Shown: piece after piece, positions 1 through 64,000 of the stretch
Numbering within the stretch: position 1 is the first letter of the stretch
How the letters are laid out: each line of letters begins with the position of its first letter
NCBI GenBank assembly: GCA_016704325.1
Contig: JADJAG010000005.1
Location: 394,571-458,570, forward strand
Source of the DNA: Chitinophagaceae bacterium
GTDB taxonomy: Bacteria > Bacteroidota > Bacteroidia > Chitinophagales > UBA10324
Direction: 5' to 3'
DNA length: 64,000 nucleotides
The notes under the pieces: model-generated
Databases searched by the model: none
What the model saw: only the letters and a program-made list of their open reading frames with translations
What the model was told of the DNA's origin: nothing
Made by a program: the position numbers and the translations under genes

Positions 1-107
1 TTATTGAATTGGGGTAAAAAGCAATAAAATTTTGATTTAGATTTTGAACCTGGAAGAAATAACCTAGTCCTGATGCTATACATTTTCTATTTAGATGAAT
101 AATAAAC

Positions 108-147
108 TACCTTTCCCGCTATGCTAATTTACATAGCGGGAAAGGTA
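108..147 (-). terminator. Strong hairpin downstream of the 179..3385 gene (possibly bidirectional)
   Basis: tacctttcccgctatg (108-123) pairs perfectly with catagcgggaaaggta (132-147), with an 8-nt loop. T/A-rich flanks on both strands. Confidence 0.6.
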
Positions 148-178
148 CGTTTATAAAGTTTTTTTCAATATCGTTCGG

Positions 179-3100
179 CTATTCTATAATCACTTTTTTT
201 GTAACCACTTCTTCACTGGTCACCATTTGCAACAGATAGACTCCTGCCGGCAGTTGGTTGCGTTGAAGAGTGGCCTGGAATGTGCCTGCTTCTGCTATAC
301 CATTATACAATTGCAAAGCTACTTTGCCTTGTGCATCCAATAATTCAAGTCGCATGTTGGTGCTCTGTTGTACCTGGAATTGCACTGTAGCCGCATTATT
401 AAAGGGATTAGGATAAACTTGAATCCGATCCGGGGTAGATGCCACTGCTCCCGATGTTTTAATGGTAGCAGTAGTAAAAGTACTCACTGCTGAAAAGGGT
501 GAAAATACCTTTGGATTGCTACCGACACATTTTGTTTTTAATTTCCATTTGTACTTCGTATTTGACTGTAATCCGGTTAGCGGCAAGGTCGACCCACTGG
601 AGTTTACTTTAGTCCAGACTGTGCTGGTGCTAACCTTATATTGAAGTTGGTAATCTGATGTGCAACTTGCAGGCTGCCAGTTTAAAGTCGCTCCTGAAGC
701 AGAAATATTAGCTGTTGATAGATTGGAAGGCACCGGACAGGTGATAAGAAGGTCTGAGCCATTATCGGTGCCGGTAGTGGCAGGATTAGTTGCTATTACA
801 CGGATTCTGTATCCAGTACCGGAGGCTGTTGATGGAATAGCAGCGTTGATATTTCCTGAGCTTGTACCAACTATACTGCCAATAACTGTTGGGCTGCTGA
901 AACTGCCTGTTGAACTGGAAAGCTGTGCAATGAAGTTATTTGCCGGATCATAACTGCCCATAGCGGTAAATGCTACCGTGATATTCTCGCCCGGACAAAA
1001 AGTGGATGCCGCAAACGGTGTGGTTGTAATGGAAGCTGTCGGCGCGTTGCTGGCAAGGTCCGACTGCCAGATACCTCTGCCATATGTTGCTGCTACCAGC
1101 TTATCTGAAGTATAGTTTATCTCCAGTTCATGCACCATCACATTGGGCAACCCATCATTGTAAAAAATCCAGTCAGCCGTATTGTCGTCACGATAATAAA
1201 CTCCTATATCTGTGCCGATATACACCCTGTTTGAACTCCCGTTTTCATATACAATGGTATTAACAGGAAGATTGGGAAGGGTGCCGGAAACATTCGTCCA
1301 GGAACTTCCTCCATTGGTTGACTTGAACACCTTATTACCTGAGGAATAACCACTGAAAGCTACCCATACGCTGTTTGGATCAGTGTTGCTAACAGCAATA
1401 TAATTTATTCCAGCTGATGCTACCGGCAAGCCTGCTGTGATGTCAGTGAATGGTGCAGCACCGTTGGTGGTCTTTTTCATCAATCCCAGAGAGCTGGTAT
1501 AAATCGTGTTTGTATTGGAAGGGGCTACTGCTATTGCTGTACAATAATTGCCGCCATAAAGGTTTGAGGCAAGCACCGACCAGTTGCTGCCGTTATTGGT
1601 TGATTTGTATAATGTAGCGTAACCTGCATACATTTTGTTGTGATCAACAGGATCCATGATATAAGTAGTTACCCATGGACCGGAACTTGGTGCCACGTAG
1701 GTGAATGAACTGCCACCATTAGTAGATTTATAGATGCTGCCATACTGTGTTTCAATAAAGACAATATTAGAATTTGTATAATCGACCAATGCTTCCATGC
1801 CATCCGCTCCATAAACTTGCGTATAACTGGTACCATCCCACCGATTGCTGCCATTGTCCTGCCATCCGGAATAGACAATGGATGGATTTGTGGCAGAGGT
1901 TGACAGACGATAGATTTGTGCCAATCTCAATCCGGAACTAAGGTCTGTCCAGGATGTGCCCTGGTTAACCGATTTGAAAATGCCACCATCATTACCAGAG
2001 AAAATGGTTTGTGTGCTGCCGGGAAGAAACTTAAGATCATGGTTGTCGGCATGTACATAGTTGGCCGCTGTATAAGGTGACCAGCTGGATATTGTTTGCC
2101 ATGAAGTACCACCGTTCGTTGATTTGGCAACATACAAACCTCCAGCCAGTAAGTTATCTGCATTTGCATCAGCGCATTCCAGTACCAGGTCATAATAGCC
2201 ATAGAAAGTTGCTGCCCCGCTTGGAGAACTTTTTGTAACCCAGGTCGCACCACCATCGGCACTCCTGGATAATGTTCCGTTGACGCATAGTGCATAAATA
2301 ACCAATGGGTTGGCAGCAGTTGTTTCTATTGAAATTCTACCTGCACCGCACAGGTTATTTTTCAGAACAGTCCAGGTAGCACCTGCATCAGTGGATTGAA
2401 GAATATCCTGGTTTCCTCCGGCGTAGATCGTATTGGGGTTTGCTGTGTTAAACTCCATATCAAAACAATGAGTCGCATCTACCAAACTCCAGTTTATACC
2501 ACCGTCAACAGTACGATAGATGCCACCTCTGGTTGATGCCAGCAGTATTAAAGGATTTGATGGGTGAATCACCAATCGTTGAATAATCTCTTTATTGTTT
2601 TGTGAATAGCTCAAGCCTGTAGTAGTCCAGGAGATACCTCCATCAACAGACTTAAGAATGCCTGCTGAATAAACCCCACCCCAAAAGTCGTTGTCAGACT
2701 GCCAGGTAGCTTCGTAACCATATCCATCACCGGTTGCTATGTAAACAATATTGCTGTTGGAAGGATCAATAGCAATATCAGCAATACTTGTTACAGGAAT
2801 TGAAGAGGTGAGATCCGTCCAGTTCGATCCGCTATTAGTAGACTTCCAGACACCTCCACCGGCTGCGCCAATATAGATTGTATTGGAATTGGCAGGATCA
2901 AACCTAATTACATTGATCCTTCCCACACCACCGCCATTTCCAGGTACAGCGGCTGAACCAACAGGTTCCCAGGTGGCAGTGCGTATAGAAGCCAATTCGG
3001 GATGAGCCATTTTATAAGCTTCAAATTCACTGTGGGCAATAGATGGATCGGGTATGAGTCCGGTAGGGAATGTGCGTGATTCCATCAGGTATTCCCACCT

Positions 3101-3385
3101 CTTAAACTGATTATAATAGCTTTCTTCTTCATCGCTTTCACCGTTCAGTTCCTCCTGCATTTGTTTTACTGTAGGTATTCCATAGTGGTTGTAAAAATTC
3201 TCCTGGATAGTATAAAAATTCAAAGGTGCTGATGATTGAAGCGGTAAATTTTTGATTTCTTGTTGTTGGGCAATTGTAAATTCTGTGATTAACAGGAAAA
3301 AGAAAGTGAAAAGACTAAAATGAACATGCCCATGTCCAAACAAGCTTGATGGGGACATCGTGCGACTTGATAAGATTTTTTTCAT
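179..3385 (-). CDS. Secreted sortilin/BNR-like beta-propeller protein with FN3-like module and T9SS C-terminal sorting domain
   Basis: Long ORF. The track start at 3418 is TTG; the best start is ATG 3385 (MKKILSS...), followed by a hydrophobic signal-like segment. Many Asp-box-like motifs: KSTNSGSNWTDL, KSVDGGISWTT, RTVDGGINWSL, STDAGATWTV, KSTNGGTSWQT. The C-terminus VYPNPFNNAATVQF...GVYLLQMV...KKVIIE fits a T9SS sorting domain. Confidence 0.8.
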   Translation of the reverse strand: MKKILSSRTMSPSSLFGHGHVHFSLFTFFFLLITEFTIAQQQEIKNLPLQSSAPLNFYTIQENFYNHYGIPTVKQMQEELNGESDEEESYYNQFKRWEYLMESRTFPTGLIPDPSIAHSEFEAYKMAHPELASIRTATWEPVGSAAVPGNGGGVGRINVIRFDPANSNTIYIGAAGGGVWKSTNSGSNWTDLTSSIPVTSIADIAIDPSNSNIVYIATGDGYGYEATWQSDNDFWGGVYSAGILKSVDGGISWTTTGLSYSQNNKEIIQRLVIHPSNPLILLASTRGGIYRTVDGGINWSLVDATHCFDMEFNTANPNTIYAGGNQDILQSTDAGATWTVLKNNLCGAGRISIETTAANPLVIYALCVNGTLSRSADGGATWVTKSSPSGAATFYGYYDLVLECADANADNLLAGGLYVAKSTNGGTSWQTISSWSPYTAANYVHADNHDLKFLPGSTQTIFSGNDGGIFKSVNQGTSWTDLSSGLRLAQIYRLSTSATNPSIVYSGWQDNGSNRWDGTSYTQVYGADGMEALVDYTNSNIVFIETQYGSIYKSTNGGSSFTYVAPSSGPWVTTYIMDPVDHNKMYAGYATLYKSTNNGSNWSVLASNLYGGNYCTAIAVAPSNTNTIYTSSLGLMKKTTNGAAPFTDITAGLPVASAGINYIAVSNTDPNSVWVAFSGYSSGNKVFKSTNGGSSWTNVSGTLPNLPVNTIVYENGSSNRVYIGTDIGVYYRDDNTADWIFYNDGLPNVMVHELEINYTSDKLVAATYGRGIWQSDLASNAPTASITTTPFAASTFCPGENITVAFTAMGSYDPANNFIAQLSSSTGSFSSPTVIGSIVGTSSGNINAAIPSTASGTGYRIRVIATNPATTGTDNGSDLLITCPVPSNLSTANISASGATLNWQPASCTSDYQLQYKVSTSTVWTKVNSSGSTLPLTGLQSNTKYKWKLKTKCVGSNPKVFSPFSAVSTFTTATIKTSGAVASTPDRIQVYPNPFNNAATVQFQVQQSTNMRLELLDAQGKVALQLYNGIAEAGTFQATLQRNQLPAGVYLLQMVTSEEVVTKKVIIE

Positions 3386-4202
3386 TTTTAAAGATTTAGC
3401 ATGCGTTAAAAGAATCAAGAGTTACCGGGATGCACTGTGAAATTAAAATTAAACACGGTTCATAGTATAGCTATTCAAAAATAATATGTTGAAAAGTATA
3501 GCAGCGTTGAAGTTACAGAATAATGCTTGCTTGATGTGAAAAAAATCCGGGAGTATCATCACAAAGTTGATAATATGAGTTCTTGATCTATTTTGTTGAT
3601 ATATTGTCTGAACATGGCATGTATCCGAGACTTTTTTCTGCTGCTGAATCGGTAAGATTTTTCAATTTTAGTTTATTGAAAATTGGCAGGGAACAGCACT
3701 TAAAAGGTACCTGTTTCTACTCGAAACATATTTGCTTACTTTCTTAATTATATATTCACATTTTGATACAGCATAGAATAAGTACTGCTTTGTGCTGAAG
3801 CATTTTAAGGAGTTGCTTTTTATCATAAAGAGTTTCAATAGCGCAAAGGAAAGCCGGACTTTTATCAAGCATTCGATTCGTCAGAGATCTGATCAATAGG
3901 AAATCAGCAAAGTCAAAGAATAAGTAATGCGCTTGTCTGCTCAATTTTTTACTGTATAAGAGTAATTTTAACTTTCAACGTCTTTTTTGAAACTTAGATT
4001 CTTCGCCTTAAATTAACTTGTTTATGAATATTGGAATACCGGGCACAGGAACGGTCGGCATCACCACCAATAATAAAATCACTGGCTAAGATATGCGTGG
4101 CATATTATCAAATAGTTAAAGTACCTTCAATTATTTCATTTGGTGGCGGTTAAATTCATATTTTTCCGCATAACTAACCATACAAAGTGCTAAATCGTCG
4201 AG

Positions 4203-4697
4203 ATGGCTACAAATCTTAAGAGTTTATCTGAATACCAACTGGATGAAATGCCTGATCTTTCCAATGCAAAGATTGGTGTGATTGTTTCAGAATGGAATGA
4301 ACAAATCACCCTTTCACTATATGGTGGATGCAAGAAAACACTTGGTGAATTGTCTGTAAAGAAAAAGAACATTTTGAAAGTAAATGTTCCCGGGAGTTTT
4401 GAATTGCCCGCTGCTGCAAAATTGCTTATTGAATCAAAGAAGCTTGATGCAGTTATTTGCCTGGGTTGTGTAATACAAGGCGAAACGCGGCATTTCGATT
4501 TTATTTGTAATGCGGTGGCAAATGGTATTATGGAGTTGAATATACGTTATACTATACCCGTAATATTTGGTGTGCTCACCACCAATGATCTTGCACAGGC
4601 AAAGGATCGTGCAGGAGGCAAGCATGGGAACAAAGGAGTGGAAGCGGCAGTTGCAGCAGTAAAGATGATCTTACTAAAAAGAAAATTGCTGAAATAA
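4203..4697 (+). CDS. ribH: 6,7-dimethyl-8-ribityllumazine synthase
   Basis: 164 aa. Family-typical blocks: IGVIVSEWNE, VPGSFELP, DAVICLGCVIQGETRHFDFICNAVANGIMEL, PVIFGVLTT, RAGGKHGNKGVEAA. Confidence 0.95.
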   Translation: MATNLKSLSEYQLDEMPDLSNAKIGVIVSEWNEQITLSLYGGCKKTLGELSVKKKNILKVNVPGSFELPAAAKLLIESKKLDAVICLGCVIQGETRHFDFICNAVANGIMELNIRYTIPVIFGVLTTNDLAQAKDRAGGKHGNKGVEAAVAAVKMILLKRKLLK

Positions 4698-4718
4698 TTA
4701 AAGCAAGACATTGATACT

Positions 4719-4771
4719 CATTTAGCCGTTTAGTCAGTTGACCATTCAGCCATTCAGCCATTCAACCATTT
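4719..4771 (+). repeat. G-poor short tandem repeat of 8-nt period (solo arm) upstream of the MBL hydrolase gene
   Basis: catttagccgtttagtcagttg then accattcag ccattcag ccattcaa ccattt. It ends 38 nt before ATG 4810. Confidence 0.8.
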
Positions 4772-4809
4772 GTATAATCTAACTGCACAACACTTAATTT
4801 CGTACCACA

Positions 4810-5646
4810 ATGCAACTCTATTCCATCGATACCGGATATTTTAAACTAGATGGAGGCGCCATGTTTGGTGTGGTTCCAAAGTCAATCTGGAATAAGATAA
4901 ACCCTGCTGACGAAAATAACCTGTGTTCCTGGGCTATGAGGTGCCTGCTGGTTGAAGAAGGAAAACGACTGGTTCTCATAGATTGTGGAATGGGTAACAA
5001 ACAAAGCGAAAAGTTCTTCTCGCACTATGAGCCGCATGGCTCAAAGAATCTGGAAGCATCGCTGCATGAATTTGGATTTGTCGCCGATGATATTACTGAT
5101 GTATTTCTTACACATCTTCATTTTGATCATTGTGGTGGGGCCATCAGATTTGATGAGTTGCATAAACCGGTGCCGGCATTCAGGAATGCTACTTACTATT
5201 CCTGTGAAAAGCACTGGCTGACTGCAACTAAGCCTAATCAAAGGGAGAAAGCGTCTTTCCTGAAAGAGAATATTATTCCCATTCAGGAAAGCGGACAATT
5301 GAAAATGTTAAAGGAGGGCGATGAACTGTTTCCCGGTTTTAAAACAATTTTTGTTGATGGGCATACGGATGCGATGATGCTTCCTATCATTCAATATGGC
5401 AACCAAACAATCGCATATATGGCAGATTTGATTCCTTCAGCAGGGCATATTCCTATTCCTTATGTGATGGCTTATGATATAAGGCCATTGATTTCATTGC
5501 AGGAAAAGGAAACTTTTCTGAATATGGCTTATGCCAATAACTACTCCCTTTTTTTTGAACACGATCCAAAAATTGAATTGTGCAACCTGGTGAAGACCGA
5601 CCGTGGAATCAGGATGGGAGAGGCTATTACATTACAGGATTTGTAA
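4810..5646 (+). CDS. MBL-fold metallo-hydrolase
   Basis: 278 aa. HxHxDH motif THLHFDHCGG, and a later DGHTD metal-ligand block. Confidence 0.8.
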   Translation: MQLYSIDTGYFKLDGGAMFGVVPKSIWNKINPADENNLCSWAMRCLLVEEGKRLVLIDCGMGNKQSEKFFSHYEPHGSKNLEASLHEFGFVADDITDVFLTHLHFDHCGGAIRFDELHKPVPAFRNATYYSCEKHWLTATKPNQREKASFLKENIIPIQESGQLKMLKEGDELFPGFKTIFVDGHTDAMMLPIIQYGNQTIAYMADLIPSAGHIPIPYVMAYDIRPLISLQEKETFLNMAYANNYSLFFEHDPKIELCNLVKTDRGIRMGEAITLQDL

Positions 5647-5713
5647 AATATATGTTGCGGATTCATCGGTCAAAGCATTATTGAATATAAACGAAAGCTG
5701 ATTTTCTGAAACA

Positions 5714-7261
5714 TTATACATCAATACTTGCACCCCTGCTTTCAAACGTAATTACATTTGCATGTATCCTTCCTTCCTCTGATCCATTTTCTAAGCGCAA
5801 CACCCCGCGCGGACAAACAGCCGCGCAAATACCGCAACCCACACAGGAAGATCGTACGATGTTTTCGCCTCGTTGCGCATAAGCTCTCACATCAATTCCC
5901 ATCTCACAATAAGTAGAGCAGTTTCCGCAAGAAATGCATTGTCCGCCATTCGTAGTGATCCGGAAACGAGATTTGAAACGTTGCATCATGCCAAGATAGG
6001 CAGCCAACGGGCAACCGAACCGGCACCAAACCCTGTTTCCCATAAATGGATAGAAGCCGGTACCTACCACACCAGAGAATACAGAACCAATCATGAAGCC
6101 ATACACTTGATGTAATTGGTTGGTTGCATTTCCCAACAACCTGTTTTCTGAAAAGTAATTTGCCAGGGTAATGCCTGTCATCACTACTGCAAACACGAGG
6201 ACGCTGTGTATCATCCACCGCTCCACCTTCCATGATCTTAAGGATTTATCAGATAGTTGGCGGAAAGGATCTCCTAAAGTTTCTGCAAGCCCACCGCAAC
6301 CGCAAACCCAGGAACAATACCACCGCTTGCCAAAAAAATAGGAAAGGACTGGCACCGCAATAATGATCAGCACAATGCCCCAGATCAGCATGAACCATCC
6401 GATGGTTCCGGATTGAATCATCTGATTGAGGTTGTAATCGTAGAAGAAAGTGTAATTAAGTGGCCAGATATTTTTAAAATCGTACCAGGGTTTATTTAAT
6501 GAAACCAAAATCTCAGGAATGATAAAGGCCAGTGCAGTTTGAAAAAACATCACCGACCCTGTACGAATTTGCTGATAGGTATTGTGGCGGTATTTCAATA
6601 ACATTCGAATACCCATTACCACCACTGCAACGGTATAAAGAAACCCATACAGAAACCATTGACTGGCGCCATTTCCACTCAAAGTATTGCTCACCGGATC
6701 AACAAGAATCACCCAGTTGGTTATATAGTATGGAAACCAATAGAGTACAATATAGAACAGGATCAGCACAGTGCCTATTAGTATTCCAACCCAGCCTCGT
6801 GCATTAAGTTTGTCAAAGAAAATATGGTTATTCTTAATTCCTTTTATTCCGCTTCCATACTTTGGAATAATGTAGAGTAAACTTCCTGATAAGGTGAAAA
6901 GCACAATCATTAAAAGCAGCCATTTGTTGTTTTCCACCAGCCAGCCTGTTGTCGCATTTTTAGTGATGGCGAATGTATAATCAGTATAGATTACTTTGTC
7001 CCAATCGCTTGCTGCACGGTTTTTTTTGTTGATTTCATTGATGCGTTTTTTAAAATCGCTGACGAAAGCGAAATTGGAAGAATAACTTTTGTTCAGCATT
7101 CCAGCAACAGCAGGTTCAATCTGTTCCAGGTGGGTGGAATCAGTAATGGTGTGGTGAAGGATTTTCGCGGTGAGCACATAAGTACTTCCAAAATAGCTGC
7201 CAATAAACAGAAACAATCCTGCCATCACAATTGCAATTCCTGTCTTCATTTGATAGCTCAT
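5714..7261 (-). CDS. Polytopic membrane polyferredoxin (NapH/MauN/CcoG-like 4Fe-4S binding protein)
   Basis: 515 aa with multiple hydrophobic helices. Cys motifs WYCSWVCGCGG and VWCRFGCP. Two ferredoxin clusters: CISCGNCSTYC and CVGCGICAAVCP. Confidence 0.75.
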   Translation of the reverse strand: MSYQMKTGIAIVMAGLFLFIGSYFGSTYVLTAKILHHTITDSTHLEQIEPAVAGMLNKSYSSNFAFVSDFKKRINEINKKNRAASDWDKVIYTDYTFAITKNATTGWLVENNKWLLLMIVLFTLSGSLLYIIPKYGSGIKGIKNNHIFFDKLNARGWVGILIGTVLILFYIVLYWFPYYITNWVILVDPVSNTLSGNGASQWFLYGFLYTVAVVVMGIRMLLKYRHNTYQQIRTGSVMFFQTALAFIIPEILVSLNKPWYDFKNIWPLNYTFFYDYNLNQMIQSGTIGWFMLIWGIVLIIIAVPVLSYFFGKRWYCSWVCGCGGLAETLGDPFRQLSDKSLRSWKVERWMIHSVLVFAVVMTGITLANYFSENRLLGNATNQLHQVYGFMIGSVFSGVVGTGFYPFMGNRVWCRFGCPLAAYLGMMQRFKSRFRITTNGGQCISCGNCSTYCEMGIDVRAYAQRGENIVRSSCVGCGICAAVCPRGVLRLENGSEEGRIHANVITFESRGASIDV

Positions 7262-7264
7262 AGA

Positions 7265-8614
7265 CTAAAACTTGGATTTCATTATCCTGATTTTTTTTTG
7301 CCACAATCCTCTTTTTGATTTTAGGCTGAGGTTGGCACCTGAATTTTCCCGATTGAATTTTTGAATGATCTGAGATTCATATTGCCGGTAGTATTCAGGA
7401 TCGAAGTTGGCTTCCGGCAAATGTTCAAGTACGAATTCAATGCTTCTTCCCTCATGAATCCATTTGTCACAAGATTCGTGACGCAAACGAATGCCAAAAA
7501 CATTTATGCCGTTAACTGCACGCGACTGTTTATTGAAATGAATGCGCAGACTGATTTTTTCCACCGGATGTTGCCAATAGAAAGCCTGTTCACCTTCTTT
7601 CAGATTTGGAAACACCCAGCCATAGGTCTGATATTCAATATCAAAAAATTTGGCTGCATTGAACCAGATGCCCGGATTGTAAACACTACGTTTATTACAA
7701 ATTGTTTTGGCAATCGTTTCACCCATCATCCTGCCAGTATACCAAACCTGTTCCACCGGTTTCCGGTTGGGCAATGGTGTTCTGAATTCCGCACAGTCAC
7801 CAATAGCGAAGATGCCGGTTACATTTGTTTCGAGGTATTCATTTACAAGTACACCACGATTGCATTCTATGCCACTGTCTTTCAAAAAATCTATAACCGG
7901 TGAAACACCCACGGTTAGGCCGACGAACTGGCATTCCACAATATCACCTTTATCGGTAGTTATTGATTTAACCTTACCATTTGTATCAGGGCAAATTTCA
8001 ACAAGATTGGTTTCAGTACGCAGATCAATGTGATGGTCGCGAATATGACTGCCAATCATCATGGCCTCTTCTTTGGGCAATACACCATCCCAGAAATTTT
8101 TCTCTCGTATAAGAAATGTTACTTTAATATTTCGTGATGCAAGCATCTCCGCCATTTCAACGCCAATTAATCCTCCGCCAACGATCACCGCATGTTTAGC
8201 ATCCGAGGTGAGTTGCTGCATGTTTTCCAGGTCTTGTTTGGAATAGAGTCCTTGCACGCCTATTATGTCCTGCCCCGGCCATCCGAATTTGTTAGGCTTT
8301 GAACCGCTGGCTATTATTAGTAGATCAAACGAGACAGTTCCCCCGGACGTTAAGAGCAATGTTTGCTGTGCTTTACTAATGGATTTTACTTCATCAAATA
8401 AAAGTTCAATACGGTTCTTTTTCCAAAACCAGTCTTCATAAGGTTTCGTGTGTTCAAATTTCATGTGCCCCATGTACACATACATGAGCGCCGTGCGTGA
8501 AAAAAAGTATTCACTTTCTTTTGAGATTACAGTGATACGGAAATCGCTTTGCTTACGGATATGCCTCGCAGCCGTAATACCTGAAATTCCATTTCCAATA
8601 ATTACAATATGCAT
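7265..8614 (-). CDS. NAD(P)/FAD-dependent pyridine-nucleotide-disulfide-type oxidoreductase
   Basis: I prefer ATG 8614 as start (MHIVIIGNGISGITAA is a Rossmann GxGxxG motif). Second dinucleotide motif AVIVGGGLIGVEMAE; GIFAIGDCAE flavin motif. The stop lies 3 nt before the polyferredoxin start. Confidence 0.75.
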   Translation of the reverse strand: MHIVIIGNGISGITAARHIRKQSDFRITVISKESEYFFSRTALMYVYMGHMKFEHTKPYEDWFWKKNRIELLFDEVKSISKAQQTLLLTSGGTVSFDLLIIASGSKPNKFGWPGQDIIGVQGLYSKQDLENMQQLTSDAKHAVIVGGGLIGVEMAEMLASRNIKVTFLIREKNFWDGVLPKEEAMMIGSHIRDHHIDLRTETNLVEICPDTNGKVKSITTDKGDIVECQFVGLTVGVSPVIDFLKDSGIECNRGVLVNEYLETNVTGIFAIGDCAEFRTPLPNRKPVEQVWYTGRMMGETIAKTICNKRSVYNPGIWFNAAKFFDIEYQTYGWVFPNLKEGEQAFYWQHPVEKISLRIHFNKQSRAVNGINVFGIRLRHESCDKWIHEGRSIEFVLEHLPEANFDPEYYRQYESQIIQKFNRENSGANLSLKSKRGLWQKKIRIMKSKF

Positions 8615-8751
8615 CCGTGTAGAACAATGATTGTGGAATATTACGAAAATATGCTGAAACACATACGCTGCGCATTTTATGAACAAATAGCATGGATATA
8701 AAAAAGGCTTCAACATATTTGTTGAAGTCTTTTTGTCGAAAGAGCACTATC

Positions 8752-9987
8752 TTATTCCTGGTAAGAGCGTCTACCAGTTGTTAATTCCCTTTTTTCAATT
8801 GTTACAGAATTTTTCCTGGTATTCGTGATATCAATTTTCTCAGCCTTACTCTTTACAACAGGAAGTTCAGTATTCGACTTATTTGAAATTGCAGTCTTGT
8901 TTTCAGGTAAAGTTATTGACTGTTGTTTCGGTGCTGCAAGGATTGATTTTTCCGGAGCAGTTAGATGCGCTTGCTTCGATTGCAAAGTATGCATCTGTGC
9001 ATTTCCTTGCTTAGGCTGGCTATTTTCCTTTGGTCTATTCTCAGCAGGCACTTTTTGTTTTGATTTGTTATCTTCTGGCTTTACCACATTGTTTTGTACC
9101 GGCACTTGCTTTATTGGTGCACTTTGTTTTGTAGTAGCAGGCGCAGTGATTGCATTCGACCTCGTTTCAGATGCTGTTGCTCTTTTTTTCTTTATTTCCG
9201 TGATGTCCTTTACATCTTTTGGTACCGGCGCTGTTCCATTCGCATATGTTTTTTGAATCCGCGGACGGTAGATGCTTAACTGATCGTTACTAATGCTTTC
9301 GCCGGGGCTATCGCGATGATTGATTTTTACAGGTTTGATATTGAGGCCTGTTGCCCTTTGCACAGATTCTCGATCAGGTCCATAAGAATAAGTGGTGTGC
9401 TCACGCTCATCGACATAAGTTCTGTTGATGATTGTGGTGTTGTTAATAATGGTAACATTGCTGCTGCGTGGTGCATAATAGTTGTAGACGTCTCGCCGGT
9501 TGATATGATTGCATGGCGTAAACACCCACCAGTCATTAGGAATGTAATATCCCGGACCAAAGGCAACATTGATACTGATGCCCGGTCGCAATGGAGCCCA
9601 TCCATAATAGCCCGGACTTGATCTCCATACTACCCAGGCAGGTCCCCATACAGAATCAGGCACCCATAACCATCCATAAAAAGGATCGTACATCCAACGG
9701 CCATAATGAAAAGCTGCCCAGCCCCAGGAATAGTCGGAGACCCACGTCCAACCAAATTCTGTAAATACCCAGTGTCCTGCTGTTGCATAAGGACTAAAGC
9801 CGGGACCTGCATTTGGTAACCAGACGTAGCCATAATTAGGATAGCTAACCCAGGAACCGTATGGACTCAGCTGATCATAAAAGACCTGGAAGCTGATGTG
9901 TGCCTGTGCAGATGAATTTTTTGTAGTTGCCAGAATACTCAATGTGAATACACCGAGTATGATGAACATTCTGATGAGCGTTTTCAT
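8752..9987 (-). CDS. Secreted YXWGXW/WXXGXW-repeat protein with long K/P/Q/T-rich tail
   Basis: I prefer ATG 9987 (MKTLIRMFIILGVFTLSILA...AQA signal peptide). Trp-rich repeats: YGYVWLP, FGWTWVSDYSWGWAAFHYGRW, YGWLWVPDSVWGPAWVVW. The C-terminal ~180 aa are low-complexity. Confidence 0.6.
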   Translation of the reverse strand: MKTLIRMFIILGVFTLSILATTKNSSAQAHISFQVFYDQLSPYGSWVSYPNYGYVWLPNAGPGFSPYATAGHWVFTEFGWTWVSDYSWGWAAFHYGRWMYDPFYGWLWVPDSVWGPAWVVWRSSPGYYGWAPLRPGISINVAFGPGYYIPNDWWVFTPCNHINRRDVYNYYAPRSSNVTIINNTTIINRTYVDEREHTTYSYGPDRESVQRATGLNIKPVKINHRDSPGESISNDQLSIYRPRIQKTYANGTAPVPKDVKDITEIKKKRATASETRSNAITAPATTKQSAPIKQVPVQNNVVKPEDNKSKQKVPAENRPKENSQPKQGNAQMHTLQSKQAHLTAPEKSILAAPKQQSITLPENKTAISNKSNTELPVVKSKAEKIDITNTRKNSVTIEKRELTTGRRSYQE

Positions 9988-10312
9988 AGCAGTTGTATTT
10001 GATTGCAAAGACTGACTTTGCAAACACCGTTCCATAACTGAAAACGCAAACAATTTGATTTGTTAATGATTACACAAAAAATGCAACCACTTATCTGTTT
10101 TATGTCACGGAATGGCAACGTTACATTAGGGTGCGTACCAAATTGACAGTCTGCTTCTGCTTAAATTTTTTGTTATATGGAAGTGTTTTTACAGCAAATA
10201 ACTTATTGCATTAATATAAATATGATCACCATTCAAAAAAACAGAGCAAAATCAAACGGTGAAAGTAATGATATGGGACTGAGACATAATAATTGCAGTT
10301 CCACAAAAACAA

Positions 10313-12259
10313 TCAATTGTTTCTAGCCTTTTCCAATTCCGCGCCGAGATTTTCCCATCGGCTCATTTCTTCTGCGAGTTGTAGTTTATGCTTATCGTAG
10401 TGCGCATATATTTCTTTTGATTCTGTAGCATTGAGTAATTCCGGTTTAGAAAGCTTCAGTTCCACATGCGTGATGCTTGATTCCAGCTCAGAAATTTTTT
10501 TCTCTGATTCGGCTAACTGGCGTTCCAGCTTTTTCAGCTCTTTTTGCTTTTGCTTATCAACCGGCACATTGTTAGTTTTTGGTTTTTCGGTATTGCCATT
10601 TTTCCTTGCATCCGGCAATAATCCCCTCGATAACTCCAACTCCCGGAATGAAGCAGTTTTTTGTGATTCCAGGAATTCATAGACACCACCTATATATTCT
10701 TTGATGCTGTGATTACGGAAATAAAAAATCTTGTTAACCAGACCATCGAGAAAATCACGGTCATGCGACACCACAATCAGTGTTCCTGAATAGTTATTCA
10801 ATGCTTCCTTCAACACTTCTTTCGAACGCATGTCGAGGTGATTGGTTGGCTCATCCAATACAAGGCAGTTTACAGGTTCTAACAATAATTTTGCAAGGGC
10901 AAGCCGCGATTTTTCTCCACCTGAAAGCACTTTTACTTTTTTGTCCACATCATCACCACGAAATAGAAAGGCACCCAACAGACTGCGCACGCGTGCACTC
11001 ATTTCAGATGGCGCAATTTTGTCGATGGTATTGAAAACTGTTTCATCACCGTTTAAGCGGTCGGCCTGGTGCTGTGCATAGAAACCGATTTTTACATTAT
11101 AACCCGGATTTATATCACCTTCTGCAGGTTCTTCTCCCACCATAATTTTTGCCATGGTGGTTTTGCCTTCCCCATTTTTTCCAACGAAGGCAATACGGTC
11201 GCCCCGGTTCACATGAAAGGTGATGTCTTCTAAGATCACCTTTTGACCATAACGTTTTGTAACATGCTTTGCTTCAAAAACCAATTGTCCGGAACGGGGG
11301 CCTTCCGGAAAGCGAAAACGAATGGCGGAGTTATCTTCATCGTCTACTTCAATACGTTCTGTTCGGTCAAGCTGCTTTATCAGCGATTGCGCAAATTTGG
11401 CTTTCGACGCTTTATAGCGGAATTTTTCGATCAGAATTTCTGTCTGCCTGATTCCTTTGTCCTGGTTTTTTTTCTGTGCCAGCAAATGATCTCTTCGCTC
11501 CTTGCGCAATTCCACAAACTTTGAATAGGAGGCAGGGTAATCATCTATATTCCGGTTAATGATTTCAATGGTCCGGTTGGTAACGCGGTCGAGGAAAGCA
11601 CGATCATGGGAAACCAGTAACACGGCCCCTTCATAGTCTTGTAAAAACTCTTCCAGCCAGATGATGGCTTCAATGTCAAGATGATTCGTGGGCTCATCCA
11701 AAAGCAAGAGGTCGGGCTTGCGCAACAGCAATTTTGCCAATTCAATCCGCATTTGCCAGCCTCCGCTGAATTCAGCCACGCTTCTTGAAAAATCGGTACG
11801 TGCAAAACCCAGACCAACAAGAATGCGTTCCATCTGTTCTTCAAGCTTCCCGATGCCGAGTATTTCCAACCGGTGTCCTACATCATGCCACTCTGTTAGC
11901 AGGTCCATATAATCGGGAGCTTCATGGCTGGTATGATGGCTGACGCGATCGGTAAGGTCATTATACCGCTTCTCTAAAGCTTTAATTTCCTTAAATGCTG
12001 TTTCTGTTTCCTGCAGTACTGTTTTATTACCATGAAATGACAATTCCTGTGACAGGTAGCCACGTGTAAATTCTTTCGGGAAGGAAATGTTACCGGTATC
12101 AGGGTTACTATTTCCGGAAAGGATTTTCATCAAAGTAGACTTACCTGCTCCGTTTCTGCCGACCAAGCCGATGCGGTCTTTATCGTTAATAAAGAAAGAA
12201 ACTTCTTCGAAAAGTGCATCGCCTCCGTGGAAAACGGAGATGTTATTTATTGAAATCAT
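10313..12259 (-). CDS. ABC-F family ATPase (two ATP-binding cassettes, no membrane domain)
   Basis: The track start at 12268 is TTG; ATG 12259 gives MISINNISV. Walker A motifs GRNGAGKST and GKNGEGKTT. Signatures LSGGWQMR and LSGGEKSR. Charged coiled-coil C-terminus. Confidence 0.9.
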   Translation of the reverse strand: MISINNISVFHGGDALFEEVSFFINDKDRIGLVGRNGAGKSTLMKILSGNSNPDTGNISFPKEFTRGYLSQELSFHGNKTVLQETETAFKEIKALEKRYNDLTDRVSHHTSHEAPDYMDLLTEWHDVGHRLEILGIGKLEEQMERILVGLGFARTDFSRSVAEFSGGWQMRIELAKLLLRKPDLLLLDEPTNHLDIEAIIWLEEFLQDYEGAVLLVSHDRAFLDRVTNRTIEIINRNIDDYPASYSKFVELRKERRDHLLAQKKNQDKGIRQTEILIEKFRYKASKAKFAQSLIKQLDRTERIEVDDEDNSAIRFRFPEGPRSGQLVFEAKHVTKRYGQKVILEDITFHVNRGDRIAFVGKNGEGKTTMAKIMVGEEPAEGDINPGYNVKIGFYAQHQADRLNGDETVFNTIDKIAPSEMSARVRSLLGAFLFRGDDVDKKVKVLSGGEKSRLALAKLLLEPVNCLVLDEPTNHLDMRSKEVLKEALNNYSGTLIVVSHDRDFLDGLVNKIFYFRNHSIKEYIGGVYEFLESQKTASFRELELSRGLLPDARKNGNTEKPKTNNVPVDKQKQKELKKLERQLAESEKKISELESSITHVELKLSKPELLNATESKEIYAHYDKHKLQLAEEMSRWENLGAELEKARNN

Positions 12260-12485
12260 AGGGCGCAAAGGTAAATGGGAAAGTTGATTAATGTTTTTTT
12301 TGAATGCACTTTCTGTTTACGACGGAGAAAGTGGTTAAACTTGTTACGCTAACAACAGATATCATTTGTAGCCATTTGTAATCACTTGCTGTTTAACTCA
12401 CAACAGATGATGACAGATTTTTGGAACGGTTTTAGCCTGTCGTGGAAATATATTTATTTCTAAACCATAAATCCAACAAACCATT

Positions 12486-12938
12486 ATGAACATGAAAAGC
12501 AATCTAAATAAATTATCCACTGTTGCATTCGCAATATGCATTGGCGTTTTTACGGCAAATACCACTTTTGCACAAGATCCTATTACAGGAAAAACGAAAA
12601 CTCCGGAAGCAGGTATGCAACAGGTGCAACCGGCAAAGCAGGGAATGACCTGGGATGAATATAAAGCCGATCTGCAGTCTAAGTACCAGAAAGTGATGGA
12701 CCAGGTAAGCGCCATTGAAAAACAGGCGACTGAAAAGAAAATTGATGCACCTGAATACAAAGAATACCTGAATCGCTTTCAGGAGCAGGCTAAGGAATTC
12801 GGTATCTATATGAAGAACGCCGATGCTGTTCCGGTTGAAAAGCAAGGCCAGTTTAAAGAGGAAATGCAGGTGCAACTCGACCGCCTGAATAAAGCATATG
12901 AAGATTTGAAAGACAAATGGGCGGCATTGAATAAATAG
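12486..12938 (+). CDS. Small secreted helical protein, function unknown
   Basis: 150 aa. Signal peptide MNMKSNLNKLSTVAFAICIGVFTANTTFAQD, K/E/Q-rich helical body, followed by a clean terminator. Confidence 0.5.
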   Translation: MNMKSNLNKLSTVAFAICIGVFTANTTFAQDPITGKTKTPEAGMQQVQPAKQGMTWDEYKADLQSKYQKVMDQVSAIEKQATEKKIDAPEYKEYLNRFQEQAKEFGIYMKNADAVPVEKQGQFKEEMQVQLDRLNKAYEDLKDKWAALNK

Positions 12939-12962
12939 GTGCCAACTATTTTGATTTCAAAC

Positions 12963-13001
12963 AAAAACCCGATCAAGCAATAGATCGGGTTTTTTGTTTT
13001 T
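12963..13001 (+). terminator. Rho-independent terminator
   Basis: aaaacccgatc (12964-12974) pairs with gatcgggtttt (12984-12994), followed by a T-tract. It sits between convergent genes. Confidence 0.7.
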
Positions 13002-13074
13002 TATTACTTTGATCTAGCTTTGATTCTCTGGTCGCAAAGGTTCGAAAGCTCAAAATAGTATTGAGTTTTCAATC

Positions 13075-14619
13075 TCAAATATCAAACTTAATTCCTTGTG
13101 CCAATGGCAATGTTTTACCGTAATTGATGGTATTGGTTTGTCGGCGCATGTAAGCTTTCCAGCTGTCACTGCCCGATTCACGACCACCACCGGTTTCTTT
13201 TTCTCCTCCAAAGGCACCACCAATTTCCGCACCACTGGTGCCGATATTTACATTGGCAATACCGCAATCACTGCCTGCTGATGAGAGAAAATGCTCCATC
13301 TCCAGCACATTTTCGGTGAAGATGGCAGAAGATAATCCCTGAGGCACATCGTTGTGCAGGTGCATCGCTTCATCAAGGGTTTTATACTTCATCAGGTAAA
13401 GCAACGGTGCAAACGTTTCGTGCCTTACAATGGGAAGGTTTTCTTTTACTTCTGCAATACAAGGTTCTACATAACATCCGGTTCCATATCCTTTGCCTTG
13501 CTTCACATTGCCTCCGATCAATATTTTACCACCCTGTTGTTTTACTTTCTCAATGGCACCGAGAAAATCATTCACGGCACTTTTATCAATAAGGGGACCT
13601 ACATGATTAGCTGCATCTAAAGGATTGCCGATACTTAACTGGCTGTAAATTTTTGTGAGTTTTTTCTTTACCTCATCATACACTTTTTCATGAATGATCA
13701 GCCGGCGGGTGGTAGTACACCGCTGGCCTGCTGTGCCCACTGCTCCAAAAGTTACTGCACGAATGGCGAGATCAAGATTTGCTTTTTCTGAAATGATGAT
13801 GGCATTGTTTCCACCCAGTTCAAGAATTGAACGACCTAATCGTTCGCCTACTTTTTGTGCAACACGAATACCGACACGCGTGGAACCGGTAGCAGAAATC
13901 ATCGGAATACGCCGGTCTTCCAACATCACATCACCCACTTCTTTGGAACTTCCTGCTACCAGGCACAATACTCCTTCCGGAACATTATTTTTCTTTAGTA
14001 CCGAGCCAATGATTTGCTGTGTAGCCACTGCACATAACATCACTTTAGAAGAAGGTTTCCAAACTACTACGTCACCACAGGCCAGGGCAATCATTGCATT
14101 CCACGACCATACGGCTACCGGAAAGTTAAATGCAGAAATCACACCTACAATACCGAGCGGATGCCATTGCTCATACATACGGTGATTTGGTCTTTCACTA
14201 TGCATAGTTAAACCATACAGCTGTCGTGAAAGCCCTACTGCAAAGTCACAGATGTCAATCATTTCCTGCACTTCACCCAATCCTTCCTGCAGACTTTTCC
14301 CCATTTCATAGGATACCAAAGCACCGAGTGAATCTTTGTTCTTGCGCAGTTCATCGCCGATTTGCCGCACTACTTCTCCACGTTTGGGTGCCGGTATTTT
14401 ACGCCATTCCTGAAATGCTTTTTCTGCGGTAGCAACTACCACTTCATAATCAGTGCGCGAAGCCAGCCTGATCTTTCCGATCAGCTTGCCATCAACAGGC
14501 GAAAATGATTCCAGGGTATCGCCAGTGGTTTTTAGCCATTCATTTCCGGTAGAGGCGCCGGAGGAAAGCGTTTTTAACTTGAGCTTTTTCAGGAAGTTTG
14601 TGGACAATTTGTTCGACAT
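13075..14619 (-). CDS. Aldehyde dehydrogenase, ALDH7 (piperideine-6-carboxylate / alpha-aminoadipic semialdehyde dehydrogenase)-like
   Basis: 514 aa. Blocks typical of ALDH7: [57 protein letters not shown]. Confidence 0.85.
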
Positions 14620-14757
14620 AATACTGATTTAAGAATGGTTAGTTATTCTTTGAAGACGCGCAAAAATAACACATCTCCGGATGTTCTTTAAAAATGCAGC
14701 CTTCGAGAGTTTCTCACGGAATACATCCAGTTGATACATCTATGCCGAATGAAGTGC

Positions 14758-15000
14758 TTACAATTCGAGATATTGCAGCAATTCTTCAGGTGACAACGAA
14801 TGATGCTGGGCGATTCCCTTAAGGATGGACGAAAGTGTACCCACTTTAAGAGGGTTGTGATTAGGAATAACTTCGTGATGCTCACCATCCCGTTGTGTGG
14901 TAAGTCTAATATGTGATCCCTTTTGACGGGTAACAGAATAATCAAGTTTTTTCAGTGCCTTTACCAGATCGGCACCGCTTATATCTCGTGGCAACTTCAT
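14758..15000 (-). CDS. hicA: Type II toxin-antitoxin system HicA-family toxin
   Basis: 80 aa. MKLPRDISGADLVKALKKLDYSVTRQKGSHIRL is the HicA/YcfA-like RNA-binding pattern with the conserved GSH. It overlaps the upstream gene by 4 nt. Confidence 0.8.
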   Translation of the reverse strand: MKLPRDISGADLVKALKKLDYSVTRQKGSHIRLTTQRDGEHHEVIPNHNPLKVGTLSSILKGIAQHHSLSPEELLQYLEL

Positions 15001-15209
15001 AGGGTAAGTACTTCATCACGAACAAAATGTAGCCGTATGATCTTCGGGATTTCCATATTTTCATCGAAATAGCATTCAACAGCTTCTTTAACTCTTTCAC
15101 GAATTTGAATTAAGGACTCCCCTTCAGTATTAATACCATATCCAAGTGAAGAGGCAATAAATCCACCATCCAGTTCATCTTCACGTACTTCAAATATTAT
15201 TTCTTTCAT
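14997..15209 (-). CDS. hicB: HicB-like antitoxin (short form, no DNA-binding domain)
   Basis: 70 aa. EDELDGGFIASSLGYGINTEGESLIQIRERVKEAVECYFDE matches the HicB N-terminal fold pattern. It is translationally coupled to hicA. Confidence 0.7.
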   Translation of the reverse strand: MKEIIFEVREDELDGGFIASSLGYGINTEGESLIQIRERVKEAVECYFDENMEIPKIIRLHFVRDEVLTL

Positions 15210-15446
15210 AAATTATGTAGTTCTTTTTTACTTAGTAAATATAGCTGGTTTATGCGGTGTTACAAAATCGTGCTCAAGGTTGCGAATTCATCTATTTATA
15301 TGGAAAGTATCAAAACACATTTTTTTACTCGAAGGAAATATTTTTCAAGAGTAGGATTTGCAATCTTAGTTGAGGTCGACTTTGGCAAACATTGTAGTGT
15401 GTTTCAATTTTGAATAATCTTGTACTAAATTCGTCTAACAGTACAC

Positions 15447-15644
15447 ATGAACTTTCAATCATTTCACAGAACAAAACTTGCCAGAATTATTGGGTTTGTA
15501 ATTATTGGTTGCCTGGTTCTCCTTTACCTTTTAAAACTTTCAGGTGCTGATAATGGACAGTTACAATGGTCCAATATTTTTTCCACCACTTTCTTTGGGT
15601 TGCTGTATTTATTCTTCGTTTTCTTTCCGTGGGAGCGCAGATAG
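15447..15644 (+). CDS. Possible small two-helix membrane protein (weak call)
   Basis: 65 aa with two hydrophobic segments (IIGFVIIGCLVLLYLL, FFGLLYLFFVFF). It overlaps a second short ORF in another frame and could be non-coding. Confidence 0.2.
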   Translation: MNFQSFHRTKLARIIGFVIIGCLVLLYLLKLSGADNGQLQWSNIFSTTFFGLLYLFFVFFPWERR

Positions 15645-15726
15645 TTATTCGAAAGAAATGGCTTGAATTTATCGGCGCAACGCTTGTAATAATATACTTG
15701 AAAAAGGTTTTTGGAATATTATATAA

Positions 15727-18700
15727 CTACATCGTAAAATTCCGAATTGCTTTAAAAGGGTGAAACTGATTTATGTTTAATGTAAATGAAATCCGTTTAT
15801 ACCATTGATCATAAAAATCGGTAGTATTGAGATTCAGTTTCATATCATTCGAAAAAAATAACGGCAAATACACTTCCACCATCTCCGGAATCAATGTGAA
15901 GCCAATACCTGCATCAAATTGAAAATCCTGGTAATCTCCATCTCCCGGTGCAAACCCTGCATCTCCGAAAACAAAAAGAGGAGAGAAGAAGGGTACCGGT
16001 ACTTTTGCATTTAGCGCAAGTAACCAGCTCCCTGATCCTCCTAATTCCGGCTGCACACCATCCGTGCGCATTTTGAAACCTCCATCCGCTACCGCAACCT
16101 GTTGTGATAAAAATCCGGATGATTCCGTTCTTCCAAGATACACTTCATCAAAGCGATAATCCTTTATTCCGGTTATCGAACCCAAATGAAAATCTGCATA
16201 GCTGCTTTCAGCAGGATCAATAATCATCAGGCCTGCAAATAATCTAAGGTCAATGCCATGTTTTTTCCGGGGATAAGAGATTGTATAATTTCCTTCAAGG
16301 AAAGTTTTCAGATAGAAGTTTTCGCCTTCTTCATTTCCCTGTTCTATGGTAGCCGAAAAGTTGAATGGATTTAATACTCTTTTGTTTTGAAAAGCATAAT
16401 TCAGTTGATTGATCAGCTGATGCACATATGCTTTGGTGAGGTAAAAATTATCAGGCAGCTGTTGCAACAAATAAATATTTCTGAAAGTGATCCGCTGATC
16501 TGCCGGACTGCGTGCTTCCTTTTTTCTGAGTGTAAGTTGCAACTGCTGTGTAAACTTCATGAAACGGTATTCATTGTTGCCTTCACTTCCATAATAGGAA
16601 TCGTTCGTGTAGTTAAAAGATTTGGCGGAAGAGGTTACATCCAGCCTTTGCACAAAGCTGTTTTTCGAAAAAAGATGAAGATTCACTTCACCTAATCCAA
16701 TTAAACTGTTGCTGCCGAAACCATACGCCGGCATGAATACAAAACTTAAAGGCTTTCCCGGCAGCACACTATTATACAAGGCAAGTCCCATCCATACTTT
16801 ATCATAGTTGTTCCATCCAATGGTAGGTGTAAAAAAAAATTGTGTGCGTTGCGGGTTATCCAGGCTGGCCAGCCATTGAAAGCGGAATTTCTCTATGTTT
16901 GGAAAGAGTCCGGAAGTTCTTGCAGCATTATTTTTTCGGTTTACTTCGGGTAGCTCCGACAGTGCATCAATACGGAATTCATCATAATCTCCATTTGGAA
17001 ACAGTACTTCCATTTTCCCGCTAAACCCACCAAACCATAGTTCATCAACCTGCTTTCCATTCTTCCATGCTGCGATGGAAAATGGCCCTTTGACTGTTGC
17101 TTTATTGGCGACCCATAGTTTCTGAAAAGTGGTGCTTCCAATTAAAATGGTATCTCCGATATTCACTATTTTATAATCGAGATATTCGGTTGTTTCAATA
17201 GTTTGTTCGAAAAACCAATCCAATTCCTTTTTGGTCGCGGCTTCAAAATGGTTTTTAAGATCTATCGGATACGGGTGCCGGAATTCCCATGTAGTATAGA
17301 ACTGTTGCATCACTTCATCAAAAACTGAAGTTCCCAGGTAAGCTTCGAGGTAATTGAAAGACAAAGCACTTTTAGCATATACTATGGCAAAGTAGTTGAG
17401 CGATGTAAACTTAAATGCTTCCAGTTCCATTGGCTGATCAAGATGACGGTATGCCTGGAAAATGTAACCCAGATAATTTTGATAGTTGCGTGAATAGGAG
17501 GTGAGATCAAAGGCTTTCACTAAAGGATTGTCAAGAGGAATCAAACCTTCATTTGGGTATCTTTTTTCAATATACCTGTTTTCATAATAAGAATTAATGC
17601 CCTCATCCATCCACGGATGCATTCGCTCGTTAAAAGCCAGTATGCCATAAAACCAATTATGTCCTACCTCATGGGCTACTACCGTCTCCAGTGATTTTGT
17701 CCCGCCAAATCCTCCGCTCAAAACAGTAATCATCGGGTATTCCATTCCGTCTCCGGCTTCCAGTGCACCCTCCACGGCAGTTGCATGCGGATAAGGATAA
17801 TTACCTACCCATTGCGAATAATACATAACGGATGAGTCAACATACCCGATCACATTTTTCCATTGCGCAGCATGTTTATCTGTAAAGTAAGTCCAGGTGA
17901 TAACAGGTATTTTTTTCCCGGGAAGTGTAACGCTGCTTTTCATCACATTAAAATTCTTATCTGCAAACCAGGCGAAATCATGTACGTTTTCTGCTGTATA
18001 ACGTATTGTTTTAGTTTTATCCGATTTATACGTTGAGCTGCTATCTGTTATTATTTTATTATCCCGGTTAATGGTTTTAGCAGGTTCCTCATTGAAGTAC
18101 TTTTTTATTGAAGCATCTGCCAGCGAATCAAGCCATTGTGTTTCCATTTCATTATCCAGTGTTCCTGTCGCTGCAACAACATATTCTTTAGGAAGTGTTA
18201 TCGACACATCAAAGGTTCCAAACTCCGAATAGAATTCTCCCAGCGTCAGATAAGGCATTGGATGCCATCCATAACGATCATATACTGCCGGTTTGGGATA
18301 CCATTGGGTGATTTGGTAGGATTGCCCAATATGCCCAAGCCTGGAAAAAGTTTTTGGAATTTTTACGCGAAACGGAGTGCTGATAAGGATTGAACCTCCC
18401 GGCAGTAATGGTTTATTTAAGAGAAGTTTAGTGATATCGATATAGGCAGAATCTGCCTGAACTATTACCTGTTCACCATCAATCCTGAAGTGCAGCTGAT
18501 CGATAAATCCTTTGTCAACTTCTTTTGAAAACTGGAACTCCGTGTTTTTATTCTCCAGCTCCTGAATAGCATATGCTGTAGCAGTGTTTTTATAAGCATT
18601 TGGCCATAGATGAAACCAGATAAATTGCAGGGTATCAGGCGAATGATTGATATATTCAATACTAACGTTACCGGTTATTAAATGAGCAGCATCGTCAAGT

Positions 18701-18822
18701 GTTATATCAATTGTATAGTTCACTTCCTGTTGCCAGTAGCTATCTGTGACCTGGGCCTGAATTGGAAGCACCAGCCAGTTCACAATAAAAGTGATAAATA
18801 GGGTATGAAAAACTTTTTTCAT
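15727..18822 (-). CDS. M1-family zinc metallopeptidase (aminopeptidase N-like) with large C-terminal extension
   Basis: I prefer ATG 18822 (MKKVFHTLFITFIVNWLVLPIQAQ signal). Zinc motif HEVGHNWFYG followed by WMDEGINSY. Confidence 0.85.
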   Translation of the reverse strand: MKKVFHTLFITFIVNWLVLPIQAQVTDSYWQQEVNYTIDITLDDAAHLITGNVSIEYINHSPDTLQFIWFHLWPNAYKNTATAYAIQELENKNTEFQFSKEVDKGFIDQLHFRIDGEQVIVQADSAYIDITKLLLNKPLLPGGSILISTPFRVKIPKTFSRLGHIGQSYQITQWYPKPAVYDRYGWHPMPYLTLGEFYSEFGTFDVSITLPKEYVVAATGTLDNEMETQWLDSLADASIKKYFNEEPAKTINRDNKIITDSSSTYKSDKTKTIRYTAENVHDFAWFADKNFNVMKSSVTLPGKKIPVITWTYFTDKHAAQWKNVIGYVDSSVMYYSQWVGNYPYPHATAVEGALEAGDGMEYPMITVLSGGFGGTKSLETVVAHEVGHNWFYGILAFNERMHPWMDEGINSYYENRYIEKRYPNEGLIPLDNPLVKAFDLTSYSRNYQNYLGYIFQAYRHLDQPMELEAFKFTSLNYFAIVYAKSALSFNYLEAYLGTSVFDEVMQQFYTTWEFRHPYPIDLKNHFEAATKKELDWFFEQTIETTEYLDYKIVNIGDTILIGSTTFQKLWVANKATVKGPFSIAAWKNGKQVDELWFGGFSGKMEVLFPNGDYDEFRIDALSELPEVNRKNNAARTSGLFPNIEKFRFQWLASLDNPQRTQFFFTPTIGWNNYDKVWMGLALYNSVLPGKPLSFVFMPAYGFGSNSLIGLGEVNLHLFSKNSFVQRLDVTSSAKSFNYTNDSYYGSEGNNEYRFMKFTQQLQLTLRKKEARSPADQRITFRNIYLLQQLPDNFYLTKAYVHQLINQLNYAFQNKRVLNPFNFSATIEQGNEEGENFYLKTFLEGNYTISYPRKKHGIDLRLFAGLMIIDPAESSYADFHLGSITGIKDYRFDEVYLGRTESSGFLSQQVAVADGGFKMRTDGVQPELGGSGSWLLALNAKVPVPFFSPLFVFGDAGFAPGDGDYQDFQFDAGIGFTLIPEMVEVYLPLFFSNDMKLNLNTTDFYDQWYKRISFTLNINQFHPFKAIRNFTM

Positions 18823-19031
18823 TACAATGGAATGAATGGAACAACTTTTCCTTTTTATCAAACCTCGGTTATTCATTGTCAATATCGAAGTATTTCTTAC
18901 TAAATACTTTTTGATGAGGATGGTTTCTTAAAATTGTTTCAACTTTGCCAATGTGGAAAAGAAGCGGGTGGCGTATTACAATTTTTGTAAATTAGCCGTC
19001 GTAGTAATTTCTTGCAGTTAAACAGGTGAAG

Positions 19032-20447
19032 ATGGAAGAAAGAGATTATGAAGAATCAATGCCGGTAGACATACGTTCGTCTGTAGACCGGTTTGAAGAA
19101 ATGGTTCGCAAACAGGACGCCTGTTTCTTCGATGTAATTACCTTCGAACACATCGTCAATTTCTACGAGCAAAAGGAGCAATGGAAAAAGGCCATCCATG
19201 TGATGGATGTAGCTATTTCTCAGCATCCATATTCTCCCTGGTTTCTGACAAAAAAGGCCAGCCTGCTGATCTATTTCAAAAAGTATAAGCAGGCATTGGA
19301 ATTGATTGATCAGGCAGAAGCCATGGATCCGAATGACGTAAGCCTGTATATTCTTCGTTCTGATATTTACCTGGAAAAAAATCAGCACCGCCGTTCTATA
19401 GAAATTTTAACAGATGCTTTGCGCATCAGCGATCAGTCGGACCGCGAGGAAATTCACCTGGAAATTGCCGATGTGTACGAGGATTGGGACAAGTACGACA
19501 AGGTTTTTGAATCGTTGAAGGAAGTGCTGATGATCAACCAGGATAATGAAGAAGCACTTAGCAGAATGTGGTACTGTGTGGAATTGGCGAAGAAGCATGA
19601 AGAAAGTATCGAACTGCATAATAAGATACTCGACAATAATCCTTATTCCTACCTGGCCTGGCATAATTTGGGGCATGCCTATTTCGATTTAAATATGTAT
19701 GAAAAGGCAATTGAAGCATTTGAATTTGTAACTGCAATTAATGAATCCTGCGATCTTGCCTATCGTGATTGCGGGGAAGCATACTATAAATTAAAACTCT
19801 ATAACAAAGCGATCGATCAGTTCCAAAAGGCTATTGAATTTTCTAAGCCCTATGAAGAGCTTTATTACTCTATTGGAATTTGTTATGAGAAGCTAAGAGA
19901 CTATACGAAGGCGCGTGGTTACTATCGGAAATCCATTTCGGTTGATCCAAAGTACTGCGATGCTTTTTTCAGGATCGGGGAAACATTCCGTAAGGAAAAA
20001 GCATGGACCAATGCAGTGCATTTTTATAAGAAGGCATTACGCATAATGCCCGACAATGTAAATTACTTGATGGGTATGGCACAGGGCTTTTACAACCTTG
20101 GTGAGATTGATCCTTTTATTTTTGCTTGCCAGTCTGTGATGGCACTTAATCAGCGCTATAAGAATAAAAGTGATTATGAAAAACTGGTCGGATTCCTGAT
20201 TGATCTGGAATGTTTTGAAGATGCGATTCAATTAATGGATTTTGCAGCTTTGGAAAAGGGCCCTGTCGCATCCTATGCATTTATGCGTGCTGTGTGCCTG
20301 TTCAAGGTTGGAGAACGACGGGAAGCGATTGCCTGGCTGGAAGAAGGTTTGAATTCACACTTCACCAAGCTCAAATTGTTGTATAAATTCGCCCCGGAAT
20401 TACGTGAAGATGCCGTTGTATCTTCTATTGTAGAACAGTATAAATAA
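19032..20447 (+). CDS. Tetratricopeptide (TPR) repeat protein
   Basis: About 470 aa (GTG 19026 or ATG 19032). Repeated 34-aa TPR-like units, e.g. AWHNLGHAYFDLNMYEKAIEAFEFVTAIN, YSIGICYEKLRDYTKARGYYRKSISVDP. Confidence 0.7.
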   Translation: MEERDYEESMPVDIRSSVDRFEEMVRKQDACFFDVITFEHIVNFYEQKEQWKKAIHVMDVAISQHPYSPWFLTKKASLLIYFKKYKQALELIDQAEAMDPNDVSLYILRSDIYLEKNQHRRSIEILTDALRISDQSDREEIHLEIADVYEDWDKYDKVFESLKEVLMINQDNEEALSRMWYCVELAKKHEESIELHNKILDNNPYSYLAWHNLGHAYFDLNMYEKAIEAFEFVTAINESCDLAYRDCGEAYYKLKLYNKAIDQFQKAIEFSKPYEELYYSIGICYEKLRDYTKARGYYRKSISVDPKYCDAFFRIGETFRKEKAWTNAVHFYKKALRIMPDNVNYLMGMAQGFYNLGEIDPFIFACQSVMALNQRYKNKSDYEKLVGFLIDLECFEDAIQLMDFAALEKGPVASYAFMRAVCLFKVGERREAIAWLEEGLNSHFTKLKLLYKFAPELREDAVVSSIVEQYK

Positions 20448-20453
20448 CCGTTG

Positions 20454-21218
20454 ATGCAATATTTATTAGACAGGCTGCCTGCGCGCGCTAAAAAGCCACG
20501 CAATGTAGGAATTACCATGGTGATGGATAAGGGATTATCAATCGGAGAAGTAGAGAATTTTCTCTCCATCGCCGAACCTTATGTCGACCTGGTGAAACTG
20601 GGCTTCGGCACATCAGCAGTTACCCCTAAGTTGAAGGAAAAACTGGCCGTATATAAAAATGCAGGCATTCCGGTTTATTTCGGAGGCAGCCTGATGGAAT
20701 GGTTTTATGCACACAATGCTTTAGATGAATATGTGAAGATACTCGACAAATATAAAATTGAGTATGCAGAAGTATCAGACGGATCACTGGAGATACCACA
20801 TGATGTTAAGTGCAACCTAATCCGCACGCTGGCAAAGGATCGCATCATACTTTCTGAAGTAGGATCGAAGGATGCGGAGAAAATTATTCCTCCGTATAAA
20901 TGGATTCAGTTGATGAAAGAGGAACTGGAAGCCGGCGCCTGGAAAGTGATAGCCGAAGCAAGGGAAGGAGGAAATGTGGGTATCTACCGTGGAACAGGTG
21001 AAGTAAGAGAAGGATTAGTAGATGAAATACTTACACAAATTCCGGTAGAGAAAATTCTATGGGAAGCTCCTAATAAATCGCAGCAGGTATTTTTTATCAA
21101 ACTGGTAGGTACTGATGTTAATCTGGGTAACATTCCTTCCAATGAAGCCATTCCGTTAGAAACATTACGGGTGGGATTGAGAGGAGATACGATGGTTTAT
21201 TTTTTAAATAAAAAATAA
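20454..21218 (+). CDS. comA: Phosphosulfolactate synthase (ComA family)
   Basis: About 254 aa (ATG 20454; TTG 20451 is also possible). Blocks RAKKPRNVGITMVMDKG, YVDLVKLGFGTS, FGGSLMEW, EVSDGSL are typical of the (2R)-phospho-3-sulfolactate synthase family. Confidence 0.8.
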   Translation: MQYLLDRLPARAKKPRNVGITMVMDKGLSIGEVENFLSIAEPYVDLVKLGFGTSAVTPKLKEKLAVYKNAGIPVYFGGSLMEWFYAHNALDEYVKILDKYKIEYAEVSDGSLEIPHDVKCNLIRTLAKDRIILSEVGSKDAEKIIPPYKWIQLMKEELEAGAWKVIAEAREGGNVGIYRGTGEVREGLVDEILTQIPVEKILWEAPNKSQQVFFIKLVGTDVNLGNIPSNEAIPLETLRVGLRGDTMVYFLNKK

Positions 21219-21224
21219 CTTGAA

Positions 21225-21287
21225 GTAAGACTTAAGACTTAAGACGTAGGACTAAAGAGGCAAGACTCAAGATTCATAGATTCTTGA
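21225..21287 (+). repeat. Short tandem repeat of 7-nt period (left arm of bipartite element)
   Basis: gtaagac ttaagac ttaagac gtaggac taaagag gcaagac tcaagat tcataga ttcttga. Confidence 0.8.
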
Positions 21288-21334
21288 ACGTCAGTTTTTA
21301 AGCGATTCAAAAATACACATCAAGAGTAAAACGA

Positions 21335-21377
21335 CAATTAAGCAATTAAACAATTTAGCCATTTAGCCATTCAACCC
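21335..21377 (+). repeat. G-poor short tandem repeat of 8-nt period (right arm of bipartite element)
   Basis: caattaag caattaaa caatttag ccatttag ccattcaa ccc. The G-poor tract continues to the aroE GTG start at 21427. Confidence 0.8.
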
Positions 21378-21426
21378 AATCGCATAATCCCTACCCTCCA
21401 TACCTCACAAACATTCCCCCATCTAA

Positions 21427-22161
21427 GTGAAACGATACGGCCTCATAGGCTACCCGCTTACGCATTCTTTCTCGAAGAAATATTTCAGCACGAAGTTCTT
21501 ATCAGAAGGTATTACCGGTTGTGAATATGAAAATTATCCGATTGCTGCGATCGATGAGTTTCCCGCTTTAATCGGTTCACAAGCAGAATTAGCCGGCCTG
21601 AATGTTACAATTCCTTATAAAGAATCAGTCATCACTTTTCTGGATGAGCTGGATGATACAGCACGGGAAATCGGGGCGGTGAACACCATCAGAATCAGAA
21701 ATGGAAAACTAACGGGGTTCAATACCGATACTTATGGTTTTATGCAATCCATTATGCCATTGCTGGAGCCTATGCATAGCAGGGCGCTAATACTTGGAAC
21801 AGGTGGCAGTTCAAAAGCAGTAGCCTGGAGTCTGAGAAAAATGGGCATTGATTTTCTTTTTGTTTCCCGCAAGCCGGAAAATAGTCACGAGATTAGCTAC
21901 GGTGCATTGAGCAATGAAGTGATCCGTGAATCAAAGATCATCATCAATACCACTCCCCGCGGTATGTTTCCCAAAACTGATGATGCACCTGAAATTCCAT
22001 ATGAAAGTATTACAGCATCACATCTTTTATTTGATCTGATCTATAATCCGGAAGAAACACTCTTTTTGAAAAAGGGAAGAGCGCAACAGGCCAAAACCAG
22101 GAATGGCCTGGAGATGCTGCAACTACAAGCAGAACGTAGTTGGAAGATCTGGAATACCTGA
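21427..22161 (+). CDS. aroE: Shikimate 5-dehydrogenase
   Basis: 244 aa, GTG start. YGLIGYPLTHSFSKKYF, LNVTIPYK, NTD, and the GTGGSSKA nucleotide-binding loop. Confidence 0.85.
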   Translation: MKRYGLIGYPLTHSFSKKYFSTKFLSEGITGCEYENYPIAAIDEFPALIGSQAELAGLNVTIPYKESVITFLDELDDTAREIGAVNTIRIRNGKLTGFNTDTYGFMQSIMPLLEPMHSRALILGTGGSSKAVAWSLRKMGIDFLFVSRKPENSHEISYGALSNEVIRESKIIINTTPRGMFPKTDDAPEIPYESITASHLLFDLIYNPEETLFLKKGRAQQAKTRNGLEMLQLQAERSWKIWNT

Positions 22162-22345
22162 AATACACGTTTGTGCGTTAAGCAGTTATTTAAAATTCAT
22201 GAATGAATTAGGTAGCCTGTTGGTTATTGCCTGCTTCACAGATCCATTTTCCGGATACGGCAAAACAATTTGACAAGGCAACGTCAGGCTGACCGGCAAA
22301 ATTTTTTCACCTCTTGAATTTCAATCACAAAAATAATTTCATGCT

Positions 22346-23650
22346 ATGGAAACATTCCCAATAATTGTGACCGCTATTCTTAGTGGTGCAGCCGGTTTTT
22401 TGCTGGCAGCACTGTACTTTTCAAAGACCATTGCTGCCTTGCGTTTTCAGGTAAATGCAAATGCACAAAGCCATGCATCTGTAATTGCAGATTTGCAAAA
22501 AGCAGAAATGAATGGAGCGATAAAGGAACAGACCATTCGTACGCTGATTGCTGATCTTGCTACATCCAAAGCAACTGCAGATCACTTAGACGAAAAGCTT
22601 TCGCAGCAGAAATCGGAAATGGACGCTTTGCATCAGAAGCTTCACCTGGAATTCAGGAACCTGGCCAATGACATACTGGAAGAAAAAACGATGAAGTTTA
22701 CAGAGCAGAATAAATCAAATATGCACGACTTACTTTTCCCGTTAGGAGAAAAGTTAAAGGAGTTTGAAAAAAAAGTGGAATCAACTTATGATTCTGAATT
22801 GCGCGAAAGAGTGAGCCTGAAAACAGAGATCAAAGGGCTCTTCGAGCTAAACAAACAGTTATCCAATGAGGCCAATAACCTGGTGAAAGCCCTCAAAGGC
22901 GATACGAAACAGCAAGGCAACTGGGGTGAACTGATTCTTGAAAAAATTCTGGAACAGTCAGGACTAATTAAGGAAAGAGAATACACGTTGCAACATGCTA
23001 CCGTAAATAGTGATGGACGAGCCATTCAACCTGATGCTGTTATTTTTCTGCCTGATAACAAACACCTTATCATCGATTCAAAAGTGTCACTGATCGCCTA
23101 TGAGCAGGCAGTGAATGCTACTGCTGAGGAAGAACGCAATAGGTTGCTGAAGGAACATTTGCAGTCGGTAAAGAATCATGTCCGTCAGTTGAGTGACAAA
23201 AAATACCACACCGCTGATGGGATGCATATGCCGGATTTTGTTTTTCTTTTTCTATGGAGCGAAGCCGCATTCAGCGCTGCATTGCAGGCAGATTCAGACC
23301 TCTTTCACTATGCATGGCAGCGAAACATAGCAATTGTAAGTCCCACTACAATATGGGCCAACCTGAAAACCATTGCCAGTCTCTGGCGGACAGAACAACA
23401 GAGTCGCAATGCAGAGGAAATAGCCAGGCAAGGTGCTGATCTGTATGATAAGCTGGTTGGATTTGTAGACGATCTTATGTTAACATCGAAAAAAATAGAG
23501 GACGTTAAAAGAACGCACGATGATGCCATGAATAAGTTGTATTCCGGTAATGGTAACCTGATTCGTAGGGCAGAAAAGATGAAAGAACTGGGGTTGAAAC
23601 CGATAAAGCAGCTGCCGCAAGTGCTTATTGAAAAAGCACTGGACCATTAG
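22346..23650 (+). CDS. rmuC: DNA recombination protein RmuC
   Basis: 434 aa. N-terminal membrane anchor, long coiled coil, and a C-terminal RmuC nuclease-like region (GNWGELILEKILE, PDAVIFLPDNKHLIIDSK, FLFLWSEAAF). Confidence 0.85.
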   Translation: METFPIIVTAILSGAAGFLLAALYFSKTIAALRFQVNANAQSHASVIADLQKAEMNGAIKEQTIRTLIADLATSKATADHLDEKLSQQKSEMDALHQKLHLEFRNLANDILEEKTMKFTEQNKSNMHDLLFPLGEKLKEFEKKVESTYDSELRERVSLKTEIKGLFELNKQLSNEANNLVKALKGDTKQQGNWGELILEKILEQSGLIKEREYTLQHATVNSDGRAIQPDAVIFLPDNKHLIIDSKVSLIAYEQAVNATAEEERNRLLKEHLQSVKNHVRQLSDKKYHTADGMHMPDFVFLFLWSEAAFSAALQADSDLFHYAWQRNIAIVSPTTIWANLKTIASLWRTEQQSRNAEEIARQGADLYDKLVGFVDDLMLTSKKIEDVKRTHDDAMNKLYSGNGNLIRRAEKMKELGLKPIKQLPQVLIEKALDH

Positions 23651-23655
23651 CTAAC

Positions 23656-23703
23656 AAAAAAATGACCTTCTGATTCAAAAGAAACAGAAGGTCATTTTTT
23701 TAT
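23656..23703. terminator. Bidirectional rho-independent terminator
   Basis: aaaaaaatgaccttctg (23656-23672) pairs with cagaaggtcattttttt (23685-23701). A/T tracts on both sides; between convergent genes. Confidence 0.75.
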
Positions 23704-23733
23704 CAAATTATAGTAAGCGAATTATTTTGAACT

Positions 23734-24159
23734 TTAGATACTGCCCGAAGTCATACCCCATTTAGCAAGTATCAGCGCTGCAATCAGCACGCCTATCAAA
23801 TGATAACCGATATCTACGAACCAGATGCCGAGTGGTTTCTTTGTATAGTTTAATGCAGTGCCTACCAGACCAACTACCAATCCGGCAATCATTACATAAC
23901 TTCTCATGAAACAATCTGACAGTTCTCTGCAACGAATCGAGTTCAGGAGAAGTCCAGTACAGGTAACAATCAGAAAAGTAAGTAGGAAACCAATAATCAT
24001 ATAGCGGGCCATGCCACTATTGTCATTCATATCCATTTTGTGGTTACGCGCCCAGTATTTACCGAAAAGCACCGTGTACCAAACGGTACCCACTGCGAAA
24101 TAAGCCACTGTAGCGGCCAGTACCATTGGCCAGTTCAAATGTAGTATTGCGTTCTTCAT
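23734..24159 (-). CDS. DUF1761-like small membrane protein
   Basis: I prefer ATG 24159 (MKNAILHLNWPMVLAATVAYFAVGTVWYTVLFGKYW). Four hydrophobic helices. Confidence 0.6.
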   Translation of the reverse strand: MKNAILHLNWPMVLAATVAYFAVGTVWYTVLFGKYWARNHKMDMNDNSGMARYMIIGFLLTFLIVTCTGLLLNSIRCRELSDCFMRSYVMIAGLVVGLVGTALNYTKKPLGIWFVDIGYHLIGVLIAALILAKWGMTSGSI

Positions 24160-24220
24160 GCTTTTTTTTGATGAAAGTAGCAAAACTTCTGAAAATGAAA
24201 AGAAACTAATTGGAAGCAAA

Positions 24221-24349
24221 TAGTCGGAAGTAATTAGTCGGAAGTCGGAGTAGTTAGTCGGAAGTCGGAAGTAGTTAGTCGGAAGTAAGTTTTAAGTTGT
24301 GAGTAGTGAGAAGAGAGTAGTGAGAAGAGAGTAGTGAGTAGTGAGTAAC
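24221..24349 (+). repeat. C-poor short tandem repeats of 7-nt period (left arm)
   Basis: (agtcgga agtcgga gtagtt) repeated, then gagtagt gagaaga gagtagt gagaaga gagtagt gagtagt. No C at all in 24289-24348. Confidence 0.85.
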
Positions 24350-24510
24350 GGGTGACATGGGTCAGTTAGGGGGCAGGTAAGAATTTGCTTAATATTAGTT
24401 GACACTAGTACAACAACCGATCCGCTGTGTTAAGCAAAATCAATTGGACCAATCGGTCAATCGACTAATTAGCATATTAATATTATTAAAGATCACCAAA
24501 TCCATCCTTT

Positions 24511-24614
24511 ATACATCGGCACATTAATCCAACAACCCAACAACCCATCAACCCATCGGCACATCAGCACATCACCCCATCGGCACATCAACTCATCAAC
24601 CAATCGGCACATCT
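24511..24614 (+). repeat. G-poor short tandem repeat of 8-nt period (right arm)
   Basis: ATC recurs exactly every 8 nt nine times from 24547 to 24613: catcaacc catcggca catcagca catcaccc catcggca catcaact catcaacc aatcggca catc. Confidence 0.85.
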
Positions 24615-24662
24615 CCCTCAAAAAATCCCCTCCATAACTCAACCATTTCCTACATTTGTAAT

Positions 24663-25844
24663 ATGCCACAAACAACTACTCCTGTCTCTTTCGAGAATAC
24701 GGAAATAGCTTTTTCCTACAAAAGCAATGGGGAGCTGAAGAAATCAGTCCTGATGTTTTCGTTGATGAATCAAAACTGGTTGGTTAAGATCGGATCGCGG
24801 CTGACGCCGGTTGCCTTTCAATGGAGACTTCCGATTCATGGATTGGTAAAGGCCACCATCTATGAACAGTTTTGTGGTGGGGAGACTTTGGCAGAATGCG
24901 AGCCGGTAACACAAAAGCTTGCCAAGTATAATGTGTCCACCATACTCGATTATGGCGTGGAAGCCAAAGAAACCAATGAAGAGTTTGACAAAGGCATCAG
25001 TGAATTCTTAAGAGCGATTGCATTTTCAAAAGAGAATCATCACATACCATTTATCAGTATTAAAGTAACGGGCATAGCCGCCTTTGCTTTATTGGAAAAA
25101 CTGCATGCAAAGCAAGCGCTTACAGATGCGGAAATCCTGGATTGGAATCTCGTGAAAGGTCGACTGCATAAAGTATGTAAGGCTGCGCATGATGCCGGCA
25201 CAGGCGTGATGCTTGACGCAGAAGAAACATGGATTCAGGATCCGGTGGATGAACTGGCCATGGAAATGATGAAGCATTACAATAAGGAAAAAGCAGTAGT
25301 GTATAATACCCTGCAGATGTACCGCACCGACCGGTTAGACTTTCTGAAAAAATCACTTGAACAAGCTAAGAGTGGAGGATTTGTATTGGCGCTGAAGCTG
25401 GTTCGTGGCGCTTATATGGAAAGGGAACGACGAAGGGCAGTGGAGTTGAAATATAAGTCACCCATTCAACCAGATAAAGCCGCATCTGACCGCGATTTCG
25501 ATGCTGCCGTCATGTACTGTATAGAAAATATCGATCGTATCAGTTGTTGTGTCGCTTCTCATAACGAGAAGAGTTCGTTGCTTGCAGCTGAGCAGGCTGC
25601 AAAAAAGGGCATTCCTGCTTCTAATCCGCACCTGCATTTCTCACAGCTCTATGGGATGAGCGACAATATCACCTTTAACCTGGCCAATGCCGGCTATAAT
25701 GTAACCAAATATGTACCTTATGGACCGGTGAAGGATGTGGTACCCTATCTCATGCGAAGGGCAAAGGAAAATACCTCGGTAAAAGGCCAAAGCAGCAGAG
25801 AATTGTTGCTTTTGAAGAAGGAAATCAACAGACGAAAGATTTGA
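24663..25844 (+). CDS. Proline dehydrogenase (monofunctional PutA-like)
   Basis: 393 aa. Blocks LDYGVE, DAEETWIQD, LVRGAYMERER, VASHNE, QLYGMSD, YVPYGPVKDVVPYLMRRAKEN. Confidence 0.85.
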   Translation: MPQTTTPVSFENTEIAFSYKSNGELKKSVLMFSLMNQNWLVKIGSRLTPVAFQWRLPIHGLVKATIYEQFCGGETLAECEPVTQKLAKYNVSTILDYGVEAKETNEEFDKGISEFLRAIAFSKENHHIPFISIKVTGIAAFALLEKLHAKQALTDAEILDWNLVKGRLHKVCKAAHDAGTGVMLDAEETWIQDPVDELAMEMMKHYNKEKAVVYNTLQMYRTDRLDFLKKSLEQAKSGGFVLALKLVRGAYMERERRRAVELKYKSPIQPDKAASDRDFDAAVMYCIENIDRISCCVASHNEKSSLLAAEQAAKKGIPASNPHLHFSQLYGMSDNITFNLANAGYNVTKYVPYGPVKDVVPYLMRRAKENTSVKGQSSRELLLLKKEINRRKI

Positions 25845-25865
25845 GCAGCTTGTAAAAAATAGAAG

Positions 25866-26395
<530 letters not shown>

Positions 26396-26452
26396 CTCGA
26401 AAACTTTTTTTCAACCTAACTTCGCACATTCAATTTCCATTTCATCCACTAT

Positions 26453-27274
26453 ATGAAACAATACCACGACCTCCTCCGGCATATCTTAGACTATGGAGTC
26501 CGCAAAGAAGACCGAACAGGTACCGGTACATTAAGTGTATTCGGTTACCAGATGCGTTTTGATTTAGCTGCCGGTTTTCCATTGCTTACCACAAAAAAGC
26601 TTCATACCAAATCTATTATTCATGAATTGCTGTGGTTTCTGCAAGGCTCCACCAACATCAGTTACCTGAAAGAAAATGGCGTGAGTATATGGAATGAATG
26701 GGCCGATGAAGATGGCGAACTCGGGCCTGTTTATGGAAAGCAATGGCGTTCCTGGGTTACTCCGGACGGACAAACGGTTGATCAGATCAGCAATATCATC
26801 GAACAGATCAAAAAAAATCCAAATTCACGAAGACTTATGGTGAGCGCGTGGAATGTAGCAGATGTAGATAAAATGGCATTGCCTCCCTGTCATACCATGT
26901 TCCAGTTTTATGTAGCACCTCCGGATGTTTCTATGGGCGAGACAAAAGGAAAATTATCCTGTCAACTGTATCAGCGTAGTGCCGATGTTTTTTTGGGAGT
27001 TCCATTCAATATTGCTTCCTATGCTATGTTGACGATGATGATAGCGCAGGTGTGTGACCTGGAATACGGTGATTTTGTGCATACGTTGGGTGATTCGCAT
27101 CTTTACCTCAACCATCTTGAACAAACACAGTTACAACTCACCCGGGAGTTCCGGCCGTTGCCACAAATGAAGATCAACCCGGCAATAAAGGATATTTTTG
27201 GTTTCCGTTATGAAGATTTTGAATTGTTGAATTACGTTCCGCATCCTTCTATCAAAGCACCAATTGCCGTATGA
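26453..27274 (+). CDS. thyA: Thymidylate synthase
   Basis: 273 aa. [25 protein letters not shown], catalytic [21 protein letters not shown]. Confidence 0.97.
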
Positions 27275-27771
27275 TGATTTCTCTTATAGTAGCGGTTGCT
27301 GAAAACAATGTGATCGGAAAAGATAACAAACTGCCATGGCACCTTCCCGCCGACCTCAAATACTTCAAACAAACCACTGCCGGGCATCCTGTGATTATGG
27401 GACGTGGTACTTTTGAATCGCTTGGTAAACCACTTCCCGGAAGAACCAACATCATTATAACCCGCCAGCAACACTATAAAGCGGATGGATGTATCATAAC
27501 CGACAGCCTCGAAACAGCAATAGCGTTTGCCAGGGAAACCGGAACAGATGAGGCCTTTATACTAGGAGGTGGAGATATTTTCCGCCAATCCATGTTTTTG
27601 GCTCATCGTATATACCTTACACGCATCTTCCATAATTTTGAAGGCGACACGTTCTTTCCTGAATTGAATGCAGTTGATTGGAAACTTATAAGCGAAAAGC
27701 TTCAGTCACCTGATGAAAAAAACAAATATTCATTTTCGTTTCAGGTGTTTGAAAGAATGAATTGGGTATAG
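27271..27771 (+). CDS. folA: Dihydrofolate reductase
   Basis: 166 aa. ATGA overlap with thy[59 protein letters not shown]. Confidence 0.93.
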
Positions 27772-27869
27772 TTTTTTCACCGGACATACTTCAGTTTTCC
27801 CCTGGCTTCGTTTAGCAATTTATAGTATGAGATGATTTGCTTAAATTACATTTTAATAATAAAAATGTC

Positions 27870-27974
27870 ATGAAAGGCGCTTTCATTTTTGTTTGGATGA
27901 CGATATCAGTTAATGTGCTTTCTCAACCGGTGCTGGAATGGGAAAATCGGTTTGATTATAATGGTTGGCTATAA
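27870..27974 (+). pseudogene. Possible 34-codon remnant of a secreted-protein gene (signal peptide only)
   Basis: MKGAFIFVWMTISVNVLSQPVLEWENRFDYNGWL then a stop. It looks like a signal peptide plus the first residues of a mature domain, in a 400-bp otherwise empty spacer. Confidence 0.2.
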
Positions 27975-28179
27975 TAGTCCTCTGAGGTATGCTTAAACCT
28001 GCATGTTGTGGCTCAGTATATAAAATCCGGGCAATAAGTTATGCATTCCGTTAAACCCTATTGTACAAAATTATCACTTTCATTTACCTGCATTTTTTCA
28101 TCTTTGTGTAACTTTCCAATATTACCGGAGACTAACTAGGCAATATTCAACCACTAAACCAATCCTCACAATTACTCAC

Positions 28180-28923
28180 ATGAAAAATCTCTTTCTTCTT
28201 ACCGCCATCCTGCTTTCCGCAGCTTTTTTTGTAAGTGCACAAAGTGCGGAAGAAATCATTCACAAGCACGTGAAGGCCATCGGCGGCCTCGAAAAAATTA
28301 AATCCATCAACACCATCAAAATGACAGGAACCGTTGATGTGGGCGGTGGCATACAGATTCCATTCACCAATTATTTTGCCCGTCCCGACCGGATGAAGAT
28401 TGAAGCCACTTTTCAGGGCATGACACAGCAGATTGCAGTAGATGGCAACAGCGGCTGGCAGATCAATCCATTTATGGGTTCAAAAGATCCAGAACCTATG
28501 AACCCCGAGCAATTGAAGGTGATGAAGCAACAGGCCGACTTCGAAGGACATCTGTTCAACTATAAGGAAAAAGGATATACGGCTGAATTCCTTGGCCAGG
28601 AAGACTTTGAAGGCACTCCCGTAAACAAGATTTCTTTATCGAACAAAGACGGGGAACAAACTACCTATTACCTCGATGCGGAATCGCATCTGTTACTTAA
28701 AGAATCGCAAAAGATAAAAATGGCTGACAATGAAATACAGAGTGAAACCATCTATGGCGATTATAAAGAGGAAGGTGGGATGATGCTGGCCCATTCGTTA
28801 GAAAGCAAAACGCCCGGACAAGAAGGTTCTCAGAAAATCACCGTGGCTACCGTCGAAGTAAATGTGCCGGTTGATGCATCTATTTTCGTGATGCCTGCAA
28901 AGTCAACGGGCGAAACCAAGTAA
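28180..28923 (+). CDS. Secreted LolA-fold / outer-membrane lipoprotein-sorting-like protein
   Basis: 247 aa. Signal peptide MKNLFLLTAILLSAAFFVSAQ. Body resembles the LolA-like family (HVKAIGG...IKSI...GTV...). Assigned from memory only. Confidence 0.5.
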   Translation: MKNLFLLTAILLSAAFFVSAQSAEEIIHKHVKAIGGLEKIKSINTIKMTGTVDVGGGIQIPFTNYFARPDRMKIEATFQGMTQQIAVDGNSGWQINPFMGSKDPEPMNPEQLKVMKQQADFEGHLFNYKEKGYTAEFLGQEDFEGTPVNKISLSNKDGEQTTYYLDAESHLLLKESQKIKMADNEIQSETIYGDYKEEGGMMLAHSLESKTPGQEGSQKITVATVEVNVPVDASIFVMPAKSTGETK

Positions 28924-28939
28924 AAACTATGCATACAAC

Positions 28940-29160
28940 AGCCATTGTCTTTCAGTAGGGTGTATGACAAATTGCATTTCTCAGCGATAAAATAATACAA
29001 GCGCGAAGACGCCCCAAAAACGTAGCATATTGATCCTTTGTGATTTTCTTCGCGACTTGGCGTCTTGGCGTTAAAAAAGCAAGGCGCTAAGGCAAACGCT
29101 ACAGCATTAAGTGCAATTTGTCATAAACCCTTTCAGTAAGCAAACTGCAGGACAATGGCT
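28940..29160. repeat. MITE-like nested palindrome
   Basis: Outer arms agccattgtc (28940-28949) and gacaatggct (29151-29160). Inner arms tatgacaaattgca (28963-28976) and tgcaatttgtcata (29112-29125). Internal module gcgcgaagacgcc ... cttcgcgacttggcgtcttggcg. No ORF. Confidence 0.7.
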
Positions 29161-29202
29161 TTTTTCTTTATCATTTTTTTCTGAAATCCACATCTGTTCG
29201 AT

Positions 29203-32200
29203 ATGAAACAAATCTTTTTTCTGGTTGCCTGTCTGCTGCTGACAGCAATGCAAAAGAATTTTGCGCAATCACCTGCCATCACATCCGCTACGTTCGGTTC
29301 TATTGAGGCAAGGCAAATTGGCCCCGCTGTAATGGGTGGCCGGATTACTGCCATTGATGCACTGAATAGCGACCCGAAAACAATTTATGTTGGTGCAGCA
29401 GCAGGCGGTATCTGGAAAACCACCACGGGCGGCACCTTCTTCAAACCGATCTTCGATAAATACACACAGAGTATTGGAGATATACGTATTGATCAAAAGC
29501 ATCCTGATACCGTTTGGGTAGGAACCGGAGAATCCAATATGCGCAACAGTGTTTCTTATGGAGATGGTTTGTATGTAACATTCGATGGTGGTTCTAATTG
29601 GCGCAAGATGGGTTTGGACAGCACGGAACATATTTCTAAAATTATAATCGACCCTGCTAACTCAAATATTATTTATGTAGCAGCTCCCGGCCCGTTATGG
29701 AGCGACAGCAAAAGCCGTGGATTATACAAATCAACGGATTGCGGCAAAACATGGAAAAAAATTTTATATACGAATGAAAAAACAGGATGTGCAGATGTAG
29801 CCATTGATCCTTCCAATCCAAATATTGTTTACGCATCTATGTGGGAATTCAGAAGAACCCCCTGGTCGTTTGCATCAGGAGGTCCGGGAAGCGCCTTGTA
29901 CAAATCACTCGATGGCGGTAAAACCTGGAAGAAGATTCAGAATGGTTTCACAGCAGGCGAACTGGGCCGCATCGTGATTGCTGTTGCACCTAGTGCGCCA
30001 CAAAATCTATATGCGATTGCAGAATCAAAAAAATCAGCGCTATACTTATCCAATGATGGGGGTGAGACCTGGAAAGAACAAAGCGCAACAGCTAATGTGA
30101 CAGCGCGCCCGTTTTACTTCAGCACTTTAACAGTAGATCCAGAAAATCCAAAGCGGGTATATCGTCCGGCATTCACACTGTCAATCAGCGACGATGGCGG
30201 TTACTCCTTCAAAGAAGCCTCCAATGCCGGCGGATGGGTGCATAGCGATCACCATGCCCTGTGGATCAATCCAAACAACACCAATCAGTTATATTTAGGA
30301 ACGGACGGTGGTGTTTACATGTCGCTCGATAAAGGCAACAACTGGATATTTCTGAATAACATTCCGGTCTCACAGTTCTACCATGTATCTATTGATAATG
30401 CAGATCCTTATTTTGTGTATGGTGGCCTGCAGGACAATGGTTCCTGGATGGGACCTTCGGCAAGCGCCGGAGGCATTATGAATAAAGACTGGACGCCATT
30501 AGGATTCGGTGATGGTTTCTGGGTACAACCCGACAGGAAGATGCCGGATTATGTGTATTGGGAATACCAGGGTGGAAATATTTTCCGGTTGAATAAAAAA
30601 ACAAATGAACAAAAAGATATTGCTCCCTATCCATTACCGGGTGAAGCAAAGCTGCGCTGGAACTGGAACTCACCATTATATTACAGTCCTTCTGATAAAC
30701 TTTACGCAGGCTCACAGTTCTTATATGTCACCTCAAATCAAGGTGATACCTGGATGCGTATTTCACCCGACCTCACTACCAACAATCCTGAAAAGCAAAA
30801 ACAGGAAGAATCAGGTGGAGTAACCGTTGATAACTCCTCAGCAGAGAATCACTGCACCATTTTCACAGTAGCGGAATCACCGCTGGATGCAAATCAAATA
30901 TGGGTGGGTACAGATGATGGTAACCTGCAGGTAAGTAATGATGCAGGGAAGTCGTGGACCAATACCTCAAAAAGTATTACCGGGCTTCCTGCGAATACCT
31001 GGGTAAGCAGCATTGAACCAAGTAAGTATGATAAGATGATTTGTTATGCCACCTTCGACGGGCATGCTATGGGAGATATGAATACCTATGTTTATAAATC
31101 TGCTGATGGCGGAAAAAGCTGGATGCGTTTAGGTCCGGATGGATTGAAAGGCGCAGCCCACAAAGTGAAAGAGGACCTGGTGAACAGAAACCTGTTGTTC
31201 GTTGGTACAGAAACCGGTTTATTTATTTCCATAGATGGCGGAAAAAACTGGGCGCAGATGACCGGTAATATTCCCAATACGCCGGTGCGCGACATTGCAA
31301 TCCATCCTGTAAAGCATGATTTGATTTTAGCGACACATGGACGCGGTGTGCTGATTGTAGACGACATCACACCCATTCGTGCATTGAATGATGAAGTGCT
31401 GAATGCGGAAGCCACGATATTGCCTTCCCGTCCCAATTACGTTTCCTTATCCTCTTTGGGTGGATCCTATCCTGTTACTGCCGGTGATTTTGCTGCTCCG
31501 AATCCCAATGAAGATGCGGTGATCACGTATTATCTGAAAGACCGTGTAGTAACCGGTGCCGTGAAGGTGGAGATCTTTGATGCTTCAGGTAATCTGATGA
31601 CTTCGATTGATGGTACCAAACGCAAAGGCATCAACCGTGTAACCTGGCCGATGCGGATGAAAGCACCGAAAGCTGCATTGGGTGCGACTATTGAAGGGAA
31701 TACCATTTTCGGGCCGTTGGTGGAAGAAGGAACTTATAGCGTGAAGCTTATAAAAGGTGATAAGACTTATAATGGAAAAATGGAATTGCAACTGGATCCG
31801 AAATCTGTTCATACGGCATCAGACAGACAGTTACAAAGAAAAACGGTGGACGAATTGTATGGTATGATTGAAGAGTTGGCATTCATGAATCAGCAACTCA
31901 TCAACCTGAATGATACCATTGCCATTATGAAGCCTGCTGCAAAAGATAAAAAGCTGCAGCAATCACTACAGTTACTTTCCGACAGTTTAACTGCAGCCCG
32001 GAAATCTTTGGTAGCTACCAAAGAAGGCACAGCCATCACCGGCGAAGAACGCTTGCGCGAAAGGATGGGCTCACTCTACGGAAGTCTCATGAACTACGAA
32101 GGAAAACCAACCGATTCACAGATGGATCGTTTTAATGGTCTTAAACTCGAAATGGCAACTGCACACAAACGCATAGATAAAATTTATGCAGTACAACTCA

Positions 32201-32280
32201 CAAAAACAAATGCAGCCCTGAAGAAAGCAGCCATGCACGAACTAAAACCCTTGACAAAAGAATCATTCAACAAAATTTGA
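29203..32280 (+). CDS. Secreted sortilin/VPS10/BNR-like tandem beta-propeller protein
   Basis: 1025 aa. Signal peptide MKQIFFLVACLLLTAMQKNFAQ. Asp-box-like motifs YKSTDCGKTWKK, YKSLDGGKTWKK, LSNDGGETWKE, SNDAGKSWTN, KSADGGKSWMR, ISIDGGKNWAQ. Helical C-terminal ~200 aa; no T9SS tail. Confidence 0.8.
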   Translation: MKQIFFLVACLLLTAMQKNFAQSPAITSATFGSIEARQIGPAVMGGRITAIDALNSDPKTIYVGAAAGGIWKTTTGGTFFKPIFDKYTQSIGDIRIDQKHPDTVWVGTGESNMRNSVSYGDGLYVTFDGGSNWRKMGLDSTEHISKIIIDPANSNIIYVAAPGPLWSDSKSRGLYKSTDCGKTWKKILYTNEKTGCADVAIDPSNPNIVYASMWEFRRTPWSFASGGPGSALYKSLDGGKTWKKIQNGFTAGELGRIVIAVAPSAPQNLYAIAESKKSALYLSNDGGETWKEQSATANVTARPFYFSTLTVDPENPKRVYRPAFTLSISDDGGYSFKEASNAGGWVHSDHHALWINPNNTNQLYLGTDGGVYMSLDKGNNWIFLNNIPVSQFYHVSIDNADPYFVYGGLQDNGSWMGPSASAGGIMNKDWTPLGFGDGFWVQPDRKMPDYVYWEYQGGNIFRLNKKTNEQKDIAPYPLPGEAKLRWNWNSPLYYSPSDKLYAGSQFLYVTSNQGDTWMRISPDLTTNNPEKQKQEESGGVTVDNSSAENHCTIFTVAESPLDANQIWVGTDDGNLQVSNDAGKSWTNTSKSITGLPANTWVSSIEPSKYDKMICYATFDGHAMGDMNTYVYKSADGGKSWMRLGPDGLKGAAHKVKEDLVNRNLLFVGTETGLFISIDGGKNWAQMTGNIPNTPVRDIAIHPVKHDLILATHGRGVLIVDDITPIRALNDEVLNAEATILPSRPNYVSLSSLGGSYPVTAGDFAAPNPNEDAVITYYLKDRVVTGAVKVEIFDASGNLMTSIDGTKRKGINRVTWPMRMKAPKAALGATIEGNTIFGPLVEEGTYSVKLIKGDKTYNGKMELQLDPKSVHTASDRQLQRKTVDELYGMIEELAFMNQQLINLNDTIAIMKPAAKDKKLQQSLQLLSDSLTAARKSLVATKEGTAITGEERLRERMGSLYGSLMNYEGKPTDSQMDRFNGLKLEMATAHKRIDKIYAVQLTKTNAALKKAAMHELKPLTKESFNKI

Positions 32281-32324
32281 AAGGCATTTAAGAACAGTTG
32301 ACGTCTCGATCAGATCCTGATTAA

Positions 32325-32394
32325 CAATTCAATCATTCACTCCATCGGCACATCAGCACATCAATTCATCAGCACATCAACCCATCTCACCCCC
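32325..32394 (+). repeat. G-poor short tandem repeat of 8-nt period abutting a start codon
   Basis: caattcaa tcattcac tccatcgg cacatcag cacatcaa ttcatcag cacatcaa cccatctc accccc, then ATG at 32395. It shares the word catcggcacatcagcacatca with 24556-24580. Confidence 0.85.
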
Positions 32395-33390
32395 ATGCCC
32401 TCCCGCAGAACCTTCATCAAAAACATCTCCATAGCCGCAACATCAGGTTCCCTGATTGCCACCAGTGCAAAAGCATTTACTGTACCGGCTGATAAGCCCA
32501 ATGTTACCACCGGCAATATCGTACTCTCCACGTGGAGCCACGGCATTCCGGCCAACGAAAAGGCCATGGAATTACTGAATGCAAAAGCCCGGGCTATAGA
32601 TGCGGCGCAACAGGGCGTGATGGTGGTAGAGGCTGATCCGAAGAATACTTCCGTCGGACTTTCCGGCTATCCTGATCGTGATGGCATAGTAACACTCGAT
32701 GCCTGCCTGATGGATGAGTTAGGCAATGCCGGCTCCGTTTGTTTTTTGGAAGGCATTGATCATCCCATTTCCGTGGCGCGCCTGGTAATGGACAAAACAC
32801 CGCATGTAATGTTATCAGGTTCCGGTGCCTTGCAGTTTGCCATTCAAAACGGCTTTAAACAAAAAAAAGGATTATCGCCTGATGCGAAACGCGCTTATAC
32901 CGAATGGCTGAAGACATCGGCCTATAAGCCTGTTATTAATATAGAGAATCATGATACGATTGGGTTGATACTGCGAGATGAACGCGGTAATTTTTCCGGT
33001 GCCTGCACTACCAGCGGGCTTGCCTTTAAGATGCATGGAAGGGTAGGAGATTCCCCCATTATTGGCGCAGGTTTATTTGTAGACCCGGAAGTGGGTGCTG
33101 CTACAGCAACCGGTTTGGGTGAAGCGGTAATAAAAATCTGCGGCAGTCATTTGATTGTAGAACTGATGCGCATGGGCCAATCACCGCAGAGAGCCTGCGA
33201 AGAAGCCGTGAAACGCATTTCAGTAAAACAGAAAAATTTCAAAGACATGCAGGTAGGTTTTCTTGCCATCAATAAAGCGGGTGAGATTGGCGCATTTGCC
33301 ATTCAACCCGGATTTCAATATGCACTGGCAATGAATGGAAAAAATGAATTGAAAGATGCGGCTTCGTTGTTAAAAGCTGAAAGGAAGTAA
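32395..33390 (+). CDS. N4-(beta-N-acetylglucosaminyl)-L-asparaginase (glycosylasparaginase, Ntn hydrolase)
   Basis: 331 aa. TAT-like leader MPSRRTFIKNISIAATSG. Autoprocessing site HDTIGLI. GACTTSGLAFKMHGRVGDSPIIGAGLFVD and GAATATGLGE closely match the flavobacterial enzyme. Confidence 0.9.
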   Translation: MPSRRTFIKNISIAATSGSLIATSAKAFTVPADKPNVTTGNIVLSTWSHGIPANEKAMELLNAKARAIDAAQQGVMVVEADPKNTSVGLSGYPDRDGIVTLDACLMDELGNAGSVCFLEGIDHPISVARLVMDKTPHVMLSGSGALQFAIQNGFKQKKGLSPDAKRAYTEWLKTSAYKPVINIENHDTIGLILRDERGNFSGACTTSGLAFKMHGRVGDSPIIGAGLFVDPEVGAATATGLGEAVIKICGSHLIVELMRMGQSPQRACEEAVKRISVKQKNFKDMQVGFLAINKAGEIGAFAIQPGFQYALAMNGKNELKDAASLLKAERK

Positions 33391-33495
33391 GTTGAAAATG
33401 TAAACAGTCGAATGCAATTGCCGTGAAGCGTAAAAAATGATCTTACTCATTCTCGTTTACAGTTCCGATGGCAATAGCTATGGTAGTCAAATTCT

Positions 33496-33572
33496 CCGGC
33501 TTCGCCGCAACCATTCAACCATTCAACCATTCAACCATTCAACCATTCAACCATTCAACCATTCAACCATTC
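33496..33572 (+). repeat. GC hinge word plus (CCATTCAA) x7 perfect tandem repeat
   Basis: ccggcttcgccgca (33496-33509), then seven perfect ccattcaa units (33511-33566) and a degenerate ccatc. Between convergent genes. Confidence 0.9.
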
Positions 33573-33593
33573 AACCATCTAGCAATTTTTCAT

Positions 33594-34754
33594 TTATAAT
33601 CCGGCAAACGCCCCCTCAATATCCCCCACCAAATAATCAACCCCCTCCAACCCAATATAAAACCTCACCATCCTGTGAGCAGCAATTTCCTGGTTAAAAT
33701 CTTCCGGTTTAATTACTGCGCATGATGGAAAGATCAGCGACTCATGTCCGCCCCAGGAAACCGCCATCAGAAAATGTTTCAATGAGTTGCAGAATTTTTC
33801 AACTGCCTGAATAGAATTTACTTTTAGAACCACGGTAAATAATCCCGGCGATTGCTTCATTTGTTTTTTCGCCAGTTCGTATTGCGGGAAGGAAGGTGAG
33901 AAGGGATAGTATATCTTTTCAACCATGGGATGATTTTCCATGAATTGCGCAATGTGTTGTGTGCTTTGCGCAATTCGTTCAAGCCGGATTTCCAGTGTTC
34001 GGAGACTTCTAATAAGCAGCCATGCATTGAATGGTGAAATGATGGAACCCACTGTAAGCAAATCAGACTTAAATATTTTTTCAATCATTTCTTTCTTGCC
34101 GGCAATCACGCCTGCAATCACATCACTGTGTCCGCCTAAATATTTAGTCGCTGTTTGTACAGAAATATCAATTCCGAAATCAAGTGGCCGCTGATACAAT
34201 GGAGAACAATAACTATTGTCAATAATGGTGAGTAACCGTTTCGATTTTGCAAGCCGTGCCACTGCTTCAAGGTCCTGCAATTCGAATGTGAATGAATTGG
34301 GCGATTCGAGGAAAATGATTTTGGTATTTGGTTGAATGGCACGCTCAAAATTTTCGATGTTTGTTCCGTCAATCATGGTTGCCGTGACACCAAATCGTGG
34401 CAATAAAACATTGAACAACTTATCCGTCCATGAGTAAGGTTTTGCTACGGAGACAATATGATCACCTTGCTTCACATTGGCAAATACAGCCAGAAAAACA
34501 GCTGCCACACCACTGGAAAGCACAAGTGCATCTTCAGCATTATCCAATGCTGCAATTTTTTTACGAAGAATCGTAACCGTTGGATTATTGCCACGTGAAT
34601 ACAGATCCACTGCAAATTCATCCTGCATCGCTTCACGCAATTGTGCTACATTCTTAAATGCAAAATTGCTTGTTTGAATAATGGGAGGTGCTACAGCGCC
34701 AAAGTAAGACTCGCGATCTTCTCCTAACTCATTGATGATTTGTGAGAGGTCCAT
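33594..34754 (-). CDS. Cys/Met-metabolism PLP-dependent enzyme (cystathionine gamma-synthase/lyase family)
   Basis: The track start at 34769 is TTG; ATG 34754 gives MDLSQIINEL. PLP-lysine block SVQTATKYLGGHSDVIAGV, YSRGNNPT, and GGHESL near the C-terminus. Confidence 0.8.
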   Translation of the reverse strand: MDLSQIINELGEDRESYFGAVAPPIIQTSNFAFKNVAQLREAMQDEFAVDLYSRGNNPTVTILRKKIAALDNAEDALVLSSGVAAVFLAVFANVKQGDHIVSVAKPYSWTDKLFNVLLPRFGVTATMIDGTNIENFERAIQPNTKIIFLESPNSFTFELQDLEAVARLAKSKRLLTIIDNSYCSPLYQRPLDFGIDISVQTATKYLGGHSDVIAGVIAGKKEMIEKIFKSDLLTVGSIISPFNAWLLIRSLRTLEIRLERIAQSTQHIAQFMENHPMVEKIYYPFSPSFPQYELAKKQMKQSPGLFTVVLKVNSIQAVEKFCNSLKHFLMAVSWGGHESLIFPSCAVIKPEDFNQEIAAHRMVRFYIGLEGVDYLVGDIEGAFAGL

Positions 34755-34779
34755 ATAGACAAATTTCAAATTTCAAACT

Positions 34780-36111
34780 TTAAACTATTTTCTTCAGCAA
34801 TACATACAACGGAAAACCACACAACAACACAACCAGGCCTATTAGTGAATTAATCGTATCGCTGTAAACAATATTTACAGTAACCGTCAATTGCATAAGG
34901 ATGAAAATAGCAGGCAAAACCGGGAACCACCTGATGCGGAAACCTTTTGATTCATCACCGGTTTTCCTCTTTCTCATAATAAAGATGCAAAACGCCGCAC
35001 AAGCCAGTGAGATCGTATCATTAAACATCACGTAGTTCAACAGGTTGCTGTAGTTCTGAAGCAATAGGAACATGACCACAACCAGTACTGTAATAAAAAT
35101 AAGGGTGAATTCCTGCACCTGCTTTTCCGCATGCACTTTCATAAATATGGCAGGAAGTATTTTTTCTTCTGCCATCGCATAAAGCACGCGCGGATTGTGC
35201 ATCAGTTGTGAATTGATGAATCCAAGTACGGAAATGAATATCGCGACCGAGGCGAAGGCTGCACCCGTATTTCCAAATAATACCTTGCCCAGGTCAGCGG
35301 CAATCAATGGCGATTGTTGTACTTGTTCAAAGCCCAATACTTTTACATATGCAATATTGATGGAGAGGTAAAGCAGGAAAACAATGCCAATGGCAAAGAG
35401 TATCGCTTTCGGAATGGTATGCTGTGGTGATTTTACATCACCGCCCAGGTTCACAATATTCTGATAGCCTCCATACGTAAAAAAGATGGCAATCAGGCTC
35501 ATGCCAAGTGCGGTAATAAAAGTGGAAACGGGATGAGACCCGGAATCCACAGTATCAGGTAGTATGGAAATTTTGTTTTCAGATGGACTGATAAAGAAAA
35601 GTGCGGAGATGAAGATCAGCATGAGCACAATCTTTACCATGCTCAACACATTTTGTGTGCGGGCTCCCATGCGGATGCCAAGAAAATTCAGGATGAAAAG
35701 CAAACCGATGATCAGGTAGAACATCAGCTTTTCACCACCGGCATTTTGTAAGGAAGCAGGCATAATGACCGGTGTAATGTATTGTGCACCAATAAATGCA
35801 ACAGCGGCCGTGGATCCTGCATTGAGGAGAATGTATGTCCAGATCAGCATAAAAGCAAGGGCAGGATGGTAACACAATGAAAACAATTTGTAATAACCAC
35901 CGGCCACCGGATACCTCGATCCAATTTCTGCGAAAGTGAGTGCACCACAGATGCTTACTACCGCACCCAGTACCCATGCCAGGAAAAAAATGGTTTCATT
36001 TCCTGCATGCTGCGCAATTATTGAAGGATTGCGAAAAATGCCAATGCCGATCACCATCGAAACGATGATCATCGTAAGATCAAAAAAGCCGAGTTTGGGT
36101 TTTATGGACAA
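34780..36111 (-). CDS. APC-superfamily amino acid permease
   Basis: 443 aa with about 12 hydrophobic helices. N-terminal KLGFFDLTMIIVSMVIGIGIF is typical of APC transporters. Only TTG (36111) is available upstream of that conserved block. Confidence 0.8.
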   Translation of the reverse strand: MSIKPKLGFFDLTMIIVSMVIGIGIFRNPSIIAQHAGNETIFFLAWVLGAVVSICGALTFAEIGSRYPVAGGYYKLFSLCYHPALAFMLIWTYILLNAGSTAAVAFIGAQYITPVIMPASLQNAGGEKLMFYLIIGLLFILNFLGIRMGARTQNVLSMVKIVLMLIFISALFFISPSENKISILPDTVDSGSHPVSTFITALGMSLIAIFFTYGGYQNIVNLGGDVKSPQHTIPKAILFAIGIVFLLYLSINIAYVKVLGFEQVQQSPLIAADLGKVLFGNTGAAFASVAIFISVLGFINSQLMHNPRVLYAMAEEKILPAIFMKVHAEKQVQEFTLIFITVLVVVMFLLLQNYSNLLNYVMFNDTISLACAAFCIFIMRKRKTGDESKGFRIRWFPVLPAIFILMQLTVTVNIVYSDTINSLIGLVVLLCGFPLYVLLKKIV

Positions 36112-36234
36112 GGTGATGTGCTTTCTTTCGAAAGATACAAGAGTTTATAGAATGGAATTAACTGTTGTGATTTATTCCATGTTAAATTGTCCAACTGTTA
36201 AATTGCTATTTTGCCATGCTAACTTCAAACGTCT

Positions 36235-38136
36235 ATGTTTAAGGACGAGAATAAAATTGCTTACCTCTTGTTGTCGGTGTATTATGTTGCCATGCTTGCA
36301 ATGGCTTTTCTTGCCGGTGGAACGGGTGATGACGGCGATAGCATAGCCCATTACCTCTTTTCAAGGTATGCCTTTGTACATCCTGAAAACTTTATTGAAC
36401 ATTGGGCCAAACCGGTTTTTGTACTCCTTTCCGCACCTTTTGCGCAGTTCGGTTTTATTGGCATAAAAATTTTCAACGTCACGGTTACCACCCTGGCTAT
36501 ATTATTCACCTACCGGATTGCGCGACAGCTAAAAATCAGGAACAGTTGGTTTGTGATTGTAGCACTTTGTTTTGCACCCATGTATTTGCGGCTCACGCTT
36601 TCGGGTCTTACAGAACCATTATTCGCGCTGGCAATCACCGTAGCAATTTTTTTGGCACTTCGAAAGCATTTCCTCGCTTCGGTTTTAATTGTTTCCTTTC
36701 TTCCCTTTATTCGTTCTGAAGGTTTAATAATTATTGGTGTATTTGCTTTCTACTTAATAATCACCCGCCGGTATAAACTGATGCCCATACTTGCATCCGG
36801 TCACATAGTGTATAGTATACTCGGTTGGTTTTATTACACTGATTTTCTCTGGGTTTTCAATAGGATGACGTATGCCGTGTGGAACAGTTCTTACGGACAA
36901 GGTTCGCCGCTTACTTTTTTATGGGGCATGTTTGATTTTATCGGGTTGCCGCTTACATTTTTATTTATTGCCGGCACGATATCCTTAATCAGTAATGAAA
37001 GGGCTGTCTTTAGAATTAGGAGGCTAAAAGTATTTTCTACGGAAGAAGTATTGCTTGTATATGCAAGTTTCTTTGCTATTTGGTTGAGTCATACGATATT
37101 TTGGACATTCGGTTTGTTTAACTCGCTTGGATTGGTGAGGGTATTGATAGCAGTTGCACCTTGTGCGGCAATTATTTGCCTGCGTGGTTTTAATTTGATA
37201 TTAAATGTGAATTTTATTGCTTCAACACCAACTATGCGCATTTTGGCCGGTTTGTTTTTGTCATTAGCCGTTATTATAACTCCATTTATTCAATTGGATT
37301 ATAAGTGTTCATTTAAGTTGAATGGAAATCAACAAAGCCTTCAGGATGCCGGAAAAAAATACGGTAAACAACTGGAAGAACATACCATCTTTGCTTCATC
37401 GCCCTATTCATTAATCCCATTTAACTGCGATCCTTTTGATACCACACGAAGCAAGCGGCTTAGGGAAATCCATTCGGAGAAGCAATTTCCAGAGAAGAGC
37501 GCAATCGTATGGGACGGCTTTTATGCACCGAATGAAGACAAGGTCGCATTGGCTAACTTAATGGAGGATGAGCGTTTTGAACTGCTGGATATTTTTGAGG
37601 CGCAAGATTGCAAGAGCAATACAAGCAAATCAGCCGTGTTTCTGATTAAGACTGGTGCAGAAACAAAATGGATGGTAAAGGATACCATTTATAGTATTGA
37701 TTTTGAATCAGAACCGGTCAACGAAAAAATCACGACACCTGCTTTCTCCGGTAAATATTCCTGCAGGATCGATCAAGACTATCCGTTTAGTCCAGGACTG
37801 CAAACAAAAGTTATCGATCTCGGTATTGAGTTGCCTGCAACCTTACGGGTTAATGCTATGATTTATGCTGAGAGCATCCCTTTTTTTCATGACAAGCATG
37901 CGTTATTGGTAGTCTCCTTGGAACACAATGGCAGCGTTTATTTCTGGAAGGGACTGGATATTCACAATGAATTAAGTGCTGTTAAATCGTGGGAAGAGGT
38001 TGTGTTTCAGATCGGCCTGCCTGCCGCAACTGATGTTAATGATGTGCTGAAGATATATGCCTGGAATCCCCATGAAGGCGCAGTGAACCTGGATGAGTTT
38101 ATGATCAGTCATGTGGTGAATGATATAGTTAAATAA
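36235..38136 (+). CDS. GT-C-like polytopic membrane protein (ArnT/PMT-like glycosyltransferase fold) with soluble C-terminal domain
   Basis: 633 aa. About 11 helices in the first ~350 aa, an acidic first loop GGTGDDGDSIAHY, and a C-terminal ~270 aa non-membrane domain. Family assignment is tentative. Confidence 0.5.
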   Translation: MFKDENKIAYLLLSVYYVAMLAMAFLAGGTGDDGDSIAHYLFSRYAFVHPENFIEHWAKPVFVLLSAPFAQFGFIGIKIFNVTVTTLAILFTYRIARQLKIRNSWFVIVALCFAPMYLRLTLSGLTEPLFALAITVAIFLALRKHFLASVLIVSFLPFIRSEGLIIIGVFAFYLIITRRYKLMPILASGHIVYSILGWFYYTDFLWVFNRMTYAVWNSSYGQGSPLTFLWGMFDFIGLPLTFLFIAGTISLISNERAVFRIRRLKVFSTEEVLLVYASFFAIWLSHTIFWTFGLFNSLGLVRVLIAVAPCAAIICLRGFNLILNVNFIASTPTMRILAGLFLSLAVIITPFIQLDYKCSFKLNGNQQSLQDAGKKYGKQLEEHTIFASSPYSLIPFNCDPFDTTRSKRLREIHSEKQFPEKSAIVWDGFYAPNEDKVALANLMEDERFELLDIFEAQDCKSNTSKSAVFLIKTGAETKWMVKDTIYSIDFESEPVNEKITTPAFSGKYSCRIDQDYPFSPGLQTKVIDLGIELPATLRVNAMIYAESIPFFHDKHALLVVSLEHNGSVYFWKGLDIHNELSAVKSWEEVVFQIGLPAATDVNDVLKIYAWNPHEGAVNLDEFMISHVVNDIVK

Positions 38137-38239
38137 GTGTAAAAAAGTGAATTTCATTAACTAATAGGGCAGCTTGAAAATTTGGATTTATTTCATTTCC
38201 GCATATCTTGATATATGTGATTTTAGAGAAAAAGGAAAT

Positions 38240-38448
38240 GGGTGTACGGCAAATTGGAAATAGATTATTGGGTGTTGAAATTGAGTATTGAGTATTAAGT
38301 ATTGAGTATTGAGTATTGAGTAAGTTGAGTAAGTGAGTAGAGTAGGGATTGCAGAATAGCAAGTGATCGGCTTCGCCGCAGCAATTTAACCATTTAGCAA
38401 TTTAACCACTCAACCATTCACCCCCCCCAACCATTGCTTGATAAGATG
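38240..38448 (+). repeat. Bipartite 7-nt/8-nt periodic intergenic element, copy X
   Basis: Terminus gggtgtacggc, then the 30-bp core caaattggaaatagattattgggtgttgaa (38250-38279). (ttgagta) x6 with no C in 38251-38351, then hinge gatcggcttcgccgcag. Then gcaattta accattta gcaattta accactca accattca (1 G in 38382-38436). Ends attgcttgataagatg. Confidence 0.9.
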
Positions 38449-38461
38449 ATCCTCACACAAA

Positions 38462-39622
38462 TCAAATTTCAAGCTCGGCTATTTCCCGCCAATTTGTAAT
38501 CAACGTACCATCACTTCGCTGTTGTTGTTGCTCACCGCCATAAAGCAGAAAGGATGATTTTACATGACTTAATTTTTTCCAGTAATTGATGTTTTTCAGG
38601 AAATCAGGCTGGAATGTTTTACCTGATTTTATTTCAATAGGCATTAACTTTCCTGCGTTATCAGTAATTATATCTATTTCATGACCGGTTTTATCTCTCC
38701 AGTAAAACAGGTTAACCGGCATTCCGCTATTGGTTCTTTTTTTTAATAGTTCAGCTACCACCATTGTTTCGAACAAAGCTCCTTTCAGCGGATAGTTTTG
38801 AATCTGCTCCCAATGGTTGATTCCTAACAATGAACAAACTAAGCCAGTGTCATAGAAATATAGTTTGGGGCGCTTAACAATCGTTTTATTGAAATTTTTG
38901 TGATGAGGTTTCAAAAGAAAAATAATAAAACTGCTTTCCAGGATTCCAATCCACGACTGAACTGTTTTACCATCGGCACCCGCCTCATTCGCAAGCGCAC
39001 TCAGGTTTAATTCCTGACCAGTTCGACCTGCAAGCAGCCGGATAAATCTTTCAAAAATAATCAGATCACTCACATTTTTTATTTGACGCACATCCCTTTC
39101 AATGTATGTTCTGATGTAATCAGGCAGCCAAGCCGTTGGTGCTATTTCTTGATCATAAATAGGAGGGTAAAAACCTTTGAATAGTAGCTCCTCATCGGTT
39201 GACGGAACAAGTTTTGCTTTTTTGAGCTCATTTATTGAAAAAGGTAATAGTTGAATGTATCCAATCCTGCCGGCCAGTGTTTGGGAAATGGTTTGCTGAA
39301 GTAAGAAATTGTTGGAACCGGTGAGCACAAAAAGACCTTTTTCTTTACTTCCATCTAAAATTTCCTGCAGGTAAGAGAAGAGTTCAGGTGTTCGCTGCAC
39401 TTCATCCAAGATTGCTCCATAAGGCATACTTTTTAAAAATCCCCGTGGATCCTCTATTGCAAAGTTCCTGGTATCCGGATTCTCTAATGAGTAATAGCTT
39501 TTATCGGGAAAAGTCTTTTTTACAAGCGTCGTTTTGCCCGATTGCCTCGGCCCGATAATCGCAATTGCTTTAAAAGTCTTCGCAAGATGTTCCAGCCTTT
39601 TTTGTGCATCTCTTTTAAGCAT
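38462..39622 (-). CDS. AAA-type ATPase with DUF4143-like C-terminal domain
   Basis: 386 aa. Walker A GPRQSGKTT and Walker B-like LDEVQ. The architecture matches the AAA_14 + DUF4143 family common in Bacteroidota and archaea. Confidence 0.75.
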   Translation of the reverse strand: MLKRDAQKRLEHLAKTFKAIAIIGPRQSGKTTLVKKTFPDKSYYSLENPDTRNFAIEDPRGFLKSMPYGAILDEVQRTPELFSYLQEILDGSKEKGLFVLTGSNNFLLQQTISQTLAGRIGYIQLLPFSINELKKAKLVPSTDEELLFKGFYPPIYDQEIAPTAWLPDYIRTYIERDVRQIKNVSDLIIFERFIRLLAGRTGQELNLSALANEAGADGKTVQSWIGILESSFIIFLLKPHHKNFNKTIVKRPKLYFYDTGLVCSLLGINHWEQIQNYPLKGALFETMVVAELLKKRTNSGMPVNLFYWRDKTGHEIDIITDNAGKLMPIEIKSGKTFQPDFLKNINYWKKLSHVKSSFLLYGGEQQQQRSDGTLITNWREIAELEI

Positions 39623-40020
39623 GTTACAAAAATATGGAATAATTCGGAATCAAATTCCGTATTTATCCAGTTTGCCATAAATTCAAACTGGAAAAATCTC
39701 AAAGGAGGATGCTTCGGGCATATTTTTTATGTTCGGCAGATTACTTACTTATTCTTTAATTTTGCAAACACTTTCAAAACCTGCATCAAATCCTTCATTT
39801 TTCTTCAAAATCATTGCATTTTCCCCAAAAAGAATCTTATCTTTGCCGTTCTTTAAAAATGGAGGCGTTTACCATTGGTTATCAATCACTTCCCTCTTCA
39901 CCATTGTTTATCATTGCCATTCAATTATTTACGCCTGCTTATTTAAGGTGTAAGAAGCAATTTGCTTCGTCTCCTTGGATCGAATACCAGTAACTGCTAA
40001 CGAACAACATAAATTAACAT

Positions 40021-43000
40021 ATGCCTTTCAAGAAAGACCTCAAGATTAAGCCCAACTTTACCAGAATCACCCTCTCGCTGGCATCTCCGGATTCCATCCT
40101 GGAGCGGTCATACGGTGAGGTGCTGAAACCGGAAACAATCAACTACAGGACCTACAAGCCTGAGCGTGATGGATTGTTTTGCGAGCGTATTTTTGGCCCG
40201 GTTAAAGATTATGAATGTTATTGCGGAAAATACAAACGTATTCGATACAAAGGTATCGTCTGCGACCGTTGTGGTGTGGAAGTTACCGAGAAGAAAGTAC
40301 GCCGCGAACGCATGGGCCACATCAAACTGGTGGTGCCTGTGGTGCATATCTGGTATTTTAAATCGCTTCCGAATAAGATCGGCTACCTGCTCGGTTTGTC
40401 TTCCAAAAAGCTGGAGACCATCGTCTATTACGAACGTTATGTAGTCATTCAACCCGGTATCCGTGAGGATAAACAATATCTTGATCTGCTTACTGAAGAA
40501 GAATACCTGGAAATACTGGAGCAGCTTCCGAAAGACAATCAGCATTTGGATGACATGGATCCTAAAAAATTCGTGGCCAAAATGGGTGCTGAAGCTTGTC
40601 GTGATTTACTTGCACGCATTAACCTCAACGACCTTTCTTATCAATTACGCCATCAGGCTGCCAACGAAACATCGCAACAACGCAAAGCTGAAGCTTTGAA
40701 AAGGTTGAGTGTGGTGGAAGCCTTCCGTGAAGCAAATGAAAGAACTACGAATCGTCCGGAATGGATGATCGTACAATACCTTCCTGTGGTACCTCCTGAA
40801 TTGCGCCCCTTGGTGCCTTTAGATGGTGGCCGTTTTGCCTCTTCAGACTTGAATGATCTATATCGTCGCGTTATTATCCGCAACAACCGTTTAAAACGCC
40901 TTATTGAGATTAAAGCGCCCGACGTAATCCTCAGAAATGAGAAACGTATGTTGCAGGAAGCAGTTGACTCGCTCTTCGATAACTCCCGTAAATCAAATGC
41001 GGTAAAAGCGGAAGGCGGACGTGCTTTGAAATCTCTCAGCGATGTGTTGAAAGGTAAGCAAGGCCGTTTCCGTCAGAACCTGCTCGGTAAAAGGGTTGAT
41101 TATTCAGGCCGTTCTGTAATTGTGGTTGGACCAGATCTGAAATTGCATGAATGCGGTATTCCAAAAGATATGGCTGCTGAGTTGTTCAAGCCATTCATCA
41201 TCCGCAAACTCATTGAAAGAGGAATTGTTAAAACGGTAAAATCTGCCAAGAAACTGGTGGACCGCAAAGAACCCGTTATCTGGGATATCCTCGAAAACAT
41301 TCTCAAAGGCCATCCTGTAATGCTAAACCGTGCTCCTACACTACACCGTTTGTCCATTCAGGCTTTCCAGCCTAAACTGATTGAAGGCAAGGCCATTCAC
41401 CTGCATCCTTTGGTGTGCGGCGCTTTCAACGCTGACTTTGACGGTGACCAGATGGCAGTGCATGTACCATTAAGCAATGCAGCCATCCTGGAAGCACAGT
41501 TGCTGATGCTTTCTTCCCACAATATCCTGAACCCGCAAAATGGTTCTCCGATCACCCTTCCTTCACAGGACATGGTATTGGGTCTTTACTATACTACCAA
41601 AGGAAGGAAAAGTGATAGTGTGCTGAAGATGAAAGGAGAAGGAAAAGCTTTTTATTCTGCAGAAGAAGTAATTATAGCTTATAATGAAGGTAAGGTGGAT
41701 TTGCATTCATGGATCCGTGTAAAGGCACATGTGAGAGAGAACGAGGCCCTCGTAGAAAAGCTGATTGAAACAACAGTTGGCCGTGTGCTCTTTAACCAAT
41801 TGGTTCCTGAAGAAGCCGGTTATATCAACATGCTGTTAACAAAAAAGGCTTTGCGTGATATCATCGGAGATATCATTAAAGCAACAGACATTCCAACTAC
41901 TGCCAGGTTCCTGGATGAAATCAAAAACCTTGGTTTCAACATGGCATTTAAGGGTGGTCTTTCCTTTAACTTATCAGATCTTCTGATTCCTGATAATAAA
42001 CAGGAAATGTTGAAAGGCGCACAAGATGAAGTAGATGAAATCACGAATAACTACAACATGGGTTTCATCACCAACAACGAGCGTTACAACCAGGTAATTG
42101 ATATCTGGACCCGTGTAAACAACAGAATTTCCGAAACGCTCAACAAAGCGCTTGAGCTCGACCGCCAGGGATTCAACAGTGTATATATGATGTTGCACTC
42201 CGGCGCCCGTGGTTCTAAAGAACAGGTACGTCAGTTAGGCGGTATCCGCGGATTGATGCAGAAGCCACGTAAATCAGGCAGTTCGGGCGGAGAGTTGATC
42301 GAGAATCCGATTCTAGCCAACCTGAAAGAAGGACTGAGTGTATTGGAATACTTTATTTCTACACACGGTGCCAGGAAAGGTTTGGCCGATACAGCCTTAA
42401 AAACTGCAGATGCCGGTTACCTCACCCGTCGTTTGGTAGACGTAGCGCAGGATGTGGTGATTATGGAAGAAGATTGTGGAACGCTACGTGGTATCCCAAT
42501 ATCAGCGTTGAAGGATAATGATGAAGTGGTAGAACCATTATACGACCGCATAGTCGGCCGTGTTAGTCTTTATGATATCATCGATCCTTTGACGGATGAA
42601 TTGATTGTAAATGCCGGAGATGAAATTGATGAAGACATTGCTTCCAAGATAGAGAATACGGCAATTGAAACGGTGGAAATACGTTCGGTGCTTACCTGTG
42701 AATCACGCAAGGGCGTTTGTGTAAAATGTTATGGACGCAATCTTACTACAGGCCGCCGCACAGAGATGGGTGATTCAGTAGGTATCATTGCTGCACAATC
42801 TATCGGTGAACCCGGAACACAGTTAACACTGCGTACCTTCCACACAGGCGGTGCTGCATCAGGTATGGCTACAGAATCTGAATTGAAAGCCAAATTTGAT
42901 GGCGTAGTAAAATTTGAAGATGTAAGAACTGCAACCTTTACCAATGGCGCCGGAGATAAAGTAGTGGTAGCAATTGGGCGTGCAGGGGAAGTTCGTATTG

Positions 43001-44322
43001 AAGATCCCAAATCTGATCGGGTACTGATTTCCAATCACGTTCCTTACGGTGCATTTATTGTGGTGAAGGAAGGCGATAAGGTAACAAAAGGAAAAACGAT
43101 TTGTACCTGGGATCCTTATAATGCTGTAATTCTTTCAGAAATGAAAGGACAGATTGAATTCGAAAATATCATCGAAGGCATCACTTTCCGCGAAGAAATG
43201 GATGAACAGACCGGCCATAAAGAAAAGGTAATCATTGAAACACGTGATAAGACCAAGATTCCTACCATTAAAGTCATCGGTAAGGGTAAAGAACATAAAG
43301 CATACAATATCCCGGTAGGATCGCATATTAATGTAGAGGAAGGAGAAGATGTGGATGCCGGTATGATCCTGGTGAAGATTCCAAGAACATTGGCCAAACT
43401 TCGCGGTGATATCACCGGTGGTCTTCCGCGCGTAACTGAATTGTTTGAGGCGCGCAATCCATCCAATCCTGCTGTAGTAAGTGAGATTGATGGGGTAGTA
43501 TCCTTTGGCGCAGTGAAGCGTGGTAACCGCGAAATAATTATTGAATCAAGAGACAGCGATCAGCGTAAATACCTCGTACCACTTTCTAAACTGTTCCTTG
43601 TTGCGGAAGGTGATTATGTAAAAGCCGGTCAGCCGCTTTCAGAAGGAGCCATTACGCCTAATGACATTCTTGCTATTAAAGGTCCGAATGCAGTGCAGGA
43701 GTATATGGTAAATGAAATTCAGGAAGTTTATCGTTTGCAAGGTGTGAAGATCAACGACAAGCACATTGAAACGATCGTTCGCCAGATGATGCGCAAGGTT
43801 CATATCGAGGATCCGGGAGATACCCGCTTCCTGGAAGGAGAAGGTGCTGATAAGTTTGAGTTCCTCATTGAGAATGAAGAGATCTTTGACAAGAAGGTGG
43901 TGACAGAAGCAGGTGATTCACAAACACTGAAAGTTGGACAGATAGTTACCCTTCGCCAGATTCGTGAAGAGAACTCAATGTTGAAACGACAGGATAAGGC
44001 AGTGGTTCAATTCAGAACAGCCATGCCGGCAACATCAAGTCCGCTGTTAATGGGTATAACCAGGGCCTCTTTGGGAACTAAGAGCTGGATATCTGCTGCA
44101 TCCTTCCAGGAGACAACCAAGGTACTGAGTTCTGCATCCATCAATGCGAAAGTGGATGAGTTGAACGGTCTGAAAGAAAATGTAATCATTGGGCACCTGA
44201 TTCCTGCCGGAACGGGTATGCGCGAATATGAAAACATCGTGGTTGGTTCACAGGAAGAATATGATAAACTGGTTGCTTCGAAACGTGAGTTGATGGGCAA
44301 CCTCCCAAGCCTGGATGAGTGA
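40021..44322 (+). CDS. rpoC: DNA-directed RNA polymerase subunit beta-prime
   Basis: 1433 aa. Zinc finger [23 protein letters not shown], catalytic [14 protein letters not shown], and full-length N- and C-termini. Confidence 0.98.
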
Positions 44323-44352
44323 TTAATCAGGAATGAAACATCAGGATAATAC

Positions 44353-44389
44353 AAACCGTCCCTTTCATCAGGGGCGGTTTTTTTATTTT
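44353..44389 (+). terminator. Rho-independent terminator immediately after rpoC
   Basis: aaaccgtccc (44353-44362) pairs with ggggcggttt (44371-44380) with one G-U pair, followed by tttttttatttt. Confidence 0.7.
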
Positions 44390-44413
44390 AACTTTGCACA
44401 AATAAAAATTGAA

Positions 44414-44734
44414 ATGGATCCTAAAGAGAAACAGATTCCCCAAAATCAGATCAACATAGAACTTAGTGAAGAAACGGCTGATGGCATTTATTCCAACCTG
44501 GCAATTATTCAACATTCCAACCAGGAGTTTGTGGTAGATTTTATCAAGGTAATGCCCGGTGTTCCAAAAGCAAAAGTGAAAGCACGCATTGTACTGACTC
44601 CTCAGCATGCAAAAAGATTTATGAGAGCGATGGCGGATAACCTTCGCAAATTTGAATCAATGTATGGCGAGATCCAGGAAGCAGAGGATATTAAGATTCC
44701 TATGAACTTCGGACCGGCAACGGCACAGGCCTGA
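44414..44734 (+). CDS. DUF3467 domain protein
   Basis: I prefer ATG 44414 (MDPKEKQIPQNQINIELSEETADGIYSNLAIIQHSNQEFVVDFI...). The upstream part of the track ORF overlaps the terminator. Confidence 0.7.
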   Translation: MDPKEKQIPQNQINIELSEETADGIYSNLAIIQHSNQEFVVDFIKVMPGVPKAKVKARIVLTPQHAKRFMRAMADNLRKFESMYGEIQEAEDIKIPMNFGPATAQA

Positions 44735-44840
44735 TTAGTATTTTACCTAATCAGTTTGAGGTACATGTGTTGATGAAAGCCTGTAGAGTACGACAAACCT
44801 TTTTGCTTGCATGGCATTGGTTGGCTTTACGCAAGCCATC

Positions 44841-44929
44841 GGGTGTAAATTGAATATTGAATATTGAGTGTTGAGTATTCAATATTGAAAAATCTAATAT
44901 TCAACACCCAATAATCAATATCCAATTTG
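44841..44929. repeat. 7-nt periodic array plus inverted copy of the 30-bp core (copy Z)
   Basis: gggtgtaa attgaat attgaat attgagt gttgagt attcaat attgaaa, then ttcaacacccaataatcaatatccaatttg (44900-44929). The latter is the reverse complement of the core at 38250-38279 with 2 mismatches. It forms a 12-bp stem: gtgttgagtatt / aatattcaacac. Confidence 0.8.
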
Positions 44930-44986
44930 TTGTACAACCAAAGTCATTGTTACCTTCCTGTTTTCCAAAACGGATTCATTTAGCCT

Positions 44987-46456
44987 ATGAAGGCAATCAT
45001 TATCGGGTCAGGAATTGCAGGCATTGCCACAGCGATTCGACTTTCCCATCAGGGTTTTGCAGTGCATGTGTATGAGTCAGCGAACGGTCCGGGCGGCAAG
45101 ATCAATGAATTTGTGCAGGATGGTTTCCGGTTTGATGCAGGTCCGTCTTTACTAACACTGCCTTCATTAATTGATGAATTATTTACGCTCTGCGGCAAGC
45201 GTCCTGAAGACTATTTCCGCTATGTGCGTCTTTCCAAAATAAACAAGTACTTCTTTGAAGATGGTACCACGCTGGAGGCATCTGCCGATGTAAATGCATT
45301 TGCCGAAGAAGTGAATAAGGTAACGGGAGAGCCATTAGTTCATGTATTAAATTATCTAAAGAAGAGTGAGTCGCTGTATCGGCTCACTGCCCCGGTTTTT
45401 CTAAAACAGTCGCTGCATCTTGCTTCCTCCTACCTAAACTGGCCGGCATGGAAAGCTTTTTTGCAATTGTATAAATTGGATGCCAGTACTTCTTTGCATA
45501 CGCGCAACGAGCATAGCTTTCAATCTGAAAAGGTCGTTCAACTTTTTGACCGGTATGCAACCTACAATGGTTCCGACCCGTTCCTGGCACCGGCTACATT
45601 AAAAGTAATCCCTCATCTCGAATTCAATACCGGTGCCTATTTTCCGGTTGGCGGAATGTACCAGGTGATACATTCTCTGTGTAAGCTTGCAACGGAAATG
45701 GGTGTGACCTTTCATTTCAATACACCGGTTGAAAAAATTCTGATACATAACAAATCAGCAGCCGGCGTGTTGGTTAACAAAAAGGAAGACACTGCTGATG
45801 TAGTAGTATCAAATGCTGATGTAAAGAATACGTATAAGAAATTGTTGCCGGATGAAAAGCAGCCAGGAAAAATCTTATCACAGGTTCCATCTACATCAGC
45901 ACTTGTTTTTTATTGGGGTATTAACAAAACCTTTCCAAACCTGGAACTCCATAATATTTTCTTTAGTGCAGACTATAAAAGGGAGTTTGATTACCTGACC
46001 AATAAAAGGCAGGTTTGCAATGATCCCACCATTTATGTAAATATCAGTTCGAAAGTACAGGCTGCTGATGCACCGGCCGGTTGTGAAAACTGGTTTACCA
46101 TGATTAATGCGCCTTATGATTCAGGGCAGGACTGGAAAAAAATTGTAAGCGAATCACGTAGTGCCATCATTGAAAAACTTTCAAGAATGCTAAATAGTAC
46201 GATTCGTCCGCATATTGTTTCTGAATCTATACTCACACCTCAGGATATTGAAAACCGAACAGCATCCTATCTGGGAGCATTATATGGCAGCAGTTCCAAT
46301 AATCGATTCGCCGCATTTCTCCGCCATAAAAATTTTTCTTCCGGTATCAGGAATCTCTATTTCTGCGGAGGCAGTGTACATCCCGGTGGTGGTATTCCGT
46401 TGTGTTTGTTGTCAGCTTCAATTGTCAGTGATCTGGTTAGAAAAAGAAAGGTTTAA
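44987..46456 (+). CDS. Phytoene desaturase-family carotenoid desaturase (CrtI/CrtD-like)
   Basis: 489 aa. FAD motif IIIGSGIAGIATAIRL, GGKINEFVQDGFRFDAGPS, and C-terminal GGSVHPGGGIP. Confidence 0.8.
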   Translation: MKAIIIGSGIAGIATAIRLSHQGFAVHVYESANGPGGKINEFVQDGFRFDAGPSLLTLPSLIDELFTLCGKRPEDYFRYVRLSKINKYFFEDGTTLEASADVNAFAEEVNKVTGEPLVHVLNYLKKSESLYRLTAPVFLKQSLHLASSYLNWPAWKAFLQLYKLDASTSLHTRNEHSFQSEKVVQLFDRYATYNGSDPFLAPATLKVIPHLEFNTGAYFPVGGMYQVIHSLCKLATEMGVTFHFNTPVEKILIHNKSAAGVLVNKKEDTADVVVSNADVKNTYKKLLPDEKQPGKILSQVPSTSALVFYWGINKTFPNLELHNIFFSADYKREFDYLTNKRQVCNDPTIYVNISSKVQAADAPAGCENWFTMINAPYDSGQDWKKIVSESRSAIIEKLSRMLNSTIRPHIVSESILTPQDIENRTASYLGALYGSSSNNRFAAFLRHKNFSSGIRNLYFCGGSVHPGGGIPLCLLSASIVSDLVRKRKV

Positions 46457-46726
46457 TTGCTATTATTATCAATCATTTTGATCAGGCAAAAGATTCATAT
46501 AATATATTGTAAATGTTTTTGTTTAATTCTATAGGATATGCATTATTAAAACATTAAACGATTGTCCCGATAGGGACAAACTTATGGTAGAAAAAAAACG
46601 GAAGTTCATCCCCGGCCCGCTAGGGTCGGACTATTAAATAGAAGTTTTTTCGAAGATTTATTCCCTGAGGTATTTGCCAATAATTCGGTTGAATATGATT
46701 ATTCGGTTAGAAGTACGCATCTATAC

Positions 46727-48334
46727 TCACTTTGATACCATCAGTTTAATAGCATCCGTCTTATCTTCAGAGACCAGCAGGAGGGTATACATTCCGGTGT
46801 TAAGATCGGCAGTTTCAATTTGTAACTGATGGGTTCCGATGGAATATTTGATTTCATTGATTGATAATACTTCTTCACCAAACATATTTATCAATTGTAC
46901 ACGAATACGTTGTACTGAATTCAAGGTAAACTGAACCCGGGTAGATGTATTGGCAGGATTTGGAATGATGCTGAATGGAGATACTGCAAATGCGCTTTCT
47001 GCTGACGTGCTGATTGACGGCGTCAGGAAAACACGGTACACCAGGTTGCTGGCATTGGTATACCCTTCATTAGGTTTGTTAGAATTGATTCCTCCATAGA
47101 TATAGCCTATCAATTGTTTACCACCAATCTGATTCAGTTTTATTACTCCGTTATCATATTGCGGAATACCGTGCGAAGGAAAGAAATCTGCATTGGCACC
47201 GGCAAGATCCGGAAACTTAACCGGCAGTATCACTTCCGTAGTAATCTCATCAGCATTCCTTGAAAGGGTGGTAATGTCGTCTATGAACGGAACCAGGGTG
47301 TCTTCAACAACCTGATTGAGGCTGTCGATAAAATCAAACAGGCTGATGCCGCCGAAAAAAGTAGTATGCATAATTTGTTTTGCAGAGTCGTAAACGGCAA
47401 TTACAGGGCAGGTATATTGACTCATTTTTTGTTCGAATGAAAGATCTGTAGTTGCTATTCCTTGTTGAATATAGATCGGATGCAGGTAAGGCAGATTCTT
47501 ATCGTATCTGAATACACCTCCATAAACACCCAGGCCTTCACTGCCGTCAGGATAAATAAGTGGAGCAACATTGAGATCGCGCCTGTGAAATTGAAGTGTG
47601 TCTATTTGTTGTGTATAATCACTGATGGTAAGATTGACGCCATCATCGTCAATCTGAAAGGAGGTGATGCTATTTGTATAGGCCTGAACAAAAGTAGAAG
47701 AAGGCAACTTTGTATAGAGCCCTGAAAAATTATGGCCGCCGGCAAGAAAAAAAGTATTCCCTGTTTTTTGAAGTCCGCCACCGGTTATTGCAAATGCAGG
47801 ATCTGAAATCTGCCGGATAAATGGACTAAGATTTTGTGCTCCGGAAACAATTTCATTGATCACTTCATCTATCTCAAGTGCTGTAAGTGTCGGGAAGGTG
47901 ATTTTAGCATCAGTAAGCGAATCATACCCATAACCACCAATAACATAAAGATATGCGCCATCCTGAAAGAACTGGGTGTTGGTTGACTTCAGCGAGGTAC
48001 GGATGGAATAGGACAGCAGTTGAAGTGGTGCCGACCAGATTTGCCAGTCATCTGTATCCACAACATAGATCATTTGATTGGCTTCTGTAGGTGCAAATGC
48101 CGAATTGGGATAGAAGCTATGAAGGCCATCAACCCTTCCGGAGACAATCAACCACTTATCGCCCGATATTGCTTTAGCAAAAGAATGTAGTCCGGGTAAA
48201 GATGGTGCGTCCACTACTTCCAGCTCAATACTAAATGGAGGCAGCGTATCTTGTTGTGCCAGCGCATCAAAACGGCCGTAAATCAATAGCAACAATATCA
48301 GGAATCTCAATGGTTTCTTTTTTGCAGCATTCAA
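46727..48334 (-). CDS. Secreted Kelch-like beta-propeller protein with T9SS C-terminal sorting domain
   Basis: 535 aa, TTG start only. Signal-like LRFLILLLLIYGRFDALAQ. Recurrent GG-containing blade motifs (VIGGYGYD, FLAGGHNF, GVYGGVFRYD, FFGGISLF, IYGGINS). Tail IIPNPANTSTRVQFTL...MYTLLLV...IKLMVSK. Confidence 0.65.
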   Translation of the reverse strand: MNAAKKKPLRFLILLLLIYGRFDALAQQDTLPPFSIELEVVDAPSLPGLHSFAKAISGDKWLIVSGRVDGLHSFYPNSAFAPTEANQMIYVVDTDDWQIWSAPLQLLSYSIRTSLKSTNTQFFQDGAYLYVIGGYGYDSLTDAKITFPTLTALEIDEVINEIVSGAQNLSPFIRQISDPAFAITGGGLQKTGNTFFLAGGHNFSGLYTKLPSSTFVQAYTNSITSFQIDDDGVNLTISDYTQQIDTLQFHRRDLNVAPLIYPDGSEGLGVYGGVFRYDKNLPYLHPIYIQQGIATTDLSFEQKMSQYTCPVIAVYDSAKQIMHTTFFGGISLFDFIDSLNQVVEDTLVPFIDDITTLSRNADEITTEVILPVKFPDLAGANADFFPSHGIPQYDNGVIKLNQIGGKQLIGYIYGGINSNKPNEGYTNASNLVYRVFLTPSISTSAESAFAVSPFSIIPNPANTSTRVQFTLNSVQRIRVQLINMFGEEVLSINEIKYSIGTHQLQIETADLNTGMYTLLLVSEDKTDAIKLMVSK

Positions 48335-48552
48335 TTTCTAAATTACTGTATAAGTTAAGCTGCCACAATAATACAATCATCGTTTCAGTTTTCTTTGTAT
48401 AAGTCTATGTGATTGAAAATGAAACACATTACACATGTGTAATGCATTGCAATGGTGAGCAGAGTCATGAATGGAATATTGAATACCATACGACAATCTC
48501 AACTTTTTTTGCTACCTTGCGGGCCAATTTCTTACACTTAAATCCTACAAAC

Positions 48553-49641
48553 TTGTCACTAGGAAAAATCACCTTTCAACAATCAACTACCGATCAGTTT
48601 TACTCAGAACTGAAATCAAAGGTCAATAAGTATTTTGAGGAGCGTAATTTATCGCCGCATGCCAATGCACAAATGATTTTAAAGACGATCCTGATCTTCA
48701 CTTTCACCTTTGGCTCTTACGGCTTAATCATTGCTGATTTCTTACCGATGTGGACGATGTTGTTGCTCTGTGTCGTAATGGGTATGGGAATAGCGGGACT
48801 GGGTTTCTCTGTGGCACATGACAGCATTCACGGGGCATATTCTTCCAATTCAAAAGTCAATTATATTCTTGGATTAACGATGAACCTGATTGGAGGCAAC
48901 CGTTATGTCTGGAGTATTACACATAATGTAGTGCATCATACCTACACCAACATCCACGAGTACGACGAAGACCTGGAACTTGCACCTTTTATCCGTTTGT
49001 CGAAGCATAAAGAATACAAACCCGTTCACCGGTATCAGCATGTGCTTGCATTTATTGCTTATTCATTTGCTACGTTCTTCTGGGTATTCTTTAAAGATTA
49101 CAAGAAACTTTCTCAGACAGATATTGGCCCTTATAAGAATAAGAAGCATCCTGTTACAGAGATCATCATGCTGATACTGTTTAAGCTGGTTTATTATTCT
49201 TATACAATTGTTATCCCGTTACTGGTAATGGATATTACCTGGTGGCAATTCCTGATTGGATTTTTCACCGTTCATATGGTTGCAGGTATTATTTTAGGCA
49301 TCATATTTCAGTTGGCACATACAGTGGAAGGAACGGAGCATGTAAAGAATGAAGGCGAAGGAACAATAGAAGCAACCTGGGCGGTACACCAAATGCGCAC
49401 CACCAGCAATTTTGCCATGGGTAACCGCTTTATCAACTGGTATGTGGGGGGATTGAATTTCCAGGTAGAGCACCATCTGTTCCCACGTGTTTGCAGTGTC
49501 CATTACCCTGCTATCAGCAAGATTTTACAAAGCACGGCTGAGAAGTACAATGTACCTTACCATTACCATACAAAGTTTTTTGATGCGGTTCGTTCACATT
49601 ACCGCTATCTTAAACAATTGGGCAGGCCGGAAATGGCATAG
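48553..49641 (+). CDS. Membrane fatty acid desaturase
   Basis: Histidine boxes HDSIHG, HNVVHH and QVEHHLFP. The ORF is open from 48409 (GTG), with an ATG at 48442. I prefer TTG 48553 because homologues begin just before the KITFQQ...FYSELK block. The start is uncertain. Confidence 0.8.
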   Translation: MSLGKITFQQSTTDQFYSELKSKVNKYFEERNLSPHANAQMILKTILIFTFTFGSYGLIIADFLPMWTMLLLCVVMGMGIAGLGFSVAHDSIHGAYSSNSKVNYILGLTMNLIGGNRYVWSITHNVVHHTYTNIHEYDEDLELAPFIRLSKHKEYKPVHRYQHVLAFIAYSFATFFWVFFKDYKKLSQTDIGPYKNKKHPVTEIIMLILFKLVYYSYTIVIPLLVMDITWWQFLIGFFTVHMVAGIILGIIFQLAHTVEGTEHVKNEGEGTIEATWAVHQMRTTSNFAMGNRFINWYVGGLNFQVEHHLFPRVCSVHYPAISKILQSTAEKYNVPYHYHTKFFDAVRSHYRYLKQLGRPEMA

Positions 49642-49663
49642 TCTCATCCTGTTAAAAACATAA

Positions 49664-49691
49664 GAGCCCTGTAAATCAGGGCTTTTTTTTG
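49664..49691 (+). terminator. Rho-independent terminator after the desaturase gene
   Basis: agccctg (49665-49671) pairs with cagggct (49677-49683), followed by T8. Confidence 0.7.
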
Positions 49692-49899
49692 TAATTGCTT
49701 AGTAGATGAAGATTCAAAATGGAACATGGATGGCACTGAACGGACGGATTTTTTATGGATTTAATTTTTACCTGATCATTTTCCTTCCGCTTTTATCAGA
49801 ACAGTTCTTGTATTGAGTATTAACTCAAAATTATTTTAATCTGTGCTGATCAGTCAAATCCGTATCATCCGTGTGCTATTTTTCCCTTCGGCTGAGTAG

Positions 49900-50481
49900 T
49901 TACCTTTTTTTAATAACACGCTCCGGGTTTTCTTGCAGAAACTGTTTCCATCCGGATACTTTCTTATTGCCCGGAAGCATCACTTTATTTTGAAAATGAT
50001 GACAGACGGCAACAGCCAGCGCATCCGTAGCATCGAGCAGCAGGTATTGATGATCAAACTTCAGCAGGTGGGATAGCAGGGCAGCTACCTGTTCTTTAGA
50101 GGAGTTGCCGTTTCCTGTTATAGATTGCTTGATCTTTCTCGGGGCATATTCAAAAACTGGCAGATTAGCTGACAGTGCAACCGTGATGGCAACGCCCTGT
50201 GCCCTGCCGAGTTTCAGCATAGATTGTACATTCTTGCCAAAAAAAGGGGCTTCGATGGCTACTTCTGTTGGTTTGTACTTCTCAACGATCTTGTTTAGTC
50301 CTGTAAACAGTTCTTTCAGTTTCTGATAATGATCGGGAGCTTTGTCCATGCGCAACACATTGATCTCAATCAGCTTCATTTCGTCTTTCTGAATGGAGAT
50401 CACACTATAACCAAGGATATTGGTGCCGGGATCAATACCCAGAATAATTTTTCGGGCTACCGGTTCGTTCTTGCTGTTCAT
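49900..50481 (-). CDS. ruvC: Crossover junction endodeoxyribonuclease RuvC
   Basis: ILGIDPGTNILGYSVI catalytic Asp block, EVAIEAPFFGKN, LDATDALAVAVCH. ATG 50481 is preferred over ATG 50514. Confidence 0.9.
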   Translation of the reverse strand: MNSKNEPVARKIILGIDPGTNILGYSVISIQKDEMKLIEINVLRMDKAPDHYQKLKELFTGLNKIVEKYKPTEVAIEAPFFGKNVQSMLKLGRAQGVAITVALSANLPVFEYAPRKIKQSITGNGNSSKEQVAALLSHLLKFDHQYLLLDATDALAVAVCHHFQNKVMLPGNKKVSGWKQFLQENPERVIKKR

Positions 50482-50706
50482 TGCATGCAGGTCTTTCAAA
50501 GCAACATTTTTCATTGAGCAAGTTACTGTTCTTCGTCTAAAAAAATTGATGATGTTGAACGCAGCGCGCCGCCGGCATGTTCAAAAGCTTGCTTGTTTGA
50601 ATACATTTTGAGCCTTGAGCATTTCTTTAAATGACAGGATGCTGAAAAACCCGCATCTTTGGTACGTTATTTATCTGGATATACTTTCAAATCAATTCGA
50701 AAAGCA

Positions 50707-51495
50707 ATGAAGATTATAAGGTTGATCATTTTGTTGTTAATGATGCAGTTTGCCGTCAGGGCACAATCCGGCGACGAATGCACGGTAAAGAATACGGCAT
50801 TCAGCATTGGGGAGCAGGTCTATTATAAAGTTTCTTACAACTGGAATTCATTATGGCTTAATGCCGGCGAAGTTTCTTTCAAGGTGAATGAAGGCTTTTT
50901 CAATAATGTGCCATGTTACCATATGATAGGAACAGGGAGTACGTATAAGTCGTATGATATGTTTTATAAAGTGCGCGATCAGTATGAATCCTATATTGAT
51001 ATGCAAACGCTCAAACCCCTTCGCTTTATCAGGAATGTGAATGAAGGAGGTTACATCATCAATCAGAATGTGGTGTTCAAACATAAAGAAAACCAGGCTG
51101 TTTCAGGTAAAGGGACTTTTGCGATACCTGATTGTATACAGGATGTGCTGTCTGCCATTTACTTTGCGCGTAATATTGATTTCACACTCTATAAAAAGAA
51201 TGACACCATTCCCGTAACACTTTTTCTTGATGACCGGATTTATCCCGTGTACATACGTTATCTCGGTAAGGAGATTGTTACCACAAAAAGCGGAAAGTAC
51301 AGTTGCATCAAGTTTAGCCCTTTACTGATTGAAGGGACCATTTTTAAAGGAGGCGAAGAAATGCGGGTATGGGTTACCGATGACAAAAATAAAATACCGG
51401 TACGTGTGGAATCACCGATTATCGTGGGTTCAGTTTATGCTGAGTTGTATAAGTACTCCGGATTGCGAAGCCCGGTAACTGCTAAATTGCAATAG
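50707..51495 (+). CDS. DUF3108-like secreted protein
   Basis: I prefer ATG 50707 (MKIIRLIILLLMMQFAVRAQ signal peptide). Beta-rich body. Family assignment from memory, tentative. Confidence 0.5.
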   Translation: MKIIRLIILLLMMQFAVRAQSGDECTVKNTAFSIGEQVYYKVSYNWNSLWLNAGEVSFKVNEGFFNNVPCYHMIGTGSTYKSYDMFYKVRDQYESYIDMQTLKPLRFIRNVNEGGYIINQNVVFKHKENQAVSGKGTFAIPDCIQDVLSAIYFARNIDFTLYKKNDTIPVTLFLDDRIYPVYIRYLGKEIVTTKSGKYSCIKFSPLLIEGTIFKGGEEMRVWVTDDKNKIPVRVESPIIVGSVYAELYKYSGLRSPVTAKLQ

Positions 51496-51674
51496 CGATA
51501 TTTCAATACAGTAATGCAGGGATGCAAATAATGATGACTTAGATGTTGAAGCTATTCGGGAATGAAACGCATTGACAGTGATAATCTAATTTAATCACAC
51601 AGTTTCATTTTGCCAGGCATGAAATATTATTGGCGAATAGTAGTATGTTTATATTGAAACAATAAACATGCTGC

Positions 51675-54320
51675 ATGAAGTTTACTACCACATTTATCGC
51701 CGCTCTTGCTATCACAGGTATGCTATCCTGCATGTTTTTTGTTTTACAACCTGATCTAAAATTAAGTATACAAAACACTGAATACTCCGGTCCTGAATCC
51801 CCCATTAGCAGAATGGAATGGGAGAAAAACCGATACGCAGATCCGGTCACAGGGCGCATTCCTCATTTTGCTATATGGGAAGCATACCAACAATTAATTG
51901 CCGGTGGAAAAATTTCAGCGCAGCCTTTTATTTCAAAGGCTACCAACCGAACCGGCGAATGGCAACTGGTGAATGATTTTTTTTCTTCTATAGCGATTAC
52001 CAAGATGTGTTATGATCCTCAACAGTTGCAAACTTATTATTTCTGTACCGGCGAAGGCTGGTACAATGCAGATGCAGCCATTGGTGCCGGTGTCTGGAAA
52101 TCAACAGATGCAGGAAACAGCTGGCAACAGCTTCCGGCAACAGATACTTCTTTATTCAGCTATTGCCAGGATATTGACGTGCATCCGGCTACCAGCGATA
52201 TTTATGTTGCCACGTCAGCTTCAGGGTTGATGCGTTCACAGGATGGCGGAGCTTCATTTAAAAAAGTGTTGCACGTTCCGGGTTCGCAGAATAACAGCAT
52301 CTGTGATGTGGAATTCACAAAGAATGGCAGCATCTTCGCTACAACTGGCATCTTCCAGGCCGGTGCTGTATATTTTTCTGAAACAGGCGATTCCGGCACA
52401 TGGGTTAAACAAACCAACGGCTTTCCAACATCAGGTATTTTCAGAGTGGAGATGGCTACTGCACCTTCTAACGACAGTGTAGCCTATGCCATTGCCGGCA
52501 ATACAACCGACTATGGTATTAAAGGTTTCTATAAAACAATAGATAAGGGTAACACCTGGTTTACCATTCCTGATCCGGGAGGAGATTTACAGTTTGCAAA
52601 GCGACAGGCCTGGTACGATATTATAATTGCAGTGGATCCGAATGATGAAAATACTGTGGTGGCAGGAGGCCTTCATCAATGGCGTTCGAAAGATGGTGGT
52701 ACTACCTGGAACCGGCTAACACATGGAAATCCTGACTCGTCAGACTATCAGTATACCCATGTCGATCAGCATGCCATTCTCTTCAGGAATTCCGATACCG
52801 TTTATTTCGGTAACGATGGCGGTGTATGGAAGTCGGGCAATTTCACCAATGAATTTCCCGATATCTATGAAAGAAATCTCGGTTACCGGGTAACACAGTA
52901 CTATGCATCTGCACTGCATCCCGCCGCCGGTAACCTGACTATCATAGGCGGCACACAGGATAATGGAAGCAACCAGATGCAATCGCCAGGTATCAGTCCG
53001 CATAAAGTGCTTTCCGGATACGACGGAGGTTTTTGTGCTGTCAACTACAATTATCCGCAACTCATCTATACTACTAAAAACAGTAACGGCACCTTCCGGC
53101 ACAATAATGCCGGTTATGATATACCGGATACCATCACCAATGCTTACCTCACTGATAATGATGTGCAGTTTATTAATCCGATGGCTATTGATCCTAATGA
53201 TCCGGAGTTGTTATATATGGCATCTTCCAGCAAAGGACTGTGGAGGTTAAAGCATGCCTCTACCGCTACGGATTCCTCATGGGAAAGGGCTTCAAAAACG
53301 GTGGGCGCCATTACCGCTCTTGGTATTTCCAAAAGTCAGCCCGGAACGGTGTTTATCGGTAAAGGCAGTGGTGGAAATATATATCGCATTGAAAGGGCAG
53401 ATACGACTACGTTGACGCATGCCTGGACCGATTGTGATCCGGCTAATCAATTGCCTTCCGGTTCTACTTTTAATCCGGTGTATTGCTCCTGCGTATTTGT
53501 TGATCCGGAAGATGTGAATCATGTATTTGCCATTTATTCAAATTATGGAATAAAAAATATCTGGGAAACAAAGAATGCAACCTCACCCGCTGTTACCTGG
53601 ACTTCGCATGATGGTGACCTGCCCAACCTTCCCGTGAATTGGATTTTTCCCCATCCGGCACAAGACGGCGTTTGTTACCTCGCCACAGAGTTAGGAGTTT
53701 TTTATACCAATTCTTTAGCAGGTGATAATACCATTTGGTTGCCAATCAATGAAGGGCTTGCTAATGTTAGGGTGAGCATGTTAAGTTACCGGCCTTCTGA
53801 TCATTTGATTGTTGCAGCAACGCATGGTAGGGGAATGTTTACCGGCCAGGTACCCATGTCCGGGCCCGACTTTTCAATTACCTGGAATGAACGTGGACCA
53901 TTAGACGTTGGCGGAAGAACAAGAGCCATTATGATCGATCCAAATGATGCAAGCGGCCAAACAATTTGGGCGGCTAGCGTGGCAGGAGGCTTGTGGAAGA
54001 ACACCGGTATCGATGCCCTTATTTCGGTTGATGCCGGAAATGTTGCAGCCGGTATACCCGCCATACATGTTTTTCCCAACCCAATTTCTGCTGCGGGTGC
54101 TCTGATAGAATGCGCTTTGGCAAAGTCAGACAGGGCAACCATTTTTATTACTGATATTTCAGGAAATAGAGTGGTAACACTGTTAAATAACCAAACCATG
54201 CCGGCAGGATTATTTTCTGCCAGGTGGATACCTCCGGGCCATATTGCCAATGGAATCTATTACCTGGTGATTGATCTTCAGGGCGAAAGGAAGGTGGAGA
54301 AAATAGTGGTACTGAAGTAG
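51675..54320 (+). CDS. Sortilin/BNR-like beta-propeller protein with T9SS C-terminal sorting domain
   Basis: 881 aa. Asp-box-like motifs KSTDAGNSWQQL, RSQDGGASFKK, KTIDKGNTWFT, RSKDGGTTWNR. Tail VFPNPISAAGALIECAL...GIYYLVIDL...KIVVLK. Confidence 0.8.
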   Translation: MKFTTTFIAALAITGMLSCMFFVLQPDLKLSIQNTEYSGPESPISRMEWEKNRYADPVTGRIPHFAIWEAYQQLIAGGKISAQPFISKATNRTGEWQLVNDFFSSIAITKMCYDPQQLQTYYFCTGEGWYNADAAIGAGVWKSTDAGNSWQQLPATDTSLFSYCQDIDVHPATSDIYVATSASGLMRSQDGGASFKKVLHVPGSQNNSICDVEFTKNGSIFATTGIFQAGAVYFSETGDSGTWVKQTNGFPTSGIFRVEMATAPSNDSVAYAIAGNTTDYGIKGFYKTIDKGNTWFTIPDPGGDLQFAKRQAWYDIIIAVDPNDENTVVAGGLHQWRSKDGGTTWNRLTHGNPDSSDYQYTHVDQHAILFRNSDTVYFGNDGGVWKSGNFTNEFPDIYERNLGYRVTQYYASALHPAAGNLTIIGGTQDNGSNQMQSPGISPHKVLSGYDGGFCAVNYNYPQLIYTTKNSNGTFRHNNAGYDIPDTITNAYLTDNDVQFINPMAIDPNDPELLYMASSSKGLWRLKHASTATDSSWERASKTVGAITALGISKSQPGTVFIGKGSGGNIYRIERADTTTLTHAWTDCDPANQLPSGSTFNPVYCSCVFVDPEDVNHVFAIYSNYGIKNIWETKNATSPAVTWTSHDGDLPNLPVNWIFPHPAQDGVCYLATELGVFYTNSLAGDNTIWLPINEGLANVRVSMLSYRPSDHLIVAATHGRGMFTGQVPMSGPDFSITWNERGPLDVGGRTRAIMIDPNDASGQTIWAASVAGGLWKNTGIDALISVDAGNVAAGIPAIHVFPNPISAAGALIECALAKSDRATIFITDISGNRVVTLLNNQTMPAGLFSARWIPPGHIANGIYYLVIDLQGERKVEKIVVLK

Positions 54321-54565
54321 GAAGGTCAGGCAAACAGCCTTTCATTAAAGTAATTCCTGTAGAAATTGTAGAAATCAGGAGGTACAGGTTGCCAATTCAA
54401 GATATCTGTAAAATATTTAGCATATTATTTGATTAAGTGGTTGGAAATTCGAAGGAGGTGTAATTCCTCAAAAACAAATTATCCGGTTATTTTCATAAAT
54501 AACTGAATTCCAGTCATTTAATCGTGTCCAATACCGGAATTCGAATATTTTTTTTCGAATAGCCT

Positions 54566-54590
54566 GTAACCTTTCTTTCATTAGTCGTTC
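54566..54590 (+). promoter_or_regulatory. Candidate ECF-sigma-type promoter upstream of the GIN-domain gene
   Basis: gtaacc (54566-54571) and cgttc (54586-54590). The AAC and CGT triplets are separated by 15 nt, and the element lies 25 nt upstream of ATG 54615. A second gtaacc sits at 55446-55451, upstream of the sigma gene. Confidence 0.3.
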
Positions 54591-54614
54591 TAACTACAAA
54601 CAATTTTAAAAAAG

Positions 54615-55427
54615 ATGAAATCCAATTTAATTAATGCTGCTTTAATCGTTGCTGTTCTTGTAATTACTTCCACTTCCTGCAAAAAGGATGGATGGCCCTG
54701 CAAAAATGGAGACGGCTCCGTTCAAACTGAAATGCGATCTATAACAGGGTTTACCCAAATAGAAAATGAAACGGATGTAGAAGTAATTATCACGCAGGGA
54801 ACTGAATATGAAGTTAAAGTGCAGGCACAACAGAACCTGTTAGATGAAGTAATGACTGAAATTAAAGGCGATGAACTGCAGATCTATACGAAGCATTGCA
54901 TCAACAAGCACGAACCGATTGTTGTGTATGTAACGATGCCTGCTTTAACCAAGGTTGAAGTCAGCGGTTCAGGTATTGTTACCACAACAAATGAATTTAA
55001 TGCAACCACTATGTCACTTGTAGTAAGTGGTTCCGGTGTTTTCAATGCAAACGATTCTATTTATACAGATGCAGTTGATCTGACCATCAGTGGTTCCGGA
55101 GTAATAAATTACCTCGGGGAATCAAGAAATGCCAGTGCTGTGGTTGCAGGTTCCGGTCTTATTACCATGCTTGGTAAAGGCAATGCCTCAGATACGGGCA
55201 AGCCTACAAACCTCGACCTCACCATATCAGGTTCCGGCGCAGTGCAGGCATACGACTACCCGGTTGAAGAATGCCATTTTACCATCAGTGGTTCCGGTCT
55301 TGGACAAGTAAATGTTTCCACGTTGCTGTCCGGAACAATCAGTGGAAGCGGAAGCCTCATGTATAAGGGTAATCCTGCATTGAATGTCACCATCGGCGGA
55401 AGTGGTTCTGTGATACACGTCGATTAA
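54615..55427 (+). CDS. Lipoprotein with DUF2807 / head GIN (putative adhesin-like beta-helix) domain
   Basis: 270 aa. Lipobox VITSTSC. Repeated VSGSG / ISGSG / VAGSG rungs typical of the GIN-domain family. Confidence 0.7.
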   Translation: MKSNLINAALIVAVLVITSTSCKKDGWPCKNGDGSVQTEMRSITGFTQIENETDVEVIITQGTEYEVKVQAQQNLLDEVMTEIKGDELQIYTKHCINKHEPIVVYVTMPALTKVEVSGSGIVTTTNEFNATTMSLVVSGSGVFNANDSIYTDAVDLTISGSGVINYLGESRNASAVVAGSGLITMLGKGNASDTGKPTNLDLTISGSGAVQAYDYPVEECHFTISGSGLGQVNVSTLLSGTISGSGSLMYKGNPALNVTIGGSGSVIHVD

Positions 55428-55479
55428 TTAAAAGGTAATAAGCAGGTAACCCATTTTCAGAAACATTATCTCACCCCTT

Positions 55480-56016
55480 GTGAATACGGAAGAACAGTCA
55501 AGGATAGCTGCTGCCCAGAAAGACCCGAAGCATTTCAGGTATTTCTACGACAGGCACTATAAGGAGATATTCCTTTTCATCTATCGAAGAACAGATGATG
55601 AGGAACTATCAGCCGATATAGCGCAGCAGGTTTTCCTCAAAGCCATGCAGGGAATTGACCGGTTCATTTACCGTGGCATTCCTTTCTCCGCCTGGCTGTA
55701 TCGTATCGCCAGTAATGAAGTGATGCAACATTTCAGGGATCAACAGAAATTCAGAATCGTAAGCATTGAGAATGAAGGGGTGAATGAAATAATGGACGAG
55801 GACTACGGGCATTTAGAAGTTGCGAAACGGGAAGCATTGTTTGCAGCTATTAAGAAATTAAATGCAACAGACCTTGAATTGATTGAGATGCGGTTCTTTG
55901 AAAAACGCTCTTTCAAAGAAATTGGTGACATCAAAGGGATCACAGAGAATAATGCGAAAGTAAAAGTTCATCGCATCCTGGAGCGTATTAGAAATTTAAT
56001 TACGGTAGCAGTTTAA
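55480..56016 (+). CDS. ECF-type RNA polymerase sigma-70 factor
   Basis: 178 aa, GTG start. Region 2 block DIAQQVFLKAMQGIDRF...FSAWLYRIASNEVMQHFR. Region 4 HTH block FEKRSFKEIGDIKGITENNAKVKVHRILERIR. Confidence 0.85.
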   Translation: MNTEEQSRIAAAQKDPKHFRYFYDRHYKEIFLFIYRRTDDEELSADIAQQVFLKAMQGIDRFIYRGIPFSAWLYRIASNEVMQHFRDQQKFRIVSIENEGVNEIMDEDYGHLEVAKREALFAAIKKLNATDLELIEMRFFEKRSFKEIGDIKGITENNAKVKVHRILERIRNLITVAV

Positions 56017-56025
56017 TTCACGGCC

Positions 56026-58299
56026 ATGAGAAAGATCAAATTCAAAACTGAATATGTGCCGCTGAGCGACGAAGTCATCAACAGCCATAAAAATTTCGAT
56101 CAGTTGTTGTCTGCCTATGTTGCTGCGCCTAAACCCAATTGGTTTAAACAATTCATACAAAAAAAGTGGACTATGTTTGGAGGAGGATTAATGACCGGTG
56201 CAATTATTACTTCATTATTGTGGTATAACCAGGAAACGCTGTTTGAAAATGATACGCTGGTACAGGAATCGCAGCCGGCTGCAGAACAACAGTTAATAAA
56301 GGAGCAACAGCCGAAAGCCATTATTGATTCTTTGCAATTTGCTATTGCAGATGAAATCGAACAGGAACATCCTGCAAACATTGATGCTGCCGAAGAAAAA
56401 AATACAGCTTCAACAGCATCTTTGACACCTGATACTAAAGGGAAGGATGTTTTAGCAAATGGTAATGCAGTCGGTTTACAAAATGGCACCGTAAAAGGTT
56501 CAACCGAAAAAGTTCAGCAGCATATTATTGATGAGCCCCTTACTCCGGTAGTCACAAGAGCGCAACAACCAATAGAGTCTGCTGAAAGTACAATGACAGA
56601 TGTTATTCCTGCAGGTACATCCATACCGCTAAATGATCAATCGGCAATAGTCGCTGATAATCTCGTGCAAACTGATACCACTACAGTGGAATTGGAAAAG
56701 CAGGTTGCTGTTGAGCACAATGCGCTTTCTTCCGGTAATATTGACACCGGTAGGGTATTGGAACCAGTAGTAGCAGCTGTTGTACCGGAAGCAAAGACTG
56801 AATTATCCGCCACTGATTCTGCAATAATTGTTAGTGAATCAAAAGATAAGGATGGCAACCTCTTGCCAGGTGTTGTAGCCGGCGCAGCGATTATTGCAGC
56901 ACCTTCTTTAGGTGATAAATCAAATGCAGATAAGAATACTAAATCCAATAATAGCGACAAACAAAAGTCAAAGGGAAAAGAGAAGCAGGAATCCAATGCT
57001 CCAGAAGACATCACGGCTTTCAATGCAGACAGTACAGTCAATGATGCCTCAGTGGAAAAGAAGAAAGGATGGTTTGTTTTTGGAACAGATTCTTCAAAAG
57101 TTGATAAAACAGCCGGTGGAAGTAAAATGGATTCCATGCGGGCAGCCGGCAAAACGCCGGAGCAACTAAGCCAGGATTCACTTTATACACCACGCTACGC
57201 GCAGGTTTCTTTCATAACTCCTTTGAGTAGTAATGGAATAGATGGCTATAAGTATATGCATTATTTCTCACTCAATATTTTACAGGGTTATAATGGCGCA
57301 TTGGAAGGAGCAGAATTTGGTGGATTGTTGAATGGGGTTAAAGGCTATGTAACGGGAGCACAATTTGGCGGACTTGCGAATTTTGCGGGGGGCAATCTTA
57401 AGGGAGCACAATTCGGAGGATTAGCAAATTTCACCGGCGGATATGTTAAAGGTGCACAGTTTGGCGGATTGGCTAATGTAGGCGAATCAGTAGATGGGGC
57501 TCAGTTTGCAGGTATCGCAAATGTAAGCGGCAGTTATGTTACCGGGTTTCAGGCAGCGGGCATAACCAATATTTCTGCCGACAGCCTGAATGGAGCACAA
57601 GTGGCCGGCATTGTCAATATAGTAAGTAGTGAAAAGCAATCAACCGGATGGCAGGTTGCCGGAGTCGGCAATGTTTCCCTCGCAGAAGCAAAAGGCGGGC
57701 AAATCGGCGGTGTGTTTAATGTGGCCAACAGGTTAGTAGGAGCACAAATCAGCTTAATCAATTTCGGACAAAATGTAGACGGTGTACAGATTGGTTTAAT
57801 TAATATTTCCGATACAATAAAGGGTGCAGCCATCGGATTAGTGAGTGTAAGTTCTGATGGAGTATTTGATGTAGCCCTTTGGACCAGCGACTTTCTGATG
57901 TTTAATGGCGGTATTCGCGTGGGTACGAAATCCGTTTATAATATTTATGCTTATGGTGTGTCGCCTTTCCAAACTGAACTTCCTTTTGGTTTTGGTATTG
58001 GTATTGGTGGACATATTCCTGTTAAGAAGAAAGCATTTATTGAGATTGATGGTATGGCATGGTCAATGCATCGCAGCTATGTGAGTTTCGATGAGATCAA
58101 CATGATTAACCAGTTGCGTGTAATGGGTGGATACCGCTTCAATAAATATTTCAGTGTTTTTGCAGGTCCAACATTAAACGTCAGTGTACAGAGTAACCGT
58201 TACGAACCGTTTCTCGACAATTACTTTTATGAGAGTGTAAGTGAAAACAACACCGTTCGCCTGGCACCTGGATTTGTAGCGGGAGTGCGTTTATTCTGA
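56026..58299 (+). CDS. Single-pass membrane protein: short cytoplasmic N-terminus, disordered linker, ~16-aa G-x-Q-x-G-G-x-x-N repeats, OMP-like beta-barrel C-terminus
   Basis: 757 aa, 9 nt after the sigma gene. One helix WTMFGGGLMTGAIITSLLWY, then ~300 aa of Q/E/A/T/K-rich sequence. About 11 repeats (GAQFGGLANFAGGNLK, GAQFGGLANFTGGYVK, ...GVQIGLINISDTIK). The last ~150 aa have alternating-hydrophobic strands ending GVRLF. Confidence 0.6.
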   Translation: MRKIKFKTEYVPLSDEVINSHKNFDQLLSAYVAAPKPNWFKQFIQKKWTMFGGGLMTGAIITSLLWYNQETLFENDTLVQESQPAAEQQLIKEQQPKAIIDSLQFAIADEIEQEHPANIDAAEEKNTASTASLTPDTKGKDVLANGNAVGLQNGTVKGSTEKVQQHIIDEPLTPVVTRAQQPIESAESTMTDVIPAGTSIPLNDQSAIVADNLVQTDTTTVELEKQVAVEHNALSSGNIDTGRVLEPVVAAVVPEAKTELSATDSAIIVSESKDKDGNLLPGVVAGAAIIAAPSLGDKSNADKNTKSNNSDKQKSKGKEKQESNAPEDITAFNADSTVNDASVEKKKGWFVFGTDSSKVDKTAGGSKMDSMRAAGKTPEQLSQDSLYTPRYAQVSFITPLSSNGIDGYKYMHYFSLNILQGYNGALEGAEFGGLLNGVKGYVTGAQFGGLANFAGGNLKGAQFGGLANFTGGYVKGAQFGGLANVGESVDGAQFAGIANVSGSYVTGFQAAGITNISADSLNGAQVAGIVNIVSSEKQSTGWQVAGVGNVSLAEAKGGQIGGVFNVANRLVGAQISLINFGQNVDGVQIGLINISDTIKGAAIGLVSVSSDGVFDVALWTSDFLMFNGGIRVGTKSVYNIYAYGVSPFQTELPFGFGIGIGGHIPVKKKAFIEIDGMAWSMHRSYVSFDEINMINQLRVMGGYRFNKYFSVFAGPTLNVSVQSNRYEPFLDNYFYESVSENNTVRLAPGFVAGVRLF

Positions 58300-58563
58300 G
58301 ATATGTTTCGACATCTTCAAGTTGTAATTGGGACCACAAATGCTGATTCCCTGTGAATACCGTAACAATCCGTAATTGCCTTCAATCGATCTTGTTATCA
58401 AAAGTTGGTTTCTAACGGAACTTGAACATCATTGTAAAAATGGTATCTATTTAGTATGATGCAATTGCAAAGTTGTTTTGGGATCATTCCGCTGAAGTAG
58501 ATGCTGAACTAAATCAGCAAGGCAGTTCGAATTGGCGATAGTTGGCATACAACCTTCAAAAAA

Positions 58564-58705
58564 GGGTGTACGACAAATCTATATTGGTATTAATGATAAC
58601 ATTCTCGAAGAATTTTATTTAGCGCGAAGACGCCAAGTCGCTAAGAAGAGGCGGAGGATCATCAGTGATTTTGTTTTTTGTCGACTTGGCATCTTTGTGG
58701 TGGGA
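58564..58705. repeat. Second copy of the MITE-like module seen at 28940-29160
   Basis: gggtgtacgacaaatct (compare gggtgtatgacaaattgca at 28957). gcgcgaagacgccaagtcgctaag ... gatcatcagtgatttt ... tcgacttggcatctttgtg (compare 29001-29073). Confidence 0.65.
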
Positions 58706-58800
58706 TTGCTTCTTTGTTTCACCATGCAACGCCGCTTTAATTAACCGTCATTGCGAGTACGTACCATTGTACTGCTGGAAAAAAATCAATATTGAACACA

Positions 58801-58966
58801 CAATTTGGATATAGATTATTGGGTGTTGAAATTGAGTATTAAGTATTTGAGTAACTGAGTAAAGCAAAGTAGTGATTACAGGATAGCAAGTGATCGGCTT
58901 CGTCACAGCAAATTAGCCATTTAGCCATTTAACCATTTAGCCCACCAACCATTGCTTGACAAGATG
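58801..58966 (+). repeat. Bipartite 7-nt/8-nt periodic intergenic element, copy Y
   Basis: Core caatttggatatagattattgggtgttgaa, then ttgagta ttaagta tttgagt aactgag. Hinge gatcggcttcgtcacag, then gcaaatta gccattta gccattta accattta gcccacca. Ends attgcttgacaagatg. Collinear with copy X. Confidence 0.9.
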
Positions 58967-59051
58967 AACGAATTGTCGTAAACTCCAAAAAAAATGATAC
59001 CCCAATACTGCAACCGAAACGTTTATATTTGCGCCTCAAAAAAAGCAGATC

Positions 59052-60149
59052 ATGGGTTTACAGTGTGGCATAGTAGGATTACCAAACGTAGGGAAGTCAA
59101 CCCTTTTTAATGCGCTTTCGAATGCAAAAGCACAGGCAGCGAATTTCCCTTTTTGTACGATAGAACCTAATATTGGTGTGATTACGGTACCTGACCAGCG
59201 ACTGACTGAATTGGCTAAACTGGTAAATCCCAATAGAATTGTTCCAACCACCGTAGAGATCGTTGACATAGCTGGTCTGGTGAAAGGCGCCAGCAAAGGC
59301 GAAGGGCTTGGCAATCAATTTTTAGGAAATATCAGGAGTACCGATGCTATTATTCATGTGGTACGCTGTTTCGACGACGATAATGTGATACATGTAGATG
59401 GCTCGGTAAACCCGGTGCGCGACAAAGAAATAATTGATACGGAGTTGCAATTGAAAGACCTGGAAACGGTGGAAAAGCGGATTGCAAAGCAAGAAAAGGT
59501 AACAAAGACAGGTGACCGCGATGCAAAGCGTATCATGGATTCGTTACATGCCTACAAGTCTCATCTCGAATCAGGTAAGTCGGCACGGAGTGTGGCATTG
59601 AGCGAGGAAGACAAAGCAGCAGTAGCTGATATGTTTTTACTCACCGCTAAACCTGTACTTTATGTGTGCAATGTGGATGAAGCATCCGTGGTAACAGGTA
59701 ATAAGTATACAAAGCAATTGATGGATGCAGTGAAAGATGAAACTGCTGAGTTGCTTTTTATTTCTGCAGCTATTGAAGCCGAGATTGCATTACTTGAAAG
59801 TTATGATGACCGAATAGCATTTCTCAACGACCTGGGATTAAAGGAATCAGGCGTGCAAAAACTCATACATGGTTCGTACCACTTGCTGAACCTATTCACC
59901 TATTTTACTGCCGGTGTGCAGGAAGTAAGGGCATGGACCATTAAGAGTGGTATGGTGGCACCGCAAGCAGCCGGTGTAATCCATTCCGATTTTGAAAAAG
60001 GATTTATCAGGGCAGAAGTAATTGCTTATAACGATTTCATTAAGTACGGAAGCGAAGCGAAATGCCGGGAAGTAGGCCGGTTGCGGGTTGAAGGAAAGGA
60101 ATATGTGGTTGCAGACGGAGATGTGATGCATTTCTTATTCAATGTATAA
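59052..60149 (+). CDS. ychF: Redox-regulated ribosome-binding ATPase YchF
   Basis: 365 aa. GIVGLPNVGKSTLFNAL, DIAGLVKGAS, VVRCF, and the C-terminal TGS-like block AGVIHSDFEKGFIRAEV. Confidence 0.95.
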   Translation: MGLQCGIVGLPNVGKSTLFNALSNAKAQAANFPFCTIEPNIGVITVPDQRLTELAKLVNPNRIVPTTVEIVDIAGLVKGASKGEGLGNQFLGNIRSTDAIIHVVRCFDDDNVIHVDGSVNPVRDKEIIDTELQLKDLETVEKRIAKQEKVTKTGDRDAKRIMDSLHAYKSHLESGKSARSVALSEEDKAAVADMFLLTAKPVLYVCNVDEASVVTGNKYTKQLMDAVKDETAELLFISAAIEAEIALLESYDDRIAFLNDLGLKESGVQKLIHGSYHLLNLFTYFTAGVQEVRAWTIKSGMVAPQAAGVIHSDFEKGFIRAEVIAYNDFIKYGSEAKCREVGRLRVEGKEYVVADGDVMHFLFNV

Positions 60150-60197
60150 GAATACCATTCTTGATTCACAGATTAATAATTTCAAAGTGTTACAGCC

Positions 60198-61163
60198 ATG
60201 ATCATCATTACCGGAGCAGCAGGTTTTATTGGTTCTTGCCTTGTTGCAAAACTGAATGAGGAAGGCAATTATCATCTTGGGCTGGTAGATGATTTTTCAT
60301 CTGATAAGAAGAAGCGCAATTATGAGCTGAAGCGTTATCTGAATACTATTGAAAGAAATGAATTCATCGATTGGCTCGACTTGCAGCACGATTCCATTGA
60401 TTTTATTTTTCACCTCGGCGCCAGAACAGATACCACGGAAGCAAATAAGGAACTGCTCGATGATCTTAATCTCAATTATTCAAAGGATATCTGGCAGCGG
60501 TGCACCAAGTATGGCATCCCGCTGATTTACGCTTCTTCCGCAGCAACCTATGGCGGCGGTGAATTTGGCTATGATGATCAGCTTGATCTGATTCCATTGT
60601 TAAAGCCATTGAATGAATATGGAATTTCCAAAAACGAATTCGACAAATGGGTTTTACAACAGACTGAAACACCACCTTTCTGGTGCGGACTAAAGTTCTT
60701 TAATGTGTATGGCCCCAATGAATACCATAAGTCAAGAATGGCCTCTGTAGTATTTCATGGTTTCAACCAGATCAGGGAAAATGGAAACATCAGATTATTC
60801 AAGTCACACCGTCCGGATTTTAAAGATGGCGAACAGCGCCGTGATTTTATCTATGTGAAAGATGTGACAGAGGTATTGATGTTTTTCTTTCATCATAAAA
60901 AGGATTCAGGCATTTACAACCTTGGAACAGGCCTGGCACGCACCTTCCTGGATCTTGCGAACAGTACCTTCCAGGCAATGTCGCTAAGACCAAATATTGA
61001 CTGGATCGAAATTCCTGAAGATATCCGTGACAAGTACCAGTATTTTACAGAAGCCAATATGCAAAAGTTAAGAAGCATTGGCTATTCAAAACCATTTTAT
61101 TCACTTGAAGAAGGAATCCGTGATTATGTGCAGCAATACTTGTTACACAATAAGATTTGGTGA
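60198..61163 (+). CDS. hldD: ADP-L-glycero-D-manno-heptose 6-epimerase
   Basis: 321 aa. ITGAAGFIGS, YASSAATYGG, FNVYGPNEYHKSRMASVVFH, RDFIYVKDV, NLGTGLARTF and YQYFTEANMQKLRSIGYSKPF parallel E. coli HldD (RfaD) block for block. Confidence 0.85.
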   Translation: MIIITGAAGFIGSCLVAKLNEEGNYHLGLVDDFSSDKKKRNYELKRYLNTIERNEFIDWLDLQHDSIDFIFHLGARTDTTEANKELLDDLNLNYSKDIWQRCTKYGIPLIYASSAATYGGGEFGYDDQLDLIPLLKPLNEYGISKNEFDKWVLQQTETPPFWCGLKFFNVYGPNEYHKSRMASVVFHGFNQIRENGNIRLFKSHRPDFKDGEQRRDFIYVKDVTEVLMFFFHHKKDSGIYNLGTGLARTFLDLANSTFQAMSLRPNIDWIEIPEDIRDKYQYFTEANMQKLRSIGYSKPFYSLEEGIRDYVQQYLLHNKIW

Positions 61164-61207
61164 TATGTCTTTTATGTTGATTGCAATAAAGGAAGTATGA
61201 TTCAAAT

Positions 61208-61240
61208 AAAAAAGGCGGTATCAGTTACCGCCTTTTTCTT
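61208..61240. terminator. Bidirectional rho-independent terminator
   Basis: aaggcggta (61212-61220) pairs with taccgcctt (61226-61234). A-tract before and T-tract after; between convergent genes. Confidence 0.75.
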
Positions 61241-61256
61241 GAATTGATAATAAAAT

Positions 61257-62111
61257 TTATTTTTTCGCTTTTGCTTCAGCAATCGTCTTTTCATTCTGCT
61301 GAATATAGCTGTTGTCGTTTTCTTTCTTTGCCAGTTCCAATGCCTGTGTAGCAGTTGTAACAGCATCTGCATTTTTGCCCATCTTCATTTCCATCTTGGC
61401 CTTGGTGGTCATCATCCAGTAAGCTTCAGGACGGGTTTCAATCGCCTTGTTTACCCATGCATATGCCTGGTTGATGTCTTTACCATTTTCAAAGTAATAG
61501 TTGGCAGCCTGCCAGTAAGGTGGCTTATCACTTTTCATCGCTTCATCAATCTGCTTCATAATGATTGGATCAATATCCTGGGTTACACCGAATGTTACTC
61601 CGGTTTTATCCCAATACAAAGTGATATCACATGAAGTAGGTTTAATATTATTGATGTCGATAGTAAATGACTCTACCGTATGTGACACTTTCATGGGAGC
61701 CACTTTGAAGCGAATGAGTTCATTATCCGATTTATAACCGGAAGCACCCCATAAAGTGGTGTCTTTTGAAATAATGATTACCCATTCCTCTTTTCCCGGA
61801 ATCGTGTACAATGCATATTTGCCTGCCGGTACATTGTTGCCTTGCACCTTAACATCAGCGCCGAAAGTCAACTTGGTAGAAGAATTGGCTCCGGTTCTCC
61901 AAACTTCACCGTAAGGTACAAGGTCGCCAAAGATGGTTCTTCCTTTTACTGCGGGACGACTATAAACCAAATCAATGGAAGAGGTTCCGAATTTTTGTGA
62001 AAACTTGGCCGTAGGGCTTGGAGCAGGAACGGTAAGGGTTTGTGCTGAACTGTTGAAGGTGCCACCAAAAATGAAAGCAGCCAACACCAGGTAATTAAAG
62101 GTTTTTCTCAT
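61257..62111 (-). CDS. DUF2911 domain protein with C-terminal TPR-like helices
   Basis: I prefer ATG 62111 (MRKTFNYLVLAAFIFGGTFNSSAQ). PSPTAKFSQKFGTSSIDLVYSRPAVKGRTIFGDLVPYGEVWRTGAN is the DUF2911 signature. Confidence 0.65.
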   Translation of the reverse strand: MRKTFNYLVLAAFIFGGTFNSSAQTLTVPAPSPTAKFSQKFGTSSIDLVYSRPAVKGRTIFGDLVPYGEVWRTGANSSTKLTFGADVKVQGNNVPAGKYALYTIPGKEEWVIIISKDTTLWGASGYKSDNELIRFKVAPMKVSHTVESFTIDINNIKPTSCDITLYWDKTGVTFGVTQDIDPIIMKQIDEAMKSDKPPYWQAANYYFENGKDINQAYAWVNKAIETRPEAYWMMTTKAKMEMKMGKNADAVTTATQALELAKKENDNSYIQQNEKTIAEAKAKK

Positions 62112-62222
62112 AGTAGATTTTATTTTGCTGCAAATATAAACTACTAAGGTGAAAATCATTTTTTGAAGTCTTAAAATGCATAAAATAGTTTGCCATAATT
62201 GCTAAGAAGCAACGCAACTTAT

Positions 62223-64000
62223 TTATTTAACCACCAAGATCTTTATGGATGAATAGCTATTCTCCGATATGAAACGGCAGGTGTATAAACCTGCCGGAAC
62301 ATCGGCTGTTAGCCATTCAAAGTCATGAATGCCTTTAGAAAGGGTTCCATCGAAAAGCAGGAGAACCCGGTTGCCAAGCTGATCATAGATGTTTAGTGTA
62401 CACTGCATCGTGTTGGAAGGAACGGTCCGTACCCTGCAAAAAGTGGATGCTGGATTTGGATAAATTTCCAACGCTGTTGCTGAAATTTCATTCTGTAATT
62501 CATTCATGCCAACTGTAAGGTCTTGTTGTTCAACAGCGGTATAAAATTGATTGACAGCAATGCCGGTATAGTAGTCAATAATACCTGATGGCCACTTAAT
62601 TATTATTGAATCGACCACCGTAGCATTACCAAATCCAAATTCCACATTCAACGAATTCATACCATTGAAGCTACTCTGGGCTGAAACCTCACGCATTTGC
62701 CATACTGCTGCTCCGTTTATTACTGCTTTAACAAGAACCTTTGCATTAAGAGCAGACTTATTGGAGATCGTTCCCACCAGTTTCAGGTTTATCCACCGGT
62801 TTCCATTGGCCTGATCGTTTCTGTAAAGGCCTTTTGCACTGCCGGAAGAAGAGATAAATAAGTCAAGGTCGCCATCATTATCATAGTCGCCCGCCGTTCC
62901 GCTGAAGTTGGGATTGTCGGTTTCAAGAAAAGGGAGTGAGGATACTTTACTAAAGACCAGGCTTCCGGAATTCCAATTGTTCTGGTAATAGACATTACTC
63001 TGTCCGGCATCATTAATAACCAGGCAATCTAAATCACCGTCATTGTCAAAATCTTCCCATATGTTGGCAAGTGATATGTGCTCATCGGTTACAATGCTTC
63101 CCACATCGCTGAAAGTCAATTTAACAAAGGTTCCATTATCATTCCTGTAGAATTCATTTACATATCCATCAGTTACATCAAACCCTGTATAGTTGGTAAC
63201 AAAACCATCCAGGTCGCTATCGTTGTCAAAATCTATCCAGTTCCATTGCTGTCCGTCGCGTGGTTCCGTAAGCGGAGCAACGGTTAATTCATCAAAAGAG
63301 GGTATGCCTGTTTCCGTTAAATTATTCTTGTAAAGATAATCCGGTAACAGAGTTCCATTAACAGGTCCGCTGCCAATAAAGAGGTCAATGTCTTTATCGT
63401 TGTCGAAATCAGACCAGCTGGCAACCGTATAAGCTCCCGGCTCCTGGCAAATGATGGAAGTATCGATACGCTCGAATGTGCTATTTACTTTGTTATGCAG
63501 CAGTTTGTTATTGTCTGTAATGGCAATAAAATTATAGGGAGCGGCCAGGATAATATCTGTATAACTGTCGTTATCATAATCACCCCAGGCGCAACTCCAG
63601 GCGCGAAGCGCTAGGCTGTCAGCCAATGGCCCTTCCAGGTTTCGTTCAAAAGTGCCGTCACCCTTATTGGTAAATAACGATGAACCTCTGTTATTACCAC
63701 CTGAAATAAAACAATCAATATCACCATCATTGTCATAATCCGCCCAGCTATTACCAAGTCCTGCGGAAGTGATGAGCCCGCTGTTAATTACTTTTAAAAA
63801 ATTGCCATTTCCTTCATTGTGATACAATGCTTTCCTCACTACAAAAAGGTCAAGCAAGCCATCATTATCATAGTCTATCCAGCTGGCACCCTGGTAAAAG
63901 GTTTCAGGTGTATCGCTGAAAATGGGGTTGGCCGGATCAGTGATTTTTGAAAAGGGTTGAGCAAGAACAGTAAGTGTTAAACAAAAGCATAGCGGGGTTA
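62223..64000 (-). CDS. FG-GAP/VCBS-repeat (CRTAC1/ASPIC-like) protein with T9SS C-terminal sorting domain; 5-prime end just off the window
   Basis: The frame stays open beyond the track TTG at 63857 to the window edge, reading ...LCFCLTLTVLAQPFSKITD (signal peptide). Repeated DxDNDGDxD calcium-binding loops. Tail LEIYPNPASTFCRV...GLYTCRFI...IKILVVK. Confidence 0.75.
   Translation of the reverse strand, partial: TPLCFCLTLTVLAQPFSKITDPANPIFSDTPETFYQGASWIDYDNDGLLDLFVVRKALYHNEGNGNFLKVINSGLITSAGLGNSWADYDNDGDIDCFISGGNNRGSSLFTNKGDGTFERNLEGPLADSLALRAWSCAWGDYDNDSYTDIILAAPYNFIAITDNNKLLHNKVNSTFERIDTSIICQEPGAYTVASWSDFDNDKDIDLFIGSGPVNGTLLPDYLYKNNLTETGIPSFDELTVAPLTEPRDGQQWNWIDFDNDSDLDGFVTNYTGFDVTDGYVNEFYRNDNGTFVKLTFSDVGSIVTDEHISLANIWEDFDNDGDLDCLVINDAGQSNVYYQNNWNSGSLVFSKVSSLPFLETDNPNFSGTAGDYDNDGDLDLFISSSGSAKGLYRNDQANGNRWINLKLVGTISNKSALNAKVLVKAVINGAAVWQMREVSAQSSFNGMNSLNVEFGFGNATVVDSIIIKWPSGIIDYYTGIAVNQFYTAVEQQDLTVGMNELQNEISATALEIYPNPASTFCRVRTVPSNTMQCTLNIYDQLGNRVLLLFDGTLSKGIHDFEWLTADVPAGLYTCRFISENSYSSIKILVVK

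Follow-up and report, generated by a model that had tools for sequence, protein, structure and literature searches.

Cyanobacterial STRRs are intergenic tandem heptamers that occur at many loci per genome and whose function is unknown; to our knowledge, no paired polarity has been recognized for them. The long simple sequence repeats (LSSRs) of prokaryotes, described by Mrazek et al. (2007) and summarised in PMC4679880, have units of 5–11 nt among which heptanucleotides predominate, show a sporadic phylogenetic spread, and are put down to polymerase slippage. Intergenic direct repeats of TAACTGA are found in Beggiatoaceae, Cyanobacteria, and a few Bacteroidetes, often in forward orientation just upstream of start codons (PMC4679880). 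In H. influenzae, 7-bp repeats lie upstream of hmw1A and hmw2A, and their unit number has a demonstrated graded effect on the expression of the surface adhesins (PMC8262952, PMC12721329). Our literature search yielded no description in Bacteroidota or Chitinophagaceae of arrays like those reported below; general work on LSSRs and the TAACTGA paper were all that it returned.

Here, we analysed a compound repeat upstream of a proline dehydrogenase (PRODH) gene in 64 kb of DNA from a Chitinophagales bacterium (the window; the term covers the whole stretch). PRODH of the nearest GTDB representative is just 69% identical to that of this source, and exact look-ups of this PRODH protein and of protein P0122 found no record of either.

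Results

Architecture of the PRODH element

The genes for the DUF1761-family protein and PRODH are divergent and enclose a gap of 503 nt (24160–24662), the start codon of the former being the ATG at 24159–24157. The synteny of the DUF1761 gene is kept in all close relatives. The gap contains two C-poor arrays based on 7-nt units, a unique spacer of 150 nt, and a G-poor array phased at 8 nt (Table 1). An earlier note on this DNA had described such a bipartite layout, with a C-poor arm, a unique spacer, and a G-poor arm; the layout is real, and it is general in the order.

Table 1 Coordinates of the features at the DUF1761–PRODH locus and of the related array
Feature	Position	Strand	Basis or remark
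DUF1761-family gene, 141 aa	23734..24159	-	Pfam PF08570, E 3e-20; left neighbour, reads away from the element
Conserved DUF1761-proximal block, A-rich leader	24160..24211	-	98% identical to L085
Left array a: AGTCGGA / AGTAGTT heptamers, 21-nt super-repeat, C-poor on the plus strand	24212..24290	.	TRF
Left array b: GAGTAGT / GAGAAGA heptamers, 14-nt unit, no C	24295..24347	.	TRF
Unique spacer, ordinary composition, length constant among alleles, sequence unconserved	24349..24498	.	Five alleles
Right array: CATC-phased octamers CATCGGCA / CATCAGCA / CATCAACC / CATCACCC, 24-nt higher-order repeat	24499..24618	.	TRF, period 8 and period 24
Conserved PRODH-proximal block with predicted sigma-A -7 box TACATTTG	24619..24662	+	97.7% identical to L085
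PRODH gene, 393 aa	24663..25844	+	Pfam PF01619, E 4e-77
Sister CATC-octamer array abutting the ATG of the Asparaginase_2 gene	32343..32386	.	21-nt word in common with the right array

TRF reported left array a at 24222–24286 (period 21, 3.1 copies, 93% matches) and left array b at 24301–24347 (period 14/7, 93%), and thereby recovered the 21-nt super-repeats of agtcgga and the gagtagt/gagaaga units of the earlier note; the scores of the three arrays were 116, 80, and 111. Its counts were reproduced as well: C is absent from 24289–24348, ATC starts nine times at a spacing of exactly 8 nt (24547, 24555 ... 24611, the last ending at 24613), and 24511–24662 holds 10 G in 152 nt. On the plus strand, the 120 nt of the right array contain 9 G and 49 C (7.5% G, 41% C), and the fillers of the octamers are drawn from a small set (GGCA, AGCA, AACC, ACCC). 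The 8-nt-phased tract had been said to reach the PRODH ATG. The G-poor composition does extend to 24657, but the periodicity ends at about 24618.

Autocorrelation gave a lag-7 identity of 0.66 in the left arm (z 8.7) and a lag-8 identity of 0.67 in the right arm (z 7.7), with z values of 7.7–8.9 across the arrays. In the window, 9 instances of the pattern CATCN4CATCN4CATC stand against an expectation of 0.03, all of them in the PRODH array or at the 32343 locus. These two sites also have the 21-nt word CATCGGCACATCAGCACATCA in common (at 24554 and 32343), as had been noticed for the leader of the glycosylasparaginase gene. Short units standing head to tail far beyond chance, the first mark of a VNTR or LSSR, are thus present.

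Length alleles in close relatives

Orthologous loci with full synteny were collected via a protein database and its contigs, and allele lengths were measured between unique anchors. By alignment, the same element is carried by L081, L085, L086, L087, and L092, whose PRODH proteins are 97–98% identical to that of the window. The earlier note had proposed a check for copy-number variation, and alleles differing in length by whole units are indeed present among these strains. At 107 nt, the right arm of the window is intermediate between those of L085 and L087 (171 nt) and those of L086 and L092 (75 nt), the differences being 32, 64, and 96 nt. Left array b has alleles of 51, 72, and 44 nt that differ by multiples of 7 (7, 21, and 28), and left array a is 59 nt long in the window vs. 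39–40 nt in L085, L086, L087, and L092. The spacer is 143–144 nt in all five alleles, and the arms of the four metagenome alleles differ in whole units only; this is the whole-unit length polymorphism between close relatives, with constant flanks, that characterizes a VNTR. The alleles are from metagenome assemblies, and short-read assemblies of this kind may collapse repeats, which puts the absolute lengths at some risk. Independent assemblies of two samples each yielded the 171-nt allele (L085, L087) and the 75-nt allele (L086, L092). Source samples of the locus are JGI 3300056788, 3300056759, 3300056850, and 3300057002, and SRR14932609.

The right arm of L085 consists of repeats of a 24-nt unit made up of three variant octamers, CAGCACAT CAACCAAT CGGCACAT, in agreement with the period of 24 found by TRF in the window. 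Strict phasing with degenerate fillers had been considered incompatible with simple slippage. The fillers form this higher-order unit, however, and together with the stepwise allele differences of the right arm it points to in-register slippage or unequal exchange as their source.

Other arrays of the window likewise vary by whole units in the same relatives. The 32343 array is six units (48 nt) longer in L085, L086, and L087 and absent from L082 and L083, and the 21226/21335 pair shows differences of single 7- and 8-nt units. At 33508–33578, between the convergent Asparaginase_2 and Cys_Met_Meta_PP genes, CAACCATT is repeated perfectly nine times vs. twice in L085–L087, which suggests that this array expanded very recently.

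In L088, L089, and L090 (PRODH 92% identical at the amino acid level), the intergenic region is 180 nt long and lacks the arrays, and both promoter-proximal blocks are retained. Relatives at 76–79% have unrelated heptamers at the same site (TTCATAG x6; GAGTTCC x4) or none. The middle of the array-less allele showed no detectable homology to the window spacer (z 1.5), so that insertion of the element and its origin in situ are indistinguishable.

Sequence constraint and the predicted PRODH promoter

Identity between the window and L085 was 85.7% at 4-fold sites, 75.8% in the spacer, 82.5% in the right arm, and 98% in the promoter-proximal blocks. The spacer diverges faster than synonymous sites, no purifying selection is visible between the two proximal blocks, and conservation is limited to approximately 45–50 nt beside each start codon. 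As expected of a VNTR, identities below that of 4-fold sites and the existence of an array-less allele indicate that neither the array nor the DNA around it is under sequence constraint. The same two results speak against the earlier suggestion of selection on a phased CATCNNNN motif.

The DUF1761-proximal block is retained in the array-less allele L088 and in L082 and L083. A -7-like box on the minus strand (24188..24181), AAGTTTTG, matches TAnnTTTG at 7/8 positions, from which we tentatively infer a promoter role. On the PRODH side, TAnnTTTG, the sigma-A -7 box of Bacteroidetes, is matched by TACATTTG (24651–24658), which is separated from the ATG by 4 nt. All relatives examined (L081, L082, L083, L084, and L088), down to 76% protein identity, retain the block TTCCTACATTTG. 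Of 77 orthologous loci, 35 have a perfect TAnnTTTG 6–23 nt upstream of the PRODH start codon vs. about 2 expected, as estimated from base composition. In Flavobacterium psychrophilum, the TAnnTTTG box is located at -12 to -5, and leaderless mRNAs amount to 5.5% (PMC9723704). With the box at this distance, PRODH transcription would start on the A of the ATG (24663), and consensus and conservation together thus predict a leaderless mRNA. With the -7 box this close to the ATG (4 nt), the octamer array would occupy about -46 to -165 and is probably DNA upstream of the promoter, not leader; the PRODH leader envisaged by the earlier note is therefore unlikely. The right array ends approximately 33 nt upstream of the -7 box. 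No plus-strand match to TAnnTTTG was found in the spacer, which might nonetheless hold an additional distal promoter. A scan for sigma-70 promoters and intrinsic terminators gave nothing in the element, the sigma-70 consensus being unsuited to Bacteroidetes.

Further TAnnTTTG boxes, 4–20 nt before start codons, were seen in the window at 39634 (-), 12273 (-), and 59024; the genes concerned are 38462–39622 (TATTTTTG-N4-ATG), 10313–12268, and the gene at 59052. Several mRNAs of the source genome may be leaderless or nearly so.

Folding and search for copies

Complementarity of the two arms had appeared much less clear to the earlier note than that in copies X and Y (described below), and both folding and an arm-duplex test found it to be absent. 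The RNA fold of the whole element was no better than those of shuffles (z +0.64). The arm–arm duplex reached -31 kcal/mol vs. -60 ± 5.5 kcal/mol for shuffled arms and was weaker than all 200 composition-matched shuffles, and the inverted-partner test was negative for the PRODH element (z -0.6 to 2.3). The complementary arms of a hairpin or inverted repeat are therefore lacking, and the hairpin reading of the element was ruled out by the first two tests together with the folds of X and Y. The element corresponds to no structured RNA with an Rfam covariance model, as Rfam gave no match at the gathering score in the window and none at E ≤ 1 in 24100–24720. BLAST of the arms and the spacer against the 64-kb window and all fetched loci detected the orthologues and the 32343 array only, and neither a terminal inverted repeat nor a target duplication was seen at the PRODH element. 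Dispersed copies with defined ends, as in REP or MITE families, were not found (the source genome was searched over 64 kb), and the MITE reading was ruled out by the absence of further copies.

Other repeats in the window

The window has eight array sites: 4742, 21226/21335, 24212/24529, 32343, 33508, 38280/38380, 44849/44896, and 58830/58913. The sequence at 44830–44945 is a true hairpin (fold z -5.9); folding of two copies termed X (38255–38450) and Y (58800–58975) showed no real hairpin. X and Y are dispersed homologues over approximately 170–190 nt that differ by indels of 7- and 8-nt units; the right end of the 44830 hairpin carries an inverted copy of the 30 nt (CAAATTGGAAATAGATTATTGGGTGTTGAA) that form the left end of X and Y. 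A dispersed repeat family was noted at 38250–38450, 58800–58970, 44830–44945, and 33465–33590, its core CGGCTTCGCCGCA plus octamers recurring at 33497. A short repeat family, GCGAAGACGCCAAGTCGC / TTGGCGTCTTGGCG, has inverted copies in two intergenic regions (29030–29075 and 58615–58700).

Downstream of the PRODH stop codon (25845–26400) lies a tandem cluster of REP-like palindromic units of approximately 86 nt (CCCTTCGACTCCGCTCAG ... GCTGAGCGAAGCCGAAGCGCCGGAT), which is kept in relatives at 97–98% (L081 1566–1674; L085 11183–11680) and absent from the 92% relative L088, where the intergenic region is 212 nt. The gap between PRODH and ThyA also contains approximately 150 nt of near-homopolymer runs (25976–26130), including a G run of 69 nt (26045–26113) and runs of C and T. 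L085 and L086 have continuous sequence free of homopolymer runs at the orthologous position (...gggagcaaaaatttatgccc...), and the runs look like a sequencing or assembly artefact of the source of the window. In L082, a 76% relative, three tandem units of approximately 300 nt (7064–7999) lie between the genes for shikimate dehydrogenase and RmuC, where the window has 184 nt; octamers of the AATCGAAC type and a GCCCCGTAGGGGC hairpin are present in each unit. Within a 757-aa ORF (56026–58299), three tandem copies of a 48-nt (16-codon) unit (57343–57486) seem to be a coding repeat with no relation to the intergenic arrays.

Arrays across Chitinophagales and their polarity

Eighty PRODH loci across Chitinophagales (L001–L080, 1.4 Mb) were surveyed with crude ORF-based gene calls. 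The intergenic tandem arrays had a period of 7/14/21 or 8/16/24 in 134 of 168 cases, and roughly one in ten intergenic regions of the order is filled with such arrays. The earlier note had called for a comparison of 7- and 8-nt periodicity with shuffled sequence, and intergenic DNA proved to be enriched, both in the window (lag 8, z 8.6) and in the 80 loci, where the autocorrelation peaked at lags 7, 8, 14, and 21 (z 9–13). Arrays were found in every gene-orientation context, convergent regions being the richest (19% vs. 3–10% elsewhere). In the 80 loci, 36% of arrays are accompanied by a significant inverted partner within their intergenic region (e.g., L009, L066, and L070), as exemplified by TAAAGCC...TTTAGGC at three loci of L009. 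Across genera, no unit sequences were found in common, which makes a conserved sequence-specific binder unlikely. By counts from the array lists, intergenic regions flanking PRODH carried arrays in about 24 of 160 cases vs. about 11 of 175 for other same-strand regions, and '--' regions carried the fewest (5 of 163); the excess at PRODH flanks may merely reflect operon-internal gaps.

The composition of the arrays depended on their position. Those in the left half of an intergenic region were C-poor in 34 cases and G-poor in 8, and those in the right half were G-poor in 31 and C-poor in 9 (Fisher p 2e-7; 1e-6 without the window); 26 loci were consistent with this polarity and 6 were not. Adjacent arrays of opposite skew followed the order C-poor then G-poor in 11 pairs and the reverse in 0. 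The polarity was present in all four gene contexts, in paired and unpaired arrays, and with stricter gene sets. It is its own reverse complement and hence a property of the element, not of the strand; in other words, G is scarce on the strand that reads toward the nearest gene. This rule is obeyed by the PRODH element, each arm being G-poor on the sense strand of the adjoining gene. We found no description of the rule in the literature.

The order-wide polarity rule is real, and none of the causes considered explains it. Background composition is too weak a cause (GC skew of -0.19 immediately before starts and near 0 downstream of stops). By reasoning, transcription-coupled cytosine deamination fits convergent contexts but has the wrong sign in divergent ones, and avoidance of gene-facing start codons or TTTG boxes fits start-proximal arrays but not stop-proximal ones. 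Neutral slippage alone does not predict the polarity, and the arrays are therefore subject to some selective filter or a directional mechanism.

Discussion

The PRODH element is probably a compound VNTR that was made by in-register slippage, is dispensable, and lies between two divergent core promoters. Its three arrays, the left ones with 7-nt units in 21-nt and 14-nt super-units and the right one with 8-nt units in a 24-nt super-unit, would have grown via in-register replication slippage or unequal exchange in the unconstrained DNA between these promoters. The functional parts would be the 45–50 nt or so beside each start codon, which on the PRODH side comprise the predicted sigma-A -7 box and would give a leaderless mRNA. 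The arrays and the spacer would be dispensable filler that at most alters the distance between the promoters, and the PRODH element would be one case of an order-wide habit of Chitinophagales of carrying intergenic 7-/8-nt arrays.

Against pure filler stands the presence of one octamer family upstream of two amino-acid-catabolic genes. It could be taken to mean that PRODH and the glycosylasparaginase gene are under the common control of a DNA-binding regulator that reads CATC at 8-bp intervals, and it would fit such a phased binding array that CATC is invariant within the array while positions 5–8 vary and that the phase is retained in the 97% orthologue L081. CATC is also better conserved between orthologues than the fillers (44/51 vs. 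30/52 positions), but this is no proof of selection because any in-phase alignment of a repeat conserves the common core automatically. The site number ranges from about 10 to 22 between near-identical strains, the 92% relative has no array at PRODH, and the 76% relatives have none at either locus; conservation of motif and site number among orthologous promoters, as in iterons, is thus not seen (absence at 92% and 76–79%, 2.3-fold unit variation at 97–98%). The helical repeat of DNA is about 10.5 bp, and a spacing of 8 bp is out of phase with it. Finally, a metagenome scan for six phased CATC gave, among the matches listed, mostly homogeneous simple repeats, many of them (CATC)n; among these matches only a few CATCAGCA arrays (L118, L126) resemble that of the window, and they lend no support to "CATC plus free filler" as a conserved architecture. 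We consider a binding array very improbable. A transcribed leader is also quite unlikely, in which the G-poor, C-rich array would lie in a long PRODH 5' UTR as an unstructured ribosome landing pad or a Rho-loading (rut-like) attenuator. In composition the right arm is the C-rich, G-poor, unstructured stretch of at least approximately 80 nt that a rut site calls for, the sense strand is depleted of G upstream of genes in these genomes, and the sister array, which abuts the asparaginase ATG, must be transcribed if the asparaginase gene is co-transcribed with its upstream neighbour. The conserved -7 box, however, places the predicted promoter downstream of the array, the spacer offers no plus-strand TAnnTTTG, L088 dispenses with the array, and the array length varies 2.3-fold.

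The hypervariable unit number could instead act as a phase-variable "volume control" that tunes transcription of PRODH and/or DUF1761. Such tuning has precedents in heptanucleotide repeats of promoters and 5' UTRs (PMC8262952, PMC12721329), and arrays abut or overlap the PRODH promoter region in several genera (L006, L009, and L028). Nevertheless, given the predicted transcription start, the repeat lies outside the core promoter spacer, the 5' UTR, and the ORF, and its distance from the -7 box would leave core-promoter spacing unchanged. The flanking genes are housekeeping or catabolic rather than surface or contingency genes, and convergent gaps, which contain no promoter, carry arrays no less readily; we regard this tuning as a rather poor prospect. 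Unlikely, too, is a decayed inverted repeat, once a terminator-like hairpin or MITE/REP-like mobile element, in which independent expansion of the two arms would have abolished their complementarity. The inverted partners found for over a third of the arrays, the polarity common to paired and unpaired arrays, the true hairpin at 44830–44945, and the 30-nt terminal word that this hairpin has in common with X and Y in both orientations are consistent with such an origin. For the PRODH element itself, the fold and the arm duplex, no better and even weaker than those of shuffles, argue against it, as do the lack of a second copy of arms or spacer beyond the orthologues and the 32343 array and of terminal inverted repeats or a target duplication; a search for homology between the array-less allele and the spacer detected none.

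A compound VNTR made by slippage thus remains our preferred reading of the PRODH element, which, taken alone, is an ordinary hypervariable repeat. Its main uses are to mark strains and to warn that assemblies break or become distorted in such regions. What merits follow-up is the order-wide polarity. It is conceivable, if doubtful, that paired arrays form a functional, order-wide class of intergenic elements in Chitinophagales, conserved in architecture (7/8-nt periodicity and reverse-complement-symmetric polarity) and not in sequence. If so, the elements could be direction-specific insulators, their unit number would provide heritable tuning, and the PRODH element would be the largest example in the window. 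In such insulators, the polarity might prevent start codons and TTTG-type boxes from being oriented toward genes, or define where Rho loads on read-through RNA. Selection for Rho loading or against spurious start codons and promoters is a candidate cause of the polarity. The arrays combine fast turnover of units with a strict composition rule that is independent of orientation. Bacteroidota are without Shine-Dalgarno sequences, and whether selection or directional mutation lies behind the polarity bears on how repeats are tolerated or used in this phylum.

Comparison with the described systems places the element as follows. Like cyanobacterial STRRs, it has intergenic tandem heptamers, but it comes from another phylum and has other unit sequences, and its source genome also uses octamers. 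REP/BIME and MITE sequences are intergenic and often palindromic, and X, Y, and 44830–44945 resemble them as dispersed copies with common ends; the PRODH element, in contrast, has no complementary arms, second copy, or recognisable ends. TAACTGA repeats are heptamer direct repeats as well, but a search for TAACTGA units with up to 2 mismatches gave 0 matches; the units of the window are lineage-specific, and the PRODH array lies upstream of the predicted promoter and not beside the start codon. With the hmw1A/hmw2A repeats, the element has in common a 7-nt simple sequence repeat upstream of a gene and a unit number that varies among strains, whereas the genes of the PRODH locus are metabolic and the arrays appear to be dispensable. 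As the class is summarised in PMC4679880, the PRODH element belongs to the known long simple sequence repeats of prokaryotes: like them, the window arrays are intergenic tandem repeats of 7–8-nt units, and they differ in forming a C-poor/G-poor pair around a spacer with an order-wide polarity.

Follow-up and report, generated by a model that had tools for sequence, protein, structure and literature searches.

The window, i.e., the complete 64-kb stretch of DNA analysed here, carries a conspicuous non-coding element at 38240-38449 (Table 1). Family homology ends at 38449, which lies 13 nt from the stop codon of the convergent gene, and the sole open reading frame across the element is a low-complexity frame through the repeat. 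Two 386-aa minus-strand genes of the neighbourhood (33594-34754 and 38462-39622) were considered as paralogous transposases and rejected as such, as one encodes a Cys/Met PLP enzyme and the other an AAA_14/DUF4143 ATPase. It is this opposite-strand ATPase gene, and not rpoB, that precedes rpoC (40021-44322) within the segment 38462-44322, and the gene order suggests a rearrangement or insertion upstream of rpoC. No record was returned by exact-protein look-ups for 36235-38136 and for 24663-25844.

Table 1 Parts of the focal element and further family members in the 64-kb window.
Feature	Coordinates	Strand	Basis or remark
Left terminal inverted repeat GGGTGTACGGCAAATTGG	38240-38257	+	18-mer also bounds MITE copies and a 1.3-kb IS
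Subterminal core AAATAGATTATTGGGTGTTGAA	38258-38279	+	Conserved in long- and short-type copies (alignments)
Heptamer array, TTGAGTA x6 followed by degenerate units	38280-38345	+	Tandem Repeats Finder, alignment
Non-repetitive spacer and hinge GGATTGCAGAATAGCAAGTGATCGGCTTCGCCGCAG	38346-38381	+	Conserved in all long-type copies
Octamer array CAATTTAA CCATTTAG CAATTTAA CCACTCAA CCATTCAC	38382-38421	+	Tandem Repeats Finder, period 8
Right subterminal segment CCCCCCCAACCATTGCTTGATAAGATGA	38422-38449	+	Alignment to full copies
Second long-type copy	58793-58985	+	nhmmer E = 1e-61, model positions 4-194
Partial second-subfamily element abutting the 58793 copy	58564-58792	+	Starts with GGGTGTACGACAAAT; interior common with 28958-29130
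Short-type copy, heptamer hairpin interior	44783-44939	-	nhmmer with short-type profile, E = 7e-38; inverted pairs
Complete second-subfamily MITE, 173 nt	28958-29130		19-nt inverted repeats (GGGTGTATGACAAATTGCA)
Long-type fragment: hinge CCGGCTTCGCCGCAA, then (CAACCATT) x8.9	33488-33587	+	Local alignment z = 21; nhmmer E = 1e-7
Long-type right-arm fragment (octamers)	21341-21378	+	Local alignment z = 14; nhmmer E = 6e-4
Long-type right-arm fragment (octamers)	4720-4762	+	Local alignment z = 5.7; nhmmer E = 6e-4
Left-arm-like array	24287-24347		Local alignment, nhmmer

The element is a real, non-random feature that an earlier note on this DNA had described correctly at the level of its sequence. 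Its parts follow one another in the order given there, i.e., the terminus GGGTGTACGGC, the core, six TTGAGTA heptamers (one of which reads TTAAGTA), degenerate units, the hinge GATCGGCTTCGCCGCAG and five octamers. As had been claimed, 101 nt (38251-38351; A34 G31 T36) are devoid of C, which is the longest such run in the window (second-longest run, 69 nt). We likewise confirmed a right arm with a single G, which spans 54 nt (38382-38435), has its G at 38397 and contains a longest G-free run of 38 nt (38398-38435). Tandem Repeats Finder detected 6.1 units of period 7 at 38280-38322 (unit ATTGAGT, 94% matches) and 3.1 units of period 8 at 38380-38404, in agreement with the proposed spacing of 7 nt on the left and 8 nt on the right. 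The 17-mer of the core occurs again as an exact match at 44900-44916 on the minus and at 58814-58830 on the plus strand, giving three occurrences in the window against 0.38 expected.

Comparison with related copies shows in which respects the focal copy departs from its family. Its heptamer array is longer than the family consensus by ~4 units, seen as a 29-nt insertion relative to five other copies, and it carries one extra octamer with a C8 run. At position 10 of the left inverted repeat, the family consensus and the related strain L160 have an A; the 18-mer used as search pattern for the ends permitted A or G at this position. The nhmmer match of the focal copy stops at model position 186 of 195, and the right inverted repeat of ~18 nt is missing. 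With one inverted repeat and no recognisable duplication, the focal copy is one-ended and presumably immobile.

Altogether, the window holds two long-type copies, one short-type copy, two second-subfamily elements, of which one is partial, as well as three to four fragments, i.e., about nine copies or fragments in 64 kb or roughly one per 7 kb. The collinear homologue that the earlier note placed at 58801-58966 is real and matches the focal copy at 94% over 47 nt in the core, at 84% over 80 nt in the hinge and at 93% over 27 nt in the right end, but its true span is wider (58793-58985), with a degenerate left end and the right inverted repeat AATTGTCGTAAACTC at 58971-58985. The abutting partial element at 58564-58792 is absent from the corresponding locus in L100-L102. 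A terminus reading GGGTGTACGRCAAAT recurs as inverted pairs at 58564(+)/58971-58985(-) and 28958(+)/29116-29130(-), and a degenerate pair is found at ~44783(+)/44925-44939(-). The second-subfamily MITE at 28958-29130 is flanked by a perfect 8-bp duplication, TTTCAGTA (28950-28957 and 29131-29138), and has its interior in common with 58579-58800. Within the fragment at 33488-33587, the octamers occupy 33508-33578 (8.9 units, 100% matches in Tandem Repeats Finder) and the hinge fragment 33488-33509. The view that the element is modular and repeated, and that its terminus, core, hinge and terminal motif are defined, was thus borne out.

Several other repeats of the window deserve mention in their own right. 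The divergent intergenic region 24212-24613 has a MITE-like layout of period 7 followed by period 8 with other unit sequences and no recognisable inverted repeats: periods of 7, 14 and 21 (AGTCGGA, GAGTAGTGAGAAGA) occupy its left side, periods of 8 and 24 (CCATCAAC, CAACACATCAACCCATCGGCACAT) its right side. A second, unrelated family of REP-like repeats occupies 25867-26327. It comprises 86-nt tandem units (2.2 copies at 26138-26325) that hold the palindrome CGACTCCGCTCAGCG ... GGCCGCTGAGCGAAGCCGAAGCGCCGGATC, with more copies at 25867 and 25939. Among these units lies an extreme homopolymer region (25976-26125) of G-rich tracts, including ~69 nt with 85% G (26045-26113), which give way to C13. 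This may be a true tract prone to form G-quadruplexes or else an artefact of the assembly or of two-colour sequencing. Finally, a 48-nt in-frame tandem repeat (2.6 copies, 57355-57477) resides within a 757-aa ORF without a Pfam match.

Copies beyond the window, which the earlier note had anticipated, were found in metagenomes. Scanning with the 18-nt end yielded nine family members, seven of them complete. All seven complete copies possess inverted ends of ~13-18 nt with at most three mismatches in the right end. Five are flanked by perfect duplications (GTTGCAAC, TCTGTTGG, AAGAGCTT, TTTTAGATG and CTTTTAGTC) and one more by an imperfect one; these target-site duplications measure 8 bp, or apparently 9 bp in two cases. 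The flanks of the metagenome copies match neither the window nor one another, and as these copies are alike in the element alone, they represent independent insertions. Full copies span 140-260 nt and lack coding capacity, as expected for the size of a MITE. The family is therefore a known kind of element and not a new class: the statement that no described class has such an architecture does not hold, given the inverted repeats, the 8-bp duplications and a matching insertion sequence (see below), and MITEs with tandem repeats have been published (PMC4596501).

Searches of other collections contributed little. In the full-text literature, the end and array sequences gave unrelated primer matches only. 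A scan of the genome collection with the 17-mer of the core returned nearly exclusively chance matches in coding sequence (peptide DYWVL), and among the matches listed the only real copy was L022 (CAZGBP010000059.1). This contig is binned as 'uncultured Bifidobacteriaceae', although the MITE otherwise occurs in a Bacteroidota-like setting, and mis-binning is likely. In viral contigs the hinge pattern had no match and the end pattern had eight; two of these, on the contigs of L135 and L139, were rejected as ordinary non-element sequence. The flank of L141 resembles a Chitinophagaceae bin at 75% identity.

The family comes in a long type of 187-194 nt and a short type of 140-157 nt, both non-coding and intergenic, and intact members are bounded by the inverted repeats GGGTGTACGACAAATTGG ... 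AATTGTCGTACACCC. According to the alignment-derived consensus, the long type begins with the left inverted repeat and the core ...GATTATTGGGTGTTGAA, continues with three to four TTGAGTA-like heptamers, a unique spacer ...GATTACAGAATAGCAAGTGATCGGCTTCGCCGCAG and three to four octamers (CAATTTAA / CCATTTAG), and closes with CCCACCAACCATTGCTTGAYAAGATGAACG and the right inverted repeat. The octamers number 3 to 5 among the aligned long-type copies, and the metagenome copy L126 has at least 8 heptamer units; replication slippage probably changed the number of units between copies. The strand-asymmetric arms are internal microsatellite-like arrays, with TTGAGTA-type heptamers on the left and CCATTTAG-type octamers on the right. 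Stretches of 66 nt without C and of 29 nt without G are already present in the long-type consensus. Thus, the strand asymmetry is inherited and not specific to the focal locus.

The short type, exemplified by L111, L128, L100-L102 and the window copy at 44783-44939, has the ends and the core of the long type and an interior in which TTGAATA/TTGAGTG heptamers and their complements form a near-perfect hairpin. The octamers of the long type (CCACTCAA, CCATTCAA) correspond to the complement of the hexamer within the heptamer plus one extra base. To this extent the '+1 register' between the arms, as proposed earlier, is present. The shift from 7 to 8 nt sets the arms out of phase and abolishes pairing between them. 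These relationships suggest that the long type is a de-registered derivative of a foldback ancestor, a transition that may have been favoured by the instability of long perfect palindromes. The family would thus provide a compact case of a foldback MITE whose palindrome is lost when the repeat period changes by one base.

An identical 18-nt end (18/18 nt) also bounds an IS of 1315 bp in L110, which runs from GGGTGTACGACAAATTGGG to CAATTTGTCGTACACCC and has full-length homologues in L149 and L155 (73% identity). MITE and IS have only ~18 nt at each end in common. Two ORFs of the L110 IS overlap at an A9 run, the second being in the -1 frame, and the fused product matches the NCBIfam model ISKra4 (NF033572) best by far (E = 9e-57), with a score of 193 bits that falls just short of the curated cut-off of 205. 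In the ISMich2 group, the transposase is encoded by two ORFs and restored by a -1 frameshift, and the Mutator-like superfamily is characterised by inverted repeats of 18-39 bp and duplications of 8 or 9 bp (Guerillot et al. 2014, PMC3942029). The L110 IS shows the -1 frameshift and an 18-nt inverted repeat, and the duplications are seen on the MITE copies. Judging from its sequence, the putative transposase of the L110 IS is thus closest to the ISKra4 family and shows the gene arrangement of the ISMich2 group. A transposase gene with the ends of the MITE family was found neither in the window nor in the related-strain loci. A further multi-copy element of the metagenomes, in which the GGGTGTACGACAAATTGG end is followed by ACATATATTTATTTTTCCCAC..., was observed in L113, L117, L120, L121, L131, L136, L138, L144 and L146; it presumably represents a further IS or MITE that relies on this family of transposases.

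We also compared the loci of related strains. The focal copy is found with the same sequence in three assemblies of close relatives (L160-L162). Upstream of ychF, the window, L105 and L107 carry a long-type copy, and a short-type copy sits at the same junction in L100-L103, which encode an identical YchF protein and, in the case of L100-L102, also have near-identical flanking DNA. Both alleles at this site carry the unusual right-end variant GTCGTAAAC, as opposed to GTCGTACAC in the family consensus. The most parsimonious account is one insertion event, after which recombination with a different copy exchanged the interior. In the strains compared, the ychF site was never empty but always held a long- or a short-type copy, and no presence/absence polymorphism (i.e., an empty site) was seen among related strains at the focal and the ychF sites. 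Four independent short-read contigs (L161, L162, L126 and L022) end inside the heptamer or octamer arrays, showing that the family fragments short-read metagenome assemblies.

Taken together, our data indicate that the focal bipartite element is very probably a decayed copy of a MITE family with ISKra4-type IS ends and expanded 7- and 8-base repeats. An ISKra4-type transposase acting in trans would recognise the ends of the MITE, move it and create the 8-bp duplication, and the focal copy itself is most likely an immobile fossil between two convergent genes. For annotation, this means that a conspicuous sequence without an Rfam or Pfam match becomes a MITE family tied to the little-studied ISKra4/ISMich2 transposases.

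Some properties of the arrays go beyond this picture. The long-type copies and fragments of the window all have the + orientation, and in ~10 of 12 copies from the window and the metagenomes the gene that lies upstream of the left end is co-directional (two-sided p ~0.04, with crude ORF calls). Furthermore, arrays of period 7 in the window are without exception poor in C on the + strand and those of period 8 poor in G, also when their units are unrelated (AGTCGGA, AGTAGTG and TAAGACT for period 7; CCATCAAC, CATCAGCA and CAATTAAG for period 8). Tandem Repeats Finder also detected higher-order array periods of 14, 21, 16 and 24. The relation between period and composition could stem from a common family origin and concerted evolution of the arrays. 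It is not accounted for by simple selfish spread, and neither are the uniform orientation and the co-directional upstream gene. Should the orientation bias extend to the whole genome, it would suggest that the orientation of insertion is selected or targeted.

A role for the host would be one way to account for these properties. In this scenario, which is compatible with an origin as a MITE, the weakly structured, G-poor and C-rich arm on each strand would be a Rho-loading (rut-like) site, and the element would terminate both convergent genes or, where it lies just upstream of a start codon, provide an unstructured leader. The right arm has 38% C and 4% G on the + strand and the left arm 31% C and no G on the - strand, and the element folds no better, or worse, than shuffled sequences; both strands are thus C-rich, G-poor and unstructured like a rut site, which is expected to span 60-80 nt or more downstream of a gene, and this likeness is one of composition. 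A scan of 38000-38600 found no intrinsic terminator-like site between the convergent genes and no sigma-70 promoter, whereby the promoter model does not cover promoters of Bacteroidota. Besides the co-directional upstream genes, the distance from the end of a G-poor octamer array to a + strand start codon is 0-70 nt in several cases (array end/start codon at 4770/4810, 32386/32395, 24613/24663 and 58985/59052). We also observed that the G-poor octamer arrays at 32322-32394 and 4720-4806 reach predicted + strand start codons (32395 and 4810), so that transcription of the arrays as leaders would follow if these start codons are right. On the other hand, the orientation bias comes from 12 copies, each transcript across the focal copy must pass the G-rich arm first, and the composition is inherited from the family consensus, so that no selection is needed. 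We therefore consider it unlikely that the host has recruited the MITE family as a portable bidirectional Rho-loading terminator or as a leader for Shine-Dalgarno-less Bacteroidota genes. If true, every copy would offer a G-free, C-containing stretch of RNA whichever way it is read, and such recruitment would account for the orientation bias and explain why the ancestral hairpin was lost when the register shifted from 7 to 8.

Still less probable is that the convergent arrays of one hexamer serve as protein-binding sites on duplex DNA, candidates being subterminal sites for the transposase or sites for a nucleoid or regulatory protein. The TTGA(G/A)T hexamer is indeed repeated directly on the left, its complement is repeated on the right in the short type, and the arrays adjoin the inverted repeats. 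However, the autonomous IS with the same ends lacks such heptamers, which are thus not required for transposition, and both the sequence and the number of units vary freely among copies. Other arrays in the window keep the period and not the sequence (e.g. AGTCGGA, AGTAGTG, TAAGACT, CCATCAAC and CATCAGCA), and a period of 7 or 8 does not keep phase with the DNA helix.

The least credible reading is a long imperfect RNA hairpin or DNA cruciform formed by pairing of the arms, as the earlier note had envisaged. The claim that the arms are reverse complements was not confirmed, as one octamer only (CCACTCAA) exactly complements the TTGAGT hexamer, and folds of the window copies were no more stable than dinucleotide shuffles, which argues against the long bulged hairpin (RNA of 38240-38448 on both strands, RNA of 58790-58970 and one DNA fold; z = +0.43, -0.24, +2.03 and +1.43). 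As shuffling of the whole sequence mixes the G-rich and C-rich arms, the arms were also shuffled separately; array-array and arm-arm duplexes then gave z-scores from -0.94 to +1.66, with one cofold value of -2.09 that includes structure inside the left arm. RNAalifold on five complete copies found a compensatory change in 1 of 56 pairs and an unfavourable covariation term of +2.88. Of the two tests named beforehand, arm pairing did not exceed shuffles, and compensatory change in the five-copy alignment was confined to this one pair. Rfam likewise gave nothing credible, either at gathering thresholds across the whole window or in an E-value search of 38100-38500. Structure does exist elsewhere in the family: intact long-type copies fold better than shuffles (z = -3.95), their core GGGTGTTGAA being able to pair with TTCAACCCACC near the right end, and the short type forms a 32-bp heptamer hairpin (z = -10.96). 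The stability of the intact copies, however, derives mainly from pairing of the transposon ends.

The MITE reading places the family next to several known systems. Small modular intergenic repeats that are abundant in the genome include the Correia elements of Neisseria, which influence transcription and RNA processing, and the BOX elements of Streptococcus pneumoniae, which vary in the number of internal modules. Both differ from the present family: Correia elements have a TA duplication, BOX elements are not known to have clear inverted repeats, and neither is known to carry 7- or 8-nt microsatellite arrays. Cyanobacterial STRR heptamer repeats, reportedly described by Mazel and coworkers in 1990, form tandem intergenic heptanucleotide arrays that are likewise dispersed in the genome without a known function; they are not known to be bounded by transposon ends or duplications, and their unit sequences and host phylum are unrelated. 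Heptamer repeats of bacteria are also discussed in PMC4692102.

Closer likenesses are found among transposable elements. With the ISMich2 group of p-MULT 4 Mutator-like transposases (PMC3942029), the family shares the 8-9-bp duplication and an inverted repeat that starts with G and ends with C, and the L110 IS, whose 18-nt end is identical to that of the MITE, has two ORFs with a -1 frameshift. The window element differs in that it lacks a transposase; it is a non-autonomous derivative or mimic and not an IS. The Bacteroidota already include MITEs with internal tandem repeats, namely BrickBuilt, MITEPgRS and MITE464 of Porphyromonas gingivalis (Klein et al. 2015, PMC4596501). Like our family, these are non-coding and intergenic, have short inverted repeats that match insertion sequences (resident ISs in their case) and an interior of tandem direct repeats whose number varies between copies, and many copies lack one end. 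BrickBuilt and MITEPgRS, however, have IS5-type ends (GAGACC...), units of 23 or 41 nt and irregular duplications (PMC4596501), whereas the present family combines ISKra4-type ends (GGGTGTACGAC...) with regular 8-bp duplications and paired 7- and 8-nt arrays of opposite strand composition.
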